DNA from: a virus
DNA: 64,000 nucleotides
Virus record (IMG/VR): IMGVR_UViG_3300045988_141143
Reading direction: 5' to 3' (one strand)
A program made the position numbers and the translations under genes. The notes under the pieces are model-generated. The model was not told where the DNA came from. It searched no databases and saw only the letters and a program-made list of their open reading frames with translations. Of the stretch, positions 1 to 64,000 are shown piece after piece (the first letter of the stretch is position 1; every line of letters starts with the position of its first letter).

Positions 1-70
1 ACTAAGCATATACTATATACTTTTAATTTTTTATATACTTTTGCAATACAAAATACTAATATTATACGTT

Positions 71-361
71 ATGAATAGGATAAAGCAAATACTAAAAGAA
101 CGCAATATTACGCAAAAGGAGTTCGCCGCCCTGCTTGGTATCTCTCCAGTCGGTTTATACCAGCAAATTAAAAAGCCATCTTATCCCACGTTAGAAAAGT
201 GGGCGGCCGTGCTTAATATTCCGATGTGGCAACTTTTCGCCAGCCCTGAAGAGGTTGCAGCCAACACGCAGCAGGAGGGGCAAGGCGTGCGCCTTGTGTG
301 TCCTCATTGCGGAAAACCTTTGCACATTGATTTAGCCAAGAGCGAAGTGTACCAAAATTAA
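71..361 (+). CDS. XRE-family HTH DNA-binding protein with C-terminal CPHCG zinc-ribbon-like tail
   Basis: HTH signature ITQKEFAALLGIS...IKKPSYPTLEKWAAVLNIPMWQLF. C-terminal CPHCGKP. The track ORF starts at 41; an internal Met at 71 (MNRIKQIL) is the more likely start. Confidence 0.55.
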   Translation: MNRIKQILKERNITQKEFAALLGISPVGLYQQIKKPSYPTLEKWAAVLNIPMWQLFASPEEVAANTQQEGQGVRLVCPHCGKPLHIDLAKSEVYQN

Positions 362-366
362 AAAAG

Positions 367-711
367 ATGAAATCATACATTAAAGATATACTAACCGAAA
401 AGGGCATTACACAAAAAGAACTCGCCCAGCGCCTCGACGTTAGACAAGCGACGATTTCCGCCGTAATCTCGCGGCCATCGTTTCCAACCTTGGAGCGCAT
501 CGCCGCCGCCTTGGATGTAGAGCCGTGGCAGCTCCTCGCCCCTCCTGCAGTTGTGGAGGAGGTGAAGCAAGCCAGGGCGCAGCGCGAAAGCGGTGTAGGT
601 GGTGCCCTGGTTGGTGTCGTGCGTGTCGGCGGTGAGATCTACACAGCCGACACCGTGCAACAGCTCCGCGCCATCGTGGAGAGGCTGGAGAGAGAAGAAG
701 CAAAGAAGTAA
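367..711 (+). CDS. XRE-family HTH DNA-binding protein
   Basis: ITQKELAQRLDVRQATISAVISRPSFPTLERIAAALDVEPWQLL is a paralog of the upstream HTH. The C-terminal LRAIVERLEREEAKK is partly duplicated at 1594-1620. Confidence 0.55.
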   Translation: MKSYIKDILTEKGITQKELAQRLDVRQATISAVISRPSFPTLERIAAALDVEPWQLLAPPAVVEEVKQARAQRESGVGGALVGVVRVGGEIYTADTVQQLRAIVERLEREEAKK

Positions 712-751
712 AAAACAAAAAAAATCCCGACAGGGTGCAAACCTTGTCGGG
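712..751 (-). terminator. Rho-independent terminator downstream of hicB
   Basis: Hairpin CCCGACAGG(725-733)/CTTGTCGGG(743-751), followed on the minus strand by T-run ATTTTTTTTGTTTTTT. Confidence 0.4.
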
Positions 752-796
752 AAAACTTCGGCTAATTTCCTAAGCTGTCAAACAAATAAAACTAAC

Positions 797-1204
797 CTAA
801 AGTATAACGGCCGCCGCCAACTCACGGGCAAAACGGTGCAAAGCGTTTATAATTTTCTCTTTCTGTGCCTGTCGCGGTTTCTTGCGTCCGTGCATATAGG
901 CCCATAGTTGTTTTTGATTTATCCCCGTGATACGCTCCATACCTGCAAGAGATATAAAACTACCGTAATAATACAAAAAGCTTTCGGTATCATACCGCCA
1001 TATAATTGTATATTCGCCAGCCTTCAGAGGTTCGGGCCAGTCCTCGCGCGGCATGTTCTTTTTTATTAACTCGATAGCTCGCACGGTGTCGGCCTTGCAT
1101 GCTTCCACGGTGTCACCAGCCGCCCAAATTCCGGGGCAATTCTCAGAGCATGCGCCGAAACTGTCGGCACTTGCAGAAATAAGCATTATAATTTCGTTTG
1201 CCAT
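797..1204 (-). CDS. hicB: HicB-family antitoxin
   Basis: N-terminal HicB/UPF0150-like segment ENCPGIWAAGDTVEACKADTVRAIELI plus a C-terminal basic DNA-binding tail. Lies immediately downstream of a HicA-like ORF. Confidence 0.65.
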   Translation of the reverse strand: MANEIIMLISASADSFGACSENCPGIWAAGDTVEACKADTVRAIELIKKNMPREDWPEPLKAGEYTIIWRYDTESFLYYYGSFISLAGMERITGINQKQLWAYMHGRKKPRQAQKEKIINALHRFARELAAAVIL

Positions 1205-1233
1205 ATCCTTATATATATTATTTCGTTTGTTAT

Positions 1234-1267
1234 GAAAGAGGAAAGGGGCGCGCCCCTTTCCTCTTTC
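1234..1267. repeat. Perfect 34-bp palindrome with 17-bp arms between hicA and hicB
   Basis: GAAAGAGGAAAGGGGCG|CGCCCCTTTCCTCTTTC, centred at 1250/1251. No adjacent T-run. Confidence 0.85.
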
Positions 1268-1272
1268 TTCTG

Positions 1273-1451
1273 CTAAATTCCAATCGCTCGCGCTATGCTC
1301 CGCCGTAACGGCTCGGGCACCTCCTTTGCCCCATGAAAGGGGACAGGGGCGAGAGCTTTCCGCCCTTGGTGTAAAAGTAGTGCGAGCCTTCGGCGTGGTC
1401 GAACTTCCAGCCCTTGGCCTTGATTCTTCGGTGAAATTCTGTGTACTTCAT
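1273..1451 (-). pseudogene. hicA: HicA-family mRNA interferase toxin with an apparent frameshift after about codon 31
   Basis: MKYTEFHRRIKAKGWKFDHAEGSHYFYTKGG matches the HicA N-terminus. The in-frame tail SPLSPFMGQRRCPSRYGGA ends at 1293, whereas another frame gives a HicA-like C-terminus KALAPVPFHGAKEVPEPLRRSIARAIGI ending at 1273. Confidence 0.5.
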
Positions 1452-2193
1452 TGCTTTATATGTTTTATTTGTTTGACGTTGCAAAGGTAGTAAAATTTCT
1501 ACCTTTTACCAAATATTTTTGCAATTATTTTTGCTTTCGTCATTATTTTTTTCTTTTCACCTTATTATATAGGCGCACGGCTGCACCTCTGCGCCATCGT
1601 CGAGAGGCTGGAGCAGGGCAGCACACCACCACCGCGGACTACTTCGCCACCGTTCAGGCATCCACAGCAGCCACCGACGAGCAACAGCACACACGACCGC
1701 CACACCCTCGCCCCGTCTGGTATGCCTCACGCCCTGAGCTGCGCACCCTCTCCCCATCCAGGGCGCACCCTCTACCGCCTGAGTGCGTCCGCATATATGA
1801 TAAGTTTTAGCTAAATCGGGTGCACGCAAGGCTCTCCAGTGCGGCGGCGCTCTCGCCTGTGAATCGAAGTTGCAAGGGAAGTTTGCAGGATGCGATTGCT
1901 CTAATTATCAATTATTTAGGTGTTCCTCTTGGGATGGCTTTTACAGGAGTGATTTTTAGTTAAGACATTGATTATTAACTATTTATAGGGGTAAAATAAT
2001 AATTCAGATACAACAAAAAAAATAGATAATATGCCTCTATTTTTACAAAAAAATACAAAAGAAAACTCTGCGAACAGATAAAACTATACTCTTTTGAACA
2101 GAAATAAACGTATATAATAATTATTTTTCAGAAAAACTTGCAAAATACAAATATATGTATTAACTTTGCAGCCAAAACAATACTAATATAAAC

Positions 2194-2487
2194 ATGAGAA
2201 CGAAAATAGACATTCGTCGCGCCATAAAAGAGCGCGGTTACACCATTACGTCTTTCTGTCAGAAGTTCGACCTAAAGACGCAGAACATCATTCAGAATTA
2301 CATCAAAGGCAACCCTACAATAAAACGTTTGGAAGACCTTTGCGAGAAACTGGATTGCGACATCACTGATTTGTTCTATCCAATAGGCGATTCGAGCGAT
2401 GCACAGTCTACTATCAACACCACCGCTTTATGTCCTCATTGTGGTGCAAAGGTTCGGGTCGGTGTGGTGCTCCTGCCCGAAGAATAA
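2194..2487 (+). CDS. XRE-family HTH DNA-binding protein with C-terminal CPHCG zinc-ribbon-like tail
   Basis: HTH signature ITSFCQKFDLKTQNIIQNYIKG. C-terminal CPHCGAKVRVG, paralogous to the ORF at 71-361. Confidence 0.55.
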   Translation: MRTKIDIRRAIKERGYTITSFCQKFDLKTQNIIQNYIKGNPTIKRLEDLCEKLDCDITDLFYPIGDSSDAQSTINTTALCPHCGAKVRVGVVLLPEE

Positions 2488-2557
2488 GAAAATCCCACGG
2501 CAAGTCTTTTTGTGCATGCCGTGGGAAATGTTAAGGCTTTTGTGTGCAAGCCAGCCT

Positions 2558-3001
2558 TTAAGACTCCAGCTCGCCGCCAGGTTTCTGACCGCCGCCTTCA
2601 GTGGTGGAGCCGCCGGGCTTCACGCCACCCGTGAGGTCGTTGCCGGCAAGGATGACCTTGAGGTCATCGGTGACGAGGGAGCGCATGTAGCTGTAGGGGT
2701 TGCCGATTTTGTGCTGCGCCTTGTAGGCCTTCATCACGGCGAGGTAAGCCTCCGTGCCCTTGGCCGACGTAGCCGACGGGCGGTTCTGCTTCCACCAAGA
2801 GGAGGCGAACTGCGATTTCTTCGTAAACGAAGATTTCACCGTCTGCTGTTTCTCACTGTTCGGCTGCACGCATCCGTGATAGCCAGCCGAATACATCTTA
2901 CCCGTGCGTTTGTTGACACCAATATAAGTAGTGTCCTTTTTGCACAGTTTGCCACTAATGGAACTAACCAAGTGGCTTGGAACAATCTTTGCCATACGCA
3001 A
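2558..3001 (-). CDS. Hypothetical protein with a Gly-rich acidic C-terminal tail shared with the HU-like protein at 24288-24839
   Basis: Ends TTEGGGQKPGGELES, compared with TTGGGEQKPGGNPPEIES in the HU-like protein. The 3-prime ~35 nt are ~85% identical between the two genes. The opposite-strand ORF 2399-3004 is low-complexity. Confidence 0.4.
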   Translation of the reverse strand: MRMAKIVPSHLVSSISGKLCKKDTTYIGVNKRTGKMYSAGYHGCVQPNSEKQQTVKSSFTKKSQFASSWWKQNRPSATSAKGTEAYLAVMKAYKAQHKIGNPYSYMRSLVTDDLKVILAGNDLTGGVKPGGSTTEGGGQKPGGELES

Positions 3002-3173
3002 TAAATTTTTCCGTGAAACATTGTCCCTAAAAAGGGGCGTTAATACACTCAGAGCAAGTCTACTGAAAGTCTACTGAAAGTTCACTGACGTTGCTCATAG
3101 TGTAAAGGTACGAAAAACGTGCGTGAAACATCGGACATAAAAAATAATTACTAACTAAAATAACAGATTTATT

Positions 3174-3758
3174 ATGAAGAAAATTTTCAGTTTTTTGCTC
3201 ATGTTAGCCATGATGCTTGCCATGGGCGCGAGTGTAGCGAGCTGTAGCAGTAGCAGTGACGATGAAGGTGGAGAAAAAAATCCTCCAGAAGAAGAGTATG
3301 TCGCAAAAGAAAGCAAGTTTTGCGATGCCTTGAGAAAATTCAAGGTATCAGGGTTTGACTACCATCAATACCAATATGTCAGTAAATTCTCGCTGCATAG
3401 CGAGGCTCGCAGTGGAATAGATGCCACCGACCGATGGGAGATTGGAATGTATATAGCAAACGACCCAGGTCTGGATAAGTGGGACGGCACATACCAGTTA
3501 GACCAACTTTGGGGTACGCTCTACGGCTTTGAAAATGGGTACGAGGTGACAAAGGCATATTTAGGTACGGAAGATACTCTCCCAGTGAAAGGAGCATGGA
3601 TAAAATTCACCTACTTGCACAAAAACGACAAATACGGCAACAAGATATACACCATAGAGCTGCATATCGACGAAATGAAGGAGAAAAACGGCGACTACGC
3701 ACGCGACATCAACATCACATATACTGGTTCGATTAGTGGCGGCATGATAGAATATTAA
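3174..3758 (+). CDS. Lipoprotein
   Basis: Signal peptide MKKIFSFLLMLAMMLAMGASVASC with lipobox VASC, followed by an SSSSDDEGG linker. Confidence 0.55.
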   Translation: MKKIFSFLLMLAMMLAMGASVASCSSSSDDEGGEKNPPEEEYVAKESKFCDALRKFKVSGFDYHQYQYVSKFSLHSEARSGIDATDRWEIGMYIANDPGLDKWDGTYQLDQLWGTLYGFENGYEVTKAYLGTEDTLPVKGAWIKFTYLHKNDKYGNKIYTIELHIDEMKEKNGDYARDINITYTGSISGGMIEY

Positions 3759-3868
3759 AGATATATGGGTGAAAGTTTGCATGTTTCGCAAACTTTGCTT
3801 ACCTTTGCAGTGCTATAATGTGACTCGAAGTTTCAAATAGAGAGTCATAATCTAAAATTAAAAGTATG

Positions 3869-3916
3869 GATCCCTGCTATTCGTGAGAATGGCAGGGATT
3901 GTTATATGTTTTTTCT
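3869..3916 (+). terminator. Rho-independent terminator after the lipoprotein gene
   Basis: ATCCCTGC...GCAGGGAT hairpin followed by TGTTATATGTTTTTTCTTG. Confidence 0.5.
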
Positions 3917-3994
3917 TGAAACGACCAAATTTTTTCGTTTCCAATTATTTCCTAAGAAATAAAAGGAAATAAATGGAAACGAGTTCTGCCCCAA

Positions 3995-4276
3995 TCAACA
4001 GAGCACGACAATATGATTCATCTTCAAGATATAAGCAAAGATGAAATAGTTGATGATGCTTCCCAGGATGATGACGAGGGTGTATCGCACAATATCCTCC
4101 CACTCGAACTTTGCCAAATGATAGTGTTTGTATTGATATACCTCTCTACATATCATTACAGGCAAAGCAAGCGGACCTACAAATATACTGACAAACAGCC
4201 AACAGGCGAGACCGATGAGGTCGCGCTTGTTGAGGGTGATGAGGTTTCGGAGAAATGTCTTCATACGCAGAGCCAA
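3995..4276 (-). CDS. Small membrane protein
   Basis: Two or three hydrophobic segments. Overlaps the next minus-strand gene by 16 nt. The opposite-strand ORF is D/E-rich low complexity. Confidence 0.3.
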   Translation of the reverse strand: MALRMKTFLRNLITLNKRDLIGLACWLFVSIFVGPLALPVMICREVYQYKHYHLAKFEWEDIVRYTLVIILGSIINYFIFAYILKMNHIVVLC

Positions 4277-4788
4277 TAGGTGAAATATACGTCAATGAAG
4301 CCCGCCATCTCTGCCCAATACCAGGGTTTGTAGAATGATGCCCTGCGGTCGAAGATGTAGAGGCAGAGAAGGTACTCTGCCAGTACGATGAGTGTCATCA
4401 TCCAGCATACGGACAGACTCCAACCTACACATCCTATGGCGGCTACGATGGCTCCTCCCTTATGGACAGGGTAGGCGTCGGCATCGAGATAGTTGGGTGC
4501 CGCACCGACAAAGAGCAGTCCTGCGCAACCTATGAAGGCGAGGCACTGAATGCCCTTGCCCGTGTCGAGCATACATATCATCATGGCGATGGCTGTGAAG
4601 AACATGATAAAGGTGAAGAGAAGTCCATAGTTGTGCTTCGTCTTGTTGCCTATCACCTCGCTGCCCGTGCAGTTTTGCAACTGATAGTAAATGTCGCTTA
4701 TCATGTCGGGTGCTCCGAAGCGCATAAACGACAGAAGAAGGAATCCTCCAAGCAGGAGGAATGAGATAATACTTAATATACACATCAT
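4261..4788 (-). CDS. Polytopic membrane protein
   Basis: Five or six predicted TM helices (LLLGGFLLLSF, LLFTFIMFFTAIAMMICML, IVAAIGCVGWSLSVCWMMTLIVL). Confidence 0.45.
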   Translation of the reverse strand: MMCILSIISFLLLGGFLLLSFMRFGAPDMISDIYYQLQNCTGSEVIGNKTKHNYGLLFTFIMFFTAIAMMICMLDTGKGIQCLAFIGCAGLLFVGAAPNYLDADAYPVHKGGAIVAAIGCVGWSLSVCWMMTLIVLAEYLLCLYIFDRRASFYKPWYWAEMAGFIDVYFTYWLCV

Positions 4789-4880
4789 AATCTTTTTATA
4801 TTAATGGGTTTTGGGAATACTGACCATTTTCGTGAGGTCACGAATATGGTTATCATTTTCCCGGCATCAGGAAAATGATA

Positions 4881-5399
4881 TTATACACTCATCTCAAGCA
4901 TCTTCGGGTAGCCTGCCTTGTAGTCGTAGGCTTCCACCTCCTCGATGGTCGTCAGCTGACTGACTGCTTGCTTATGGCTCGCCGTAACGTTAAAACACTC
5001 GTAAGCATAGTTTTCGATGCTTCGCATGAGTACTTCGGCTTGCGCACATGGCATAGTAAAAGATACACCTTTTAGCCATATAGCGATATTTTCCTCGCCA
5101 AGCGCAAACTTGTCAGCAATATTCTGTCGTAAGTCCATGCGCTTTTCGACGTTAGGAGAATTAGTGTCATCCTTGTTCCATGAAATAAGCATACCGTTTA
5201 AAATAAAGCCGTTTACCTTGTCTGAGGTGTCGTAGGCTGTTATCTCTTCCTCCTTCTTTGAGATGGCATAAGCCAATTCTGCCGCCTTTACTCTTTCATC
5301 GAATTTAGCGTAAGCAGCCTTCACCTCGTCCTCATCGAATAGCGATGTCGGGATGCTACATTCATAACACCGATAAGCTCCTATCTCGCTATCCAACAC
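4881..5399 (-). CDS. Tail-fiber-associated protein (putative fiber assembly/chaperone), paralog A
   Basis: C-terminal YECFNVTASHKQAVSQLTTIEEVEAYDYKAGYPKML is paralogous to the ORF at 5974-6519. Located directly downstream of the fiber genes. Confidence 0.4.
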   Translation of the reverse strand: MLDSEIGAYRCYECSIPTSLFDEDEVKAAYAKFDERVKAAELAYAISKKEEEITAYDTSDKVNGFILNGMLISWNKDDTNSPNVEKRMDLRQNIADKFALGEENIAIWLKGVSFTMPCAQAEVLMRSIENYAYECFNVTASHKQAVSQLTTIEEVEAYDYKAGYPKMLEMSV

Positions 5400-5559
5400 C
5401 TCGCCAAGATGGTAGATGGTGATTGTTTCACTCTTGTCTGAACTACCGATTTCATATTTTTTTTAAAACTGGTCAGCAGGAATAATCGTACTGACAAACG
5501 AAATTGTTTTTTTCATAATTTTACCTTTCTTTTAAAGTTACTTTTTATTCTACTCTCTC

Positions 5560-5961
5560 TCAAAGAGGCAAATAGGTCAGCAAGCGTAGACAGGCAGAAA
5601 ACGAGTAGGCGACGGGCTTTCTGTTGGTGCCAATCTGATACGCGCAGTAAACAACAAACGTGGCACTACCCTGCGTTGAAGTCCATCTAATGGTTTTCTT
5701 AACGAAAGTTTCATAGGCTGTGGCAGTGCTTGCATCAAACAATTCCGTCAGAATTTCCTTGATAGTCTCAAGGTTAGCTACATGTACTAATTCCTGTCCT
5801 ATCGACATAATGAAACCACGCTGTTCTTCACCACCTAACGTAAGAATTGTGTTATATGCGTAGTCAAAGGCTGGCAAGGGGAAAGCCTGCGCTTGTCCCT
5901 CCACCATCTTCATCACTGGTATTCGCAGCGTGAAGTCGTTACCTTTAACGATTTTCTTCAT
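5560..5961 (-). CDS. Hypothetical protein
   Basis: ORF in the operon orientation. No recognisable motif. Confidence 0.35.
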   Translation of the reverse strand: MKKIVKGNDFTLRIPVMKMVEGQAQAFPLPAFDYAYNTILTLGGEEQRGFIMSIGQELVHVANLETIKEILTELFDASTATAYETFVKKTIRWTSTQGSATFVVYCAYQIGTNRKPVAYSFSACLRLLTYLPL

Positions 5962-5973
5962 ATAGCTATAAAA

Positions 5974-6519
5974 TTAAATTGTTAGTCGTACTTTTTCGGG
6001 ATAACCTGCCGTAATATCATAAGCTATCAATGAGTCTATCGTCTGTAACTCCGCAACCTTATCAAGATGGGTCTGCGTAACATTGTAGCAGTCTTTGGCG
6101 TAGACCTCTATCTTGCTGATAAGGTCTTGAGCTGTGTCAATAGGCAGGGTATAACACTCACCGTCGAGCCACAGGGTCGTTTCCGTTCTCCCCATTCGTC
6201 TCAGTCGCTCGTTGCCCTGATACACTCTGTCTCTTGTCTCGAAGTCGAGCCAGTGAGCCTCGTCGTTGAGATAAAACGTATTCACCTCTGCGCTCTTATC
6301 GTACTCCGTTATCTGCTCGATGCACTTGATTCTCAGAGCCTCTGTCAGCTGTTCTTCTGTGGGCACCTCATCGGTATTCATACCGAGCAGCACGCAGTCA
6401 TACAGATACTCACCGTCTTCAGTCTTGCGTTCGTTCACAGCAAGACGCACCTCATTATTTTTCCATGTCGCAACCTTCGTTTCCAAAGGCGTAGCATACA
6501 ATTCCTTATATGTTATCAT
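5974..6519 (-). CDS. Tail-fiber-associated protein, paralog B
   Basis: C-terminal KDCYNVTQTHLDKVAELQTIDSLIAYDITAGYPEKV matches paralog A. Confidence 0.4.
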   Translation of the reverse strand: MITYKELYATPLETKVATWKNNEVRLAVNERKTEDGEYLYDCVLLGMNTDEVPTEEQLTEALRIKCIEQITEYDKSAEVNTFYLNDEAHWLDFETRDRVYQGNERLRRMGRTETTLWLDGECYTLPIDTAQDLISKIEVYAKDCYNVTQTHLDKVAELQTIDSLIAYDITAGYPEKVRLTI

Positions 6520-6525
6520 ATTCGT

Positions 6526-9168
6526 TTAGTAATTATTGTTGCTCATTATTCCTACGTCAAGATTACCGAAAGTGGTTTCTGTCTGTATCGAATAGATTCT
6601 TCCATACCCTGCGAGTGTCATGTACTTAGCGCCGAAGGTGGCTATCTGTACATAGAAGGATGGCCTTGTCACGCTCTGCCCCTTCTTGATGGCAGGCACC
6701 AGCTTTGTGTTGTCGTAGGCCGTGGCATCCCCAGTAAGGAACACGCCATCCGCAAGATTTGTCAGCGCACCATTCTTCACCATTGTGCGGCTCGTAAAAG
6801 TCCTTCCGTCGGCTGCACTCGCAAGGTCGTAAGTACCCAATCCGTTTGCCGAGTCGGCTACTATCTTTCCGTTCACTCTTGGCGCTGAGTAACGATACAG
6901 GGTTGTCGTTTTGCCCGTCGCACCCTTAACGAAAAGAATGTAGTTGTTATCCTTCGTTGCCGTGTACCACGACTTGGTGGTATCAACCCACGGTAGGTCT
7001 ACATTCTCTCCGAGCGGAGTCGTCAGTCCTGCGTCCTCTGCTTTGATATATTGCGCAGAAGTTATCTTCGCGTCGGTCTTGCTTAGCGAGGCGATACCAG
7101 CAGGGCCGAGGTCATAGAGAAAGTTTCCGTTGTCGTCGTAGTACGACAGCACGGCCTGTCCCGAACTGTTCAGACCGAAGCGGATGTTTGCAGTTCCTGC
7201 CTTGCCGTAGATATTGATAAGGCCATCGGCTATCCTTACCATCTGTCCGTTGTGTCCTTGGGATGTAAGCATCTGCGCCAGTATCAGAGCCGCATTGATG
7301 GCTCCGTCTTTAAAGAGAGCGGCTGTCGTTGTCTGACCGGTAGAGAGCGTGTTCTCCACCTTGATTTTCTCGCCATACAGAGTTACTCCTCTCGACGTAA
7401 TCTCAAGTCCTGCCGCCTTTGCTGTGGCTCTGTCGATGAGGTCGGTCTTCCGTTCTGTATAATCAGTAAGTTGTGCGCCTTCCTCCAGTTTCGGCTTTGT
7501 CACCCAAGCCTCAGTATCGCCTGGAACACGTATCAGCACCTTGTCTGGGATTACCTCTGCTCCCTCGCCAGTATAGTCCTCTATTCGCCAATGCACCCAG
7601 TACCGCTTATAGGTCGAGGTGAGTGCGAGCTGTGCGTATCCGTCAGCCCAGCCGTCCGTATATTCGTTTCCTTCGCAGGTTTCTGTATATACATTTGCAT
7701 GAACGCTGTCTCCATAGAGAAAGACGTTGATGTTTCCGCTGCCCTTGGCAACGAAGGAGAACACATAGTCCTGATTCTTTACTATTCTCGCCTGCCCAGA
7801 AAGGGTAGCTGTTGTTGGAAATTTATATTGCAAGACTTCTGTGTACTGAGACTCTGCCGAGTTGTTTTTGTTGTACAATATACCGTAGCAGCCTTCGTAT
7901 TTTCCAAACATAATCAGTCCACTGGCAAGCTGGAGATTGCTTTTGTCAGACGATCTGGTCAGTGTCATCGTGTCCTCCATAAGGTTTCCTCCCACATAGT
8001 CGTAGTCCGTTTCCGCAGGAGTCCAGCCTGTGTACTCGCTTCCTTCTTCAAGCATTGGCATACATATCCATCCGTTGCCCGAGGCAGTATAACCAAAGGT
8101 TCCGTCCACGGTTATGCCATTGTAGACAAAGATATTCACCTCGATAAACTCTGCGTTGCTCGTATTGAAGGTGTAGTTCACCTGCCTCCACTGATTCACC
8201 TCGTTCTCCTTTGTCAGCCCGTACATGTTACCCGAGGTGGCAGTAATTCTGTCCCCTCTATCGCCATTCAGCGCAGCCATTTTGAACACCTCCGATATAA
8301 CCTGTAAGTCCTTCGTGTCGCACTTTATCCATGCCGAGAAAGTGTAGTCTGTATTCTTCTTCACAGCGATGCCGTTGACGGCCTGTCCCCAGAAAAGACC
8401 CTTGTACTGAGGCGTTCCGTTACCCGTCACCGAGAAGCGGATGGCATTATGGCCGTTTACGCCCTGTGTTATCGTAGGCTGGAAGATGCCGTTCATATAA
8501 TATATATCACCCTTCCTCGTCAGTGACGTATCTCGCAGTAGGTTATGCCGTCCTTGCTGGCTCTGAGTCACACTGAGAGTAATCTCCTTTGCTGTCTGCT
8601 TGATAGTAGATGTGTAGGCTTTGAGAACGGTAGGATTGCTTCCTTTGAGGTCGTTCTCCAATGCCTTAAATTGCGACTGATACTGCTTTGCCGTAGCCTT
8701 TACACTACCCATATACTTCGACACGTTCACCGAGAATGGAACTTGCGCAAAATAGAGAACACCAGTGTAAACAAATTGTGCGACCGCATAGCCTGATGTT
8801 GCAGAAACCTGTCCTTGATTTACCCCGTCAACAATTACATCGTTCTTTGCAATATTACTGCCTGATACAGATACTTCGATATATCCATCCTTCTGTGTTG
8901 CACTACATTTGCAATTTACACACAAATCATCCCTTGAGTTAATATTGCTGCATTCATTAGAGATATTCAGGTTACCCTTCATTATCTTTACCTTCGCAAC
9001 CTTTGATATGCTAACAGGTACAATTCCACTATCATCTGTGTCAAAAACGAGCGGAGCGTCTTCGACAATAATAGAAACGGCATCCTTGCCAGGCTTGCCT
9101 TGCGGGCCTGGCGCACCATCCTTTATCGCCGCTATCGTTATCTGGCCCCTCGCCAATAATACTGCCAT
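6526..9168 (-). CDS. Tail fiber / receptor-binding protein with a short collagen-like repeat
   Basis: 880 aa. N-terminal MAVLLARGQITIAAIKDGAPGPQGKPGKDA contains Gly-X-Y triplets. Shares its N-terminal motif with the ORF at 9214-10257. Antisense ORFs 6067-6888 and 7252-8307 are rejected. Confidence 0.5.
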   Translation of the reverse strand: MAVLLARGQITIAAIKDGAPGPQGKPGKDAVSIIVEDAPLVFDTDDSGIVPVSISKVAKVKIMKGNLNISNECSNINSRDDLCVNCKCSATQKDGYIEVSVSGSNIAKNDVIVDGVNQGQVSATSGYAVAQFVYTGVLYFAQVPFSVNVSKYMGSVKATAKQYQSQFKALENDLKGSNPTVLKAYTSTIKQTAKEITLSVTQSQQGRHNLLRDTSLTRKGDIYYMNGIFQPTITQGVNGHNAIRFSVTGNGTPQYKGLFWGQAVNGIAVKKNTDYTFSAWIKCDTKDLQVISEVFKMAALNGDRGDRITATSGNMYGLTKENEVNQWRQVNYTFNTSNAEFIEVNIFVYNGITVDGTFGYTASGNGWICMPMLEEGSEYTGWTPAETDYDYVGGNLMEDTMTLTRSSDKSNLQLASGLIMFGKYEGCYGILYNKNNSAESQYTEVLQYKFPTTATLSGQARIVKNQDYVFSFVAKGSGNINVFLYGDSVHANVYTETCEGNEYTDGWADGYAQLALTSTYKRYWVHWRIEDYTGEGAEVIPDKVLIRVPGDTEAWVTKPKLEEGAQLTDYTERKTDLIDRATAKAAGLEITSRGVTLYGEKIKVENTLSTGQTTTAALFKDGAINAALILAQMLTSQGHNGQMVRIADGLINIYGKAGTANIRFGLNSSGQAVLSYYDDNGNFLYDLGPAGIASLSKTDAKITSAQYIKAEDAGLTTPLGENVDLPWVDTTKSWYTATKDNNYILFVKGATGKTTTLYRYSAPRVNGKIVADSANGLGTYDLASAADGRTFTSRTMVKNGALTNLADGVFLTGDATAYDNTKLVPAIKKGQSVTRPSFYVQIATFGAKYMTLAGYGRIYSIQTETTFGNLDVGIMSNNNY

Positions 9169-9184
9169 ACTCTTTCATTTTTTT

Positions 9185-9229
9185 TATTAATAAAAAATAA
9201 GGGTGAGGTGCCCTTATTTAGACACCTCA
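9185..9229 (-). terminator. Rho-independent terminator
   Basis: Hairpin GTGAGGTG(9202-9209)/CACCTCAC(9222-9229) followed on the minus strand by CCTTATTTTTTATT. Confidence 0.4.
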
Positions 9230-10257
9230 CAAGTAAACGTGCCTCTCACTGCCACGTCAGCGTTGGACACCGTGACGTAAGGCTTGCTCGAAGCATTCAC
9301 CGCACTTGATGTACCGTTCCAGTTCGTGGCTACACCGCTGGCATTGTACTTCGTCCATTTGTAGATGTAGTTCGAGGCATGGTTGCTGTCTGCCTTCACC
9401 GCTGCACCATCCTCCACTACCTTGCCGTCTTTCCAGAGTCGGGCGTAAAGCTCCGTCGACTGCGAACCGTTCACTATCTTGTCGCCGGTCAGCGAATACA
9501 CCTCCACCACGTACGGGTCGCTCGCATCGAAGAACGTGATGATAGCGCTGGCCGTATCAGCACCGTCCTTCACCGTACAGCGGAAAGTCTGGAAGTTAAG
9601 CACGTCATTGGCGCTCACGTTCAGAGTGCTCACGCCGCCCGAAGTGCTCACGTTGCCCGAAGCCACGGCGTCCCATGTTCCTGCACTGATATTCAGCACC
9701 TCCCAAGTCATTGATGTCATGGTGGTGTCCTGCACGTTGCCACGGAAGAACTTGGCTATAGCACGCAGCTTATTGCTGTTGTTGGTCGAGTCGAACGTGT
9801 TGCCGTCGGGAGTCTCAATCTGCACCGTCTGAAGCGCACCGCCACTCTTAGCCAGCGAAATGGTCTTGTAGCCGATACACGTTGTCGTAGCCTTAGTTTC
9901 GGGGTCAGTATATTTGCACGACCACTCGATGTTCTTCACGCTGCCGTTCTTGTCGATGTTGCTGGCGAGGTTAAGCTGATACGACTTGCCGCTCACAGGA
10001 GTGGCAGCCACACCATCCAACTTCCACGACCATCCCGTACAAGCCGAGGTCGGAGCCTGGTCTGTAGCACTGCCCGTCACATATACACGGGCTGTTATCA
10101 CGTTTGGTTCACTCGACGAGTAGTTCGGAGTGTACACACCCGTGTCGGGGGTGTAAATCTGAGTCTCGCCCTTAGAGCATTGTGTAAAACACTGAACGGC
10201 CTTGCCGTCATTGAGGTCAACGATAGTAATCTGACCATTAGCTAATACTTTTGCCAT
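9214..10257 (-). CDS. Tail fiber-like protein
   Basis: 347 aa. N-terminal MAKVLANGQITIVDLNDGKAV resembles the N-terminus of the 880-aa fiber. Thr/Ser-rich, with a beta-rich composition. Confidence 0.45.
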   Translation of the reverse strand: MAKVLANGQITIVDLNDGKAVQCFTQCSKGETQIYTPDTGVYTPNYSSSEPNVITARVYVTGSATDQAPTSACTGWSWKLDGVAATPVSGKSYQLNLASNIDKNGSVKNIEWSCKYTDPETKATTTCIGYKTISLAKSGGALQTVQIETPDGNTFDSTNNSNKLRAIAKFFRGNVQDTTMTSMTWEVLNISAGTWDAVASGNVSTSGGVSTLNVSANDVLNFQTFRCTVKDGADTASAIITFFDASDPYVVEVYSLTGDKIVNGSQSTELYARLWKDGKVVEDGAAVKADSNHASNYIYKWTKYNASGVATNWNGTSSAVNASSKPYVTVSNADVAVRGTFTCEVSK

Positions 10258-10281
10258 AATCGTTTGTTTGTTTTAATATTA

Positions 10282-12597
10282 TTATATGTTACTATTAATA
10301 GTCTTTGTATCTGATACGCACACACTACATCCGAATTGTGCCTGTCTGTCTACGTCGTCACGTGTTATAAGACAGTTCCGGCCAATCCCCTCATGCAGCT
10401 TATTCCATACAGCATCATCTTCGGCATCAGCCGATTGTCGCCACCACGACCATGAGCTGTTGCCCACGGTGTCGCTTATGTCCTCGCCATTGCGTAGCAG
10501 CGTTGCCTTCAGCGTCATTTCGCCCGAACCGTTAATCATCACCGTGCCCGTATCGCTCGTTATCATTATCTGATAAGCCACGCCGTCCTCGCCCTTGTCT
10601 CCCTTCTCGCCTTTGCTTCCAGATAGAACTTTTTTCCATTGTGTCGAGCCGTCAGAAGGCTCACCTGTTACGTCCTCCTCTGAATTGGCAACACACACCC
10701 AAACGGCATTATTGTGATTTACTTGGTCGTTCTTATGATAGGTATTTCCTTCTACCCAGTCACCTCTATAATTGATGATATTAATAGTACTGCCGTCATC
10801 CGAAATCAATTCAAAGTGTGAGGAATTGATTTTCGTTCCACCCTTCGGTGAAGTCTCGAATACCGACAGAGATACTTCTTTGTTCTCGCCATTTACGCTT
10901 TTTGTGATAGTATGCTTGTACTCAGAGATATTAGCATAGCAAGCGATACGAGGAGCATAGTCGCCAGTTGTCTCAAGGATAATCACGTTCTGCCTGTCCG
11001 TCTTGTCGTACTCAAGATTGCCATTACGATGTCTGTTGCCGTCCAGCACGATTGTGTCGCCCTCAGCAGGGTCTCCCTTTATCTCAACAGGCGCATTCTT
11101 CTCTGTATATCCGTCTAAGCCTTCGGAATGCTTGCCAACGACAATCCAAGCAAACGCCTGACCATCGTACAATTCCACCTGTTCTTCTCTCGTCTGCTCC
11201 TTACCAGCTTCGTCAAGATAAGTCTCCGTTTTAGTGCCGTATATCTTCTCATTTTGCGTAGATACGCCACCATCAGGAATAGTACGCCAGTAACTCTTAT
11301 TACTTGTATCACTATATGCTCCACCAGCCACAATCTCGCCAATAGTCTGACAGCGCACTTGGTCGCCCTCCTGCCAGTAGTTCATCGTGGCAGTAGTTCC
11401 GTTGTCAGCTAAGAGATAGCATTTCCAGCCAGCGCATTCTGCATCATCCGCAGTTGTTTCTACCCAAGATATAACACCGTCAGCAGATACCGATTCCTTG
11501 ACAGGCACAACTTTGATAAGCTTGCTACCAGCTCCAGATAAATAGATGTTGCCTCCCGAATAAGACAGCTTGCGTACATCTAATTCGTGGAATATCGCCT
11601 TGCCCCAGATGGTGAGGTTCGTAACGAAGGCGTGATATTTTCCGTTATCCTTCTTAACAGCGAAACCCTGCTCTGCTTCGTTGTCGTAGTCGATGGACTG
11701 TAACGACTCAAAGATGGCACGTCCTGCCTCGTCTATCAACGCTCCTCCCTTACCAAAGTAAGCACCTCTGTTCAGCTTTACTAAAGCCTCGCTCACCAGT
11801 CCTTTGATAAAGGTAATCATGCCGTTTACCGTGTCATCATTCTCTTTGGATAAGAAATGGCGTACACCAAACTGCCCAAGGAACTCAGGAGTAACCACTT
11901 TGTTGGCTGACGTATCATCGGTGTTTTCTGTCGCTACGCCAACGATTTTATGTCCATTCAAGAAAAGGGTGGCGATAGTGGCTGTCGCTGCCTTGAGCGT
12001 AGTAAATGCTGCCACAGAGATGGTCTTCAGGAACTTGATGGTGTCGTGTACTGACTCATATCTCCACCACTGACCCTCGCCGCCGGAAGCTATCGCTTCG
12101 TCGGTGGCAAGAGAACCGTATTCCACAGTGAGAGTCCACTCACGATACTTTTCTATGATGTCCTGATCGTTCTCATCCTTACCTACATTTTTGGTCAGGA
12201 CCTCAGAGATTTCTCCTTGCAGATACACATAGTAATAGTCCTCGTTGCCCACCTGCTTGTCCGGAGATGCAATAGACTTACCGTAGATGTCAATGCGCTC
12301 GCTGGGGAATACCACCATTGCCGTACCGTTGACGCCATTGCTGACGCGCGGAATGGCTACGTAAACATACTTAGCCTTTGCATCAGGAAAGAGAGAGGGA
12401 TAAGCCACTAACGGCCAACGCTGATAGTTGTGCCCGGCATCGTAGCCCAGACCCTCAATGTCCTGCATATAGCATAGAATAGAAGCACCACTCGCCACGC
12501 TACACTGGATGTAGTTAGGCTCACCCATTGCGTTGAGTTGGATATAGAGCGCACTGCTCGAAATCCAATAATTCGTAATTTTGACTTCTGTTACCAT
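10282..12597 (-). CDS. Large virion structural protein (tail or baseplate)
   Basis: 771 aa, located in the structural gene run. No catalytic motifs seen. Confidence 0.4.
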   Translation of the reverse strand: MVTEVKITNYWISSSALYIQLNAMGEPNYIQCSVASGASILCYMQDIEGLGYDAGHNYQRWPLVAYPSLFPDAKAKYVYVAIPRVSNGVNGTAMVVFPSERIDIYGKSIASPDKQVGNEDYYYVYLQGEISEVLTKNVGKDENDQDIIEKYREWTLTVEYGSLATDEAIASGGEGQWWRYESVHDTIKFLKTISVAAFTTLKAATATIATLFLNGHKIVGVATENTDDTSANKVVTPEFLGQFGVRHFLSKENDDTVNGMITFIKGLVSEALVKLNRGAYFGKGGALIDEAGRAIFESLQSIDYDNEAEQGFAVKKDNGKYHAFVTNLTIWGKAIFHELDVRKLSYSGGNIYLSGAGSKLIKVVPVKESVSADGVISWVETTADDAECAGWKCYLLADNGTTATMNYWQEGDQVRCQTIGEIVAGGAYSDTSNKSYWRTIPDGGVSTQNEKIYGTKTETYLDEAGKEQTREEQVELYDGQAFAWIVVGKHSEGLDGYTEKNAPVEIKGDPAEGDTIVLDGNRHRNGNLEYDKTDRQNVIILETTGDYAPRIACYANISEYKHTITKSVNGENKEVSLSVFETSPKGGTKINSSHFELISDDGSTINIINYRGDWVEGNTYHKNDQVNHNNAVWVCVANSEEDVTGEPSDGSTQWKKVLSGSKGEKGDKGEDGVAYQIMITSDTGTVMINGSGEMTLKATLLRNGEDISDTVGNSSWSWWRQSADAEDDAVWNKLHEGIGRNCLITRDDVDRQAQFGCSVCVSDTKTINSNI

Positions 12598-12691
12598 GAT
12601 GATTTTTGATTATTTATTTTTAGATGTAGCAAAGTTACCGAAAACACTTTTCTTGATAGGGACAAAGCATGACGGGAGGGTGACACTTAGA

Positions 12692-12731
12692 TACAAAAAA
12701 ACGAAGGACACAGCCCTAAAGCCGATGTCCT
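12692..12731 (-). terminator. Rho-independent terminator
   Basis: Hairpin AAGGACA...TGTCCTT followed on the minus strand by CGTTTTTTTGTATC. Confidence 0.4.
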
Positions 12732-12763
12732 TTGCCAAACAAACTAAGAAAAAAAGTATTCTA

Positions 12764-13816
12764 TCAGAGTAGAAGTGAACCATTAATATCGATCACTACT
12801 TTAAACGACAAAGCATACATATTGGTGTTAGTGTCATCCTGGATAGTGGTCTCGTCTTCCAAAGTGATGGTGCATGGAATCCAAATGCCGTGCGATAGAA
12901 TCCATGCGTGTTCGCTCATGGCAAACTCGTGCAGATACCAGTCGAGCCAATTCTCGTCGAGTGGGTCAGTAGTGAGATTCCAAGTTTCTTGATCATTCTG
13001 TTTCTTGACCGACGCACGAGAGAAGGAGTTGAACGTCTCCTGCTTTGCCACAATATACGATTCTGTTGTAAGCGCCATCTTACGGCTGTTGGCTTTCGGC
13101 AGACTGACACTCTCAAGTACACCAAACAGATTGATGAAGCGTATGGTGTAACGGTTGCTCGCCTCTGTAGCAGGAAGCGCATAGAGTTGGTGAGTACCGA
13201 TGGTCTGTAGTCCTTCCTGCGTAATCTCCTTAGAGACAGACGTGGGAGGAACCAGGGTCGGACTGTTACTGAGCAGTTGTTCTGTCTCGTATGATGGAGT
13301 ATAAATAAAGGTGTCACCCACAACGACGGGTTGCGGCAATGTGTTCGGCTTTCGGGTAAACGAAACGACTCCCTTGCTGAGTCCAGACAGAAGGCGCACC
13401 ATATCAGAGAAAGCACCCGCTATGCTGCGAAGGTTCGTATTGCCGGTTTCGTCGGGGTTTTGAGGATAAAACACCTCGCCTACATTGGTATGTATCTCAC
13501 CATTGCTATCCATATATTCATCGTAGGCATGGACGTACCAGCTCACGAAAGGATAGGTTGTCGGCTCGGGAGTATATTCGTAGGAGTCGAGTGCCGCACG
13601 GAGAGCTGACGATACATCAAGCGATACATCAGTGCCCTCTTTGGTGACAGGCTCATTGAGTTGTATGACATCATAGCTGCCGTCATTGTCGAACATGACC
13701 TCTACGACGACACGATGAAAAGAAGGTGTATTATCTGGAACTGACGGCGAGATGGTAAAAGTAACCGGGTTGCCAGCAAGGATTGAACCAGATGTAAGTA
13801 AAATATTCTTTGCCAT
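12764..13816 (-). CDS. Virion structural protein
   Basis: 350 aa, within the tail module. Confidence 0.35.
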   Translation of the reverse strand: MAKNILLTSGSILAGNPVTFTISPSVPDNTPSFHRVVVEVMFDNDGSYDVIQLNEPVTKEGTDVSLDVSSALRAALDSYEYTPEPTTYPFVSWYVHAYDEYMDSNGEIHTNVGEVFYPQNPDETGNTNLRSIAGAFSDMVRLLSGLSKGVVSFTRKPNTLPQPVVVGDTFIYTPSYETEQLLSNSPTLVPPTSVSKEITQEGLQTIGTHQLYALPATEASNRYTIRFINLFGVLESVSLPKANSRKMALTTESYIVAKQETFNSFSRASVKKQNDQETWNLTTDPLDENWLDWYLHEFAMSEHAWILSHGIWIPCTITLEDETTIQDDTNTNMYALSFKVVIDINGSLLL

Positions 13817-13879
13817 ATCTATAGATAAAACAGGAGATGAATGTATGTGCTGAGATTTTTCTTTTGGCTGCGAAAGTCG

Positions 13880-14128
13880 CTAAGACATTTTCTTCTCTAC
13901 GATAGCTGTCACATCAGACACAAGCTGTAAGTCTTTTGCCTCTTCTGGCGAAATCTTGATATGGAACATGGTTTCGGTCTGAAGAACGAGGTCGAGAAAG
14001 TCAATAGACTCAAGAGCAAGATCATCACGCAGGTTAGCGCTGTCGGTCACTTCTGCTGTCGATGCCCAAGGTGTGCGCAGGCCTTCAACGATATTGAACA
14101 CCCGCTGACGTATATCTTCTTTGTTCAT
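13880..14128 (-). CDS. Acyl carrier protein
   Basis: 82 aa, acidic. DDLALESIDFLDLV resembles the phosphopantetheine-attachment DSL-type motif and helix II. Its start overlaps the ketosynthase stop (ATGA). Confidence 0.65.
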   Translation of the reverse strand: MNKEDIRQRVFNIVEGLRTPWASTAEVTDSANLRDDLALESIDFLDLVLQTETMFHIKISPEEAKDLQLVSDVTAIVEKKMS

Positions 14129-15339
14129 GATGGTTGATATTTAGAGATGATGAATGATGAGTTGGTGCCTCCGAAGCCAAAGGCATTGCAGAGGATATGG
14201 TGTGCTGAGTACTCGCGTGACTGCATGACGAGATTGAGTTTGGGAAAAGCATTCTCGGCTGTGGTAGCCGCACCGAAGACAGTGTCTGTGTTGAGCATCA
14301 TGGATGCTTGAACGGCCTGCGATACACCAGCCATCCAGCACTCGTGCCCCGTCATGCCCTTGGTGGCTACGATATAAGGGCTCTCGGGGAATACCTTTCC
14401 GATGGCTTCTGCCTCTGCAGCATCGCCCAGCTCTGTACCTGTGGCATGGGCAAGGAGTACATCTATCATTCCTGCATCGAGTCCTGCCGATTCTATGGCC
14501 TTAATCATTGCCACTTCTTCCTGATAAGCATCCGGGGTACAGATGTTGGTGCCGTTGGTGGAGAAGCCGCAGCCGGAAAGTTCTGCCACGGGCGAGACTT
14601 CATAATCCTCGAAACGCAAGCTGTCGGAAGGCTCAAGAATGACACAGGCTGCACCACCCGAAGGAGCAAGACCATTGCGGCCTTTGCCGAAGGGCTGCAC
14701 CTTGTCGGGCGAGAAAACGCCCATGGCATCAAACGACAGCATGGAGAAGGGACCTGTCTCCTGTGCGCCAACGACAATCACCATGTCGGTTTGGCGCGTA
14801 TCAAGAAGCATCTTGGCAAGACCGATGGCATGACCTCCTCCGGCACAAGCCCCGCTGACGGTAAGCGAAAGTCCTTTCAGTCCGTAGATAGAGGCGAGAC
14901 TCATGCTGACGGTGGAATTGAGTGTACGGAACACTGCGCCTGCCCCTAAACGTCGGGTGTCGCGCTGTGTAATGGCAGTTGTCATTGCCTGATAGTTGTC
15001 TCCAGCCGTAGTGTCGTTGCTGACGATGACCGATACATTGTGAGACTGCAAGAACTCGGGAAGAATATTGGCTTCCATCAGAGCCTCGTTGACGGCAGAT
15101 AAGGAATATAGGGTCGGTTCGGAAAGACATTGCCGTTGAGCCCTGGTGAGTTCGGATAGCTTCCAAGGGTTCGGGTCATTTATCTTTCCGCACAGGTCGG
15201 ACTGATAACCTTTCTCGCTACGTGCGGGGTCGTGGTGAAGACCGCACTCTCCATACGCCAGCTTCTGTGCGACGGAAAAGGTATCGTTGCCAAGACAGGA
15301 AACGATACCTGTGCCTGTGATTAATATTTTTCTATCCAT
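14125..15339 (-). CDS. Beta-ketoacyl-ACP synthase (KAS I/II-like)
   Basis: SGACAGGGHAIG aligns to the FabF STACTSGVHNIGHA active-site Cys. HATGTELGD and ATKGMTGHECWMAG align to the two catalytic His residues. C-terminal NAFGFGGTNSSFI. Confidence 0.8.
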   Translation of the reverse strand: MDRKILITGTGIVSCLGNDTFSVAQKLAYGECGLHHDPARSEKGYQSDLCGKINDPNPWKLSELTRAQRQCLSEPTLYSLSAVNEALMEANILPEFLQSHNVSVIVSNDTTAGDNYQAMTTAITQRDTRRLGAGAVFRTLNSTVSMSLASIYGLKGLSLTVSGACAGGGHAIGLAKMLLDTRQTDMVIVVGAQETGPFSMLSFDAMGVFSPDKVQPFGKGRNGLAPSGGAACVILEPSDSLRFEDYEVSPVAELSGCGFSTNGTNICTPDAYQEEVAMIKAIESAGLDAGMIDVLLAHATGTELGDAAEAEAIGKVFPESPYIVATKGMTGHECWMAGVSQAVQASMMLNTDTVFGAATTAENAFPKLNLVMQSREYSAHHILCNAFGFGGTNSSFIISKYQPS

Positions 15340-15368
15340 GATTATGTTTGTTTGATTAAAGAATACTC

Positions 15369-18182
15369 TTACAAAGCATAGACGGTCAGTTCCACCTCTC
15401 CAATGCCTTCCTTAGCCGTGATAGTTGTATTCACCTTGTCGATAAGACATTTCACACCTCCGATGTTCCACCACGTCTTCCAATGGTTAGGTATGTCGGC
15501 TATCTGTGCGACAGAAGCCGAACAGCGGATGATGTACTTCTTGCGGTTAAGCAGAAAATAGGCGTAGGGCAAAATGAAGGTATCAAAAAGACCGCGTGAG
15601 CGTATCTTGGTTATCACGTTGCCTTTGGCATCCACCTCGTCGGGGTCGCAGAGAGAAACATCCTTGTATTCCGGCTTACTGAGCCATGACGGCTCTTTGA
15701 AAGCGCGTATCTTGAGCGAGAAGCGTTCACCTTTGCCTCTGCCTTCCTGCACACCATTGTAGTCGAATACATTGCCCATCATGTCAAGAGAGTCGCAAGC
15801 AAGAGCATACTCGCCTGCTGCCGTGCGCCACTTGGAAGTACCGAAGTGGTCATAGTTATAGTCATAGGGCTCTGTGGTTGCATTCGTACCGCCGCCTCGC
15901 ATCATGGCCAAGGCAAATCCCCATCGTGAATCGTCTTGAAGAGGCGAGTTGCCGTCTTCGGTGTTTGACGGGTCGTAACTCTCGACGAGTTTCAATGACT
16001 GCTGCATATAGAAGTCGCAGAAAGGCGAGGAGATGGTCTGGTTGATGATTTGCTCGACAAACTCATGTTCCATTTCCTCGTCGACATAGGCGCAGAGGAT
16101 GGGCTGTCCTTCCTTGATAACGACACCATAGGTTGTTGTCTTTGAATCATCATAGTACTTTGCCGTATGAGAGCCGTAAGCAGCCTCTATCTCCTTGAAA
16201 TAGTTGACATCGTTGAACGGCACGGGAGTGAAGTCGATGGTGATGTCGTGGATGAAGTCTTCATTCTCCTCGCTGCAATCACCATACTCCACACCCTTGT
16301 ACTGGCCTACCTCGAAAAGTACAGGTTTGAGGTCGGCTGTAGTAGTGGCGTCGCCATTCACCTTCACGCGATAGGCATTGCCCGTCTTGCGGTCGATGTA
16401 GCATCTTTTATCTCCAGAACTTAAATTATGAAAGAAGTCAACGTAATCTCGATCGTAAACCGTTTCGTTGTCTCCACTTCCCGGTTCGGGATAGTCGATA
16501 TAGTCGTAATCGGTGGCATAGCCCATATTTTTATTCTTGCGGCTGTCCTTGACGTTCTGCTGCTGATCCTTGGCATCGCTCTCTTCGGAGTATCGCATAC
16601 GTACACCCGTTATCTTCTCGCTGACGGGAATGATAGAATGAATGTCTGCGCGGAACGTGCGTGCTGGCTGTCCACTCTCGCGAAGCACGTCACGGATGAG
16701 GTAGGCCGTGACTTTCTTTTGCTCATAGTCGTAGGAGAACTTGATGCCGAAGGCGCTTTCCAAGGATGAGATAATCGTGCTGACACTCTCATCGGGGAAG
16801 TTGTCGCTGTTGGCCACCATATAGAGCACGTTGGCCTGCACGTTGAACTTAGAGATTTGCGCCTCGATGCTGATACCAGTCACCTTGCCGCCCTCTTTTG
16901 TCGTCTCTCCCACCTGTATGTGTTCGGAAGTCCCTTCGTTAGTGGTGAGGGTGAGCTCGTTGACCGTCTTGTCCTCTGCCTTTACGATGTTGATTTTTCC
17001 ACCACAACCGCGCGACTCCAACCAGGAGTTGATATGATCTTGCTTCTTGAAATATCCTTCCTTAATCTCGCCTTCCTTCTTTTTCTTGGCGATGACTTCG
17101 GGGTCGTCCTTCTTGTAGTATGTTCCGTGATGTGGATGCTCTTTGGTATCGTAGGCGCAAACGGTGGTGAAGAAACAGAGGTGCTTCATATCCTCTATCT
17201 GCATCAGTGCCGACTTGTCGAAGGTGACACCCAAGTGAGCAAACAGGCAGTCGAGAAAATAGAGTACATAGAAACAAATGCCCGACTGCGGACGGCGTGC
17301 GTCCAACACCCAATAGGGATAAAGATCTTCGTTAGTCCACTTGCAATCCTTTGTGCTGATAATGTCGCTCGATGTGGTGCCATCGTCTGCCAGTCCGTGG
17401 TGCTTGTAGCAGATACGGGCATTGCAATAGGCTGCGGGACGGCCTGCGCCATCAGTCTCGCCATAGGCTGCCGATGTGTTGATATAGTCGCCATTCTTGG
17501 CGATGGCGGGCTCGTTGACTGAATTTCCGTTGGGGTAGGATCGTGACGACTTTCTCTTGGCATCGGCCTTCATGTGTAAAGGATAAAGGATATTGGTGGT
17601 GTACTCCTGGCACGATGCAGGATAGGAGAAGCCAAGAGCCTGCGGTTCGAGCACTTTACTTACACTTACGTGCTCAGCATGAATGGTTCGGGTGACAGTC
17701 TCGTCATCCTTATGCTTTCCTCCCTCCACAAATACACTGACATTTACAACAGGGTCGCTCTCGATGTCTACCATTACATTGCCTATCTTCTCGCCGATGA
17801 TCAGTTCATCCTTGATGGGGATGTCACGACAGTTGAGCGATCCGATGAGGTCGCTGAAACTCTGTCTGCCTGCATTAATACTCATAGAGAGCGAGTCTTT
17901 TATCTCTTCAGCATCCTGCATGACGAGCGTACCGTTGCGGAAGGGCAGTCCGTCGGCATGAATGCGCGTAGGCAAATGCTCCATGTTGACAGCACGAAAC
18001 GATGCCCGCACGTCATCGATGTTCTTTACCAGCCATCGGTTGCCGTCGAGCGGAATGGAAAACGGATAGGCGAACATCTCGTTATCATTGAACACAGGGT
18101 TTTGGTCCTCTATGTCGATAGAGAAATCATCGGGCAGCGACACAGGGCGGTCGTTGATAAGTATGGTGAGATGTGAGTTCAT
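15369..18182 (-). CDS. Large virion protein
   Basis: 937 aa, in the structural run. Confidence 0.4.
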   Translation of the reverse strand: MNSHLTILINDRPVSLPDDFSIDIEDQNPVFNDNEMFAYPFSIPLDGNRWLVKNIDDVRASFRAVNMEHLPTRIHADGLPFRNGTLVMQDAEEIKDSLSMSINAGRQSFSDLIGSLNCRDIPIKDELIIGEKIGNVMVDIESDPVVNVSVFVEGGKHKDDETVTRTIHAEHVSVSKVLEPQALGFSYPASCQEYTTNILYPLHMKADAKRKSSRSYPNGNSVNEPAIAKNGDYINTSAAYGETDGAGRPAAYCNARICYKHHGLADDGTTSSDIISTKDCKWTNEDLYPYWVLDARRPQSGICFYVLYFLDCLFAHLGVTFDKSALMQIEDMKHLCFFTTVCAYDTKEHPHHGTYYKKDDPEVIAKKKKEGEIKEGYFKKQDHINSWLESRGCGGKINIVKAEDKTVNELTLTTNEGTSEHIQVGETTKEGGKVTGISIEAQISKFNVQANVLYMVANSDNFPDESVSTIISSLESAFGIKFSYDYEQKKVTAYLIRDVLRESGQPARTFRADIHSIIPVSEKITGVRMRYSEESDAKDQQQNVKDSRKNKNMGYATDYDYIDYPEPGSGDNETVYDRDYVDFFHNLSSGDKRCYIDRKTGNAYRVKVNGDATTTADLKPVLFEVGQYKGVEYGDCSEENEDFIHDITIDFTPVPFNDVNYFKEIEAAYGSHTAKYYDDSKTTTYGVVIKEGQPILCAYVDEEMEHEFVEQIINQTISSPFCDFYMQQSLKLVESYDPSNTEDGNSPLQDDSRWGFALAMMRGGGTNATTEPYDYNYDHFGTSKWRTAAGEYALACDSLDMMGNVFDYNGVQEGRGKGERFSLKIRAFKEPSWLSKPEYKDVSLCDPDEVDAKGNVITKIRSRGLFDTFILPYAYFLLNRKKYIIRCSASVAQIADIPNHWKTWWNIGGVKCLIDKVNTTITAKEGIGEVELTVYAL

Positions 18183-18847
18183 TGTTTCTTGATATTTACT
18201 TGAGCGTTGTCGTATATAGAGATAAACTGACGGGTGAAGGAGTTGACGACGGCATTACCGAAAGCGTAGACAGCTCTGTGGCCATGGTCGGTGAGTGTGC
18301 CTGCCGTGATGTTGACCACCGACATGTCATAACACTCGGCAGAGGCATTGGTGGTCAGTCGGGACTGGTTGCGTGCCACGGCGTGACCTTCCTTGACGGT
18401 GGCCCGTGAGAAGTCGCGCAACTCTACATGGCAGTCGGGATTCATAACCAGGGCAGAGGCGATGTTGTGCAGCACGACACGGGCGTTGCCCAGGATATAG
18501 GCCGTGTGGGCATGATAGAGGTGGATGGTCTCTGTGCTGTCGCCGATGAGCACATTGCCCGTAGGCGAGTCCTCGTTGTAGAAGATGCCGGCAGCATTTA
18601 TCTCACTCTTATAGTCAGGATAGAAGTCCCGAAAAGCTGCCATGACCTGCTGTGGCACCTCGGTTATCATGCCGTGCCAATACTTGTGCCAGGCCGCGCA
18701 CATCTGCTGTATGCTCTCCGTGCCACGGAAGGCGAGTTGCGACTCCTGGCAGTTGCCGCTCTGGGCAAGAATGGCGATACACAATGCCTTAAACTTTTCG
18801 GACTTCTCCATATTCTGACTCTTCTCTATTATCGAATTTCCAGTCAT
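18179..18847 (-). CDS. Hypothetical (structural module)
   Basis: 222 aa. Its stop overlaps the start of the downstream gene. Confidence 0.35.
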   Translation of the reverse strand: MTGNSIIEKSQNMEKSEKFKALCIAILAQSGNCQESQLAFRGTESIQQMCAAWHKYWHGMITEVPQQVMAAFRDFYPDYKSEINAAGIFYNEDSPTGNVLIGDSTETIHLYHAHTAYILGNARVVLHNIASALVMNPDCHVELRDFSRATVKEGHAVARNQSRLTTNASAECYDMSVVNITAGTLTDHGHRAVYAFGNAVVNSFTRQFISIYDNAQVNIKKQ

Positions 18848-18884
18848 TTCTGACTAAAATAAGCACTAAACACAAAACGACATC

Positions 18885-19961
18885 TTAGACTCCCGCTTCG
18901 GCGATGGTCTTTGTAAGGATGGCCTCGTAGCCAGTGAGTTCGTCTTCGGTTACGATGTCGGCATACTCCTGGCGCAAACGGTCGATACGCTCCTTCAGTC
19001 CCTTAACCCTTGCCTTGGTACTTGGCTTGTCCTTGCGGATAATATACTTGATGATGGCATCAGCTTCGGCCTTGTGCTTGGCTGCCTTGTCGCGTGCGGC
19101 TTTCACCTCGGGGCGGTCGGCTGCGATTTTCTCTGCTATGCTGACAGCAAAGCGAGGATCACGCTCTTGGGCTTTCTCATAGAAGGGCTTGAGCTGAGTA
19201 CGCAGTTCCTGTGGCGACAAACTGAAAGTCTTTTCCACATAAGAGATAAATTCAGGATCGCCGTTGCGCTGATTCAATCGGAGATAGACTTCACCCATTT
19301 CACGGTCCACTGCCATGTAGATGTCGGGCAGGATGTGGCTCTCTATCTCTGTCGCACGGGTGGCGAGCAGCGCTATCTCGGCTTCAGTGTAGAGGATGCC
19401 CTTGTTCTGCTGTTGCGATTTCTCGTTGGCTTCTGCCATTGTCTTGGCTTGCTCGGCCTTGCTCGCCATTTCGTTGCGGAGGTCGCGCACGGTATTGACG
19501 CGCTGTTGAAGGGCGGGACTGAGGAAGGGACGTATCTGTGCGAGGTTGGGCATGGTGGCGGCGATGCTCTCGCCGTTGGGGTTGGCCACGATGCCGCCAT
19601 AGGTGAGTAGCTGTACGGCTACGTTGGGCTTCACCTCGGGGAAGAGCGACTGGCGGGCTTCGTCGAGGGCTTTCTGCTTCTGCTGTTCGTTGTATCGTGC
19701 CTGTTCCTCCTTGGTGGGTCTGCCCACGTGGCGCTTGGCTTCGGCAGCCTCGGGGATGGGGATAATCTGCAGGCTGGTGATCAACTGACGCACACGGCGG
19801 TGGTAGTCGCGAAAACGATGCGAGTCGCGCACGAAAGCCTGTGCGCTGGGCACGCTTTCGAGCAGTGTCAGTCCCTGCTCGAAGGCTTCTTTCTGTTCGG
19901 CAGTCAGCATTCGGGTGTTGAGTGCCGGCGTGAGTATCTGAATGATTTGCTCTTTGTTCAT
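18885..19961 (-). CDS. Hypothetical (structural module)
   Basis: 358 aa, alpha-helical and charged. Confidence 0.35.
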   Translation of the reverse strand: MNKEQIIQILTPALNTRMLTAEQKEAFEQGLTLLESVPSAQAFVRDSHRFRDYHRRVRQLITSLQIIPIPEAAEAKRHVGRPTKEEQARYNEQQKQKALDEARQSLFPEVKPNVAVQLLTYGGIVANPNGESIAATMPNLAQIRPFLSPALQQRVNTVRDLRNEMASKAEQAKTMAEANEKSQQQNKGILYTEAEIALLATRATEIESHILPDIYMAVDREMGEVYLRLNQRNGDPEFISYVEKTFSLSPQELRTQLKPFYEKAQERDPRFAVSIAEKIAADRPEVKAARDKAAKHKAEADAIIKYIIRKDKPSTKARVKGLKERIDRLRQEYADIVTEDELTGYEAILTKTIAEAGV

Positions 19962-19991
19962 ATTGTTGTGTCTTTTATTGTTGTCGGGGTT

Positions 19992-21101
19992 TTAGAACAT
20001 GAGTGGTGTGACGAATATCTTGCCGCCCTCCTGGTTATTCTCGTAGCTGCCGGATTTGTCTGCAGCGGATGATGAGGAAGCGGAGGACGTGGTGGAAGTG
20101 GAGGAGGAAGCGTTGCCTGCGGCGGCTTCCTGAGCCTGCTTCTCGTCCTTGAGGAGGCGATAGACGGAATCGCGGAGCGAGATGGACTCGTTGTGCGCCA
20201 GCAGACGGGTAGCCTTGTCGAAGGCGATGACGGTGGTTCGCTCCACGAGGTAGGCGGTCATCAGTCGGCGCACCTTGCGGAGGAGTTTGTCGCGGTCGTC
20301 AGCGTGCTGAAGACGGTCGATGAGCTCGTCGCCGAATACGTCGGCTATGTATTCGTCCTGCACGTAGCGGAGGTCGGGCAGCAAACGGATGAACTTGTCG
20401 CGGTTGTCGTAAATGTCGAGGTACTGCTGAAGGATGCTGCACGTAGGGATGAGGAGGTCGTGGTGCAGGTAGTAGTACTTACTCTCCTGCCACAACAGCA
20501 CTATTTCCTCGATAGCTGCGAGGCGCTCGGTACTTTCGTCCTGTGGTATGTCGGATTTTCCGTCGTCAGGTACTTCTGTACTTTCGCCCTTTGGTACTTC
20601 GGTACTTGCGCTGCCGTCTTTCGGGGCGGCTGTTTCGGCTGGCGTGTTGATGCTGACTGCCCAGTTTTCGAGAAGTATGAGGAGGTTGTTGAGTGACACC
20701 ATGGCCTCCTTTTTATATCCCGCAACTCCCTTGTCGAGGAGTTTCTCTGTAGCGGGGTCGTAGTCGGTAGAGGAGGCGATGTTGACGCCTGCGCCGTTAA
20801 CCGAAAGGATTTGCTGGTAGGCGTATCGCGCCATGGCATCGTTGACCACCATACGCTGTGCGAGGACGAGGAGGACGCTCCATGGCTTCATGACATAGGT
20901 GCCGTCGGTCATCTGCTGATAGAAGCCGTCGCCGCCCAGGGTGGTATAGTATTCGCAAAGCCGTGTGTAGAGCGGCTTGCCCAATTTGTCCTGCAGGAAG
21001 TCCTTCTCGCTGTTGTCGAGCACGCCCTGCAGGTTGGCTATCTCGTCCACGGCATTGCTGGGCAGGATAAGCCGAAGTTCTTGATTGGTGGAAAGTATCA
21101 T
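19992..21101 (-). CDS. Hypothetical (structural module)
   Basis: 369 aa. C-terminal Ser/Thr/Ala-rich low complexity. Confidence 0.35.
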   Translation of the reverse strand: MILSTNQELRLILPSNAVDEIANLQGVLDNSEKDFLQDKLGKPLYTRLCEYYTTLGGDGFYQQMTDGTYVMKPWSVLLVLAQRMVVNDAMARYAYQQILSVNGAGVNIASSTDYDPATEKLLDKGVAGYKKEAMVSLNNLLILLENWAVSINTPAETAAPKDGSASTEVPKGESTEVPDDGKSDIPQDESTERLAAIEEIVLLWQESKYYYLHHDLLIPTCSILQQYLDIYDNRDKFIRLLPDLRYVQDEYIADVFGDELIDRLQHADDRDKLLRKVRRLMTAYLVERTTVIAFDKATRLLAHNESISLRDSVYRLLKDEKQAQEAAAGNASSSTSTTSSASSSSAADKSGSYENNQEGGKIFVTPLMF

Positions 21102-21173
21102 GATGTGTTGTGCTGTTATGTGCTGAGTGAAAAAAATGTTGTTGTCGGGACGGAAGTCAGGGAGGGGGGAGGG

Positions 21174-22967
21174 TTACTCCTGTTCCTGCTTCTTGACGCC
21201 TGTCTTCGAGTTGTCGAGGGTGGTGAGCACCTCACGGTCTATCTGCCATTCGAGGTGTGTGTCCCATTCATTGACATCGTCGATTACCTCCAAGGCGCGG
21301 AGCATGAGCTGCTGCAATGGGGCAAACTGTATCTGCTTGACGAGGAAACGCTCACGGAGGTCGGTGCCGCCCGATGAGGTTGCGTCGCCAGGGGTGTTGC
21401 CGATGAGCTTGGAGTCGAGACCCATGGCGAAGAAGATGATGCTCGTAATCTCCTGCAGCTCGGTCTTCTCGGCTTGCGCTTGCGAGTTGGCCTTGCTCTC
21501 TATCTCCACAATCTCCCATGCCTTGTGCTCCTTGCCGTCGGCGCCGGTGAACACGGCAGAGATGAGCGCCTGACCTGCATTGTCGGGATTGGAGAGCCAC
21601 GTGTTGATGTCGCTGAACACTTCCTGCTGAAGCTGCGCCATGGTCTTGGTCTTCTTGTCGCCCTGCTGGGTGTAGAGGTTCTTGAGATATTCCTGGTGAA
21701 TGTAGATGACGCGACCGATGATGTTGGAGTTGCGCTTACGGGTGAGTCGGTCGTCGACAATGGTGAAGGCATACTCGTAGATGCTTCCGGCAAAGATGGA
21801 ATGCCAGAGGGCATCGGCATAGTAGGGACCGCCATAGTCGCGTGGCGACATGATGAAGCGGGTGGGGCGGTCCTTGCGGCTTACCCGCTGCTGACGGGCA
21901 CGGCGCACGGCTGCCTGGAGGTCTTTCACTGCCGACACGGTGGGAAGATAGGGCACGGCGGCGATGCTCTTGTCGAGGTCGGCGAACTGGGCGGTGCGGT
22001 CTTGCGTGGGGTCGAGCCACTGGTTCGACACGTAGGCATAATTGATGCGATAGTTGGTGTCCTGTCGCTCCAGTCGGGTGGTGAAGATGCTGCGGTGTTT
22101 CAGTCCTACGACCTTGGGGGTCCACTGGCTGGTGGGTACCGGCTTGCCATCGTCGGAGAGTTGCCGCTGGTTGAGTTGCAGCTCGACGAAGCACTGCGAC
22201 ATGAGCGACATGTCGCCCGCCATGTTGAGGAAGGTCTGCATCAGGTCGTTGTCCTTCATGAATTTCTGCACCTCGCGGTTGGTCTGTTCCCACTTGGCGA
22301 GGGCATCCTTCAGTGCTTTCATCTCATCGCTGTCCTTTGGCTGGCCTTCGGTCTGCTGACTGACGGAATGCAGAGGGTCGTCGGGGTCGCCGCTGACGCC
22401 GTTCTGTTGTTGTGCCTGACGTTCTGCTGCCTCCTGTGCCTTGAGGTCGGCTATCTGTCCGCGGAGCAGTGTGCCAGCCGATGCGTAGGGGATGTATTTC
22501 TCGGTGATGTTGCCGCCTACGTACTGGGTGTAGTGGTATTTGGGCGAGGGTCCGTGGCCTACGAGTATCTTCTTGATGAAGTCGACGCCGGCAGCGGTGA
22601 AGGGCGACATCCGTGAGAGAATCCAGACGAGGTTGGGCAGTCGGTTGCCCACGCCCCATTCCATGTAGCCCAGTCCGGGTGTTCCCACGCCGTTGGGCTT
22701 GGCCTTGTTCTCGCCGCCGCTGGAGGCGAAGATGGTGGAAATCTGTCGTCGTGCTCCCGATGAGGTAGTCGAGCTGCCCTGCGCTGTCATGCCGGCTGTC
22801 TCGAAGAGCATGGAGCGGACGTAATCGTTCCATGAGAAGACTTGTGCGCCGCTGTTGGGATTGATGAAAGCAGAGGGCGACACGGCCACATATCCATCGC
22901 GCTTCAGCTCCTCACTACGATCTTGGAACTGCTGTAAGTTGGTAACTCTGTTCTTGTTGCGTGACAT
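21174..22967 (-). CDS. Large virion protein, portal candidate
   Basis: 597 aa. Size and position (first gene after a strong promoter cassette) are compatible with a portal protein, but no diagnostic motif was recognised. Confidence 0.3.
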   Translation of the reverse strand: MSRNKNRVTNLQQFQDRSEELKRDGYVAVSPSAFINPNSGAQVFSWNDYVRSMLFETAGMTAQGSSTTSSGARRQISTIFASSGGENKAKPNGVGTPGLGYMEWGVGNRLPNLVWILSRMSPFTAAGVDFIKKILVGHGPSPKYHYTQYVGGNITEKYIPYASAGTLLRGQIADLKAQEAAERQAQQQNGVSGDPDDPLHSVSQQTEGQPKDSDEMKALKDALAKWEQTNREVQKFMKDNDLMQTFLNMAGDMSLMSQCFVELQLNQRQLSDDGKPVPTSQWTPKVVGLKHRSIFTTRLERQDTNYRINYAYVSNQWLDPTQDRTAQFADLDKSIAAVPYLPTVSAVKDLQAAVRRARQQRVSRKDRPTRFIMSPRDYGGPYYADALWHSIFAGSIYEYAFTIVDDRLTRKRNSNIIGRVIYIHQEYLKNLYTQQGDKKTKTMAQLQQEVFSDINTWLSNPDNAGQALISAVFTGADGKEHKAWEIVEIESKANSQAQAEKTELQEITSIIFFAMGLDSKLIGNTPGDATSSGGTDLRERFLVKQIQFAPLQQLMLRALEVIDDVNEWDTHLEWQIDREVLTTLDNSKTGVKKQEQE

Positions 22968-23007
22968 ATTCTGTTATCCTGTTTTTAGGGGTTGATGTAT
23001 GTTGTTG

Positions 23008-23031
23008 TTGCTTTTTTCGACTACAAATGTA
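23008..23031 (-). promoter_or_regulatory. Bacteroidetes-type promoter element (-7 TAnnTTTG) upstream of the 597-aa gene
   Basis: The minus strand reads TACATTTGTAGTCGAAAAAAGCAA. The identical 24-mer recurs at 24969-24992. Confidence 0.45.
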
Positions 23032-23326
23032 CTAAGAATTGTCTTAGTGGTACGGACATGAGTCAGAACTGCGAGAGCTGCACGGTGCGGTTGCCTCATT
23101 CGGCGCACCGCGTATGAGCGAAAAAACTGCGGTCCCGTCGGTTCTCCCTTCCCTTTTCCGTCCACTTCATAGAATTGGAAAGTTCGAGAGTGTTGGTAGT
23201 CTTCGGGAATGAAGCCGTGCGAGCCGCAGTTAATCTAACAATATGTTTCACGTTTTTGCATTATGGCCTATATTATGTTGTTGTCGGGGTGTTGTGTTGC
23301 GTCCGCCTACATATCGTAGTCGTACA

Positions 23327-24145
23327 TTATCGTTTGATATTCCACATGTGCTCTGCCGGACCAACGAGCACGTCGATGTTTGCGCCCTGCTTCAGGGCCA
23401 CCGTCTCCACCCATTTAAGTTGAATAAACTGCTGTGGGTTAAGATTCATCTCGTTCATATACGCCTTGTCTGCCACAGCCTTTTGGCGTTCAGCCTTCTC
23501 GCGTGCCAACTGCACCTCATATTCACGTTCCTGCGTCTGCTTGGCCTGTACCATCTTTGCCGTGCGGTTCATTTCGGCAAGCTGTTCCTTGTTTGGGGTT
23601 GCCTTGCCGATGATAACGTCCTTGATGATGACGGGCATCGGCTTGTGCTTTGAGAGGGCAGCCACGTAATCCTGCATCTGCTTCAGAATCTTCTTGTCGA
23701 TGGTGCTCAATACCTGTCGGTTAGACATCAAATCGAATGGACTGTACTGCGAGATATGGTCTCTGATAAGATTGCAGAAATAGTTGTAGAGGTTGGTGTC
23801 AAACCAGTCGCGTCCATAGTTCTGCAACAGTATGGGAGACTTGCCTTGCTCCACCTGAGTGACTATGACAGAATGGAAGTCGAGTGGCGTGTTATCGTCG
23901 GAGAAGATGTCGTCAAGAACAACCTCGTGGCGTACAGGCACAATCTTGAATGTTTCAGAATGAGTACTCAGGGCACACCATGTCAAGCCACTCTGAACTG
24001 GGTCGTTGTCAACACCTCCGTGTCCGAAGAACCATGGTTTCTTTACCAACACGGTTTCCTCGTCAGCATCGGGCGACACAAAACAGCACGAGGATAACAT
24101 CACTACTGCGATAAGCGCAAAAAGAATTGAAAATAATTTTTTCAT
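23327..24145 (-). CDS. SPFH/band-7 domain lipoprotein
   Basis: Lipoprotein signal MKKLFSILFALIAVVMLSSC. SPFH-like core with a C-terminal coiled coil QAKQTQEREYEVQLAREKAERQKAVADKA. Start chosen at Met83 of the track ORF. Confidence 0.6.
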   Translation of the reverse strand: MKKLFSILFALIAVVMLSSCCFVSPDADEETVLVKKPWFFGHGGVDNDPVQSGLTWCALSTHSETFKIVPVRHEVVLDDIFSDDNTPLDFHSVIVTQVEQGKSPILLQNYGRDWFDTNLYNYFCNLIRDHISQYSPFDLMSNRQVLSTIDKKILKQMQDYVAALSKHKPMPVIIKDVIIGKATPNKEQLAEMNRTAKMVQAKQTQEREYEVQLAREKAERQKAVADKAYMNEMNLNPQQFIQLKWVETVALKQGANIDVLVGPAEHMWNIKR

Positions 24146-24287
24146 AATTGTTTTTTGTTTATATTGATTCATTAAAATCCTTATATATGACAATCGTACA
24201 TTGTCAATAGAGTGTCTGTAGGTATTCCAGTTCTTTCCAATTCTTTCAAAACTGGAAAGAACGGGAATGGCTATACACCCGCTGCCT

Positions 24288-24839
24288 TTACGACTCAATC
24301 TCGGGAGGGTTGCCACCAGGTTTCTGCTCGCCGCCTCCAGTGGTGCCGGAATCGCCCGTGCCGGGAGTTGCTGGAGCATCCGTTGCAGCATCGCCCACTC
24401 GCTTGAACGAGCCGTGCTGTGCGAAGGCGGCGGTGAACTTCTTGGAGAAGTCGATGGCTACGCCTGCGGTGAGGTCCTTTGTGGTGAGGTCGGCGGCGGT
24501 AATCTCTCGGTTCACGTCAACGTCCTCGCCTGCTGCCTTACGTGCTTCGAGCTTCGCCTTGAGCTGGCTCTGAGTGAGCGAACCGCTGACGGTAGGACGT
24601 ACCGTCATGCCCTCGGCAGACACCTGTACCTTGGTGCCCAGTGCCAACAGAAGCGGCAGCTTTTTCTCCAACTGCGTCATCACGGCCATTACGTCCGCTG
24701 CGCCTACTGTAGAGTCCTGCGCCATGTAGTCGCAAAATTCAGGGAATGACATCTGCTGCAAGTCAACGATCTGTGCGCTTGCAACCTTTTCTTTCGTGAA
24801 ATTATTCACACGAACTGCAATTCTTGTTTTGATTGCCAT
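24288..24839 (-). CDS. HU-family (Bacteroidetes-type) DNA-binding protein
   Basis: MAIKTRIAVRVNN...AQIVDLQQMSFPEFCDYMAQDSTVGAADVMAVMTQLEKKL fits the Bacteroidales HU-like N-terminal pattern. Gly-rich acidic tail. Confidence 0.55.
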   Translation of the reverse strand: MAIKTRIAVRVNNFTKEKVASAQIVDLQQMSFPEFCDYMAQDSTVGAADVMAVMTQLEKKLPLLLALGTKVQVSAEGMTVRPTVSGSLTQSQLKAKLEARKAAGEDVDVNREITAADLTTKDLTAGVAIDFSKKFTAAFAQHGSFKRVGDAATDAPATPGTGDSGTTGGGEQKPGGNPPEIES

Positions 24840-24910
24840 AGGTTATTTTTTGTTTGGGCGTTAATACTTCCCTCTCTGTTTTTACCCGATTCCACAAAGA
24901 GGTTTTTTGC

Positions 24911-24992
24911 AATGTGCCGACACTTTTTATCGAATGTGCCGACACTTTTTGTCAAATGTGCCGACACATTGCTTTTTTCGACTACAAATGTA
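24911..24992 (-). promoter_or_regulatory. Promoter (-7 TACATTTG) plus three 16-bp dyads AATGTGCCGACAC(A/T)TT at 22-bp spacing
   Basis: Dyad starts at 24911, 24933 and 24955. GTG-N4-CAC architecture between the -7 element and the HU-like gene. Confidence 0.5.
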
Positions 24993-25024
24993 GGGAGAAA
25001 ATTTTGAGCGGTGCGGACATAAAT

Positions 25025-25795
25025 TCAGAACAGCGTGAGCTGTGCTTGCTCCAACTTGATGCGCTTGCAAGCCTTGTCGTAATACTCCTTGTTGAGCTCA
25101 AAGCCGATGAAGTTGCGCTTCTCTTTTATACAAGCAATGGCGGTGGTGCCGCTGCCCATGCAGTTGTCTAATATGGTGTCGCCCTCGTTGGAGTAAGTAC
25201 GGATGAGGTACTGGATGAGAGCGACAGGCTTTTGAGTGGGGTGGAAGCTGTTGTGAATATCCCTCTGAAATAAGACAATATCGGTTGGATATTTTTCGTC
25301 GGTTATCATATCCTTCACTTTGCCATAATTTCCGTAACATCTGTTGGTTTGCTCTTTCTCTTGCTTTCCTCTGCTGTGATTGCGTTCATGTGGAAGACAT
25401 TTGCGCATTTGTGGATGATAGGTTGGCTGTCCGTCGTAGAAAACGGAAATCATCTCCGTTTGCTTTAGAGGCATCTTCTTTGTGTTCAAAAAGCCAGTTG
25501 TACGGCATTTATCCCACGTGATATTATAGCGCCACATCTTTTCATTGCTCATCATCAGTTTTGCCGTGAACATACCCTGTCCGAACAATATTATAGCCGC
25601 ATTGGGCTTACTGATACGAAGATATTGCTTCCATAAAGAATCAAGTGGAATAATACTATCCCATCCTCCTCCTTCGCTCTGCTTATTGAGGACACCATAC
25701 GGCAAATCGCACACAATGCAATCCACGCTTCCGTCTGGAATCCTTTTCATTCCTTCGAGGCAGTCTTCATTATATATTTTGTTCAGTTCTATCAT
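25025..25795 (-). CDS. DNA methyltransferase (beta-class N6A/N4C)
   Basis: Motif IV VCDLPYG precedes motif I DNCMGSGTT. N-terminal IYNEDCLEGMKRIPDGSVDCIV. Confidence 0.8.
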   Translation of the reverse strand: MIELNKIYNEDCLEGMKRIPDGSVDCIVCDLPYGVLNKQSEGGGWDSIIPLDSLWKQYLRISKPNAAIILFGQGMFTAKLMMSNEKMWRYNITWDKCRTTGFLNTKKMPLKQTEMISVFYDGQPTYHPQMRKCLPHERNHSRGKQEKEQTNRCYGNYGKVKDMITDEKYPTDIVLFQRDIHNSFHPTQKPVALIQYLIRTYSNEGDTILDNCMGSGTTAIACIKEKRNFIGFELNKEYYDKACKRIKLEQAQLTLF

Positions 25796-25802
25796 TGTCT
25801 TT

Positions 25803-26837
25803 TTACTTTTTCCTTATCTTTTCCATTTCCTCATTCTCCACCGTCAGGCGTTCCAGGTGCTCCAGCACGAGGGAATAGCTTTGGTTGTTCACCTGGTCCT
25901 CCGTCAGTCCGGCATACTTCTGCATGGTGGCGGTGGTGGCAGTGTAAATCTCCAAGGGCGTGGTGGGCTTCTGCGACTTGAGGGGCTGCACCTTGAACAC
26001 ATGACGATAACGATGAGCGAGGGTGTGCATCACGCCCGTCCACCAAAAGAGTATCACCTGCCATGCCGTTTCGGGAAAATCGCGGAAATAGGACTGGTTC
26101 GTCTCCCACTGGTTCAACTCGTAGTGGAAGTCGTGCTTCACCATGCCCGTGTTACTGTCCACATAGTCGGTCGTGCCGTTGAAGATGGTGGCGAGAAACA
26201 TCGTCCGGGCAGAACTCACGTTCTCCATCTGCCGCTGCATCTGCTCGTCGGTGAAAGTGCCGCGCTGCTGCATCTTCAAGAGGCTGTTGCTAAGTCGGGT
26301 GTAGGTCTGCATCATGTCGGAGGCGAAGCGATACTGCGCCCACGAGAATCCGTCGAGGTCGTTGGCAGGACCGCTGAACACCTTCTTGCGTCGCCACCAC
26401 GCGCGGCGTCGCCGGATGACAGGGTAGGGAAAACGGGTGAGGAAAGCACCGTTCTCGTTATCAAGCCAGTCGAGCAAGCCTGCTCCCTGAGCGATATACT
26501 CTGCCGACTTTCGGGCGTCGGTCTTTGCCTTGGGCGTCAGCCAATAGTTGATTTGCCACAGATACAGCGGAAAGGTGCCGCTGTCCTCGTCGTCCTGCAT
26601 ACGGCAGAGGTAATACTGCTCGCTGAGGTCGAGGCGAGTGTCGGGCGCTGCCACTATCTCCAAGCCCGACAGGGCAAAGAAGATCGCCACCTTCACATTG
26701 CGCATGTCGAAGGGGTGGTATCTGTCCTGCCGTTCCACCTGCTCACGTATCACGTCGGCTATCAGCTCCAACTGTTTCGTAGAGCAGAGGTTCCAGTGGC
26801 GGGGAAGATGTAAGTCTATTTTTTTTGGATTGTTCAT
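25803..26837 (-). CDS. Hypothetical protein
   Basis: 344 aa with an RRRRAWWRRKK basic patch. No recognisable family. Confidence 0.4.
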   Translation of the reverse strand: MNNPKKIDLHLPRHWNLCSTKQLELIADVIREQVERQDRYHPFDMRNVKVAIFFALSGLEIVAAPDTRLDLSEQYYLCRMQDDEDSGTFPLYLWQINYWLTPKAKTDARKSAEYIAQGAGLLDWLDNENGAFLTRFPYPVIRRRRAWWRRKKVFSGPANDLDGFSWAQYRFASDMMQTYTRLSNSLLKMQQRGTFTDEQMQRQMENVSSARTMFLATIFNGTTDYVDSNTGMVKHDFHYELNQWETNQSYFRDFPETAWQVILFWWTGVMHTLAHRYRHVFKVQPLKSQKPTTPLEIYTATTATMQKYAGLTEDQVNNQSYSLVLEHLERLTVENEEMEKIRKK

Positions 26838-26993
26838 TTTTACAGAATCCTAAGTTTTTATCCCAAAAATGCCAAAATTGGATTATTTTAGTCCAGAAAA
26901 ATCCAAAAATGGACGAATTTAATCCCAAAAATCCAAAAGCTGGACCAGATTTATCCAGAAAAATCCAAAAATGGATGGGAAAGTTATCAAAAA

Positions 26994-27548
26994 CTACCAG
27001 GTGATTTCCATTCCTCGGTTGTCGACGAGCGAGCCGTATCGGATGCCGTCGAGTCGACGAAGCCATCCGTCGAGGAACCGCCTCTGCGAAGGTTTGCTCT
27101 TCACCAACCGCTCATAGTACAACTTGCGGCGAGCCTTGAGGCGCGAGAAGAAAGTTTCGGGGTTCTGTCGGTTCAGGGCGGCGAGGGTGTTCTTGCCCAT
27201 GATGCCGTCGGCTTTCACACCCAGTAAGGCTTGGGTGAGGGTGACGGCAGGCGTACCGCTGATCCACAGCCAGTCCACAAGTAGGTTGGCGATGCTCTGG
27301 TCTTTGATTTCATCGGCACGGCATCGGCGCCAGTAGCATCGGCGCAGGATTTCCGTAGCATCAGTATCTGAGATAAGTCGGAGGTCGCGCACGTCTATCC
27401 GTCCGTCGCCGTTCTTGTCGTACCCCTGCTGCCGCCATGTGCCGATGGTCACGCCCTTGTTTGTAGCACCGCCACGGTCTTTCGGGTCGTTCACGAAACC
27501 GCCCTCAAACGAGAGAATGAATTTAGCTAAAGGTTCAATCTTTACCAT
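26994..27548 (-). CDS. Endolysin, GH108-type lysozyme with a peptidoglycan-binding C-terminal region
   Basis: N-terminal FEGGFVNDPKDRGGATNKGVT is the GH108 signature. C-terminal LRRLDGIRYGSL. Contains an insert DKNGDGRIDVRDL that looks like an EF-hand or dockerin calcium-binding loop. Confidence 0.7.
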   Translation of the reverse strand: MVKIEPLAKFILSFEGGFVNDPKDRGGATNKGVTIGTWRQQGYDKNGDGRIDVRDLRLISDTDATEILRRCYWRRCRADEIKDQSIANLLVDWLWISGTPAVTLTQALLGVKADGIMGKNTLAALNRQNPETFFSRLKARRKLYYERLVKSKPSQRRFLDGWLRRLDGIRYGSLVDNRGMEITW

Positions 27549-27847
27549 AGTTTATCGTTTTCTTGTTCTGTTATGTATAAATGTAGGGCAAAGATACAAA
27601 AAAGTCATCCATCGTGCGGGACAAAAATATCCCAGATACTTTGCATGGCAGACTGCGCACCGTGGTCGGCGCAGCCGGAAAACAATGGAAGCCGCAATGC
27701 TGCACTCTTCGTGGAGCAAAGCGGCTTCTGAAACGAAATATTATCCTGAAAAGGAAAGATTACCATTTTGCTGACGCCAGCAAAATGATATTCGGCTCTT
27801 TTTACCTTTTTACTTTTTTGTCTTAGAAATCAGCAAGAAAGCTCTTT

Positions 27848-28375
27848 TTACCTTTTTACCTTTTTACTTTTCAAACATGGCCTCATGTATTCCCATATTT
27901 TCGTACAGTCGAGTACATCTGTGTCCTTCCAGTCGGCATCACAGAAGTAGAACAAGTATGCGGCCTTGATAATCTCCTCTTCGCTCATCTCGGCGCAGAG
28001 GTCAGCATACATGGCATTGAAGGCTACATACTTGTCCCAACAATTCACCTTGCTTGGGAAGTCGAAGTCCTTGGTGGCTTGCTCAATCTCCGATTTAGTC
28101 CAGTGAGCGCCCCTGCCCATAGGCACACCCTCATCGTCCAACTTGCTGTAGAGAAGTCGGTCGACATCATGATGGGCAAACATCTCGCTGTAGTGGCGGT
28201 CGTAGAGCACGGCATGCTGGTGACGGATAATCTTCCAGTAAAGTTCAGGATTCTCATTCTCCACCTTCATCAGGTCGCACGACAACTGCTCCAAGGCAGC
28301 ATTGAGTTTTTTGTCTGTCATCTGTCCGTCAACACGGGCCTGGTTGATTAATTGATTGTACTTCATGATTTTCAT
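27848..28375 (-). CDS. Hypothetical protein (lysis cluster)
   Basis: 175 aa. Ends KSKKVKR*, the same tail as the ORF at 37100-38077. Confidence 0.4.
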   Translation of the reverse strand: MKIMKYNQLINQARVDGQMTDKKLNAALEQLSCDLMKVENENPELYWKIIRHQHAVLYDRHYSEMFAHHDVDRLLYSKLDDEGVPMGRGAHWTKSEIEQATKDFDFPSKVNCWDKYVAFNAMYADLCAEMSEEEIIKAAYLFYFCDADWKDTDVLDCTKIWEYMRPCLKSKKVKR

Positions 28376-28522
28376 TTATTTTTTTAAGAATTAATGGTCT
28401 AACAATTGGGGCAAGCGCCACGGAAATGTGGAATGACGGGAAGCGCCGTCGCCTGTCCCGAATCGGGAAGAAAGAAAGAAACTTGCTCTAACTTTCTTTC
28501 TTTCTTATTTTCTCTTAGGTCA

Positions 28523-28852
28523 TCACTCGATGGTTCTGTCAGAGCCTCGGGCATGACCTTCACTTTCTTTTCTTTCATAATCGTATAGTCTTGTGAATAA
28601 TCTCTGCAGCCAAAGCAGCAAAAGCAAAAGCCAGTTGGAACAATAAGCTGCAAGAATGGACAACAGCGCAGCCCCGACGGGAGGACAACGCATACAAACA
28701 AGTACGGCAAGCACGCTCCAGAACGTAAGGCACTGAGGGCATGATGCTACCTTGTTCAACACCTGGGCTACGGCTTCAGCCAATCCCAGATGCTGAATGA
28801 GCGTCGCGGCCGTCAGGACTGCGAGGGTTACTAACAGGTACTCCGTCATCAT
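28523..28852 (-). CDS. Small 3-TM membrane protein, holin candidate
   Basis: 109 aa with three hydrophobic helices and a charged C-terminus. Adjacent to the endolysin cluster. Confidence 0.4.
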   Translation of the reverse strand: MMTEYLLVTLAVLTAATLIQHLGLAEAVAQVLNKVASCPQCLTFWSVLAVLVCMRCPPVGAALLSILAAYCSNWLLLLLLWLQRLFTRLYDYERKESEGHARGSDRTIE

Positions 28853-28861
28853 CGTCAGAGT

Positions 28862-29293
28862 TTAAGCGGTCGCTGTGATGGTGAGGGTGAGAGGCGCATC
28901 GCACACAAAGGTCTTACTGCAGCTGCAACAAGCCACACGGGCTATGCCGTTCTGAATCGCACCTACCGAAGCAGACACGGCTGTAATTGCTGTAGCACTG
29001 AACACGGGAATGGTGAAGTCCTGACTCACCACCTGGGAGCGGGTGCAGCACGTGCCGCAGTTGCAGGGCACGTAGTTGATGACACCCTCGGCGTGCATCA
29101 CCACGAGATACTGCGAAGTGCCTACCTTGACAATATTCTTCACCGAAAACTGGGGCACGAACACGGGTGTCTCGTCCACACAGGCAGGTGTGCAGAGCTG
29201 CTGCGTGATGTTCACATCATAATAAGGGGCAGTGGCTGTCGCACCTACTGCCAGAGTAGCCGTAATGACGGCTGGAATGGTTCTTTTGTTCAT
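28862..29293 (-). CDS. Secreted Cys-rich protein
   Basis: Signal peptide MNKRTIPAVITATLAVGATATA. Motifs CTPAC, CNCGTCC and CCSC. Confidence 0.4.
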   Translation of the reverse strand: MNKRTIPAVITATLAVGATATAPYYDVNITQQLCTPACVDETPVFVPQFSVKNIVKVGTSQYLVVMHAEGVINYVPCNCGTCCTRSQVVSQDFTIPVFSATAITAVSASVGAIQNGIARVACCSCSKTFVCDAPLTLTITATA

Positions 29294-29401
29294 AATCTTT
29301 TTCTTTTTTAATAAAGCGACGAAACTTGCCGCCGCATTCTTTTTAATTGATAAATAGTGCAGGACGTATCTCCTACTGTCAGAGAAAAGGCGAGGCACAC
29401 G

Positions 29402-29824
29402 TTAATGTTTCACCTGATAGCCTGTCGATGACTCCACAGGGAGGTTCTTCTGCAGAAGGTCTGCCAGCTCGTCGAGGTCATCCTCGTCGAAGGTGATCAT
29501 GCCCTCAAGGATAGAGAGCGACCCCTTGAAGCGCAACTGGTCCACCACGTCGTGAGCCATCTGCGGAATGCTCTCGTCGGGAATGTTACCGAAGTACTTG
29601 CATAGCATCGGCGTGACGAGCGCATTCACTATGGGCTGAATCATGGGTTCCATGTCGGCCTGCAGCGAGTAGTTGCCGCTCACCAGTCCCATGCTGCCGA
29701 TGGTGGCTTGCAACGACTGGAGCATGGGCAGACGCATCAGGTTGCTGGCAGCAATCTGCGAAATGGCTGGCCGTGCCCACTCGGACACGACCGCCGCCAA
29801 AATCTGAGAATTGGTGTAATCCAT
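29402..29824 (-). CDS. Hypothetical protein
   Basis: 140 aa, acidic C-terminus. Confidence 0.35.
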   Translation of the reverse strand: MDYTNSQILAAVVSEWARPAISQIAASNLMRLPMLQSLQATIGSMGLVSGNYSLQADMEPMIQPIVNALVTPMLCKYFGNIPDESIPQMAHDVVDQLRFKGSLSILEGMITFDEDDLDELADLLQKNLPVESSTGYQVKH

Positions 29825-29836
29825 ATCTCACGCCGA

Positions 29837-30355
29837 TTACTGGTTACAGCCACAACCACAACCGCAGCCGGTCTGGCATACGTTGGAGGAAGGGATAAAC
29901 ACCTTGGTGACACTCGCAAGAGATGCCACCTGCGACTTCAGCACGTCGATGTTGGCATTGGCAGCAGCATTGTATGCCACCTGCTGTGCGTTGATCGCCT
30001 GCTGTGCGTCCTTGTTGGCATCCACCTTGTCTTCCACACGGCGCAACTTCGTGTCGAGATACTGGGTTACCTCCACCAACTTCTTGTCGGTGTAGTTCTC
30101 GCTCTTCTGGATGGCGAGCTCAGTCTTGAGTGTAGAGTTCTCCTGAATGAGGTTGGTCTCACTCTTGGTGACAAAACGTGCATCGGGGTCGGAAGGGTTG
30201 GCAGTAGCCGGACCGCCGTTTCTCGTCATGCCCAACAGCGAAGCGCCACCGCCCAAAAGGCTGGTAGCCAATCCCGCAATACCAAGGCCAAGGGCTGTGT
30301 TACCTAAGCCTTTGCTGGCAACATCATAGTTGCCGTCATTAGTTTTTACTTGCAT
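29837..30355 (-). CDS. Membrane-anchored coiled-coil protein with a C-terminal CGCGCGC tail (spanin-like candidate)
   Basis: Glycine-zipper TM GLGIAGLATSLLGGGASLLG, a long heptad-rich segment, and an ending CQTGCGCGCGCNQ. Confidence 0.4.
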   Translation of the reverse strand: MQVKTNDGNYDVASKGLGNTALGLGIAGLATSLLGGGASLLGMTRNGGPATANPSDPDARFVTKSETNLIQENSTLKTELAIQKSENYTDKKLVEVTQYLDTKLRRVEDKVDANKDAQQAINAQQVAYNAAANANIDVLKSQVASLASVTKVFIPSSNVCQTGCGCGCGCNQ

Positions 30356-30530
30356 AATGATTGATATTTAAAAAAATTCTTCCAATATCGGAATCATCTG
30401 CAAAAGTAAAGGGAAACAGACAAAAAGAAAAGGGAAGTTTATGAAGTATTCTTACAGGAAAACCACGAAACAGAAATGCTTATGAAAACATAAACAGGCA
30501 CTATATATAAAGGTATAATAAGAATATCTT

Positions 30531-31439
30531 TTATCGCATGGCTTCCTCAAGAGTTCTAATATAAGGTATGGCTTCGTTGCGCACAATGTCGAGAAAAAGT
30601 TGTGCTGACCGCTTCATCGGCACGTCCTTCATCCAGTGGGCATTGCTCATCAGGTCGTGCTCAAGCCCAGCGATGGGACGGACGGTAAGGGTGGGGTGAC
30701 TCTTCAGATAAAGTTTAGGCATGAAAGTAACACAATGGGTTTCTTCCACGATGGCAAGGTCTTCGTTGGGGTCGCTCACAATACATTTTACATTCAGTTT
30801 CATCAAGTCGTATCTCAGATATTGCTGGAAGGTATTGAACACCCTTTCGCCTACATCGGGCATAATCACGTTGTGCCTTAACAAATCCTCGTATGACACC
30901 TTTTCCAGTCGGGCCAAAGGATGGGTGTCCCGCATCATCGCATAGATACGGAAAGGAATACAGGGTTCTGACTTGATACCCTCATTCTTGTAGGCAGAGT
31001 TCAGAGTGAAGGCGAGGTCAATGGAGTGGCTTCTCAACAGGTGGTTCAAGTTCGCTGCCTTGGCAAACTCGGCGTTGATTCTCACATTCGGGTATCGCTC
31101 CATGAAGATAAGTGCAGCCATCCGAATGTAAGGTGCGATAAAAGAGCCTACACCTATCCTCAGCTCGCCCACAAGGCAGTTGTTGAGCGCATTGATTTGC
31201 TCCTTGCAGTCATCCGTCTGCTTCAGTATCTCCTTGGCGCGAGGCAAAAGCGCCTCGCCGCTCTCGGTGAGCATGATGCTGTGCGAGGTGCGGATAAGCA
31301 GCTTGCACCTCAGTTCATCCTCAAGAGCCTTGATGTGCTGACTGATGGCGGACTGAGTGACACAACAGCGCGTGGCTGCAATGCTGAAAGATAAAGTTTC
31401 AGCGACATATACAAATGAGCGCAAATGACGAAGTTCCAT
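30531..31439 (-). CDS. LysR-family transcriptional regulator
   Basis: N-terminal HTH MELRHLRSFVYVAETLSFSIAATRCCVTQSAISQHIKALEDEL followed by a LysR substrate-binding-like domain. Confidence 0.75.
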   Translation of the reverse strand: MELRHLRSFVYVAETLSFSIAATRCCVTQSAISQHIKALEDELRCKLLIRTSHSIMLTESGEALLPRAKEILKQTDDCKEQINALNNCLVGELRIGVGSFIAPYIRMAALIFMERYPNVRINAEFAKAANLNHLLRSHSIDLAFTLNSAYKNEGIKSEPCIPFRIYAMMRDTHPLARLEKVSYEDLLRHNVIMPDVGERVFNTFQQYLRYDLMKLNVKCIVSDPNEDLAIVEETHCVTFMPKLYLKSHPTLTVRPIAGLEHDLMSNAHWMKDVPMKRSAQLFLDIVRNEAIPYIRTLEEAMR

Positions 31440-31540
31440 AATAGTTAAATGTTAATAGACCAATAATAAATTCATGCCGCAAATTTACACAAAATATTTA
31501 AAGATAACAGAAACCTCGCATTAAAATTGCTAATATTATA

Positions 31541-31587
31541 ATAACAAAAAACCCGGTATCATAGACTTATTAGCCAAGATACCGAGT
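31541..31587 (-). terminator. Rho-independent terminator
   Basis: Hairpin CGGTATC/GATACCG followed on the minus strand by GTTTTTTGTTAT. Confidence 0.45.
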
Positions 31588-31642
31588 CTTTGAAAGTATA
31601 AATTTTAAAATCGTAAATGTTATGCCTTACAATTTAGAGCGA

Positions 31643-31822
31643 TCAATCATCATCAATCAATGTACTGGCGGTGCTTGTCGGAGTTGTACTTGCGTCTGTC
31701 GGCTTCACACTTGCAGAGCTCGTCCTTCCCGCAGTCGCTCTCGCAGCCGCTTTCTTTGCTGCTGATGTTCCTGGGTCGGCGGAATCAGTCTCGCCCTTAT
31801 CAGTTCCGCCCGTTATCCCCCC
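31643..31822 (-). other. Putative -1 programmed-frameshift extension of the upstream 188-aa structural protein
   Basis: Heptamer GGGGGGA (minus strand, 31822-31816) lies at the last codons before the stop. The -1 frame stays open for about 58 codons (ITGGTDKGETDSADPGTSAAKK...TLIDDD) within a GC-rich island. Confidence 0.3.
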
Positions 31823-32379
31823 ACTGCCTTGGAAGCAAGGAGTGAATCCCATCCTTCCGTTGCAGGATCGGTCACGTAGAGGTTAGGATAAAGCACACCG
31901 GACAATTTTGCCTCGTAGGTGGTTTTACGCTCGTCGCCGATTTTTGCGCCAGTGTCCGTTTTAATTCCACCATTGTCGAACTTCACCTTGATGTTAGGAT
32001 CGTACATGATCTGCGTCTTGTCGTTTCCCTTACCTGTTACAATGATGAAAATATCCAGGTTGTTGGCGGCGCGGGCAAGCTTGCCGGCGACCTCGTTCAC
32101 AGCGGCGACAGCAAAGTTAGAGGTGATCTCGAAGCCACCTTTATAACCAGCCGAAGAACCCTGAATCTGCTGTGTGTCATCGCTGGCTTCAACCTTGTAA
32201 AGTCCCTTACCGCTCTTGAAGGTAGGAGTAGAATAAGTGCTGCCGGTGAGAGTCAGTGGCGCAGCCAAATCACTCTTCAGACCGATATACACATTATTGC
32301 CCATACCTGCGATATTCTCCAAGCACTCGTTTTCGTTCAGTACATCCACGAGCTCAGGACATGTTGCTTTTTCTGCCAT
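31813..32379 (-). CDS. Virion structural protein (major tail or decoration-like)
   Basis: 188 aa, beta-rich and Gly/Thr-rich. Immediately downstream of the capsid gene. Confidence 0.4.
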   Translation of the reverse strand: MAEKATCPELVDVLNENECLENIAGMGNNVYIGLKSDLAAPLTLTGSTYSTPTFKSGKGLYKVEASDDTQQIQGSSAGYKGGFEITSNFAVAAVNEVAGKLARAANNLDIFIIVTGKGNDKTQIMYDPNIKVKFDNGGIKTDTGAKIGDERKTTYEAKLSGVLYPNLYVTDPATEGWDSLLASKAVGG

Positions 32380-32490
32380 AGTCGTATCTTGTTTTAATGG
32401 TTTAATAAGAAAAGGCGGCGACCGACATTTTCCGTCAGGTCAGCCGACCGCCGCCCGTGAATTTATTATTATGAGCAGTCGTGCCGATGA

Positions 32491-33777
32491 TTACTCACTT
32501 GCCTTGAAGAAGGCAGTAAGACCCATACTCATACCAGTAGCGGTGATGGTGATGGACTTCTCCTTGCTGCCGTTGCTCCAATGTGAGAACTTATCCTTTG
32601 TACCGTCCTTTGCCTCAAGAGTCAGGATCTGGTTAGGAGTGGTTTCTACGGCCTTGTCGTATTTAGTACCGTTGACGGTTACTGAAGCGTCGGTAATCTC
32701 CTTGCCTTCAGTTTCTGCGATAGTCACTACAAGGTTAGAGTTGGTATAGTCGCCAGATACGAAGTCAGTGCAGCGCAGCTCACCATCCGTAACAGCCAAA
32801 GCCCATGAGAATGGATTTTCGATACCGTAGCCCTGAATACTCTGACACTGGAACTGCAGGTCACGTGTATCGTTGTCAGAGCCGAGGCGTACATCGACGA
32901 AAGTCTGATTACCCTCTGAATCAACAGCGAACACGAGGTTGCCGGCAACAGAGAAGATGATGCGGTCGCCTTCACCCATACCGTCTACAGGAGCGATAGT
33001 TACCTTTGGCAACTCAGGAATCTTGTAGTTACCGTCTGCTACTACGTCGAGCTTGTGAGTACCGTATGACTGGAGAGCATAAGCATCAGAGATATTGATA
33101 GCAGTCTCTGTAGTCATGTAAGCGAAAATCTGCTGACGACGAAGACGTGGATCAAGCTTCATGTAAGCTTCACGGAAGTTCTTGTAAGCAGAACTATCTG
33201 TGGAAGACGTAGGAGCTGAGATGGCTTCACAATGAATGAGGTTATGGTTAGCCTCACTGATCAAGCCGTCCTCGATGTCATGGTTGATACAGGTAATCCA
33301 GCCATCAGCCAAGCCCATAGCCTTCTCCTCTTCGGTAGCGCCCTCGTGATCGTTGTCGATGTCACCCCACCAGGCGTTATTGTAGATGTCATCTGCATGG
33401 GTTTTGATTACGGCCTCTACAGCAACAGTAGAAAGAGGATAAGCACCCTGCGCGTCTGTACCATGGATTGTCTCGCAATATCTGTCGATATTATCAGAAC
33501 CATGGAACCAAGCGAGCTTGGCAGTAAGTACGCGCTCTTTCAGGAAGCCCACCTCGCTGTTCATCTTAGGATTGACATCCTTTCGGCGAGTGGTGCCACC
33601 TTTACGCAAGAAGATGTTAGTTGTACGCTGATACTGGATGCCACTGATAACTTTTACTCCAAGACGCTGCATATCTTCAGGAGCTGCATACTGTGGTCCC
33701 ATCACGACGCTTTTAAAAACTTGGTTAGCTACCTGCTGAAGGACATCAATACCAATAAAGTTTTTAGGTGTATTCAT
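32491..33777 (-). CDS. Major capsid protein (HK97-fold candidate) with a C-terminal Ig-like extension
   Basis: 428 aa, directly downstream of the protease/scaffold gene. C-terminal Thr/Lys-rich beta domain. Confidence 0.55.
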   Translation of the reverse strand: MNTPKNFIGIDVLQQVANQVFKSVVMGPQYAAPEDMQRLGVKVISGIQYQRTTNIFLRKGGTTRRKDVNPKMNSEVGFLKERVLTAKLAWFHGSDNIDRYCETIHGTDAQGAYPLSTVAVEAVIKTHADDIYNNAWWGDIDNDHEGATEEEKAMGLADGWITCINHDIEDGLISEANHNLIHCEAISAPTSSTDSSAYKNFREAYMKLDPRLRRQQIFAYMTTETAINISDAYALQSYGTHKLDVVADGNYKIPELPKVTIAPVDGMGEGDRIIFSVAGNLVFAVDSEGNQTFVDVRLGSDNDTRDLQFQCQSIQGYGIENPFSWALAVTDGELRCTDFVSGDYTNSNLVVTIAETEGKEITDASVTVNGTKYDKAVETTPNQILTLEAKDGTKDKFSHWSNGSKEKSITITATGMSMGLTAFFKASE

Positions 33778-33830
33778 AATACTTTACTTTTTAAAAATGT
33801 GAATGAAAGTTTGAAAAAATAGAAATGATG

Positions 33831-35552
33831 TTAGAGAAGACCATTATCACGTTTATACTTCTCGATAGCCTTCTTTGAGCCAACAGGATCTGAAGGGTTC
33901 CAAGTGGGGTAGGCTGTATGAGGTTCGGTTACCTGTGCGCCTTCTCCGTTGTTACCTGGTGCAGTTCCTGCCGCAGGTTCCTTGCCAGCCTCTTCGGTAA
34001 GGGCGGCTATCTGGGCGTCCTTGTCGGCAATGGTCTGCTCGGCTGTAGCGAGCGATTCCTTTGCGCCTTTCAGTTCCTCTTCGACCTTGGCTTTGTCGGT
34101 TGTCAGGGCAGCTATCTCCTCATCCTTCTTGGTTGTCAGGGCAGCTATCTCCTCGTCCTTCTTGGCAGTAAGAGTTGTCAGTTCCTCGTTCTTCTTGGCG
34201 AGAGTTGCAGCCGTTTCATCAGAAAGAGTCTTAGCTGCATCGTGTTCTTTCTGAAGAGCATCAAACTTAGCCTGAAGGTCGGCGAGCTTTTGCTCTGCTG
34301 TAGTGGCTTTCTGCTTGGCATCGGCCACAGCCTGCTCGTTGGTGTTCAACTTGGTTTCGAGAGAGTCGAGCAATGGAGCATTCATGAATGTGCCTTCTGC
34401 ATTGACTTCAATCTCGCCTTCCTTGATACCACAAGCAGCGCTAATCAATGGGTAATTTTTCATATCAATATGAGTTTGGTTAAAATTGTTGTTGTTATCC
34501 TTTTTTGAAGATGGAGCGGTTGTTGGCTCTTGTGCTGAACTGGCTACTGTAGCTGAGGTAGAGGCGTTCTTAGGCTCTTTTTCTGTGCCTTCGGTATCAG
34601 TACCTTGGTCATCAGTGGTGATTTCTCTCTCGATAGGCTTTGCTGTACCATTGTAGAGATCGAAGCAGCGGTGGATGCAGTCAAGGAAAGTAGATTGACC
34701 ATCCACCAAAATGCCCTTTGCCTCTTCGGCTGTGAATATCTTTCCATGGAGATGCTCCTTTTTAGCTTTCGGGCAAGCCTTCTTTACATCTCTGCGGAAC
34801 TCGACGCCCAGTTCAGCCAACTCTGCCACGAACTTCTTCGTATTGCCGTCGTTGGCAATATCACGGAACTCGCGATTCTTGTCATAAGACTCCGGATCGT
34901 AAATCTCGTGATAAGTCTTGTTGGTGAACTTGTTGGTACTGCCGTCGGCCTCAGTATAAAAAGCACCCATCACACCGATGCAGCCTACACCGTCCTTCGG
35001 GTGCATGTAATATCGCTCATCGCAGAGAGAGGCGAGATACATACCGGCAGAATAGCAGTCGCCATCGATAAAACACAGAACTGGCTGGCCAAGTGAACGT
35101 GCGTAATTGATGGCCTGTTCATAATCATTCTTAGCCCATGCTGTACCGCCAGGTGTGTCAATAATAAAGATATGACCACGACACAAAGGATGATTGGCTG
35201 CATTAATCATTATGTTACGATGATCGACGGAACCATACGAGCAACCGCCGCCATTGCGGGTGATAGGACCATCAACTGTAAGGACAGAGACAAAAGGAAA
35301 ATTTTGTGCATCATCATCTTTGAGAGCCCACTGACTTCTCACCTGATTACCATCCTCTGAGATCTGATATTCCTCGGGATAGTAGACGCATCCGTTCTCG
35401 TCTATAGCAGTGACAAAACCGCAAGTCTTCTGAGGCTTCTCGAAAGCAGCATGAGTGTTCAGGTTCTGCTCTAAGGCCTTACGTATTCCGTGTACGAACT
35501 CGGGGTTGATCATCCACTCCTTGTTGGTCATAATTTCAAAAAGACCTTTCAT
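33831..35552 (-). CDS. Prohead protease (S49/ClpP-like) fused to a coiled-coil scaffold domain
   Basis: IFIIDTPGG serine-protease motif and FIDGDCYSAGMYLA. C-terminal repeats KKDEEIAALTT x3 within a long coiled coil. Confidence 0.65.
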   Translation of the reverse strand: MKGLFEIMTNKEWMINPEFVHGIRKALEQNLNTHAAFEKPQKTCGFVTAIDENGCVYYPEEYQISEDGNQVRSQWALKDDDAQNFPFVSVLTVDGPITRNGGGCSYGSVDHRNIMINAANHPLCRGHIFIIDTPGGTAWAKNDYEQAINYARSLGQPVLCFIDGDCYSAGMYLASLCDERYYMHPKDGVGCIGVMGAFYTEADGSTNKFTNKTYHEIYDPESYDKNREFRDIANDGNTKKFVAELAELGVEFRRDVKKACPKAKKEHLHGKIFTAEEAKGILVDGQSTFLDCIHRCFDLYNGTAKPIEREITTDDQGTDTEGTEKEPKNASTSATVASSAQEPTTAPSSKKDNNNNFNQTHIDMKNYPLISAACGIKEGEIEVNAEGTFMNAPLLDSLETKLNTNEQAVADAKQKATTAEQKLADLQAKFDALQKEHDAAKTLSDETAATLAKKNEELTTLTAKKDEEIAALTTKKDEEIAALTTDKAKVEEELKGAKESLATAEQTIADKDAQIAALTEEAGKEPAAGTAPGNNGEGAQVTEPHTAYPTWNPSDPVGSKKAIEKYKRDNGLL

Positions 35553-35757
35553 ACGGGTTTAAAAATTAAGATTGTGAATGTAAGTTATCCTGTAAACAAT
35601 TCTTTTTACCAAAGAATGTACTATGTCAAATGTTTCTGTTTGCAAAGGTAATAGATTGAAGGTAGGCAAAAAGGACAAAAAAACGCCGCTATCCTCACGG
35701 ACAACGACGTTGACAACTAAATACTATTTCTGATATTTAACGAATATATTATAAAAT

Positions 35758-36246
35758 TTATTCCAACTGAATAGGAATAAAATCGGACATTGCTTTACAA
35801 GTGGCTGTTATGGTTCTCGACTCCGAACTGTTTGTAGCAGTCGAAGATGTGGCAAGTCGGAAAGTATGAGCAAGCGTATAACAGAGCCAAAACGATTCGT
35901 CTCGCCTACGAAGTACTATATAATAGTCCTTACCCTTCATTAGTTTAGACGCTTCGCATACAAGATTACCACCAGTCAACACATTTACACTCACCTCAAA
36001 GGTATAAACAGTTCCGTTTCCACCTTGCGATGGAGTTTCTTTTGCTGTAATGCTGCTTGCCAATACCGTATGTTCTCCTTCAGACATGGCGATATGCAGC
36101 GCTGGCTCGGAAAAATTGCAGTTGTTTATCTGCATAATCTGAGCGACAAATGGCGGAACAGGGATAGAGGAATGTTCCACATCATGAAAGTAAACGTCGG
36201 TTACGCCATCGAGAAACGTCTCCCTACAATTATCTGGTACAAACAT
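35758..36246 (-). CDS. Hypothetical protein
   Basis: 162 aa. Confidence 0.35.
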   Translation of the reverse strand: MFVPDNCRETFLDGVTDVYFHDVEHSSIPVPPFVAQIMQINNCNFSEPALHIAMSEGEHTVLASSITAKETPSQGGNGTVYTFEVSVNVLTGGNLVCEASKLMKGKDYYIVLRRRDESFWLCYTLAHTFRLATSSTATNSSESRTITATCKAMSDFIPIQLE

Positions 36247-36318
36247 ATATATCGAATATTATAATTAAACTTTTAACTTATTTTACTTTTCTTATTAACA
36301 CATTTTTAAAGGCGGTAT

Positions 36319-37050
36319 TTATAGCCATTGTATCTCGTCAATGTGCATACAGCTTTCTTTTGCGTCGCCATACTGCATATCGAAACACGAAAACGACTTA
36401 TAATTGGCGTGTTCGGTACTCAACCAGCGGTTGACGATGCGGCGAAGATTATCCTTTTCTTCGGTTGTCGGTTCTATGCCATATCTCATTAAGTATCGCT
36501 CCAGCGCAGCAGCCCTGGAACGAGCTATCAGACGGCCTTTTGACGTGCAATAATCGAAAGTAGAAAGCGACCACTCCACAATGCTTCGCTTGAAGTCATT
36601 GTTTATGGATGTAAGCAGGCGACGCACACCATGGGTATCAATCGTCCAGGAAGGAGTAACCGACTTGACTACATCTACCATCTCCACCTCATTCGGAAGT
36701 TTAATGCAAAGATAATCTTCATTGTTGGTTTTAGCGTAATCAAGTTTACCGTTCAAGTATTGAACTTCGCCATAAGAAAGATATTGGTGAACATCTCTCT
36801 TGATGACAATACTTCCACCTAAAGGATGTCTGCCTTGCATCATGTTTCGCCACTGCTGTTGCGAAAAACAAGTCATATTGATTTGCTTACAATTAGCCAC
36901 AGCCGGGGTCAGTGAATTGCGCAGAATGAAATGCTCCGGCATATAACTGTTAAAGACCAGAGGATCACACTCGGACAATACGTGGTTAGGGTCTCGATTC
37001 CTGATAAACTGGCACCGACTCAACGGAAGCCGAAGATAGATATTTGGCAT
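36319..37050 (-). CDS. Hypothetical protein
   Basis: 243 aa. Confidence 0.35.
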   Translation of the reverse strand: MPNIYLRLPLSRCQFIRNRDPNHVLSECDPLVFNSYMPEHFILRNSLTPAVANCKQINMTCFSQQQWRNMMQGRHPLGGSIVIKRDVHQYLSYGEVQYLNGKLDYAKTNNEDYLCIKLPNEVEMVDVVKSVTPSWTIDTHGVRRLLTSINNDFKRSIVEWSLSTFDYCTSKGRLIARSRAAALERYLMRYGIEPTTEEKDNLRRIVNRWLSTEHANYKSFSCFDMQYGDAKESCMHIDEIQWL

Positions 37051-37099
37051 CTTAAAAAATGTTTACTTTTTACATTCAGATTGGCAAGAGGGTCTTTTT

Positions 37100-38077
37100 T
37101 TACCTTTTTACTTTTTTACCTTTACTTCTATGGTAGTACAACAGGATAATATCTGTTACTCTAAAGCAATAGTTGGCTGGATCTTTATCCGCTGTGACAG
37201 TACATCCCGCCTCTTTCATCACCTTGTCGAGCCTTTCTGTCTGACTGGGCGATAAAACTTTGACGAGCGATAAAGCATCTATATACGTTCCTCCACTTTC
37301 CGTATGCTTGATAAATTCCTTATCAAAATGGGTTTCATTGTAAAAAAACAGGTTAATGGCTTCTACCATCTGCTCTGCAGTATAAACTGGCAACATGGGT
37401 GTCAGTTTACGAAGCTTCTTGCTGTAGGTAGTCAAACGTTTGCTGAGGTAATCGTCGATACTGTCAGAATATTCAAAATACAGCTGTGCTTTAGGAGTGT
37501 TGTCATCCTTACCAATAACAGACTGATAAAAGCCACGAAGTTGCTGTATCATTTTGATAACACCGTCGAACTGATGGAACTCAGTAGTATTGCCGAAGAC
37601 TGCATACATATTCGACCTGACATCCTTCACGACGCATTCCAGCATGTCGGAAAGAAACGCTACCTTATCAAGGTTGAGTGACAATGTATCTACCTTCTCT
37701 TGCATACCATCCTGAGAATAATCTACAAAATATCTCAGTAGAGTACCGAAGGAGAAAAAGTCGAAGGTAACGTTGGAACGAACATTCGCCAACACAACGG
37801 AGGAATACATCGTATAAGCCAGCTCTAAATCGCGCTTCTGTATCTGCTTCACCAGATTTTGAATTTCCGATGAACCTTGCTTCAACCGACTTGCCACCTT
37901 CGCGAGGTTGTTGCGTCTCGTCATCAACTCATTAAAGTCAGGATCACGAAAGAGTAGGTCAAGCGACTCGGTATATTTCTCCAAAGGTACGTCTTTGAAG
38001 TTAATGGAATAAATGGTAGGCTGCGCATAGATGGCATCTATGCGCTTTGCCTCTTGTTGCTTTTTGCTTTTGCCCAT
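37100..38077 (-). CDS. Hypothetical protein
   Basis: 325 aa. Ends SKGKKVKR*, matching the C-terminal end and 3-prime flank of the ORF at 27848-28375. Confidence 0.35.
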   Translation of the reverse strand: MGKSKKQQEAKRIDAIYAQPTIYSINFKDVPLEKYTESLDLLFRDPDFNELMTRRNNLAKVASRLKQGSSEIQNLVKQIQKRDLELAYTMYSSVVLANVRSNVTFDFFSFGTLLRYFVDYSQDGMQEKVDTLSLNLDKVAFLSDMLECVVKDVRSNMYAVFGNTTEFHQFDGVIKMIQQLRGFYQSVIGKDDNTPKAQLYFEYSDSIDDYLSKRLTTYSKKLRKLTPMLPVYTAEQMVEAINLFFYNETHFDKEFIKHTESGGTYIDALSLVKVLSPSQTERLDKVMKEAGCTVTADKDPANYCFRVTDIILLYYHRSKGKKVKR

Positions 38078-38156
38078 ATTAAAATCTACTATTTATCATA
38101 ACGTCCATTAATGACCAAACGGAAAACGCATCTTTAGCCATGATTATCAAATACGA

Positions 38157-38546
38157 TTATCTCTCGTCACCATCGCCGGCAATGACATTTCGCTGCTTGC
38201 GAGAGGCAAGTTTAGCCAGGTTTTCCTCAGCCACTTCTTCGAGCGTAACACCCATCACTTTTGCCAGTCCTGCTGTCTGCCAAAGAATGTCGCCGATTTT
38301 AGAAAGCATCAGATGGCGTTCCTCGTCACTGACGTTCCACACCTGTGTATGCAGGATCTTGCCTTCCTCGTCGCGCTGGGTAGTGGTGATATGCAGCTTG
38401 CCTTTGCGCATGTGCTTACCGGCTTTGCTTGCAAACTCACCAACCTCGCCAACGAGATTGGCAAGCATATAGAAGAGGTTGTCACTCTCAGGAAGACAAG
38501 TACTCATTGCCTTGTCCTGATATTCGTTTAATGTTAAATTTGCCAT
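38157..38546 (-). CDS. MazG-like nucleotide pyrophosphohydrolase
   Basis: LANLVGEVGEFASKAGK and IGDILWQTAGLAKVMGVTLEEV match the MazG EEXXE motifs. Start taken at MANLTL. Confidence 0.65.
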   Translation of the reverse strand: MANLTLNEYQDKAMSTCLPESDNLFYMLANLVGEVGEFASKAGKHMRKGKLHITTTQRDEEGKILHTQVWNVSDEERHLMLSKIGDILWQTAGLAKVMGVTLEEVAEENLAKLASRKQRNVIAGDGDER

Positions 38547-38571
38547 GATATATATATGTTTATATTGATGA

Positions 38572-39468
38572 TTATATGTCAAACTCATCACAATACTGGC
38601 GCATACGCTCGATGATGATGTTGCGTATCTTCTCACCAATAATCTTGGCATTGGGATGCGGTGTGCCCGTCTTGCCATGATAGCGAAGGTCGAGAATATG
38701 GCTCCAGTCGGAAAGCGTATAGGTATATGCCACAACGGTATAGGTATCGAGAGGCAGAACACCTCGTGCGTCCTGCGGCTTCAAGCCGGACTTCAGAAGT
38801 CGGTTGTAGCCCCACTCGCATACTCGGCATACAAGGCCATAGACCATGCGCTGCCAACGACTGCCTTCTACGTGCCAATGCGGACGTGCTATCTGTACGC
38901 CTCCCTTCTTCTCTAAATAGCAATAGCGTGTGCTCTGTTCGGCGATGCTGTTGGGCGACGTGCGGTTGAGCTCACGCGAGGTACTTATCTGCGTGGTTAC
39001 TACCAGCGTCATGCGGATAATAGAGAATGCCTCCTCGCACTCGTACTTCAGTGCCTTCTCGATAAACTCGTCTTCGCTGACACCATACTGACTAAGCGTA
39101 TTCATTATGTCCTCGTGCTCAAGCGCAAACTGAGTATTGGTACTGAACCATACCTTATGATTCTTGGTGGCATAGTTGATGTAAGGCGATGCCTCCAGAT
39201 ATGCCCAGATGTGGTTAGGAAGACCCCTTTCGTTGGGCATAAAGAAATAGACTGTGCCGTGGCGAAACATCGAGCGATGTCCGCTTTCCCAGAAGCCTTT
39301 GCAGCGTTCCTCGTCACGCTTCTGGATGAAAGTTTTCTCTTCCTCTTCGGTCATTCCTTCTTCGGGCTGCTTGCCCTTTGCCTTGTAGCATATTCTGCCC
39401 ACTCTTGCTATATGTTGTGCAAGAGTAGTCTGCTGCCACCATTCTACTTGTGGTTCGATGAATTTCAT
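38572..39468 (-). CDS. ThyX-fold (FAD-dependent thymidylate synthase-like) protein with a degenerate RHR motif
   Basis: HRSMFRHGTVYFF aligns to ThyX HETPFEHIVFTF. TSRELNRTSPNSIAEQSTRY aligns to RQWFRHRIASYNELSGRY, with RHR replaced by RTS. The C-terminal LDLRYHG region is conserved. Confidence 0.55.
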   Translation of the reverse strand: MKFIEPQVEWWQQTTLAQHIARVGRICYKAKGKQPEEGMTEEEEKTFIQKRDEERCKGFWESGHRSMFRHGTVYFFMPNERGLPNHIWAYLEASPYINYATKNHKVWFSTNTQFALEHEDIMNTLSQYGVSEDEFIEKALKYECEEAFSIIRMTLVVTTQISTSRELNRTSPNSIAEQSTRYCYLEKKGGVQIARPHWHVEGSRWQRMVYGLVCRVCEWGYNRLLKSGLKPQDARGVLPLDTYTVVAYTYTLSDWSHILDLRYHGKTGTPHPNAKIIGEKIRNIIIERMRQYCDEFDI

Positions 39469-39509
39469 TATGGATGAATTTTAATTTGTTATTAAAAGAT
39501 AGTGCATTC

Positions 39510-40016
39510 TCATATTTTCCGAAGTTTACTCAATACTCGTCGCTGCACCTTGTCACACAGACTTTCGAGCGAGCCGTTATTGAAGATTACTGCATCGTAG
39601 AAGAACAAGGACAGAAGATTGCGCTGTTGGTCGCGGTCTAAGCGTTCCTGCGACACCCCTCGGCGCAGTCGAGTTGCTTCCCATGCCGTCACACAAATCT
39701 TGAATAGCTCGATGTCGGGGAATTTCTCGCACAAGGCTTTCAGTCCGTCCTCGTCAATGACGTAAATAGCCTTGTCCGTCACCTGGTCGATGGTGGTCCA
39801 ATACTCATAGCCGCCATACTGGGTGTATGCCAACATCTTGTCGTGCGGTACGTCGCACTTCTCTACAAAATAATGCTGCCAACCGTCAATTTCGCCTTCA
39901 CGCTTCGGACGAGTGGTATAAGAACATATCACTTTATAGCCGCCCATGTCGGACAGCATCTGAGCCACAGTGTCCTTTCCTGCACCACTCGGACCAGTAA
40001 TTGTTATCAGTTTCAT
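39510..40016 (-). CDS. Guanylate-kinase-like P-loop nucleotide kinase
   Basis: GPSGAGKDT Walker A. YTTRPKREGEIDGWQHYFV aligns to guanylate kinase HTTRQPRPGEVHGEHYFFV. Confidence 0.65.
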   Translation of the reverse strand: MKLITITGPSGAGKDTVAQMLSDMGGYKVICSYTTRPKREGEIDGWQHYFVEKCDVPHDKMLAYTQYGGYEYWTTIDQVTDKAIYVIDEDGLKALCEKFPDIELFKICVTAWEATRLRRGVSQERLDRDQQRNLLSLFFYDAVIFNNGSLESLCDKVQRRVLSKLRKI

Positions 40017-40194
40017 ATATTTTTTGTTTGAATTTTAACATTTGAGCAATCAGTAAACAATCAGTAAACAATCAGTAGACATGAAGTAAATACGCATAGG
40101 CTTCACTCTTTGCGAAAATCGGGGCTTTTTTTGCCGTTTTTCGAGTTTTTGATTTAACACTTGTGAAAAAGTGTTTTTATGTGATTACGACCCT

Positions 40195-41280
40195 TTAGCC
40201 ATAGATTTCCTGCATATCCTCCCTCGAAAGTGTTACCTTGGCTCTTTTGCAAAACATGAAAAAAGTATTTGCTCTTACTCTTTCGTATTTTCCGAATGAC
40301 TTCCAAGGAGCCACAAAGTCTGATTCACGGTGTCCGTGGTTGGCATCAAAGGGACGGAAACGAGAAACTCGCTTCCACATATCATAGCCTTCATTCGGAT
40401 CGATACTGTATAAAGACATTCCGCATTTAACCCAGTCATCATAGTTTTCCATAATGTCAACAGCATTCTGCTCTACCTTACGTACAAGGACACGCGCTTT
40501 GCGCAAGATGATGTCGGGTGTATCATTTTCCCAATCACCAGTATAACCCGACCTCTGACCTGACGACGTATTTTCGTAATGCGTAGCAACTTTAGTTACA
40601 GGAATTAGCGATGGCAACACAGCCATATCTTCCAGTCCCTTATACGGCACCACATTTTCATTGATATATATATGTTCGGGATCGTCCCAGGAGGCGAAGC
40701 GCACACGACCGATGTTGCTGCAAGCCTTGTCGAGCATGATGCCGATAGCGGCATATTCTTTGAGCAGAGCTTTGAACTGGTCTTTGTGTCTTTCGGGATA
40801 GGCCAGACGAACCAGACCGAAATAACCAGTACCAGAGCAAGACCGCATCATTAATCCTATCTCAGGACGAAAACGGGCAAGCTTAAATATACTTTCAAAA
40901 TCAGTTATCTGAAGATTGTCCTGCAGATCAATGTCGATGGCGAGCCAGCCCGTGTGCTGTTTCAGGTGGCTCTCTCGTCGGCTCACCATGACACGCTGCC
41001 CTGGATGCGTCAGACTGTCATCTTCATAGAGAGCGAACAAGCCGCTAAGAGTGGCACCAGGTAACATCTTCTTGGTATTGATGTACTCAGGCATTTTCTT
41101 TGCCTTGCTGCCAAATTCCTGACGCATAGCACGAAGACGCTGCACATACGGCTTCCATCTATCCGTAAGACAGAACTCGCGGATGGTCATCTGCTGAATG
41201 CACTCACCCGTCTCGCGGTCTACGAAACGGCCATAAGCATCTTGGGCAGACTCATAAATAGAGCAAACTTCGTCAAACAT
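40195..41280 (-). CDS. Primase-polymerase (AEP-like) domain protein
   Basis: GWLAIDIDLQD (DxD), CSGTGYFGLVRL and NIGRVRFAS resemble archaeo-eukaryotic primase motifs I-III. Adjacent to an iteron-rich region. Confidence 0.45.
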   Translation of the reverse strand: MFDEVCSIYESAQDAYGRFVDRETGECIQQMTIREFCLTDRWKPYVQRLRAMRQEFGSKAKKMPEYINTKKMLPGATLSGLFALYEDDSLTHPGQRVMVSRRESHLKQHTGWLAIDIDLQDNLQITDFESIFKLARFRPEIGLMMRSCSGTGYFGLVRLAYPERHKDQFKALLKEYAAIGIMLDKACSNIGRVRFASWDDPEHIYINENVVPYKGLEDMAVLPSLIPVTKVATHYENTSSGQRSGYTGDWENDTPDIILRKARVLVRKVEQNAVDIMENYDDWVKCGMSLYSIDPNEGYDMWKRVSRFRPFDANHGHRESDFVAPWKSFGKYERVRANTFFMFCKRAKVTLSREDMQEIYG

Positions 41281-42199
41281 ATCTTAGTTATTATACTTAA
41301 TACTTTCACTGCAAAATTAAGAAATAAAACCTAAATAACAAAATATCTGGGGTATTTTCTTGTGTATTTAAGATATATTAAAAGAAATTTAATCGAAATA
41401 TCCCAGTTGTTTCACGTAATGATAGGTATTTTTGAGTGATGAGAAGGAGCATAAAATAAAATGAGACCAAAAAGAAGACTCTGGTCTCATTTCTGTATCA
41501 AAAAGTCCCATTTTTCAAAAATGAACCAAAAAGCAAAAGTCCACTCATCCTATTTTTCTCCTTTTTAGTCCCATGATTGTCTCACGATTATCACCCTGTT
41601 GCCCACTTATTTCTTGCTGTTACTTGCTTACTAATTAGCTTTTTATATTATTTTGGTCTCAAAATGATTATTTTTTTTATAAACTAATATGCGCATAAGA
41701 AATAAAATATTTATCTAAAAGATATAAAATACAGCAAAATTGGCTCAAATCCATCTTATACTTTGCTCCATTTCAATCTTGTAAGTAACTTATTGTCTGA
41801 TGTTTACGGCAAAGCCGTTAATGCTACTAACTTCTAAATTGAGGTTAGGGGCTTTTGATTTTAGGAGAATAAAAAAATTACCCAAAATTCTGATATAGTA
41901 TGCTTAGGATTCATGAAAAATGCGACCAAAACCCTGAAATGAGACCAAAAATGCGAATAAAGTCCCAATAAATGAGACTGTTACACCACTACTCTACCCT
42001 GTCACATTCATATTTGCGAAATGCGACCAGATTATTCGGATTCCATATTGACTATCGTTTTATAGCCGTTCACACCTCACAGCGAAAGAGAAAAACACTG
42101 CGTTTCACAACGAAAAAAGACCACCACGTTTCACAACGGAGCGGTCTCATCAGAAAATACTAACTAATAAATAAGATAAAGAAAATAAAATTCGTAAAC
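41281..42199. promoter_or_regulatory. AT-rich non-coding region with ATG(A/C)GACCAAAA iterons, putative replication origin
   Basis: Copies at about 41461, 41480 (inverted), 41521, 41653 (inverted), 41919, 41939, 42021 and 42141 (inverted). Inverted repeat GAGACC...GGTCTC at 41463-41488. AAAGTCCCA repeats. Confidence 0.4.
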
Positions 42200-45100
42200 T
42201 TAGCCCTTGCCTTTCATAAACTGGTTGGCTTTTGTCATGCTGTCATAAAGATTACCACGGCCATACATGTCTATCTTTGCGTAGATAGGTTCATTCAGTC
42301 GGTCGAGGAGGGTCTTGACGGCTTGCATGAGAGCGGCTTGGCTGGCTGTGTTGTTAGCGATTACATTGTTGGCCGCTGGTGCGCCCAACAGAAGATTACC
42401 ATTTTCTGCTGTAAAGCCCGCTGCTGCGTCCCCCATTGCGCTCGCAAGCTCGCCGACATTACCATTGTCAAATGCGCGTCTTGCTGCACGTCTGCCTGAA
42501 TAGTTGCTGTCGTAGTTGACGAGAGCCTTGAGGAGTGCCGGATTGTTCATCATCATGGCGTGTGTCGTCTCACGACCGATTACTATCTCGGGTCCATTCT
42601 CTGCTACAAGAGAAGGCTGGCCATTGATGGTAGTAGCCCTTGGAGTAGTTATCATTTGCACGCCAGTTTTTTGCCTGCCGTCATCCTCTGTTGCCCAATA
42701 AATATCACCATTGTCGGCTACAAATGGCTTCAGGTCTTGCACGTTACCGCTGTCATACGTAAGCATACCTGAAACGAGCTTCGTGTTTTTAGATACAGAA
42801 GAAGATTTCTTACTGCTGCTGCTGAAAGCCGAATTAAGTGCCCACTGAAGCAAGCCCATCAGAGTAGCCATCACTCCTGCTGCAGCAATAGGACCAGCAA
42901 TAGGACCTAAGAACTCAAAACACTTCGCCATTGCTCCCGCGATAGAGAATGTCACCTCTTGGTCGGTGCGGGCCGCGTCCGAGTTTGCCACATCCTGATT
43001 GTTCTGTTCTTTAGCTGCAAGATTGGTGGTCATAGCCGTCTGGGTCATATCAAGAATGGCATTCTGCGCTATCTCCGTACTCTTACTTTGCTCTTTATTG
43101 CCGGCATCGGTGATGTCAGTTATATTCTTGACACCTTGATGGGTTTCTTTCTCTCTATCCTTAGCTCCCTTTTTAACCTCTTTGCTGAGTTCTTTTTGAT
43201 GCTTCCTTTCTTTCTTGAGCTGCTTGGCTTTTTCCTTGTCGTCTCCAGTTTTCTTTGAAGAACCGCCAAGAGTGAAATTGGTATTCATCAAGTCACCCAC
43301 AAGGCTGCCTCCGATACCGGCTACGGCATCGGACAGAGTAGTACCACCTGTAATAGCACCAGCAACGGCTGTTCCCGCTTGAGAGGCTGTATCAATACCG
43401 TAAGTCTCCTTGTTATAATCATGGATAGTACCGTTTGGATGACGTTTCTTCCATGCAGCAGGAGGCTCAGTATTTGCAAGATTGTTGCCGTTGGCATCAA
43501 TATACTGACCTCCTACGACACGTACCCACATCGGGTTTTCAGCCGTGCCCAGGTTACGCCAATCCATATCAATGGTAGTAGCATTAGCATTAGCATTGGC
43601 TCTCGCTGCATCAATGCCAGGCTGTGCGTTTTTCTTGCCTTGTTTCGCTCCGGCATCATTGATGGCTTTCCACATTTGGGTGTTCACGTCATTTAGCGCC
43701 ATATTAGCCCACGACTCAATCATAGACTTCAGGGCATTCTTGATGCTCTCCTGTGCGCTTGATACGTCAGACTCCATCATGGCGAAAGCCTTGCCTACCT
43801 CTGCACCGAAGGTTTCAATAGGCTGTACGAGCTGCTGCATCTGCGAAAGGCGGTTCTTCATCGCCGTCGCCATTTGGTTGGCATAAGCAAGTTCGGCCTC
43901 CTGGCGAGCCTTATCCGCCTCGTCTACCAACTGCTTGTTACGAGAGTTCTTCAGACAGAAGGCATAGTAATCTTCTGCCAGCTGCATCTTCAGCTTCAGT
44001 AGTTCTACCTCTGGGTCAGCGGTAAGGTCGGCAAGACCGAGGTTGGAAAGAAGGTTGGTCCGCTTGCCGAAGAGAGAACTTTCCTGCTGCATCTTGCGCA
44101 GCTTTGCCTGCTGATCGAGATTGCGTTTGTTGTTTTTCCAAAGAAAATCAGAAATCTTCTTGGCTTCATCGTATTCTTTTTTCTGTGCAGCTGTATATTC
44201 ATCAACATATTGGATAAGCTTGTGATAGAATAGCTTTACATTCTGCTCAGTCTCGCCCATCAACGCAAGAAAGACAGAAGGCATCTGCATATAGTCTTTT
44301 CCAAATAAGAACTGAAGCAGCTTCTGCTTCTCCCCGTTTGTCTCAAAAAGTGCCGCCATTTGTGTGCGAGCCTTTTCCAAAACTTTTATAACATCAGCCC
44401 TATCTTTATTTAGCGTTTCAAGCGAAACGTCTGCAAAACGAGAATTTATTAATCCCAAGAAAGAATTTTGTTGAACTATGCCTGTGTAATCATGTTCAAG
44501 TAGCTCCTTCCGACGTTGCTCTATGCGTTTTTGAATCACATTGCTTGAATCGTTCTCTTTTGATGAAGCATTCAGCCACATTCGGTCAAGATAAGCACGG
44601 TCGCGTTCATCTGATTTATATCCGACAACTTGCCCTTTCTTAATTTTAGGCATTTGCTTTAATAAATCAGAACGAAGTTGTGCTACATTAGTATTCAATA
44701 TGGCATCCTCAAGCATACGAGACTGAGATTGTCCAAACTCATCGTCTTTTTCCTTGCGATATTTGTCTATTGATTTTTTAAATTTATCCCAAGTTTTATT
44801 TCCAAAGACAATAGACTGCTGCGCAGCTGCAAGGGCAGCATCCATTTGTATTTGAATGTCATTAACTGCCTGTTCTTGTAATTCTTTCTCTACACCCTTC
44901 TTTGAAAGATCCTCAACAGTAGCTGTCATTTGGCGCTTATAGAAATTCTTTATCTTCGTAATAAACTCAGATATGTTGTTGCGAGCATCATCTTCAGGAG
45001 TAGTTGTGTTACCTCCACCACCGTTGCCGCCATAAACTTTTTGACCTACAGCCATTCCATCTCCTACATCAAGTTTAGCCCCAAACTTTTTCCGTAAGGC

Positions 45101-48100
45101 TTCTTCTTGTGCGTTTATTTCATCCAGTCTTGACTGAGCCTTATCTCGCTCGCGTTTCGCAGCCGCACGTTGTCCTGCCTGTCCGATTGCACCCTGTGCC
45201 TGCCCTGGCATCATAGCACCACCAGAGGTCTGAATATATCTTCCATTAGGAGCGTTCACGTGTGTATTTGCATACGCATCTTCTTTTTTCTGCAAATCAA
45301 GAATAGCATCCACTTTCTCACGACCCAATTCTGCCAACTTAGAACGAGCGCCCTCAAGTTCGTAGTAATCTTGTAGACGTTGAAAGTTTTTCTCCCATGC
45401 CTTAGTGTTTTCCTTAACAACACCCGTCTCTGTGTTAATTTTAGCGTTGAGGTTAGGAATAGCGCCATTCAATTTATTCATAGCTTCGAGGCGAAGATTC
45501 ATTGACGCAGAAGTATCGTGCATAACATTATGCAGACGCTTCAACGATTCTTGTTCCTCCATAGCCTTACGCTTACCTTCTTCTTGTACTTCGTTAAGCA
45601 CGCGCTGTCCTGCGGATAAACCGTTCAAAGAGGAAGAATATTCGGCAAGTTTTACGACCAATATACCCAATAATCCAATTAATCCTCCCATAATACCCGC
45701 CTGCTTGGCAAACGACAAGCCATTAAATGCAGCTTTAGTTTTGGCAACAACAGCCCCCAGAGACAACATACCTCCCTCTAATCCCTGAACATAAGTAAGC
45801 AGTTTTGCAAAGCCACCCGCTAATCCTGCCATACTAATCATGGTGATCAACGTAGGAAGTATGCTCAGTAGCATCTTTATAGAGGCAAAGAGCAGCGCTA
45901 ACGCTACACGAACCTCTGTCATAAAACTCATACTGGTTGTAAGTTCCTTTACAACTTCAAACCAAGCTTTTGCTATATCACGAATAGGTCCCGAAGCCGC
46001 ACTTGAAGAAACAAACTGTTTTTCAAGAAGGTTGTTAGCCCTCTCCATATACGCGGCTGCAGTTTCCTGCTGCATATTATACTCAACCGTAACAGCAGAA
46101 CCTTCATTAAAAGCTTTATTAGACTCCTTTACCGCTTTAGTAAGCATACCATTCTTGGCAGCCATTGTTACCATAGTTTTTACCAAACGAGCGCCATCTG
46201 AGCCTAAGTCCTTAAATAAGCCATCAAGAGCAAAAAGGTTTTTAGTTTCGCCCATTCTGCGGAAAATGGTTAAGATTGCATCCATACCTCTTCCACTCTC
46301 GATCATCTTCTTCAAAGAACCAGAAGCTATACCGAGTGATTTTTCAATAGGGCTTGTACCTTTACGAAGCTCTACAACCAACTTTCCAAAAGCTGTTGCT
46401 GCAACTTCTGGCTCAAGGGCCATTGAGTCAACAGCCGCACCAAGAGCCAAAATATCTGGGGTTGTTAAAGCCGCCTGTTCGCCCAATGCAAGCATACGAT
46501 TAGAGAAATCCACAATCTTTCCGCTTGTCGCTGTAGATGTAGATGCCAGTCGGAAAATCGCAGAGCCTGTTTTCAGCATAGCCTGCTCCACTCCATATTT
46601 ATCCGCAAGACCCATCACCTCAGTAATCTTAGCAAGAGCCGTCAACGCTTCATCGCCCAAATCCTCTTTCAATGCGACGTTCACCTGGTCTGCGGCACGG
46701 ACGAAGCCAGCTAAATTTTGAGTTGTAACACCAAGTTTAGCTCCCGCATAGGCCAAGTTGTTCAGTTCTTCTATGCTTGTACGGGTATCGATTTTAGCAA
46801 GTTCCTTTGATAAATTTGCTACTTCGTCAGTTGTAGATAAAGCGACCTTACGAATATTAGTAAGCTGTTCGCTATACTTCATATTAAGACGAAACAAATC
46901 CATAAAGTACGTTTTAAGCTGATTGAACATCGCAAACAATCCGACATAAGCCGTGAGGTTCTTCAGTGCTGTCTGCCATGCGCTGCCATGCTTGTTGGCC
47001 GCACCCGTCGCCTCGTCGATGTTCTTCTTCAGCTCCTTCATCGACTTCTGCTTGTCGGCAAACTCCTTACTCTTGGTATTGATTTGGTTCAGTTCCTCTT
47101 CGAGTTGCTTGTAGGCACGGCGCAGTTCGTCGAGGGAGGCCTTACCCTGCTTGCTACGGGCGAGAATGTCGTTAAGGGCACTCTGCGACATACGGGTCCC
47201 CTTGAGGGTCTGTTCGAGCATGGAGTATTGGCGACGGAGGTCGGCCACATACTTGCTGCCAGCAGGGAGTTGCTGAATCTTCTGCTGTATCACTTCCATC
47301 GTGCGCTTGATGTCTTCGCCCGAAGCCTTGTTAGGTTCAGCCAATACCTGCTTCATCTGCTTCCAGCTCATTGATGCTTTCTGAGTCTTACCCGACACAG
47401 CCTCCAGCCGCTTCTCTATCTCCTGGAGCTCGCTGTTGTATTTTGCAATATCAGCCGAATTGCCTGTAGGTGTGTTGTCGCGAGCCTCAGTAAGCGTAGA
47501 CTTGGCTCGGCGCAAATCAGATGCTGAAGCGTTTTGACTGGTTACAGTCTGATGTGCCTCTGCCACGCCCATTTTGCCCTTGCGTCTGTCCTCCTCGGCT
47601 TCAAGTTGCTTCAATGTGGCGAGATTCTGCTGATAGGACGCATCCGATTTTTGCAGCGAACCTACGAGGTCACGCTGTTGTTTGATGGCCTTGTCGAGCC
47701 ATTGATCGGATTGGTTCTTTACATTATTCAAGCCATCGGCTATCTTGACATACTGACCTTCAATAAGGCGCATTTGATCGCCCACTTGCTTCATCTCGCT
47801 TCGTATCTGCTCTGCCTTCTTCAGGTCGGCATCCGAGCCGGTGAGCTTAGCAAGAGCCGACTTGCCCGAACCCATAGCACGACGCAGGTCACGAAGCTTA
47901 GTGTTGGTGAGGTCTTGCACCACCTCGCTCAATCGCTTCGTGTCCTCGATATTGTCACGCTGCACTTGCGACAACGCCTTCAATGTGCTCTCTGCCCTCT
48001 TACACTCAGCAGTGTTAGCCTGTCCTGCGGCAGTCATCTTCTGGATGTCGGCAGTATATTTCTGCACAAGATTGTCAATCTCTTCCAACACCTTCTTGGC

Positions 48101-48151
48101 TGTAGAGGCATTGGCCGTGATTACTACTTTTGCTAATTTTTGTGTTGCCAT
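42200..48151 (-). CDS. Tail tape measure protein
   Basis: 1983 aa, extensive coiled coil with a central hydrophobic/glycine segment. Antisense ORFs are rejected. Confidence 0.7.
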   Translation of the reverse strand: MATQKLAKVVITANASTAKKVLEEIDNLVQKYTADIQKMTAAGQANTAECKRAESTLKALSQVQRDNIEDTKRLSEVVQDLTNTKLRDLRRAMGSGKSALAKLTGSDADLKKAEQIRSEMKQVGDQMRLIEGQYVKIADGLNNVKNQSDQWLDKAIKQQRDLVGSLQKSDASYQQNLATLKQLEAEEDRRKGKMGVAEAHQTVTSQNASASDLRRAKSTLTEARDNTPTGNSADIAKYNSELQEIEKRLEAVSGKTQKASMSWKQMKQVLAEPNKASGEDIKRTMEVIQQKIQQLPAGSKYVADLRRQYSMLEQTLKGTRMSQSALNDILARSKQGKASLDELRRAYKQLEEELNQINTKSKEFADKQKSMKELKKNIDEATGAANKHGSAWQTALKNLTAYVGLFAMFNQLKTYFMDLFRLNMKYSEQLTNIRKVALSTTDEVANLSKELAKIDTRTSIEELNNLAYAGAKLGVTTQNLAGFVRAADQVNVALKEDLGDEALTALAKITEVMGLADKYGVEQAMLKTGSAIFRLASTSTATSGKIVDFSNRMLALGEQAALTTPDILALGAAVDSMALEPEVAATAFGKLVVELRKGTSPIEKSLGIASGSLKKMIESGRGMDAILTIFRRMGETKNLFALDGLFKDLGSDGARLVKTMVTMAAKNGMLTKAVKESNKAFNEGSAVTVEYNMQQETAAAYMERANNLLEKQFVSSSAASGPIRDIAKAWFEVVKELTTSMSFMTEVRVALALLFASIKMLLSILPTLITMISMAGLAGGFAKLLTYVQGLEGGMLSLGAVVAKTKAAFNGLSFAKQAGIMGGLIGLLGILVVKLAEYSSSLNGLSAGQRVLNEVQEEGKRKAMEEQESLKRLHNVMHDTSASMNLRLEAMNKLNGAIPNLNAKINTETGVVKENTKAWEKNFQRLQDYYELEGARSKLAELGREKVDAILDLQKKEDAYANTHVNAPNGRYIQTSGGAMMPGQAQGAIGQAGQRAAAKRERDKAQSRLDEINAQEEALRKKFGAKLDVGDGMAVGQKVYGGNGGGGNTTTPEDDARNNISEFITKIKNFYKRQMTATVEDLSKKGVEKELQEQAVNDIQIQMDAALAAAQQSIVFGNKTWDKFKKSIDKYRKEKDDEFGQSQSRMLEDAILNTNVAQLRSDLLKQMPKIKKGQVVGYKSDERDRAYLDRMWLNASSKENDSSNVIQKRIEQRRKELLEHDYTGIVQQNSFLGLINSRFADVSLETLNKDRADVIKVLEKARTQMAALFETNGEKQKLLQFLFGKDYMQMPSVFLALMGETEQNVKLFYHKLIQYVDEYTAAQKKEYDEAKKISDFLWKNNKRNLDQQAKLRKMQQESSLFGKRTNLLSNLGLADLTADPEVELLKLKMQLAEDYYAFCLKNSRNKQLVDEADKARQEAELAYANQMATAMKNRLSQMQQLVQPIETFGAEVGKAFAMMESDVSSAQESIKNALKSMIESWANMALNDVNTQMWKAINDAGAKQGKKNAQPGIDAARANANANATTIDMDWRNLGTAENPMWVRVVGGQYIDANGNNLANTEPPAAWKKRHPNGTIHDYNKETYGIDTASQAGTAVAGAITGGTTLSDAVAGIGGSLVGDLMNTNFTLGGSSKKTGDDKEKAKQLKKERKHQKELSKEVKKGAKDREKETHQGVKNITDITDAGNKEQSKSTEIAQNAILDMTQTAMTTNLAAKEQNNQDVANSDAARTDQEVTFSIAGAMAKCFEFLGPIAGPIAAAGVMATLMGLLQWALNSAFSSSSKKSSSVSKNTKLVSGMLTYDSGNVQDLKPFVADNGDIYWATEDDGRQKTGVQMITTPRATTINGQPSLVAENGPEIVIGRETTHAMMMNNPALLKALVNYDSNYSGRRAARRAFDNGNVGELASAMGDAAAGFTAENGNLLLGAPAANNVIANNTASQAALMQAVKTLLDRLNEPIYAKIDMYGRGNLYDSMTKANQFMKGKG

Positions 48152-48171
48152 TGTTTTCTGTTTTTGTGTTG

Positions 48172-48699
48172 TTAGAGAGTGATATGGATGTCATAATCCT
48201 CGAAAGCCTTAATTATCTGTGCTTCGCCCTGGAATCCGTAGAAATCTACGAGATATTTTTGCATACGCGTTTGCAGGTGTCGAAGCTCCATCATAATGGC
48301 AGGACGCTGAGAGCGACCCGCTCCGTAGCGTTTCCAAGAACGGACATAGCGGCGAGAATAGTTGGCCTTTCGTGCGCTATCCACATCGTTGTACTTAGTA
48401 CCGAGACCTACACCCATATCCACAAAGCGCATATAGTCGTTGTAGGTAAATTCGTAGGTCCAGCCTTCGGGAGTATCGTTCACAATCCTGCCTTGGAAAG
48501 AGTTTACGCCCACTCCCTCGGCGTGCCATTGTCCGCGTGCTCCACGGGCATCGTTTATAGCCCGAAAGCCGCTGTAAATCTCCTTCGGGAAGATGCACTG
48601 CGTCTCGGTGTTTATCTTGAGCTGACGCAATACGTCGCCAAGATACCATCGTGCGGTGTCCTTGAAATCAAAGGCCGGGGCTTGTATTGGTTTTGGCAT
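48172..48699 (-). CDS. Hypothetical protein (tail-assembly-chaperone position)
   Basis: 175 aa, immediately upstream of the tape measure gene. Confidence 0.3.
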   Translation of the reverse strand: MPKPIQAPAFDFKDTARWYLGDVLRQLKINTETQCIFPKEIYSGFRAINDARGARGQWHAEGVGVNSFQGRIVNDTPEGWTYEFTYNDYMRFVDMGVGLGTKYNDVDSARKANYSRRYVRSWKRYGAGRSQRPAIMMELRHLQTRMQKYLVDFYGFQGEAQIIKAFEDYDIHITL

Positions 48700-48705
48700 G
48701 ATGTT

Positions 48706-49311
48706 TTACTTTTTTTTATCATCCGAGTTTTCATCTTTCGGCACGATATACTTTCCGTTGCTGCCACACGCGAAGTTGTATAGCGGTTGCAGGCTCTTCC
48801 AGTCCATGCCCACCACGAGCCATTGTCCGGCATAGATGTCGCCCACCATGCCGAAGGAGATGGAGCTGGTGTCGATGCTTTGCAACTCTGCCATCATTAC
48901 GGCATCATCGGCGAAGCTGCGCTTTGTGACGGGACAGCGGCCTGTGCGCTTCACCTCGATAAGCCAGGCTATGAGGTCCTTGCAGTAGTCGGTGAGGTCG
49001 TTGGCCGTGCGTTCTATCTTGTTGCCGTCGTAACGGCCAAGGGTCTGCGGCGTGTCCTTCACCTTAGCGAGAAACCACACCTGGTGAGAGACCGATGCCT
49101 TCTTTGCGTCAACGAGTTCGCCGGTGGTGAGTACGCTGTATAGCATACACGGTGAGTGAACGACGTTGGCGTTTCGGGAGAAAATGTTCTCAAGGTCGAT
49201 GTAGCGGATGCGGAAGAAGCTCTGGTCTTCGAGGCGCTTGCTCTCGGGGTTGTGAGACAGGGGCTTGTAGATGGAAGCCCAATGCTCAAGAATGTTGCTT
49301 ATTGTTGCCAT
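48706..49311 (-). CDS. Hypothetical protein
   Basis: 201 aa. Confidence 0.3.
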   Translation of the reverse strand: MATISNILEHWASIYKPLSHNPESKRLEDQSFFRIRYIDLENIFSRNANVVHSPCMLYSVLTTGELVDAKKASVSHQVWFLAKVKDTPQTLGRYDGNKIERTANDLTDYCKDLIAWLIEVKRTGRCPVTKRSFADDAVMMAELQSIDTSSISFGMVGDIYAGQWLVVGMDWKSLQPLYNFACGSNGKYIVPKDENSDDKKK

Positions 49312-49367
49312 ACTCTTTTCACTTTATTAGGGTTGCCGGGCGGCGAACCGCCCATGCTGCTATATGA

Positions 49368-49898
49368 CTATTCGGGGTCGGGGGATTTTTCTTTATTCAT
49401 CTCCTCATCATCCCGCATGAGTTCCTTCAACTTGATATTGAAATGTCGCTCGGTCTTGTCGGCTACTATCTTCTGCATCACTCTCGCCCATCCTGCTCCG
49501 TTGCAGGTGCTTTCGTTCTCAAGGATGCTGACGAACTGGACTCCGCAGTAAAGGGCGGCGAGATAGTTGGCGAGGTGGAGCGGATTCATATAGTCGAGTA
49601 CGATGGTGTCGATGGCGGTGGCGAGGAAAATGGCGAGGATGAGGACGGAGAAGTCCTGCACCATCTTGGTCATCTTCTTGGATTTCAGTTTGCCGTCCAT
49701 CTGGCATTTGGGGTTCTTCTTGATGGCCTCACGATACCGGCTGTAGATACGGCGGTTGAGCCGCCATGCCGTGTAGCAATCCAGTAGAAGGGCGAAGAAG
49801 CATACACCGATGTAGTTGAGTGAGGGTTCGATGTAGCACCACAGCAGACCTATTGCGGCTGCTATGAATCGGGTAATGTTGGGTAAGATCGTTTGCAT
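49368..49898 (-). CDS. Membrane protein (4 TM)
   Basis: Hydrophobic helices FIAAAIGLLWCYI, IGVCFFALLLDCY, FSVLILAIFLATAI and LANYLAALYCGVQFV. Confidence 0.4.
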   Translation of the reverse strand: MQTILPNITRFIAAAIGLLWCYIEPSLNYIGVCFFALLLDCYTAWRLNRRIYSRYREAIKKNPKCQMDGKLKSKKMTKMVQDFSVLILAIFLATAIDTIVLDYMNPLHLANYLAALYCGVQFVSILENESTCNGAGWARVMQKIVADKTERHFNIKLKELMRDDEEMNKEKSPDPE

Positions 49899-50096
49899 TG
49901 TTGTGTTTGATTTTTAATGTGTGAAGTAAATGTGAAGTGTTATCCTGTTTTGATTAAGATACGATGCAAAGGTAACGAAAGGCGAAAAAACGGGTGGGAC
50001 ATATTATTTCGCCATGGGGACGGGCAGCGAGGCTTGTCCCAATCGTTTTGGGACGATTTCGTAACTTTGCCGACGTAACAAACAACATAAACAAAG

Positions 50097-50900
50097 ATGA
50101 GTCAGATAACACAAGGCACATTGGCACGCATCGACAAATGGTTGGCGCAAGGCATCAGTATCGAGACGATGTTCCCGAACCTGGAGCAGCGCTATCGTAT
50201 GCAACTCTGTGCGGAATATTACAAGAGGTGGGTGCAGAACAAGGACATTGACCCTCGTACCACCTGTCGCAACATTGCCAGACGCGACTACGAGTTGTTT
50301 ATCAACCAGGCCGCGCAGGGCAACAAGGAGGCTGTGGCGATGATTCAGGCGCTGGGCATCACGGTGGATGACGAGGGCAATGTGAGAAATCGCACCATCA
50401 CGGAACTCAACAACGACGTGGCGGTGTGCAATCACATCATCCGCTTCTTCACCACCGACGAGAGTCCGCGCCACAAAGCCATGTACCTCAATTCGGCAGA
50501 ATGGTTGATACGCACGGGCAAGCAGCAGAACAACGACCGTGCCGTGGATAAGGGTATGCAGGCCTTGGCCAACATATACAGCAACTTCATCGAGGAGAAG
50601 GACGCTACGGACGAGATGCCGGACATGAGCCGCATTGCCATCACGCAGGACGTGAGCATCGTGAAGCGCGACCGCATCAACTACACCGAGGAGGAGAAGC
50701 TTCGTCTGGCCCGCAAGTATGGTCTTACGGCAAAGGATATGCGGGATATAGCCGAAGAGGAATCCCTGCAGGCTGTAGGCAAAGAGAATGAGCCCGACTA
50801 CTTCGAGTACATGGAGAAGAAAGACGAGGAGGAGGACGTGATTAGACACGGGTACATGAAAGAAAGCGAAATGACGGATTCCGAAACGACGGATGAGTGA
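50097..50900 (+). CDS. Hypothetical acidic protein
   Basis: 267 aa. First gene of the plus-strand block that ends in the large terminase. The overlapping minus ORF 50004-51011 is Leu/His-rich and judged antisense. Confidence 0.4.
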   Translation: MSQITQGTLARIDKWLAQGISIETMFPNLEQRYRMQLCAEYYKRWVQNKDIDPRTTCRNIARRDYELFINQAAQGNKEAVAMIQALGITVDDEGNVRNRTITELNNDVAVCNHIIRFFTTDESPRHKAMYLNSAEWLIRTGKQQNNDRAVDKGMQALANIYSNFIEEKDATDEMPDMSRIAITQDVSIVKRDRINYTEEEKLRLARKYGLTAKDMRDIAEEESLQAVGKENEPDYFEYMEKKDEEEDVIRHGYMKESEMTDSETTDE

Positions 50901-50977
50901 AAACGAAACAGAAGTATCTGTTTGATGCAAACATAAGTATCTGTTTGATATAAACAATGGGCATCGTTTGAAAAACA

Positions 50978-51145
50978 ACTTGCCGACACTTTTCATCGAA
51001 TGTGCCGACACATTAAAACGAAGGTGTTAGCACTTTTTGCCAAAAGTGTTAGCACATTTTACCAAAAGTGTTAGCACATCAAAAAAACGGAGGTTCAGTT
51101 GATTTCATCAAAAGAGTCGGCTGATTTCGCCAAAAGAGTCGAACC
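50978..51145. promoter_or_regulatory. Array of seven phased 22-bp repeats (GTG-N4-CAC dyads) upstream of the plus-strand operon
   Basis: TGCCGACAC at 50981 and 51003. TGTTAGCAC at 51025, 51047 and 51069. CAAAAGAGTCG at 51111 and 51133. All at exact 22-bp phasing. Confidence 0.5.
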
Positions 51146-51193
51146 TCGGCAAATATATAGTGCATAAATGCGCTATAAAAACACTATAAAAAT

Positions 51194-52044
51194 ATGTTAA
51201 ACGAACAACTGCAGAAAAAGGTAAAACAGTCGATAAAACTCCTGCAGAGTGTGCAGAAGCGATACGACGGCGAGATAGAGATAGCCTACTCGGGCGGTAA
51301 GGACTCCGACGTGATCCTTCAGCTGGCGAAAGAGGCAGGCATCAAGTATCGGGCCATATACAAGAATACGACCATCGACCCGCCAGGCACGTTGGGGCAC
51401 GTCAGAGAAATGGGAGTGGAGATACTGCGGGCCAAGACATCCTTCTTTCATCTCGTGGCACAGAAAGGATTTCCATCTCGCTTTACTCGTTTCTGTTGTG
51501 AAGAACTGAAGGAATACAAGGTGCTCAACAAAAGTATTATCGGCGTGCGCAAGGCTGAGAGCCGGAAACGAAACGAAAGATACAACGAGCCGACAGAGTG
51601 CCGATACTTCGGAAAGAAGAAAGAGGAAAATCACGTAGAACAGATTTATCCTATTCTGGAATGGACCGATGAGGACGTGCGTGACTTCATCATAGACAGA
51701 AAGTTGAAACTCGCACCCATTTATTACAATTCGGGGGGCAAATCGACGTGTCGAAACGTCTTGGCTGTATGTGCTGTCCTCTTGCCTCAAGGCGCAAGCG
51801 CATTATCGAGTTTCAGAAATATCCCAAGATAGCAAAGGCTTATCTCCGTGCGGGGCAACGATTTATGGAAACGCATCCTGACAGCAAGGCGTGCCAGAGG
51901 TACGACAATGTTTACGAATGGTTCGTTCGCGACGTATTTTACAGCTCCAATGCAGATTGGAGCAAGGTAAGCACAGGGCTGTTCGGTAAGCCGGACTTCA
52001 AGAAATTCTTGGAGGACAAGTTCGGTATTGACTTGACATTATAA
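51194..52044 (+). CDS. PAPS-reductase-like (phosphoadenosine phosphosulfate reductase family) protein, frameshifted at a G6 run
   Basis: IAYSGGKDSDV PP-loop motif. The reading frame breaks at GGGGGG (51733-51738). The downstream frame continues with RLGCMCCPLASRRKR, the family's Cys cluster. Confidence 0.55.
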
Positions 52045-52065
52045 ACAACACAAAACAATAACGAT

Positions 52066-52395
52066 ATGGCAAAGATTATTTATTTCGGGACAGAAGGCAA
52101 CGGGCGAGCAGGACACTACCCTATGGGTATCGACAAATACCTTACCCTCGAAGAATGCAAAATATGGACTGAATGTGACAACGAGACGTGGATCAATAAC
52201 ATCTACAAGAATCCCGGTCGTCACTTGATAAAACATCACGGTGTTGTATATACCAACTATGCCGTGCCGTTCTCCGTAGATGATGAAAGGGGTGGGTCGC
52301 ATACTGAAGTATTTTGGGAAGGAATACACTCCGAGGAGGAAATGATAGAGCTTATTAAAAGCAACACTTTCTTGAAAAAACAATTCAAAATGTAA
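52066..52395 (+). CDS. Hypothetical protein
   Basis: 109 aa. Confidence 0.4.
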   Translation: MAKIIYFGTEGNGRAGHYPMGIDKYLTLEECKIWTECDNETWINNIYKNPGRHLIKHHGVVYTNYAVPFSVDDERGGSHTEVFWEGIHSEEEMIELIKSNTFLKKQFKM

Positions 52396-52401
52396 GCGAC
52401 A

Positions 52402-52683
52402 ATGATAACAATAAAAATCAAAACATGGAAGGACTGGAAGAAGGACTTCATCGATTGGGTAAAGGAGCCGCGGCGCAAGACGTGCAAGGAGTATGTGGAC
52501 TATATGGAGGCTTTACAAAAAAATACTCTCTACCAAATAATAGAGGACACTTGTGATAAATACAACAATATGCGTGAGGATCAAATCAAAGACATCACAG
52601 AAGCAGTAGAAAAATGCGTGGCTGCTTGTGCTGAAGAAGCTCGCAAGTTAATCGATGAAAGTCAGCCCGTAAAATTCTTCTAA
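52402..52683 (+). CDS. Hypothetical protein
   Basis: 93 aa. Confidence 0.35.
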   Translation: MITIKIKTWKDWKKDFIDWVKEPRRKTCKEYVDYMEALQKNTLYQIIEDTCDKYNNMREDQIKDITEAVEKCVAACAEEARKLIDESQPVKFF

Positions 52684-52724
52684 GACTGGAACTTTCATTA
52701 TAAGCAACAAAAACTCTACACAAC

Positions 52725-53333
52725 ATGAATAACAACATAAAAAGAAAGGACTGGGTAGGCGGCTCGGCTGCTGTATTCAAGACGTTGGGCGCGAGCAACC
52801 ATACGAATGCGGATAGACAGCGTGAGGATTACTATGCCACTGAGCCGAAGGCTACGGAATGGCTGTGCAAGCTGGAGAGGTTTGAGGGCAGGATTCTTGA
52901 GCCTTCGTGTGGCGAGGGCCACATGAGTAGAGTATTGGAGGCAGCAGGGTATGAGGTGGTGAGCCGCGATCTTGTGGATAGAGGGTACGGCGAAGTTGCC
53001 GACTTTCTCTCTATTGACAATATGGAGTGGGATGGCAATATCGTGACTAATCCACCCTACAAATACGCACAGGAATTTGTGGAGAAGGCTCTAAGCATCA
53101 TTCCCGAAGGAAAGAAGGTGGCGATGTTTCTAAAGCTGACTTTCCTCGAAGGCAAGGGTCGACGCGCTCTCTTCCGTTCTACTCCCCCCATTCGTGTTTG
53201 GGTAAGTTCATCACGACTGAAATGCGCCATGAATGGCGACTTCGAGGCTTACGGCAGCAGCGCCGCGGCTTACGCATGGTTCGTGTGGGAGAAAGGATAT
53301 AAAGGCGAGACAACTGTAAAATGGTTTAACTGA
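52725..53333 (+). CDS. Small N6-adenine DNA methyltransferase
   Basis: Motif I ILEPSCGEGHMS and motif IV IVTNPPYKY. Confidence 0.65.
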   Translation: MNNNIKRKDWVGGSAAVFKTLGASNHTNADRQREDYYATEPKATEWLCKLERFEGRILEPSCGEGHMSRVLEAAGYEVVSRDLVDRGYGEVADFLSIDNMEWDGNIVTNPPYKYAQEFVEKALSIIPEGKKVAMFLKLTFLEGKGRRALFRSTPPIRVWVSSSRLKCAMNGDFEAYGSSAAAYAWFVWEKGYKGETTVKWFN

Positions 53334-53372
53334 CGGAAAATAGAACAACTAACAACAACACAAAAACAACAC

Positions 53373-53603
53373 ATGAGTAACAACCGACACAAATACTTCA
53401 ACAAGGTACCGCCGTTCAAGCCGGACCCTGAACACTACACTCGCAAGCAACACTCTTGGAAAGCGAAGGAGGCCTACGAGACGGAAGATGATGCTTGGGA
53501 ATATCTCAATCAGAACCCGAAGCTGCGGGCGCAGGGCATGACGGCGTACCGATGCAGGACGTGCAACAAATGGCACATAGGACATAAGACGCACAGCGAA
53601 TAA
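53373..53603 (+). CDS. Small zinc-finger protein
   Basis: 76 aa. CRTCNKWHIGH plus upstream His residues. Immediately precedes the terminase gene. Confidence 0.4.
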   Translation: MSNNRHKYFNKVPPFKPDPEHYTRKQHSWKAKEAYETEDDAWEYLNQNPKLRAQGMTAYRCRTCNKWHIGHKTHSE

Positions 53604-53632
53604 GCTACACAACACAAAATCAGGATAACACA

Positions 53633-55627
53633 ATGCAGCAAGCACACAACATATACTTAACCAAATTCCAGCAGCAGTCACTATACATGGGAGCCAAGGA
53701 TGAGCGAGTGATTGCTGCCCGCCGTGTGGGTAAGACCGACGGACTTGTGGCTCCTTACGTCTGGACGGCAAGCAACTCCATGCCTGGTATGCTCGGCGCA
53801 TGGGTGGCTGTGTCACGTCAGCAGGGCTTCGGCAAGACCATACCGAGTACGATGGCGGCCATGGAACGTATGTTCGGATTTACGCAGGGCATTCACTTCG
53901 GTTGGGGTCGCCCACCGAAGCACGCTCGCGAGAGTATCTTCAAGCCTAAGAACTACGACAACTACATTTGGTTGGCCAATGGTGCGGGATGGGTTCTTAT
54001 CTCCCTCTCGCAGACCGCCTCTGCCAACTCCTACACGTTCTCTGCGATGGTGGGCGACGAGGCGAGATTCTTTCCCTATAAGAAAGTGACCGACGAGCTG
54101 ATGCCGGCGCTTTCAGGACAGACGCACCCCTTGGGCGACATCAACTTCTCTGACCACAACCCGATGTATAAAAGTACGCGCTTTCTCTCGGATGCCTCGC
54201 TCACAGCCAAAGGTTCGTGGTTGGAGAAGGAGGAGGAGAAGTTGGATATGACGGTGGAGACGGGTCCATTCAAGGGCAAGACCTACCGATGGGTACAGGA
54301 GCAGCTGGAGGATTATGCCGACAAGGTGATACGCTACAACGACCTGTTGTATAACGCCAAGAAGACCGGTCACGGGGTGCATGTGGTGCCGAAGGAACTG
54401 CGCACGATGATACGCGCCGTGGCGCTGAAGATGATGAAACATGAGGGGCAGTTCCGCATCATGCCCAACCATGGCCAACACGTCACGAAGGGCATGGTGG
54501 AGATGGCTGTCAACTACAAACTCATTCCGCAGGAGGATGCCGAACTGATTTACGATTACGAATACCTTATCACGCCGGAAGAGGATTTCGAGATGCAGAT
54601 GTTTCTGCGGTCGAAGAAATTCTCTGAAAACTATCTGCGTGAGCTGCGCCGTGTGGCTTTCTGCGTGCGCCGTGCGTCATCGCTCGACAATGTGGATATT
54701 CTGGGTGAAGACTATATTCGCCAGATGAAACGAGATTTGCCTCCGATGACCTTCGCTATTTCAATCCTCAACATCAAAGTAAAGAAGTCAAACGACGGAT
54801 TTTACTCCAACCTCGACATCGATCATGTTCACGGATATATCCCCGACGAGATAGACCCCTTATCGTCTGCCAAATTTTCCACGCAAAAGGTATCGGGCAT
54901 CATCGGTGGCAAGAAAGTCACGAGCGAGAGTTATCAGCCCGACTTCAAGGAGTTGGGCGAGCGCAACGACTCGCGCCAGGACTCCGACTGCATCAACTCC
55001 CTTCCTTTATATATAGCCCTCGATTACAATGCCAATATCAATACGTTGGTGGTCGGGCAGATGTACGAGCGCGACGGCATGGAATGTCTGAACGTCATCA
55101 AGAGTTTCTATGTAAAGAACGAGCGCAAGTTGCGTGAAGTGATAGCCGATTTTTCCGACTATTACGCACCGAAGCGAGCCATCAACCGTGACGTGACGTA
55201 TTTCTATGATGCTACGGCAAAGCAGGGAGCATCCTATGCTTCGTCGGACGAGCGATTCTATATGACCGTGATTGCTGAATTGGAGAAGCACGGCTGGAAC
55301 GTGACGGCCATTGATATGGGCGCACCAGAGAAGCACGAGGTGAAGCACAAGATTATCAACGACGGACTGGCTCACCTCTCCTACCCTGCCATCCGCATTA
55401 ACCAGGTGAACAATCCCGACCTTATCATCGCCATGCAGCTGTGTGAGGTGCAGATTTCGTACAAGGGATTCCACAAAGACAAGAGTCAGGAGAAGAAGCC
55501 CGAAAGCGAGGACACGCTGCCCCTGCAGCAACGTACCGACTTCACGGATGCCTTCGATACGCTGTACTTAGGTTGCAAGTTCTTCCGTGTCGGTGGCGGT
55601 TGGTTTGTGCTGCCGAGTGGAAGATAG
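53633..55627 (+). CDS. Terminase large subunit
   Basis: Walker A AARRVGKTD and Walker B MVGDEARF in the N-terminal ATPase domain. 664 aa with a C-terminal nuclease-sized domain. Confidence 0.65.
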   Translation: MQQAHNIYLTKFQQQSLYMGAKDERVIAARRVGKTDGLVAPYVWTASNSMPGMLGAWVAVSRQQGFGKTIPSTMAAMERMFGFTQGIHFGWGRPPKHARESIFKPKNYDNYIWLANGAGWVLISLSQTASANSYTFSAMVGDEARFFPYKKVTDELMPALSGQTHPLGDINFSDHNPMYKSTRFLSDASLTAKGSWLEKEEEKLDMTVETGPFKGKTYRWVQEQLEDYADKVIRYNDLLYNAKKTGHGVHVVPKELRTMIRAVALKMMKHEGQFRIMPNHGQHVTKGMVEMAVNYKLIPQEDAELIYDYEYLITPEEDFEMQMFLRSKKFSENYLRELRRVAFCVRRASSLDNVDILGEDYIRQMKRDLPPMTFAISILNIKVKKSNDGFYSNLDIDHVHGYIPDEIDPLSSAKFSTQKVSGIIGGKKVTSESYQPDFKELGERNDSRQDSDCINSLPLYIALDYNANINTLVVGQMYERDGMECLNVIKSFYVKNERKLREVIADFSDYYAPKRAINRDVTYFYDATAKQGASYASSDERFYMTVIAELEKHGWNVTAIDMGAPEKHEVKHKIINDGLAHLSYPAIRINQVNNPDLIIAMQLCEVQISYKGFHKDKSQEKKPESEDTLPLQQRTDFTDAFDTLYLGCKFFRVGGGWFVLPSGR

Positions 55628-55663
55628 GGGATTTTTTGAGTTTTGATATTAGAATAGAAAGGC

Positions 55664-55702
55664 GAAGGGCAGACGTTATCACAACGGCTGCCCTTCTTTT
55701 TG
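55664..55702 (+). terminator. Rho-independent terminator after the terminase gene
   Basis: Hairpin GAAGGGCAG...CTGCCCTTC followed by TTTTTG. Confidence 0.5.
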
Positions 55703-55750
55703 TAAAATAATGAATAAATGTGCAATCTTTTGATATGATATGATTAGATA

Positions 55751-56395
55751 TTACTTATTTCTTTGTTTACCATGACGATATTTGTGCGTCTTAAAAAGAG
55801 GACGAGTAAGTCTTGCGGAGACTGAGTAATAAGACGGAGTATTGAATACCTCTGCTTTAAATCTTACCGTATAGCCCACCTTCTTTATATAACCGTTGAT
55901 GTGCTTCACATCCTCCATCGTGAGGGTAGCCATTTTGTATGTCTCCCGTAGACGCAAAGACGCATGCCTGCCAATAAGATTACAGAAACCCATCGAATAG
56001 TCACTATATGGTATCGACAAAGTATCGTCTGCCACATAGAGAGTATCAATGTTATTCGACTCGTGTACCAAAAAAGCGTAACACATGACCGTCTTCCCTT
56101 TCTCACAGGGACTTTTCAAAATGGCAATAATATACGTCCCAGGATGTTCGGAATCTAAAAACTTGTAATATATGCCGTTAGCAGCATCATAACGGTCGCG
56201 ATCTCCGAGGGCAGCACTCCCCATACTAAACTCTATATGCTTGTTCCTCTCAACACCACTGCCCTTTGCGGACAACTGACTTATGCGCTGTTCCAGCTCT
56301 TTAATGCTCTTAGCGTGCTCGTCGAGCGTATCTATTACAGACCCCATATTGTCCATCAATGCCTGCAATAGTTTTTCTTTTAATTGTTTACACAT
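55751..56395 (-). CDS. Hypothetical protein
   Basis: 214 aa. Confidence 0.35.
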   Translation of the reverse strand: MCKQLKEKLLQALMDNMGSVIDTLDEHAKSIKELEQRISQLSAKGSGVERNKHIEFSMGSAALGDRDRYDAANGIYYKFLDSEHPGTYIIAILKSPCEKGKTVMCYAFLVHESNNIDTLYVADDTLSIPYSDYSMGFCNLIGRHASLRLRETYKMATLTMEDVKHINGYIKKVGYTVRFKAEVFNTPSYYSVSARLTRPLFKTHKYRHGKQRNK

Positions 56396-56470
56396 GTCTT
56401 TTATGTTTAAAATTCACTCTTTTTCTTCCTTCAGCATTACAAATTGCTTTGTGGGTGGGGATGGTTATCA

Positions 56471-57142
56471 TTACAAGAACACTGGCAGTCTGCGCCACAC
56501 GCCTCCGTTCGGCTGAAACTCCTCATGCCATTCCCGATATTCCACTTCAAACTTTGCACCATAATAAGCCAAACCTTTGAGAGGTAGGCTCTTGATATAT
56601 TTCTCCTGCTCCTCACGAGTCATAAAGTCGTTAGGCATGAGAATGATGCGATTGCTACGGACATGAATAAAGAACTCTATCGCAAAATTACTATTCGTCA
56701 GCATTCTCTTAATCGCGTCATAGTCCCACTTGCCTTTAGGCGAAAAGTTTATGCCATCCACATAAGGGTAAAAACGTTCGGGAAAGTTGTTTATATCCAC
56801 GTTGGCAAACATCCATCTACCAGAAGTGTAGATATAGAGCTGCTTGATGTTAGGATAATCATGGCGCAGGTGTGAGCATATATCTATGATACCAGTCACA
56901 TAGAATGGGTCTCCACCAGTAAGCATAACAGTATGTGCTGCCTTCAACTCCTCTACAGTTGCCACAGGCACCGTATCGAGGTCGTACTGCTTGTTGCAGT
57001 ACACGGGACAGGAGTTAGTACATGTACGGTTAATAATCAAGTGTATGGCTTCCTTATCGGAGCCCGGCTCGTCAGCATATTTACGTTTTGTTTCCATTAA
57101 CTTTTTCATATCTATATGTATTAGTTTTATTACTTCTAACAA
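56471..57142 (-). CDS. Radical-SAM-like 4Fe-4S protein (NrdG/QueE-like activase size), non-canonical Cys spacing
   Basis: CTNSCPVYC has Cx3Cx3C spacing rather than Cx3Cx2C. Followed by VMLTGGDPF, which resembles the glycine-rich SAM-binding motif. Confidence 0.35.
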   Translation of the reverse strand: MLEVIKLIHIDMKKLMETKRKYADEPGSDKEAIHLIINRTCTNSCPVYCNKQYDLDTVPVATVEELKAAHTVMLTGGDPFYVTGIIDICSHLRHDYPNIKQLYIYTSGRWMFANVDINNFPERFYPYVDGINFSPKGKWDYDAIKRMLTNSNFAIEFFIHVRSNRIILMPNDFMTREEQEKYIKSLPLKGLAYYGAKFEVEYREWHEEFQPNGGVWRRLPVFL

Positions 57143-57259
57143 TATATAAGGCTTTTGCCCTTACAGGGCGCATTACCAATTGCCATTACACCCAGTGCGA
57201 TGCCCTGGGCTAAGAGCTTCTGCCCCCTTCAGGGCGTGCTGATTATATGACCTTTGCCT

Positions 57260-58363
57260 TCAGGGTGTGGTGACTCTGGAGCTGCCCGATGGGTTGTCAG
57301 ATACTTCTTGGCTCTTCTGCTGTTCCTTTACCGCACTGGACGCAGGCTTCTCATAAATATCGAACTTGCGTGTGGTTGGACACCAACTGATTCCGGCGGC
57401 GTGCAGCGCATTGTCTATTGTGATTTCAGTCGCAAGATCGGCTGGAATGATAGACAGAGGAACGCCACCTTGATAGAGGTGGTCGAGATAGATACACGGT
57501 CCAAAGTATATGCCGTTATTAAAACCAATAAAGGTCATGCTGTAATCTAAACCCCTAATGTCTTTGTTTTTCTTTACCATGGAATGCAGGTGGATGGTTC
57601 TGCTCTCCACATCGTAGCAGTTGAAGATAGCTGCATAAGAAGCCAGTCCGCAGCCAGGCCTTGCGTAGGTAAGCTCTACGTACTGACCAGTCTTGAATGC
57701 CGGAAGGAGCTTATAACCTTTACGACTGGAGAAAAGACGACCCGTAAACTTTTCTATTTTACGGTAAAGCTCTCGGGTGTCTTCTTCGTTGAGCTTGCTG
57801 TAGCTATTGACGGAAATCTTACACTTTTCGCCATCCGAGGTCTTGGGGCATTCCTCTATACTCTGAATTTCTGAATATCTGTCCTCAAATACTTCCACCA
57901 GCGGAGTAAAGGTGTTATAATCATCATTGTTTACCTTATCGACAATAAAGAATGGGCCGTCGTATTCGTAAGGACGTCTCACTACCGTGCCCTTGCGCCA
58001 TGTAAGCACGTCCCATTTCGCTTTACTTGGATTGGGATGTATCACGCAGTCGGAACCTAAAAGGTCTGAGATTTCGATGTTTCCTACCTTGAGTTTCAGA
58101 CAGCCCTCCTTATTGAACGTAAGGTAGGCGGTCTTTGGGTCGGCTTTTTTATCGGCGATGGCACAGAAAATCTCGTCATCCGTCACGTCTATCAACGTCA
58201 TCCAACCGCACAGGTCGCACCACACTTGCATTCCTACCCTGCCGTATTGAAACAGAACCTCCTTCACGTTCTCTAAATTTCTCTGGCTCATAATATATAC
58301 ATTTAATAAATTGATTAAACATGCTGTTCTCTTTACTGGTCGCTGTCCGAACATCAACGCCAA
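57260..58363 (-). CDS. Hypothetical protein
   Basis: 367 aa. An alternative start at 58291 (MSQRNLENV) is possible. Confidence 0.35.
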   Translation of the reverse strand: MALMFGQRPVKRTACLINLLNVYIMSQRNLENVKEVLFQYGRVGMQVWCDLCGWMTLIDVTDDEIFCAIADKKADPKTAYLTFNKEGCLKLKVGNIEISDLLGSDCVIHPNPSKAKWDVLTWRKGTVVRRPYEYDGPFFIVDKVNNDDYNTFTPLVEVFEDRYSEIQSIEECPKTSDGEKCKISVNSYSKLNEEDTRELYRKIEKFTGRLFSSRKGYKLLPAFKTGQYVELTYARPGCGLASYAAIFNCYDVESRTIHLHSMVKKNKDIRGLDYSMTFIGFNNGIYFGPCIYLDHLYQGGVPLSIIPADLATEITIDNALHAAGISWCPTTRKFDIYEKPASSAVKEQQKSQEVSDNPSGSSRVTTP

Positions 58364-58409
58364 TCCACGAGCCGCTACATGGCGTTCATCTCATCCCACT
58401 TCTTCTTCA

Positions 58410-59048
58410 TCACTCATCGGCGGGAAAGCTGATCTTTGCATCTGCCAGTCTTTTCTTGCAGATCACACCAAGGCCTTCAATGACACCCAAACATGAGCTA
58501 CAATCCAAACAGTAAGCATAGCCAATCATGGCGCTAACGGTATTGTATGGGCATTTCTCCCCCTTTATCGCATAAAGGTGTTTGTCCTCCATAAAGGCGT
58601 GGATTTCTTTTTTTAACCCATTCAGTATTTTGTTCTCTCTTTCCAGCTCGTCGCAATGGTCGCGCATCTGCTGCATCTCAACAAGCGACTGCCTTGACTC
58701 GCGCTCCTCCTTACTGCCCAACTGGTGAGCGACATCGTTGTAATCATCCGTGAGCTTATGCACAAGCTGCTCAAGTTCTCCGTTCTTTCTTTCCAGCTCA
58801 TCACAATGGTCGCGCATCTTCATCATCTCGCCAAGCGTCTGCTTGGAAGAGTTTTCATCCTTGCGTGCCTCCAGTCCATGCTGTTGGCGCACGGCATCGT
58901 TGTAATCGTCCATGAGCTGATGCACACGTTGCGTCATCTCAATGTTCTCTGCCTTCAAGTCGGCTACGATATAGGAAAGAGCCAACATACGTTTGTTTTC
59001 TTCTGTTGTCATTGTTTCTTGGGTTTTATGTTTGTTATTCATATTCAT
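58410..59048 (-). CDS. Coiled-coil protein with an internal ~40-aa tandem repeat and a C-terminal Cys cluster
   Basis: Repeat units HQLMDDYNDAVRQQHGLEARKDE...MRDHCDELERKNGELEQLV and HKLTDDYNDVAHQLGSKEERE...MRDHCDELERENKIL. C-terminal CPYN...CLDCSSC. Confidence 0.4.
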   Translation of the reverse strand: MNMNNKHKTQETMTTEENKRMLALSYIVADLKAENIEMTQRVHQLMDDYNDAVRQQHGLEARKDENSSKQTLGEMMKMRDHCDELERKNGELEQLVHKLTDDYNDVAHQLGSKEERESRQSLVEMQQMRDHCDELERENKILNGLKKEIHAFMEDKHLYAIKGEKCPYNTVSAMIGYAYCLDCSSCLGVIEGLGVICKKRLADAKISFPADE

Positions 59049-59213
59049 ATACTATATGCGATGTGGTATTGCCCAGTCCGTCGCGAGGGTCGGTAATACC
59101 TATCCCGACCATTGTCGTCACGGCATTGGCTATCTGCTTGCGCGGTCGACTCTTTACGAGGCCCTTGCCGTCCTTGCCGCTGCGTACCCAACCGATGTAA
59201 TACTTGTCAATCA
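59034..59213 (-). CDS. Small ORF (59 aa) ending VYEYE, overlapping both neighbours by ATGA-type junctions
   Basis: MIDKYYIGWVRSGKDGKGLVKSRPRKQIANAVTTMVGIGITDPRDGLGNTTSHIVYEYE. ATGATTGA and ATGAATATGAATAA overlaps. Confidence 0.25.
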
Positions 59214-60019
59214 TCGGTCTGTGGTATGGTCAGATACATTCGTTCATTAGCCTTGCACGACTCCCCTTGCATTCTACCTGCCTCTAACCCTGCTTTCTTT
59301 AGAGCTTCGTCACGCTCATGCTCCAGTTTTATGCAATATTCAGTCAGGCGATTATATTCTTTCTGCAAGGCGTTGAAATCCTCGCGCAGTTGCTCGGGAG
59401 TGTGAGTTTCTGAATCTAATGGCACAAGACGCTGCTTTCTCTTGTCCCATATTTTCCCGATTCTCTCCACGGCATTGTTGAGAAGTTTTTCTTCCGTAGG
59501 CGTGGCGTATCTCAGTTCGATGCTTACTTCTTCTGCGCATGTACCGAGAAGATCAAGATGGACGTTAGGAGTAAGTTCGTCGCTGTTTTTGCACAAGCAG
59601 GCGTATGTTCTTATCTTGGGATAAGAATCTATAAAATCCACTTCATTGAAAATCACAATGTAGGTCAGGATGTTGCCATCTTTATTTTTAATATCCATTG
59701 CCACGATGTCGCCGGGCTGGAAGTTGAGCACATTCCAATGCCGGTAAAGATGCGAGAGAAACAGCATACACTCTCCTTTTTCAAAGTTCGCTAAACGCCC
59801 ATTGCAACGAAAAAGAATGTAGTGTGCTTCATCCTCGTCAGGAATGGAGGGACCCACCAAAATACCCGAAGCGTTTGTTTCTTTCACATTCAGATAGCCA
59901 AACAAAGGTGAGTAAAGCGTGTCACCTTCAGTCAAGCCGTAGAGGAAGGCTGCCATTTTTTCAATCTCGAATAATTTAGCTTTTATCTCAGGGATGCTTC
60001 TTGTTGCTTTTTGTTTCAT
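59207..60019 (-). CDS. Hypothetical protein
   Basis: 270 aa. Confidence 0.35.
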   Translation of the reverse strand: MKQKATRSIPEIKAKLFEIEKMAAFLYGLTEGDTLYSPLFGYLNVKETNASGILVGPSIPDEDEAHYILFRCNGRLANFEKGECMLFLSHLYRHWNVLNFQPGDIVAMDIKNKDGNILTYIVIFNEVDFIDSYPKIRTYACLCKNSDELTPNVHLDLLGTCAEEVSIELRYATPTEEKLLNNAVERIGKIWDKRKQRLVPLDSETHTPEQLREDFNALQKEYNRLTEYCIKLEHERDEALKKAGLEAGRMQGESCKANERMYLTIPQTDD

Positions 60020-60072
60020 AATGTCTCTATTTTAAATTATCACTCATATTCTATCTTGTGATGTTATTCATA

Positions 60073-60363
60073 TTACCCTTTTTCTACTAATTCCCAGGTC
60101 TTTTCATCGTGAGAGGAATAGACGGTATAGGTAAGTTCACAACAGTTCTTGGCTGTCCTCACTTCATGCAACATTTCTCTCGTATAGAAGCAACGCTCCA
60201 TAAGGTACGCCAATGCCTTAAACTGGTCTTGAGTAAGAAAGACCTCCTGCTCGCCGCAAGTGATACCAACATTATCAGTAATGGTAGAATAGAAGAGCTT
60301 TACGTCCTCTTCCTTCCCTGTGTCCTCGTTCTTTACGATTATCTTTTCTGTATTGAAACTCAT
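60073..60363 (-). CDS. Hypothetical protein
   Basis: 96 aa. Confidence 0.3.
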   Translation of the reverse strand: MSFNTEKIIVKNEDTGKEEDVKLFYSTITDNVGITCGEQEVFLTQDQFKALAYLMERCFYTREMLHEVRTAKNCCELTYTVYSSHDEKTWELVEKG

Positions 60364-60503
60364 AATTTATTTCTCCTTTTATAATTCAACAAACACGCAA
60401 ATTCCACCACTTGCAGCGATCAGTGCGTTTACAAGCTTACTCCCATCCTCGCCATTCGAGCCGATGGCTAACGGGATGCACGGAAATGTAGATGTGGGTC
60501 ATG

Positions 60504-60965
60504 TTACTCTTGAAGATACTCGCCGTATAGTTTCCACTCCTTATCATGGATGTTGCCGACAACCTCAAAGCTCTTCATCTTCTCTTGCAAGAGATCATCT
60601 GGGATGCCGTCTTCAAGACCACCTACGTCAGAGTAGGGATTTTTTACCGTAACGATACCAAAGCAAGCTTTCTTCTCACAATAATACACTACGGCATAGT
60701 AGTCGTCGCAAGTATTGTATTCGATTCTGCTATACGGATATTCGTTCGATCGCAATACGTCGCCTTCATAAATCTCCTTGCCGTTCTTGTCGGTGAAGCC
60801 AGTGAACTGGCATACAGTAGAGGGGTCAACAGCAAACGTAAAAACAGGCCGTCCATCACTGACTGGATTATTTTTTACGAGAGTCTGGTCACCCACATGG
60901 GACAAATCGCCGTAATTCCACTTCCCGTCCTCTATACTCTTAGCCTTAAACTTAATTGTTCTCAT
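60504..60965 (-). CDS. YopX-family phage protein
   Basis: MRTIKFKAK...GKWNYGDLSHV and FTGFTDKNGKEIYEGDVL match the YopX N-terminal signature. Confidence 0.55.
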   Translation of the reverse strand: MRTIKFKAKSIEDGKWNYGDLSHVGDQTLVKNNPVSDGRPVFTFAVDPSTVCQFTGFTDKNGKEIYEGDVLRSNEYPYSRIEYNTCDDYYAVVYYCEKKACFGIVTVKNPYSDVGGLEDGIPDDLLQEKMKSFEVVGNIHDKEWKLYGEYLQE

Positions 60966-61125
60966 AATTCTCTATTTTAAATTGTTACTCATATTCTATC
61001 AATACAATGGTGTGCTGTCCGTGCTCGTCGTAGAGTCCTGCCATCCGTCGTAGCGGGCGGACAATGCCGTGGAATACCCCCGACGAGGGCAAAGCTGGGA
61101 TGTGCGTAACACGAAAGGAATTTGG

Positions 61126-61296
61126 TTACACATAATCGGGATTGAAAAATATGCCATTTACACCTTCAATATCGATGGTGTTTCTGTTACAGTCAAAATC
61201 AGCATCACAAAACTCGTCGCCATTGACTGTTACTTCCAATTCGCCATGTTCTTTACGCAAAAGTTCAAGGCGGTTTATAAGTTCGCTTATATTCAT
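61126..61296 (-). CDS. Small ORF (56 aa)
   Basis: MNISELINRLELLRKEHGELEVTVNGDEFCDADFDCNRNTIDIEGVNGIFFNPDYV. Preceded by an upstream fragment ending ALIEYL*. Confidence 0.2.
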   Translation of the reverse strand: MNISELINRLELLRKEHGELEVTVNGDEFCDADFDCNRNTIDIEGVNGIFFNPDYV

Positions 61297-61306
61297 ATTA
61301 TTTTCT

Positions 61307-61928
61307 TTACAAATATTCTATCAATGCCATATTATCCTTGCCTACTGACGTAAGGGTGTTGGTTGTACTTCCCCCGTTTATCTCCATTCGCTGACAGAAG
61401 CGTCCGTTGGAGGGATGCTTGCGGTCGGACGGATTGTCGGGGTCACGGCCTCGGAAGGCTGCTATGCGAAAGTGTAGCATAGGAGGTTGTCTTTTGTTAC
61501 TGTTGTTATCGAATTGCTCCACGCCCACGGACTTGGGCGGTGATACTTGTCGCTGTATTTGCACCCTCCCCGGTCGCCATGTTCACGACGGAAGGTTTTG
61601 GCTTCCTCGGTGCGGTAGTGGACGAGGACGGAACGATTAATCATACTCTATCAATATTTTCGGTTTATCCACGTCGTGACCTTTACCTCCCCCGGCTATG
61701 CACAAGGCTATGCCGCGCGGCGACACGATGATGCCGTTCTGCGAGGGGCTGTAGGAGCCGAGGATGATGGGGCGAGGGTTGTTATTCATATATTACAATT
61801 ACGCCAGTGGCTTTGAAATTTGCTCCTTGGGTTGAAACGTCAAGAACATCGTATGCACCCTTCTTGAAATAATTGGCTTTGATAGTGCGTGATGTGCCAT
61901 CGGATTCGGTGTTGAAAGGGAATGTCAT
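61307..61928 (-). pseudogene. Chain of overlapping small ORFs resembling C5-methyltransferase target-recognition-domain fragments
   Basis: Translations include GIIVSPRGIALCIAGGGKG (compare M.HhaI STRGIAITLSAYGGG) and GGSTTNTLTSVGK (TL motif). Stops and starts overlap as ATGAATAA and ATGATTAA. ORFs at 61782-61928, 61637-61789, 61462-61644 and 61307-61564. Confidence 0.3.
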
Positions 61929-62103
61929 AATTCTACTGCTACAAAGAACACGTCGCTGCAATCGGTGCGCGACATGATAGTTACTGCTATACCGTGAAAT
62001 GCTCCGTTGAAGCGTTCTGCGCTGAACATCGAGGCAGGGCAGGTGAGCAAACTACCCCCCAATCATATCAGCTATGATACGGATTACACGGTCGGGTGGA
62101 TTA

Positions 62104-63419
62104 TCAGTTCTCATTCTTCCTCTCCATATTCTCCTTGAACATTTCTCCGAAACCATCCCAATAATGAGCGTCCATCCATTCGGGCGAGGATAAAAACTGC
62201 TCATACATCATTGTCGCAGGTATCGTCCGTAGGTATTTCTCGCAAGCCTTAACGTCTTTGTCCCACAAATCCATCCGCTCCATTTCTATCTGAAAATACG
62301 TCTTGAGGAACATTGCCGCCTCATGTGTCGGTGGCAGGTCGAATTGAAGGAATAAGGCATTGTCGGAGTCGTTTGCCTTGAGGAACTTGCTCACGGCATC
62401 GTCCTTGAGGAAATAGCGGTCAGACACTTCCTCTTCGAGCACGTCTTCCAATCGGGTAAGCAGCTCGAAAGGTTCTGGGAACTGATAGTCGAATGCCACG
62501 TCTCGGCGCATGGAGAGGCAGAACACACGGTCGCGGTTTTGTGGCACACCGTAGTTCTTGGCGTTGAGTCGCGTCCAACGGCTCACATAGCCGAGCGACG
62601 AGAGTTTGTCGAGCCACTTCTGAAAGTCTGGCAAGAACTTCTGGCTTACCAGTGCCGCCACGTTCTCCTGCAAGAGATACTTCGGGCGAAGCACCTCCAC
62701 AGCATCCGCCACACGCCAAAGCAGTGCGCTTCGGGTGTCGCTGCCCTCCTGCAAGCCCATTTGCTTGCCCGCCTGACTGATGTCCTGGCAAGGCGAGGAA
62801 TAGGTGAAGAGGTCTACTTCGCGGCCTTCGAGCGAGCTTTCCACCTCGTGCCAGTCAATCTTGGTGATGTCGCCCAGGGCGCAGTCGGCAAACTGAGGGA
62901 AGACGAGGTTGTGCATCTGACAGGCGTATTTGTCGATGTCGCTCCATCCTATACATGTCCATCGGAAGTCGGGATGCCACTCGCGGAGCACATCGGCTGC
63001 CATAAGCTGCGAGTCGTAGCCGAAGAACGTGGTAAGGAATATCTTCTCCTCGTTCTTGTTGGCTGCGGTGGGCGGCAGGGCGGGTAATGTGTCTTCGAGG
63101 TCGTCGAAGAGCGAGAGTTGCTTTTGCTTACGAGGTTTGGGCGTAGGATAGAAAAGTTGCTCGTAGATGTGGGCCAACACGTCCACCACGATGCTGTTTC
63201 CGGCTTGCTTGTACTGCTGTGAGGCAGATATAGCCATGTCTTCGGGCTTGCCCTTGCCTTTCCAGTCGGGCAGACGTTCGGCTGCTTGAGCATTGCTGCT
63301 CTGCATCGTGCCGATTACATTGTCACGAACGCCATCAGACGAAAACACTCCTTGGGTGTGAGCTTGCGGATGGCATAGCTCTTGATGGTGCGGTCGGTGA
63401 AATTGAGTTTTGTAATCAT
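62104..63419 (-). CDS. DNA (cytosine-5)-methyltransferase with motifs IX-X at the N-terminus and an apparent frameshift
   Basis: Motif IX RKLTPKECFRLMAF lies in an ORF starting at 63419 and ending at 63315. The next frame carries motif X YKQAGNSIVVDVL, then SSPCQDIS (PCQ), LQENVAAL (ENV), QNRDRVF, and a TRD start DVAFDYQFPEP...VSDRYFL. Confidence 0.55.
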
Positions 63420-63432
63420 ATTGTTGCTGTTA

Positions 63433-63585
63433 TTATTCGTATTCTATTAAAATTCCTGGAGCATGATTATCTGCCTTGACGCATCTATTTATTCCTTCTA
63501 ACGGAGGTCTTTTATAGTCAGGCGAAACATTCCAATAAATGCTCGATATTGCATGAGCGTGATAGTCTATTGTGATGTTATTCAT
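63433..63585 (-). CDS. Small ORF (50 aa) ending ILIEYE
   Basis: MNNITIDYHAHAISSIYWNV...PGILIEYE. Its start overlaps the upstream ORF stop (ATGAATAA). Confidence 0.25.
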   Translation of the reverse strand: MNNITIDYHAHAISSIYWNVSPDYKRPPLEGINRCVKADNHAPGILIEYE

Positions 63586-63709
63586 ATTCTTCAATCAAAA
63601 ATACATTTTGCTGCCACGAGTTGATTGTTACGGTCGGGCAAACGTCTGTACCTAATCGACCTCCATCGTTATTGCCACGAGGATATTGGTAGAAGTCAAG
63701 ATTAATCAT
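63578..63709 (-). CDS. Small ORF (43 aa), C5-methyltransferase TRD-like fragment
   Basis: MINLDFYQYPRGNNDGGRLGTDVCPTVTINSWQQNVFLIEEYE. CPTVT resembles the sPTLt TRD motif. Confidence 0.25.
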   Translation of the reverse strand: MINLDFYQYPRGNNDGGRLGTDVCPTVTINSWQQNVFLIEEYE

Positions 63710-63718
63710 ATTCTTCAA

Positions 63719-63976
63719 TCAAAAGAACGCTTCAGATTGCAAGTCGCCAATATAACAATAACGCTGCACTTCGTATTCGCTGATAAACATTCGCCAATTC
63801 TGTTCGTCATGATCGAAATGTTCATGTACGAAGCATGTACCACCGAGTCGCCAACAGAGAAGCGATCCTATGCAATGCGGTTGTTCTCTGGCTGGATGCC
63901 ATAACTGAACGATATTACGATATTCGGCTCTTTTATCCGTTTCTACATCGTCAGACAAGGAATCCTTAAAGCTCAC
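63719..63976 (-). CDS. Hypothetical protein
   Basis: 85 aa with several His/Cys. Confidence 0.3.
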   Translation of the reverse strand: MSFKDSLSDDVETDKRAEYRNIVQLWHPAREQPHCIGSLLCWRLGGTCFVHEHFDHDEQNWRMFISEYEVQRYCYIGDLQSEAFF

Positions 63977-64000
63977 GCCTTTTTTATCGGAATCGACAAA

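What the first reader, a model, noticed from the sequence alone, without database searches (positions are those of the whole stretch)
61307..63709. C5-methyltransferase with permuted motif order (IX-X first) flanked on both sides by TRD-like mini-ORFs, possibly a decayed or modular multispecific methylase
The main ORF carries C5-MTase motifs in the order IX (RKLTPKECFRLMAF), X (YKQAGNSIVVDVL), a divergent motif I candidate (TFFGYDS), PCQ, ENV, QNRDRVF, and then the usual start of the variable TRD (DVAFDYQFPEP..VSDRYFL) before it stops. Motif IX lies in a different frame from the rest (frame switch around 63330-63345). Upstream and downstream lie small ORFs whose products resemble TRD segments of C5-MTases, namely SPRGIALCIAGGGKG, VCPTVT and GGSTTNTLTSVG. 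This could be a circularly permuted M.BssHII-like enzyme, a multispecific SPR/phi3T-like methylase broken into cassettes, or a shuffling TRD system.
Basis: partly seen in the sequence, partly recalled or inferred. Interest (0 to 1): 0.6.

Follow-up and report, generated by a model that had tools for sequence, protein, structure and literature searches.

The report
Phage cytosine methylase built from pieces
A gut (probably Prevotella) phage encodes a cytosine-5 DNA methylase whose catalytic core has lost its DNA-recognition domain, surrounded by about ten tiny conserved genes that each encode one such domain, which suggests one enzyme core that borrows interchangeable "reader" subunits to methylate many different sequences.

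Summary
All genes lie on the minus strand. ORFs 63315-63419 and 62104-63348 form one gene in every relative, a 436-442 aa C5-methyltransferase with motif order IX-X-I-IV-VI-VIII. The window copy has lost one G of a GGG run (between 63331 and 63332) and carries a unique S133F change in motif I.

The core is circularly permuted and has no target-recognition domain (TRD). The flanking mini-ORFs (43-60 aa) fall into about 16 families. Each runs from an ATG to x-L-I-E-Y-[D/E]-stop, and the stop overlaps the next ATG.

- Profile HMMs of nine families match single-chain C5-methylases only between motifs VIII and IX.
- dN/dS is 0.05-0.24 in frame and about 1-3 out of frame.
- Arrays of 2-15 cassettes accompany TRD-less cores in 76 related phage loci and in a lineage about 46% identical. 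They are absent next to 64 canonical single-chain relatives.
- Across the family, the Gly-Gly codons of the cassettes are poly-G tracts whose length sets the reading frame.

Best reading (inferred, untested): a methylase in pieces, with stand-alone TRD subunits that dock on a shared core and may be individually phase-variable. The databases searched call the mini-genes "hypothetical protein", and the literature I could search does not describe the arrangement.

The parts
62104..63419 (-). Catalytic core of the C5-methyltransferase. It is circularly permuted (beta-hairpin, IX, X, linker, I-VIII, helical tail) and has no TRD. In this window a 1-nt deletion (GGG to GG) between 63331 and 63332 interrupts it, and it carries S133F in motif I (FSGYDS to FFGYDS, about 63022-63024).
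   Evidence: Pfam PF00145 at E 1.3e-45. Relatives are single ORFs of 436-442 aa. Indel mapped. Permutation shown by blastp. AF2 model has pLDDT 84.9, with M.HhaI, M.MpeI and M.HaeIII as top folds.
63578..63709 (-). TRD mini-gene, family T4 (43 aa, MINLDFYQYPRGNNDGGRLGTDVCPTVTINSWQQNVFLIEEYE), intact.
   Evidence: dN/dS 0.21. HMM hits between motifs VIII and IX of 9 single-chain enzymes, best 6e-12.
63433..63585 (-). TRD mini-gene, family T6 (50 aa, ...GINRCVKADNHAPGILIEYE), intact. Its stop lies 13 nt before the core ATG.
   Evidence: dN/dS 0.24. HMM hits in the TRD region, best 3.5e-8.
63702..63722 (-). Junction sequence (reads LLIEEYD-stop in a frame that is closed just upstream) that carries the ATG of the T4 cassette. 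It marks the upstream boundary of the array.
61925..62066 (-). First downstream cassette (MIGGG...GIAVTIMSRTDCSDVFFVAVEL). A poly-G tract follows the ATG (62055-62060). Six G here puts it out of frame, whereas eight G in L001 gives an intact 47-aa ORF.
61782..61928 (-). TRD mini-gene resembling family T1 by eye; the automated family map did not place it (48 aa, ...TSRTIKANYFKKGAYDV...ATGVIVIYE).
   Evidence: The T1 family itself has HMM hits in TRD regions, best 6e-10.
61637..61789 (-). TRD mini-gene, family T0 (50 aa, ...IVSPRGIALCIAGGGKGHDVDKPKILIEYD), intact. Its Gly-Gly-Gly is encoded by an interrupted G tract (61689-61693).
   Evidence: dN/dS 0.07. A tblastn alignment that includes part of it falls in the Dulem virus 39 methylase.
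61462..61644 (-). TRD mini-gene of 60 aa (MINRS...WSNSITTVTKDNLL...). Its 3' end overlaps the start of the next cassette. Natural in-frame fusions with T10 exist elsewhere (P0351).
61307..61480 (-). TRD mini-gene, family T10 (57 aa, MLHFRIAAFRGRDPDNPSDR...NTLTSVGKDNMALIEYL), intact here and frame-shifted in L001.
   Evidence: dN/dS 0.20. HMM hit at 1e-16 to residues 357-402 of the Dulem virus 39 methylase, between motif VIII (184) and IX (460).
60985..61133 (-). TRD mini-gene, family T2 (...CPRRGYSTALSARYDGWAGLYDEHGQHTIVLIEYE), broken here by a 1-nt deletion in a GGG run.
61126..61296 (-). 56-aa ORF that is not a TRD, inserted in the array. It is also present in L098. Function unknown.
60437..60502 (-). 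Remnant of a family T7 cassette (MTHIYISVHPVSHRLEWRGWE-stop).
59035..59214 (-). Outlying TRD mini-gene, family T3 (59 aa, MIDKYYIGWVRSGKDGKG...NTTSHIVYEYE). Its ATG overlaps the stop of the 270-aa ORF upstream.
   Evidence: HMM hit at 5e-11 to the N-terminal TRD of the single-chain permuted enzyme P0159.

Best explanation
This is a cytosine-5 DNA methyltransferase encoded in pieces.

One gene encodes a circularly permuted catalytic core that lacks a target-recognition domain. It contains a beta-hairpin, motif IX, motif X, a linker, motifs I-VIII and a helical tail. About ten co-oriented mini-genes in this window (2-15 in relatives) each encode one TRD module of 43-60 aa. Each ends in the same C-terminal strand, L-I-E-Y-[D/E].

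Proposed mechanism:
- The mini-genes are translated separately, coupled through 8-nt stop/start overlaps (GAATATGAnTAA).
- Each small TRD protein docks non-covalently on the core next to the motif IX hairpin. This rebuilds the small domain and gives the enzyme one recognition sequence.
- One core plus n TRDs therefore methylates n different sites and protects the phage genome from many host Type II restriction systems.

The architecture probably arose from a canonical multi-TRD phage methylase by tandem duplication and fusion. That would explain why TRDs lie on both sides of the core.

Across the family, poly-G tracts inside the cassettes switch individual TRDs in and out of frame. This would make the methylation repertoire heterogeneous within a phage population.

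Shown:
- TRD homology of the mini-ORFs.
- Absence of a TRD in the core.
- Purifying selection on the mini-ORFs.
- Conserved arrays that occur only with TRD-less cores.
- Frame state that follows poly-G tract length.

Inferred:
- Separate translation of each mini-gene.
- Assembly of TRD and core in trans.
- Multispecific methylation.
- An anti-restriction role.
- Real-time phase variation.

The window's own core copy may be inactive, because it has a frameshift plus S133F.
For: 1. The core lacks a TRD. P0001 residues 128-364 align to canonical I-VIII and residues 10-108 to canonical IX-X. The 80-325 aa between them in canonical enzymes has no counterpart. In the alignment, the core starts where the N-terminal TRD of the single-chain permuted relatives P0133, P0142, P0173 and P0245 ends.

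2. The mini-ORFs are TRDs. HMMs of 9 families give 58 locatable hits (i-E <= 1e-5, best 1e-16). All lie between motifs VIII and IX of single-chain enzymes, or N-terminal to IX in permuted P0159, and none lie elsewhere. tblastn hits fall inside annotated phage C5-MTase genes.

3. They are functional proteins. dN/dS is 0.05-0.24 in frame against about 0.3-3.7 (mostly 1-3) in the shifted frames, for 15 families.

4. They are linked to the core.
   - 76 loci carry arrays, median 8.5 cassettes.
   - 409 of 413 junction motifs are on the core's strand.
   - There are 0 such ORFs in 64 loci with canonical single-chain relatives.
   - The same arrangement occurs in a lineage about 46% identical (L085, L086).

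5. Non-covalent assembly already seems to occur in the clade. In L096 and L098 the core itself is split into an IX-X protein (117 aa) and an I-VIII protein (about 330 aa).

6. Literature precedent exists. M.AquI and M.EcoHK31I work as two polypeptides, and bisected M.BspRI, M.BsuRI, M.HhaI, M.SssI and M.MpeI complement in vivo (PMC3404938, PMC5944983).

7. Cis fusion is unlikely. The gap between the last TRD and the core is 6-17 nt and occurs in all three frame offsets. There are more than 380 canonical stop/start overlap junctions.

8. Poly-G tracts:
   - 134 G tracts (>= 7) against 6 C tracts in the cassette zones, compared with 19 in more than twice as much flanking DNA.
   - The first codon of Gly-Gly is GGG in 110/273 cassette cases against 25/506 in other ORFs.
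   - Frame state follows tract length modulo 3.
Against: - There is no experimental or structural evidence that a 43-60 aa TRD binds the core. The AF2 model of the natural single-chain relative P0173 leaves its TRD at pLDDT < 50.
- No solved or characterised C5-MTase has the TRD alone on a separate chain.
- Motif I is divergent (FSGYDS rather than FxGxG), although canonical single-chain relatives share this.
- The conserved E-Y-[D/E]-stop could be constrained at the DNA level by the overlapping ATG, rather than being a docking motif.
- Poly-G length differences between assemblies may partly be assembly or sequencing error. Long A/T tracts also vary.
- In this window two elements (the core and T2) carry frameshifts outside long tracts, so this copy may be decaying.
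Confidence: 0.55

Rival explanations
1. Cis fusion by recoding. Ribosomes shift frame or bypass at the conserved GAATATGAnTAA junctions, so the cassettes are read as one multi-TRD polypeptide fused to the core. That would recreate an ordinary multispecific methylase.
For: Every cassette-to-cassette junction has the same geometry, with the next frame at +1. Rare natural in-frame fusions of neighbouring cassettes exist (P0351, P0339). Single-chain multi-TRD relatives exist.
Against: - The junction between the last upstream TRD and the core has gaps of 6-17 nt in frame offsets 0, 1 and 2, so no single recoding event fits.
- Cassettes downstream of the core's stop cannot be fused N-terminally to motif IX.
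- Every cassette keeps its own ATG and its own stop.
- Non-TRD genes (the 56-aa ORF, a YopX-like gene, HNH endonucleases) interrupt the arrays.
Confidence: 0.08
2. The mini-proteins are real but act independently of the phage core. They might be decoys, or modulators of host methylases or restriction enzymes, or small DNA binders that mask sites.
For: Purifying selection shows protein function but not the partner. The window's core may be inactive while most cassettes stay intact.
Against: - The arrays co-occur strictly, and on the same strand, with TRD-less or split cores. They are absent next to TRD-containing relatives.
- The one element shared by all TRD families is the strand that leads into motif IX in single-chain enzymes.
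- A core without any TRD would otherwise have no means of sequence recognition, yet it is conserved in hundreds of genomes.
Confidence: 0.1
3. The cassettes are a silent reservoir. They are stored modules that are moved by recombination at the roughly 20-nt direct repeats into an expressed methylase gene, as in an antigenic-variation system.
For: Conserved direct repeats flank each cassette. Cassette content differs between loci, and some families occur on either side of the core.
Against: - None of the 76 loci shows a cassette inserted in frame in the core.
- No second C5-MTase lies in the 64 kb window.
- I saw no recombinase among the ORFs read next to the array, though I did not search for one.
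- Cassette order is largely syntenic.
- Silent cassettes would not need conserved ATG and stop overlaps.
Confidence: 0.07
4. This is a decayed multispecific methylase. The mini-ORFs are debris of a gene broken by frameshifts and stops, without function.
For: This window's copy has frameshifts in the core, in T2 and in the first downstream cassette, plus S133F. About 10% of cassette instances across loci are frame-shifted.
Against: - dN/dS is 0.05-0.24 in 15 families.
- The same boundaries, ATGs and stops are conserved over core divergence down to about 46% identity.
- 521 of 651 cassette instances are intact.
- Frameshifts are concentrated in long poly-G tracts: 59 in cassettes with a G tract of 6 or more against 7 in those with shorter or no tract.
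Confidence: 0.03

Closest known systems
Multispecific C5-methyltransferases of Bacillus phages (SPR, phi3T, rho11s, H2), from my knowledge of the Trautner-lab work, and the uncharacterised multi-TRD methylases of Dulem virus 39 and 40
   Same: They are phage-encoded. One catalytic centre serves several TRD modules of about 40-60 aa, each presumably giving one specificity. The window's TRD families T10, T4 and T6 (and T0 in part, by tblastn only) have detectable homologues arranged in tandem in the Dulem enzymes. The C-terminus of the Dulem virus 40 enzyme (...QLSLFDDL) equals the X-to-I linker of the core here.
   Different: In those enzymes all TRDs lie inside one polypeptide, between motifs VIII and IX, in canonical motif order. 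Here each TRD is its own gene with its own start and stop. The core is permuted and has no TRD, and TRD genes lie on both sides of it.
Natural circularly permuted C5-methyltransferases (M.BssHII, M.Alw26I, M2.Eco31I, M.Esp3I, M2.BsaI; 'type H' in PMC5944983)
   Same: [quoted passage not shown] Single-chain relatives of the core (P0133, P0142, P0159, P0173, P0245, L084) have exactly this type H order, TRD-IX-X-I-VIII.
   Different: Type H enzymes begin in the variable region and keep the TRD as their N-terminal domain. The core here begins 17 residues before motif IX and lacks a TRD.
Two-subunit C5-methyltransferases M.AquI and M.EcoHK31I, and engineered fragment complementation of M.BspRI, M.BsuRI, M.HhaI, M.SssI and M.MpeI (PMC3404938, PMC5944983)
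   Same: They show that C5-MTases can work as non-covalent assemblies of separately translated fragments, including splits in or beside the variable region.
   Different: Those systems have two fixed fragments and one specificity. No known case has the TRD alone as a separate small subunit, nor a repertoire of alternative TRD subunits for one core.
Type I restriction-modification HsdM/HsdS, and phase-variable hsdS or mod genes (phasevarions)
   Same: The logic is shared: a catalytic methylase plus a separate, exchangeable specificity determinant. Homopolymer or repeat tracts switch specificity genes on and off.
   Different: The enzyme class is unrelated (N6-adenine, with a TRD pair in one S subunit). 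Those systems are cellular rather than phage-borne, and their variation is mostly by inversion or by repeats in a single gene.
Genes in pieces in phages (free-standing homing endonucleases that split essential genes), and hypermutable poly-G tracts in Campylobacter phage receptor-binding genes; both from my own knowledge, not read here
   Same: HNH-type ORFs occupy cassette slots or the X-to-I linker in related loci (L086, L096). The split products presumably reassemble. Poly-G tracts create phenotypic heterogeneity in a phage population.
   Different: Most splits here are not associated with an endonuclease gene. Poly-G tracts have not been reported for methylase specificity modules.

Membership tests
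C5 cytosine DNA methyltransferase (Pfam PF00145) | Profile match above the curated cut-off | tested here: met
   156.7 bits against a cut-off of 22, E 1.3e-45, in two stretches.
C5 cytosine DNA methyltransferase (Pfam PF00145) | Catalytic motifs IV (PC), VI (ENV) and VIII (QxRxR), plus motifs IX (RxxTxxE) and X (GNS/A-V/I) | tested here: met
   SPCQD, QENV, QNRDRVF, RKLTPKE and AGNSIVV are present and invariant across relatives.
C5 cytosine DNA methyltransferase (Pfam PF00145) | Motif I, the AdoMet loop FxGxG | tested here: inconclusive
   The family has F-S-G-Y-D-S, with the second Gly replaced by Asp, and canonical single-chain relatives share this. The window copy additionally has S133F, unique among 71 sequences. 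Whether cofactor binding is retained was not testable.
C5 cytosine DNA methyltransferase (Pfam PF00145) | Fold of the large (Rossmann-type) domain | tested here: met
   AF2 model at pLDDT 84.9. Foldseek top hits are M.HhaI (E 1e-13), M.MpeI and M.HaeIII.
C5 cytosine DNA methyltransferase (Pfam PF00145) | A TRD in the same polypeptide, between motifs VIII and IX | tested here: not met
   The core has no counterpart of the canonical variable region. TRD-family HMMs hit the mini-ORFs and the variable regions of other enzymes.
Circularly permuted C5-MTases, type H (M.BssHII-like) | Motifs IX-X precede I-VIII in one chain | tested here: met
   In this window the chain is interrupted by a 1-nt deletion.
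Circularly permuted C5-MTases, type H (M.BssHII-like) | [quoted passage not shown] | tested here: not met
   The core starts MITKLNFTDRTIKSYAIRKLTP. Relatives P0133, P0142, P0173, P0245 and P0159 carry a further 55-75 aa N-terminal TRD. The definition is from PMC5944983.
Multispecific phage C5-MTases (SPR/phi3T type) | Several different TRD modules serving one catalytic core | tested here: met
   There are 9 intact or frame-shifted TRD cassettes plus one remnant in the window, and 2-15 per related locus, in about 16 sequence families.
Multispecific phage C5-MTases (SPR/phi3T type) | TRDs arranged in tandem within a single polypeptide in canonical motif order | tested here: not met
   Each TRD has its own ATG and stop. 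The core is permuted, and TRD genes lie on both sides of it.
Multispecific phage C5-MTases (SPR/phi3T type) | Methylation of several unrelated target sequences | not testable with these tools
   This needs a methylome or restriction-protection assays.
Heteromeric C5-MTases (M.AquI, M.EcoHK31I) | Activity requires two separately encoded polypeptides | not testable with these tools
   The requirement is inferred from the TRD-less core and the selected TRD mini-genes. There is no biochemical test.
Heteromeric C5-MTases (M.AquI, M.EcoHK31I) | Same split topology (AquI: I-VIII plus half the variable region, and the other half plus IX-X; EcoHK31I: motif IX alone on the small chain) | tested here: not met
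   Here the TRD alone is the small chain, and IX-X-I-VIII are on one chain. Topologies are from PMC3404938.
Phase-variable contingency genes (homopolymer slippage) | A long homopolymer tract inside the coding sequence, enriched beyond background | tested here: met
   At family level there are 134 G tracts (>= 7) in cassette zones against 19 (G plus C) in 2.3-fold more flanking DNA. There is a GGG codon bias at Gly-Gly. In this window the tracts are short, at 5-6.
Phase-variable contingency genes (homopolymer slippage) | Tract length varies between close relatives and sets the reading frame | tested here: met
   Frame state follows length modulo 3. All 11 orthologous G/C tracts of 7 or more vary in length. 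The window has 6 G and L001 has 8 G.
Phase-variable contingency genes (homopolymer slippage) | Length heterogeneity within one population, with reversible switching | not testable with these tools
   This needs read-level data. Assembly error cannot be excluded, since long A/T tracts also vary.

The most novel reading that the evidence does not exclude
C5-cytosine methyltransferases, so far regarded as self-contained enzymes, exist in a widespread gut-phage lineage as a two-component system. A TRD-less catalytic core is paired with a library of separately encoded 43-60 aa specificity subunits that dock in trans, following the logic of Type I HsdS but for m5C. Each subunit is independently switched on or off by a poly-G tract, so one phage population displays up to 2^n methylation patterns against host restriction.
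Probability: 0.4. Interest if true: 0.9.

Novelty: new variant of a known kind. Interest (0 to 1): 0.78.

Why it matters
If the small proteins really act in trans, three things follow.
- This would be the first C5-methylase with detachable specificity subunits.
- It would show how multispecific methylases use alternative TRDs at one active site, a question left open since the Bacillus phage work.
- It would offer a natural plug-and-play scaffold for programmable cytosine methylation, with 45-aa modules that set target specificity.

Ecologically, it would explain how abundant phages of about 100 kb, from probable Prevotella hosts, cope with hosts rich in Type II restriction systems. It would also add a phage-borne, phase-variable epigenetic system.

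For annotation, it gives a function to thousands of 'hypothetical' 43-60 aa phage ORFs.

Tried and rejected
- blastn of the region against 50,697 phage records found no match.
- Pfam scan of the mini-ORFs found no hits, because the TRD region is not modelled by PF00145.
- The T0 profile against PDB sequences gave no hit to M.HhaI (only a chance hit at E 0.5), so the resemblance of SPRGIALCIAGGGKG to the HhaI TRD seen by eye is unsupported.
- I looked for natural in-frame TRD-core fusions among the 76 close loci and found none. The longer stop-to-stop frames are non-coding read-through.
- The AF2 model of the natural single-chain relative P0173 leaves the TRD at pLDDT < 50, which is uninformative about docking.
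- A viral-contig scan with P0207 found nothing.
- I considered that the xLIEYx junction is a generic gene-start signal of this phage. I rejected this because on this strand it occurs only in the methylase region of the 64 kb window.
- I considered inversion-type shuffling. I rejected it because the cassette repeats are direct and the inverted repeats found are short chance-level matches.
- I considered that the two GATGGGC-to-GATGGC deletions are a systematic base-calling artefact. This is not supported, because six other GATGGGC sites are intact in the window.
- Six literature searches found no description of stand-alone TRD genes. Subscription journals are not covered.


Full report
**1. What is in the sequence**

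All relevant genes are on the minus strand. The 414-aa ORF at 62104..63348 matches Pfam PF00145 (C-5 cytosine methylase) at E 1.3e-45. The 34-aa ORF at 63315..63419 matches the motif IX part of the same profile.

A protein search returned thousands of C5-methylase matches. The best 120 are 84-97% identical and 412-451 aa long, nearly all 436-451. All six whose sequences I read, like the loci examined, are one continuous protein starting MITKLNFTDRTIKSYAIRKLTPKECFRLMGVRDNV.

Locus L001 is 98.4% identical at the DNA level. The alignment shows that the window has lost one G of a GGG run (ATGGGCG to ATGGCG) between positions 63331 and 63332. Restoring it gives a 438-aa protein. Its only window-unique change at a conserved column is S133F in motif I, FSGYDS to FFGYDS.

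The frame switch is therefore a local lesion or a sequencing error, not a feature of the family. This copy may be inactive.

**2. The core is permuted and has no recognition domain**

blastp of the intact homologue against canonical-order enzymes gives two segments. Residues 128-364 align to canonical motifs I-VIII. Residues 10-108 align to the canonical C-terminal motifs IX-X. The 80-325 residues between them in the canonical proteins, which form the variable region with the TRD, have no counterpart.

The AlphaFold2 model of the core (pLDDT 84.9) contains:
- an N-terminal beta-hairpin (residues 2-15);
- the motif IX and X helices;
- a disordered linker (99-110);
- the Rossmann-type domain (126-305);
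- one strand (355-359);
- a helical tail of about 75 aa.

Its best structural matches are M.HhaI, M.MpeI and M.HaeIII.

An exhaustive search of 1.8 billion representative proteins found two kinds of relative. Canonical-order relatives are up to about 57% identical. Single-chain permuted relatives (P0133, P0142, P0173, P0245, P0159) carry an extra 55-75 aa TRD in front of the point where this core begins. That TRD-IX-X-I-VIII order is the 'type H' topology of M.BssHII and its kin (PMC5944983). This core is type H minus the TRD.

**3. The mini-ORFs are TRD genes, not debris**

I collected 76 usable related loci from viral contigs and clustered every ORF that ends in x-[LM]-I-E-Y-[D/E/K]-stop. 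This gave about 16 families (T0-T15) of 43-60 aa, each starting with ATG.

The stop of one cassette overlaps the ATG of the next (GAATATGAnTAA), and there are more than 380 such junctions. On this strand of the 64 kb window, the junction occurs only between 60985 and 63722.

Four lines of evidence bear on their nature.

- (a) Homology. Profile HMMs of nine families hit single-chain C5-methylases with i-E values down to 1e-16. All 58 hits whose position could be judged lie between motifs VIII and IX, or N-terminal to IX in the permuted P0159. tblastn of the window's cassettes falls inside annotated methylase genes of Dulem virus 39, Dulem virus 40 and Streptococcus phages.
- (b) Selection. dN/dS is 0.05-0.24 in the annotated frame and mostly about 1-3 in the shifted frames, for 15 families.
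- (c) Linkage.
  - Arrays of 2-15 cassettes (median 8.5; about 3 upstream and 6 downstream) accompany the core in all 76 loci, in a largely syntenic order with presence/absence variation.
  - A lineage whose core is only about 46% identical (L085, L086) has the same arrangement.
- (d) Control. 64 loci that encode canonical single-chain relatives have no such mini-ORF, against 4.1 per 10 kb here, with 409 of 413 on the core's strand.

Public databases list the mini-ORFs only as 'hypothetical protein'.

TRD homology in general is nevertheless solid.

**4. Origin**

The Dulem virus 39 and 40 enzymes are canonical-order, single-chain and multi-TRD. Their TRDs are homologous to T10, T4, T6 and T1, and to T0 in part by tblastn only.

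The Dulem virus 40 protein ends ...YKLAGNSIVVDVLYHIFHKMFIAEPPQQKSRQLSLFDDL. That is the same sequence as the X-to-I linker of this core. This fits the classic route to circular permutation: tandem duplication, followed by fusion of the IX-X end of copy 1 to the I-VIII start of copy 2. The route would leave copy 1's TRDs upstream and copy 2's TRDs downstream, as observed. This step is inference.

**5. How it most likely works**

I propose a methylase in pieces. The TRD mini-genes are translated separately, coupled by their stop/start overlaps. Each small protein docks on the shared core next to the motif IX hairpin and confers one target sequence. The phage thus gains many specificities from one catalytic centre, which is useful against hosts with many Type II restriction systems.

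Support for trans assembly:
- The core has no other means of sequence recognition, yet it is strongly conserved.
- The only element shared by all TRD families is the C-terminal strand that leads into motif IX in single-chain enzymes.
- In L096 and L098 the core is itself split into an IX-X protein and an I-VIII protein, in one case by an HNH-like ORF.
- C5-methylases are known to tolerate natural and engineered splits. Examples are M.AquI and M.EcoHK31I, and fragment complementation of M.BspRI, M.BsuRI, M.HhaI, M.SssI and M.MpeI.

A recoding model that fuses the cassettes to the core is disfavoured. The junction between the last TRD and the core has gaps of 6-17 nt in all three frame offsets. 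Downstream cassettes also cannot be joined N-terminally to motif IX.

Trans assembly is not shown. The model of the single-chain relative P0173 leaves its TRD unresolved.

**6. Poly-G tracts (a family-level finding)**

- G tracts of 7 or more on the coding strand number 134 in the cassette zones, against 6 C tracts there. In more than twice as much flanking DNA there are 19 G or C tracts.
- The tracts encode the Gly-Gly(-Gly) of the TRDs. The first Gly codon is GGG in 110 of 273 cassette cases, against 25 of 506 in other ORFs.
- Of 651 cassette instances, 521 are intact, 66 are frame-shifted and 64 are partial.
- Frame state follows tract length modulo 3. For tracts of 6 G or more, 59 instances are shifted and 42 are intact. 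For shorter or absent tracts, 7 are shifted and about 479 are intact.

This is the signature of contingency loci, meaning ON/OFF switching of individual specificities. Differences between assemblies could still be partly technical, because long A/T tracts also vary.

In this window the tracts are short (5-6). The first downstream cassette has 6 G and is out of frame, whereas L001 has 8 G and is in frame.

**7. Comparison and novelty**

The system works most like the multispecific Bacillus-phage methylases, but it fails their defining single-polypeptide, canonical-order criterion. It shares the permutation of M.BssHII-type enzymes but lacks their N-terminal TRD. It resembles M.AquI and M.EcoHK31I in being multi-chain, but with a different split and a library of alternative subunits. 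Its logic resembles Type I HsdM/HsdS and phasevarions in an unrelated enzyme class.

Six full-text searches found no description of stand-alone TRD genes. Subscription literature was not searchable.

I rate it a new variant of a known kind. It would border on a new category if trans-acting specificity subunits are demonstrated.

**8. Host and context**

The window is a tailed phage. It contains tail-fibre and head-maturation-protease genes and no tRNA genes. Relatives are contigs of about 50-105 kb. Genome hits occur only in MAG bins, two of them Prevotella and the others probably mis-binned. Some cassettes carry 'uncultured Prevotella sp.' labels. The host assignment is tentative.

Noticed in passing
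Related loci L001-L080 (for example L017:7806, L009:5518, L051:66); in the window 62055-62060, 61689-61693, 61371-61375, 61077-61081: Poly-G tracts (7-11, one of 22) on the coding strand are strongly enriched inside the TRD mini-genes, where they encode Gly-Gly. Their length sets the reading frame. They are candidate phase-variation switches. The window's own tracts are short (5-6).
   Followed up: yes
window about 63331 (core) and about 61040 (T2 cassette); L001:5997, 6573, 8109: Both window-specific 1-nt deletions occur in the same heptamer, GATGGGC to GATGGC. The third GATGGGC site of L001 is changed to AATGGGC in the window. Six other GATGGGC sites elsewhere in the window are intact. This is unexplained. 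It could be coincidence, selection against a site, or a local artefact.
   Followed up: partly
L096:3001-4878, L098:3001-4385, L086:1527-1838: In some relatives the core is itself split into an IX-X protein (117 aa) and an I-VIII protein (about 330 aa). In L096 a 185-aa ORF that looks like an HNH homing endonuclease (judged by eye, not scanned) sits between the two. In L086 a similar 103-aa ORF occupies a cassette slot. This suggests that homing endonucleases may help fragment the gene.
   Followed up: partly
window 59035-59214 (-): A further TRD mini-gene (family T3) lies 2 kb beyond the main array. It is separated from the array by a YopX-like gene (60504-60965, phrog_98), a 96-aa ORF and a 270-aa ORF. 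Its ATG overlaps the stop of the 270-aa ORF.
   Followed up: partly
window 61126-61296 (-): A 56-aa ORF that is not a TRD (MNISELINRLELLRKEHGELEVTVNGDEF...) is inserted within the cassette array. It is also present in L098 but absent from L001. There is only a weak sub-threshold Pfam hit (AAA_assoc_C, E 0.04). Function unknown.
   Followed up: no
P0351, P0322, P0339 (public proteins): Rare natural fusions of neighbouring cassettes exist: MINRS+T10 (112 aa) and T1+T3 (105 aa). In P0322 the reading frame changes at the point where the MINRS cassette carries its poly-G tract, which joins its N-terminus to T10 through the alternative frame.
   Followed up: partly
core C-terminus, window 62104-62330 (-); P0016, P0039, L015, L018: The helical tail of about 75 aa exists in at least three or four unrelated sequence versions among otherwise about 90% identical cores. 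It is short in the distant TRD-less lineage (L085, L086). Its role is unknown, and it seems not to be required for the mini-TRD arrangement.
   Followed up: no
window 42200-48151 (-): A very large ORF of 1983 aa. I did not examine it.
   Followed up: no
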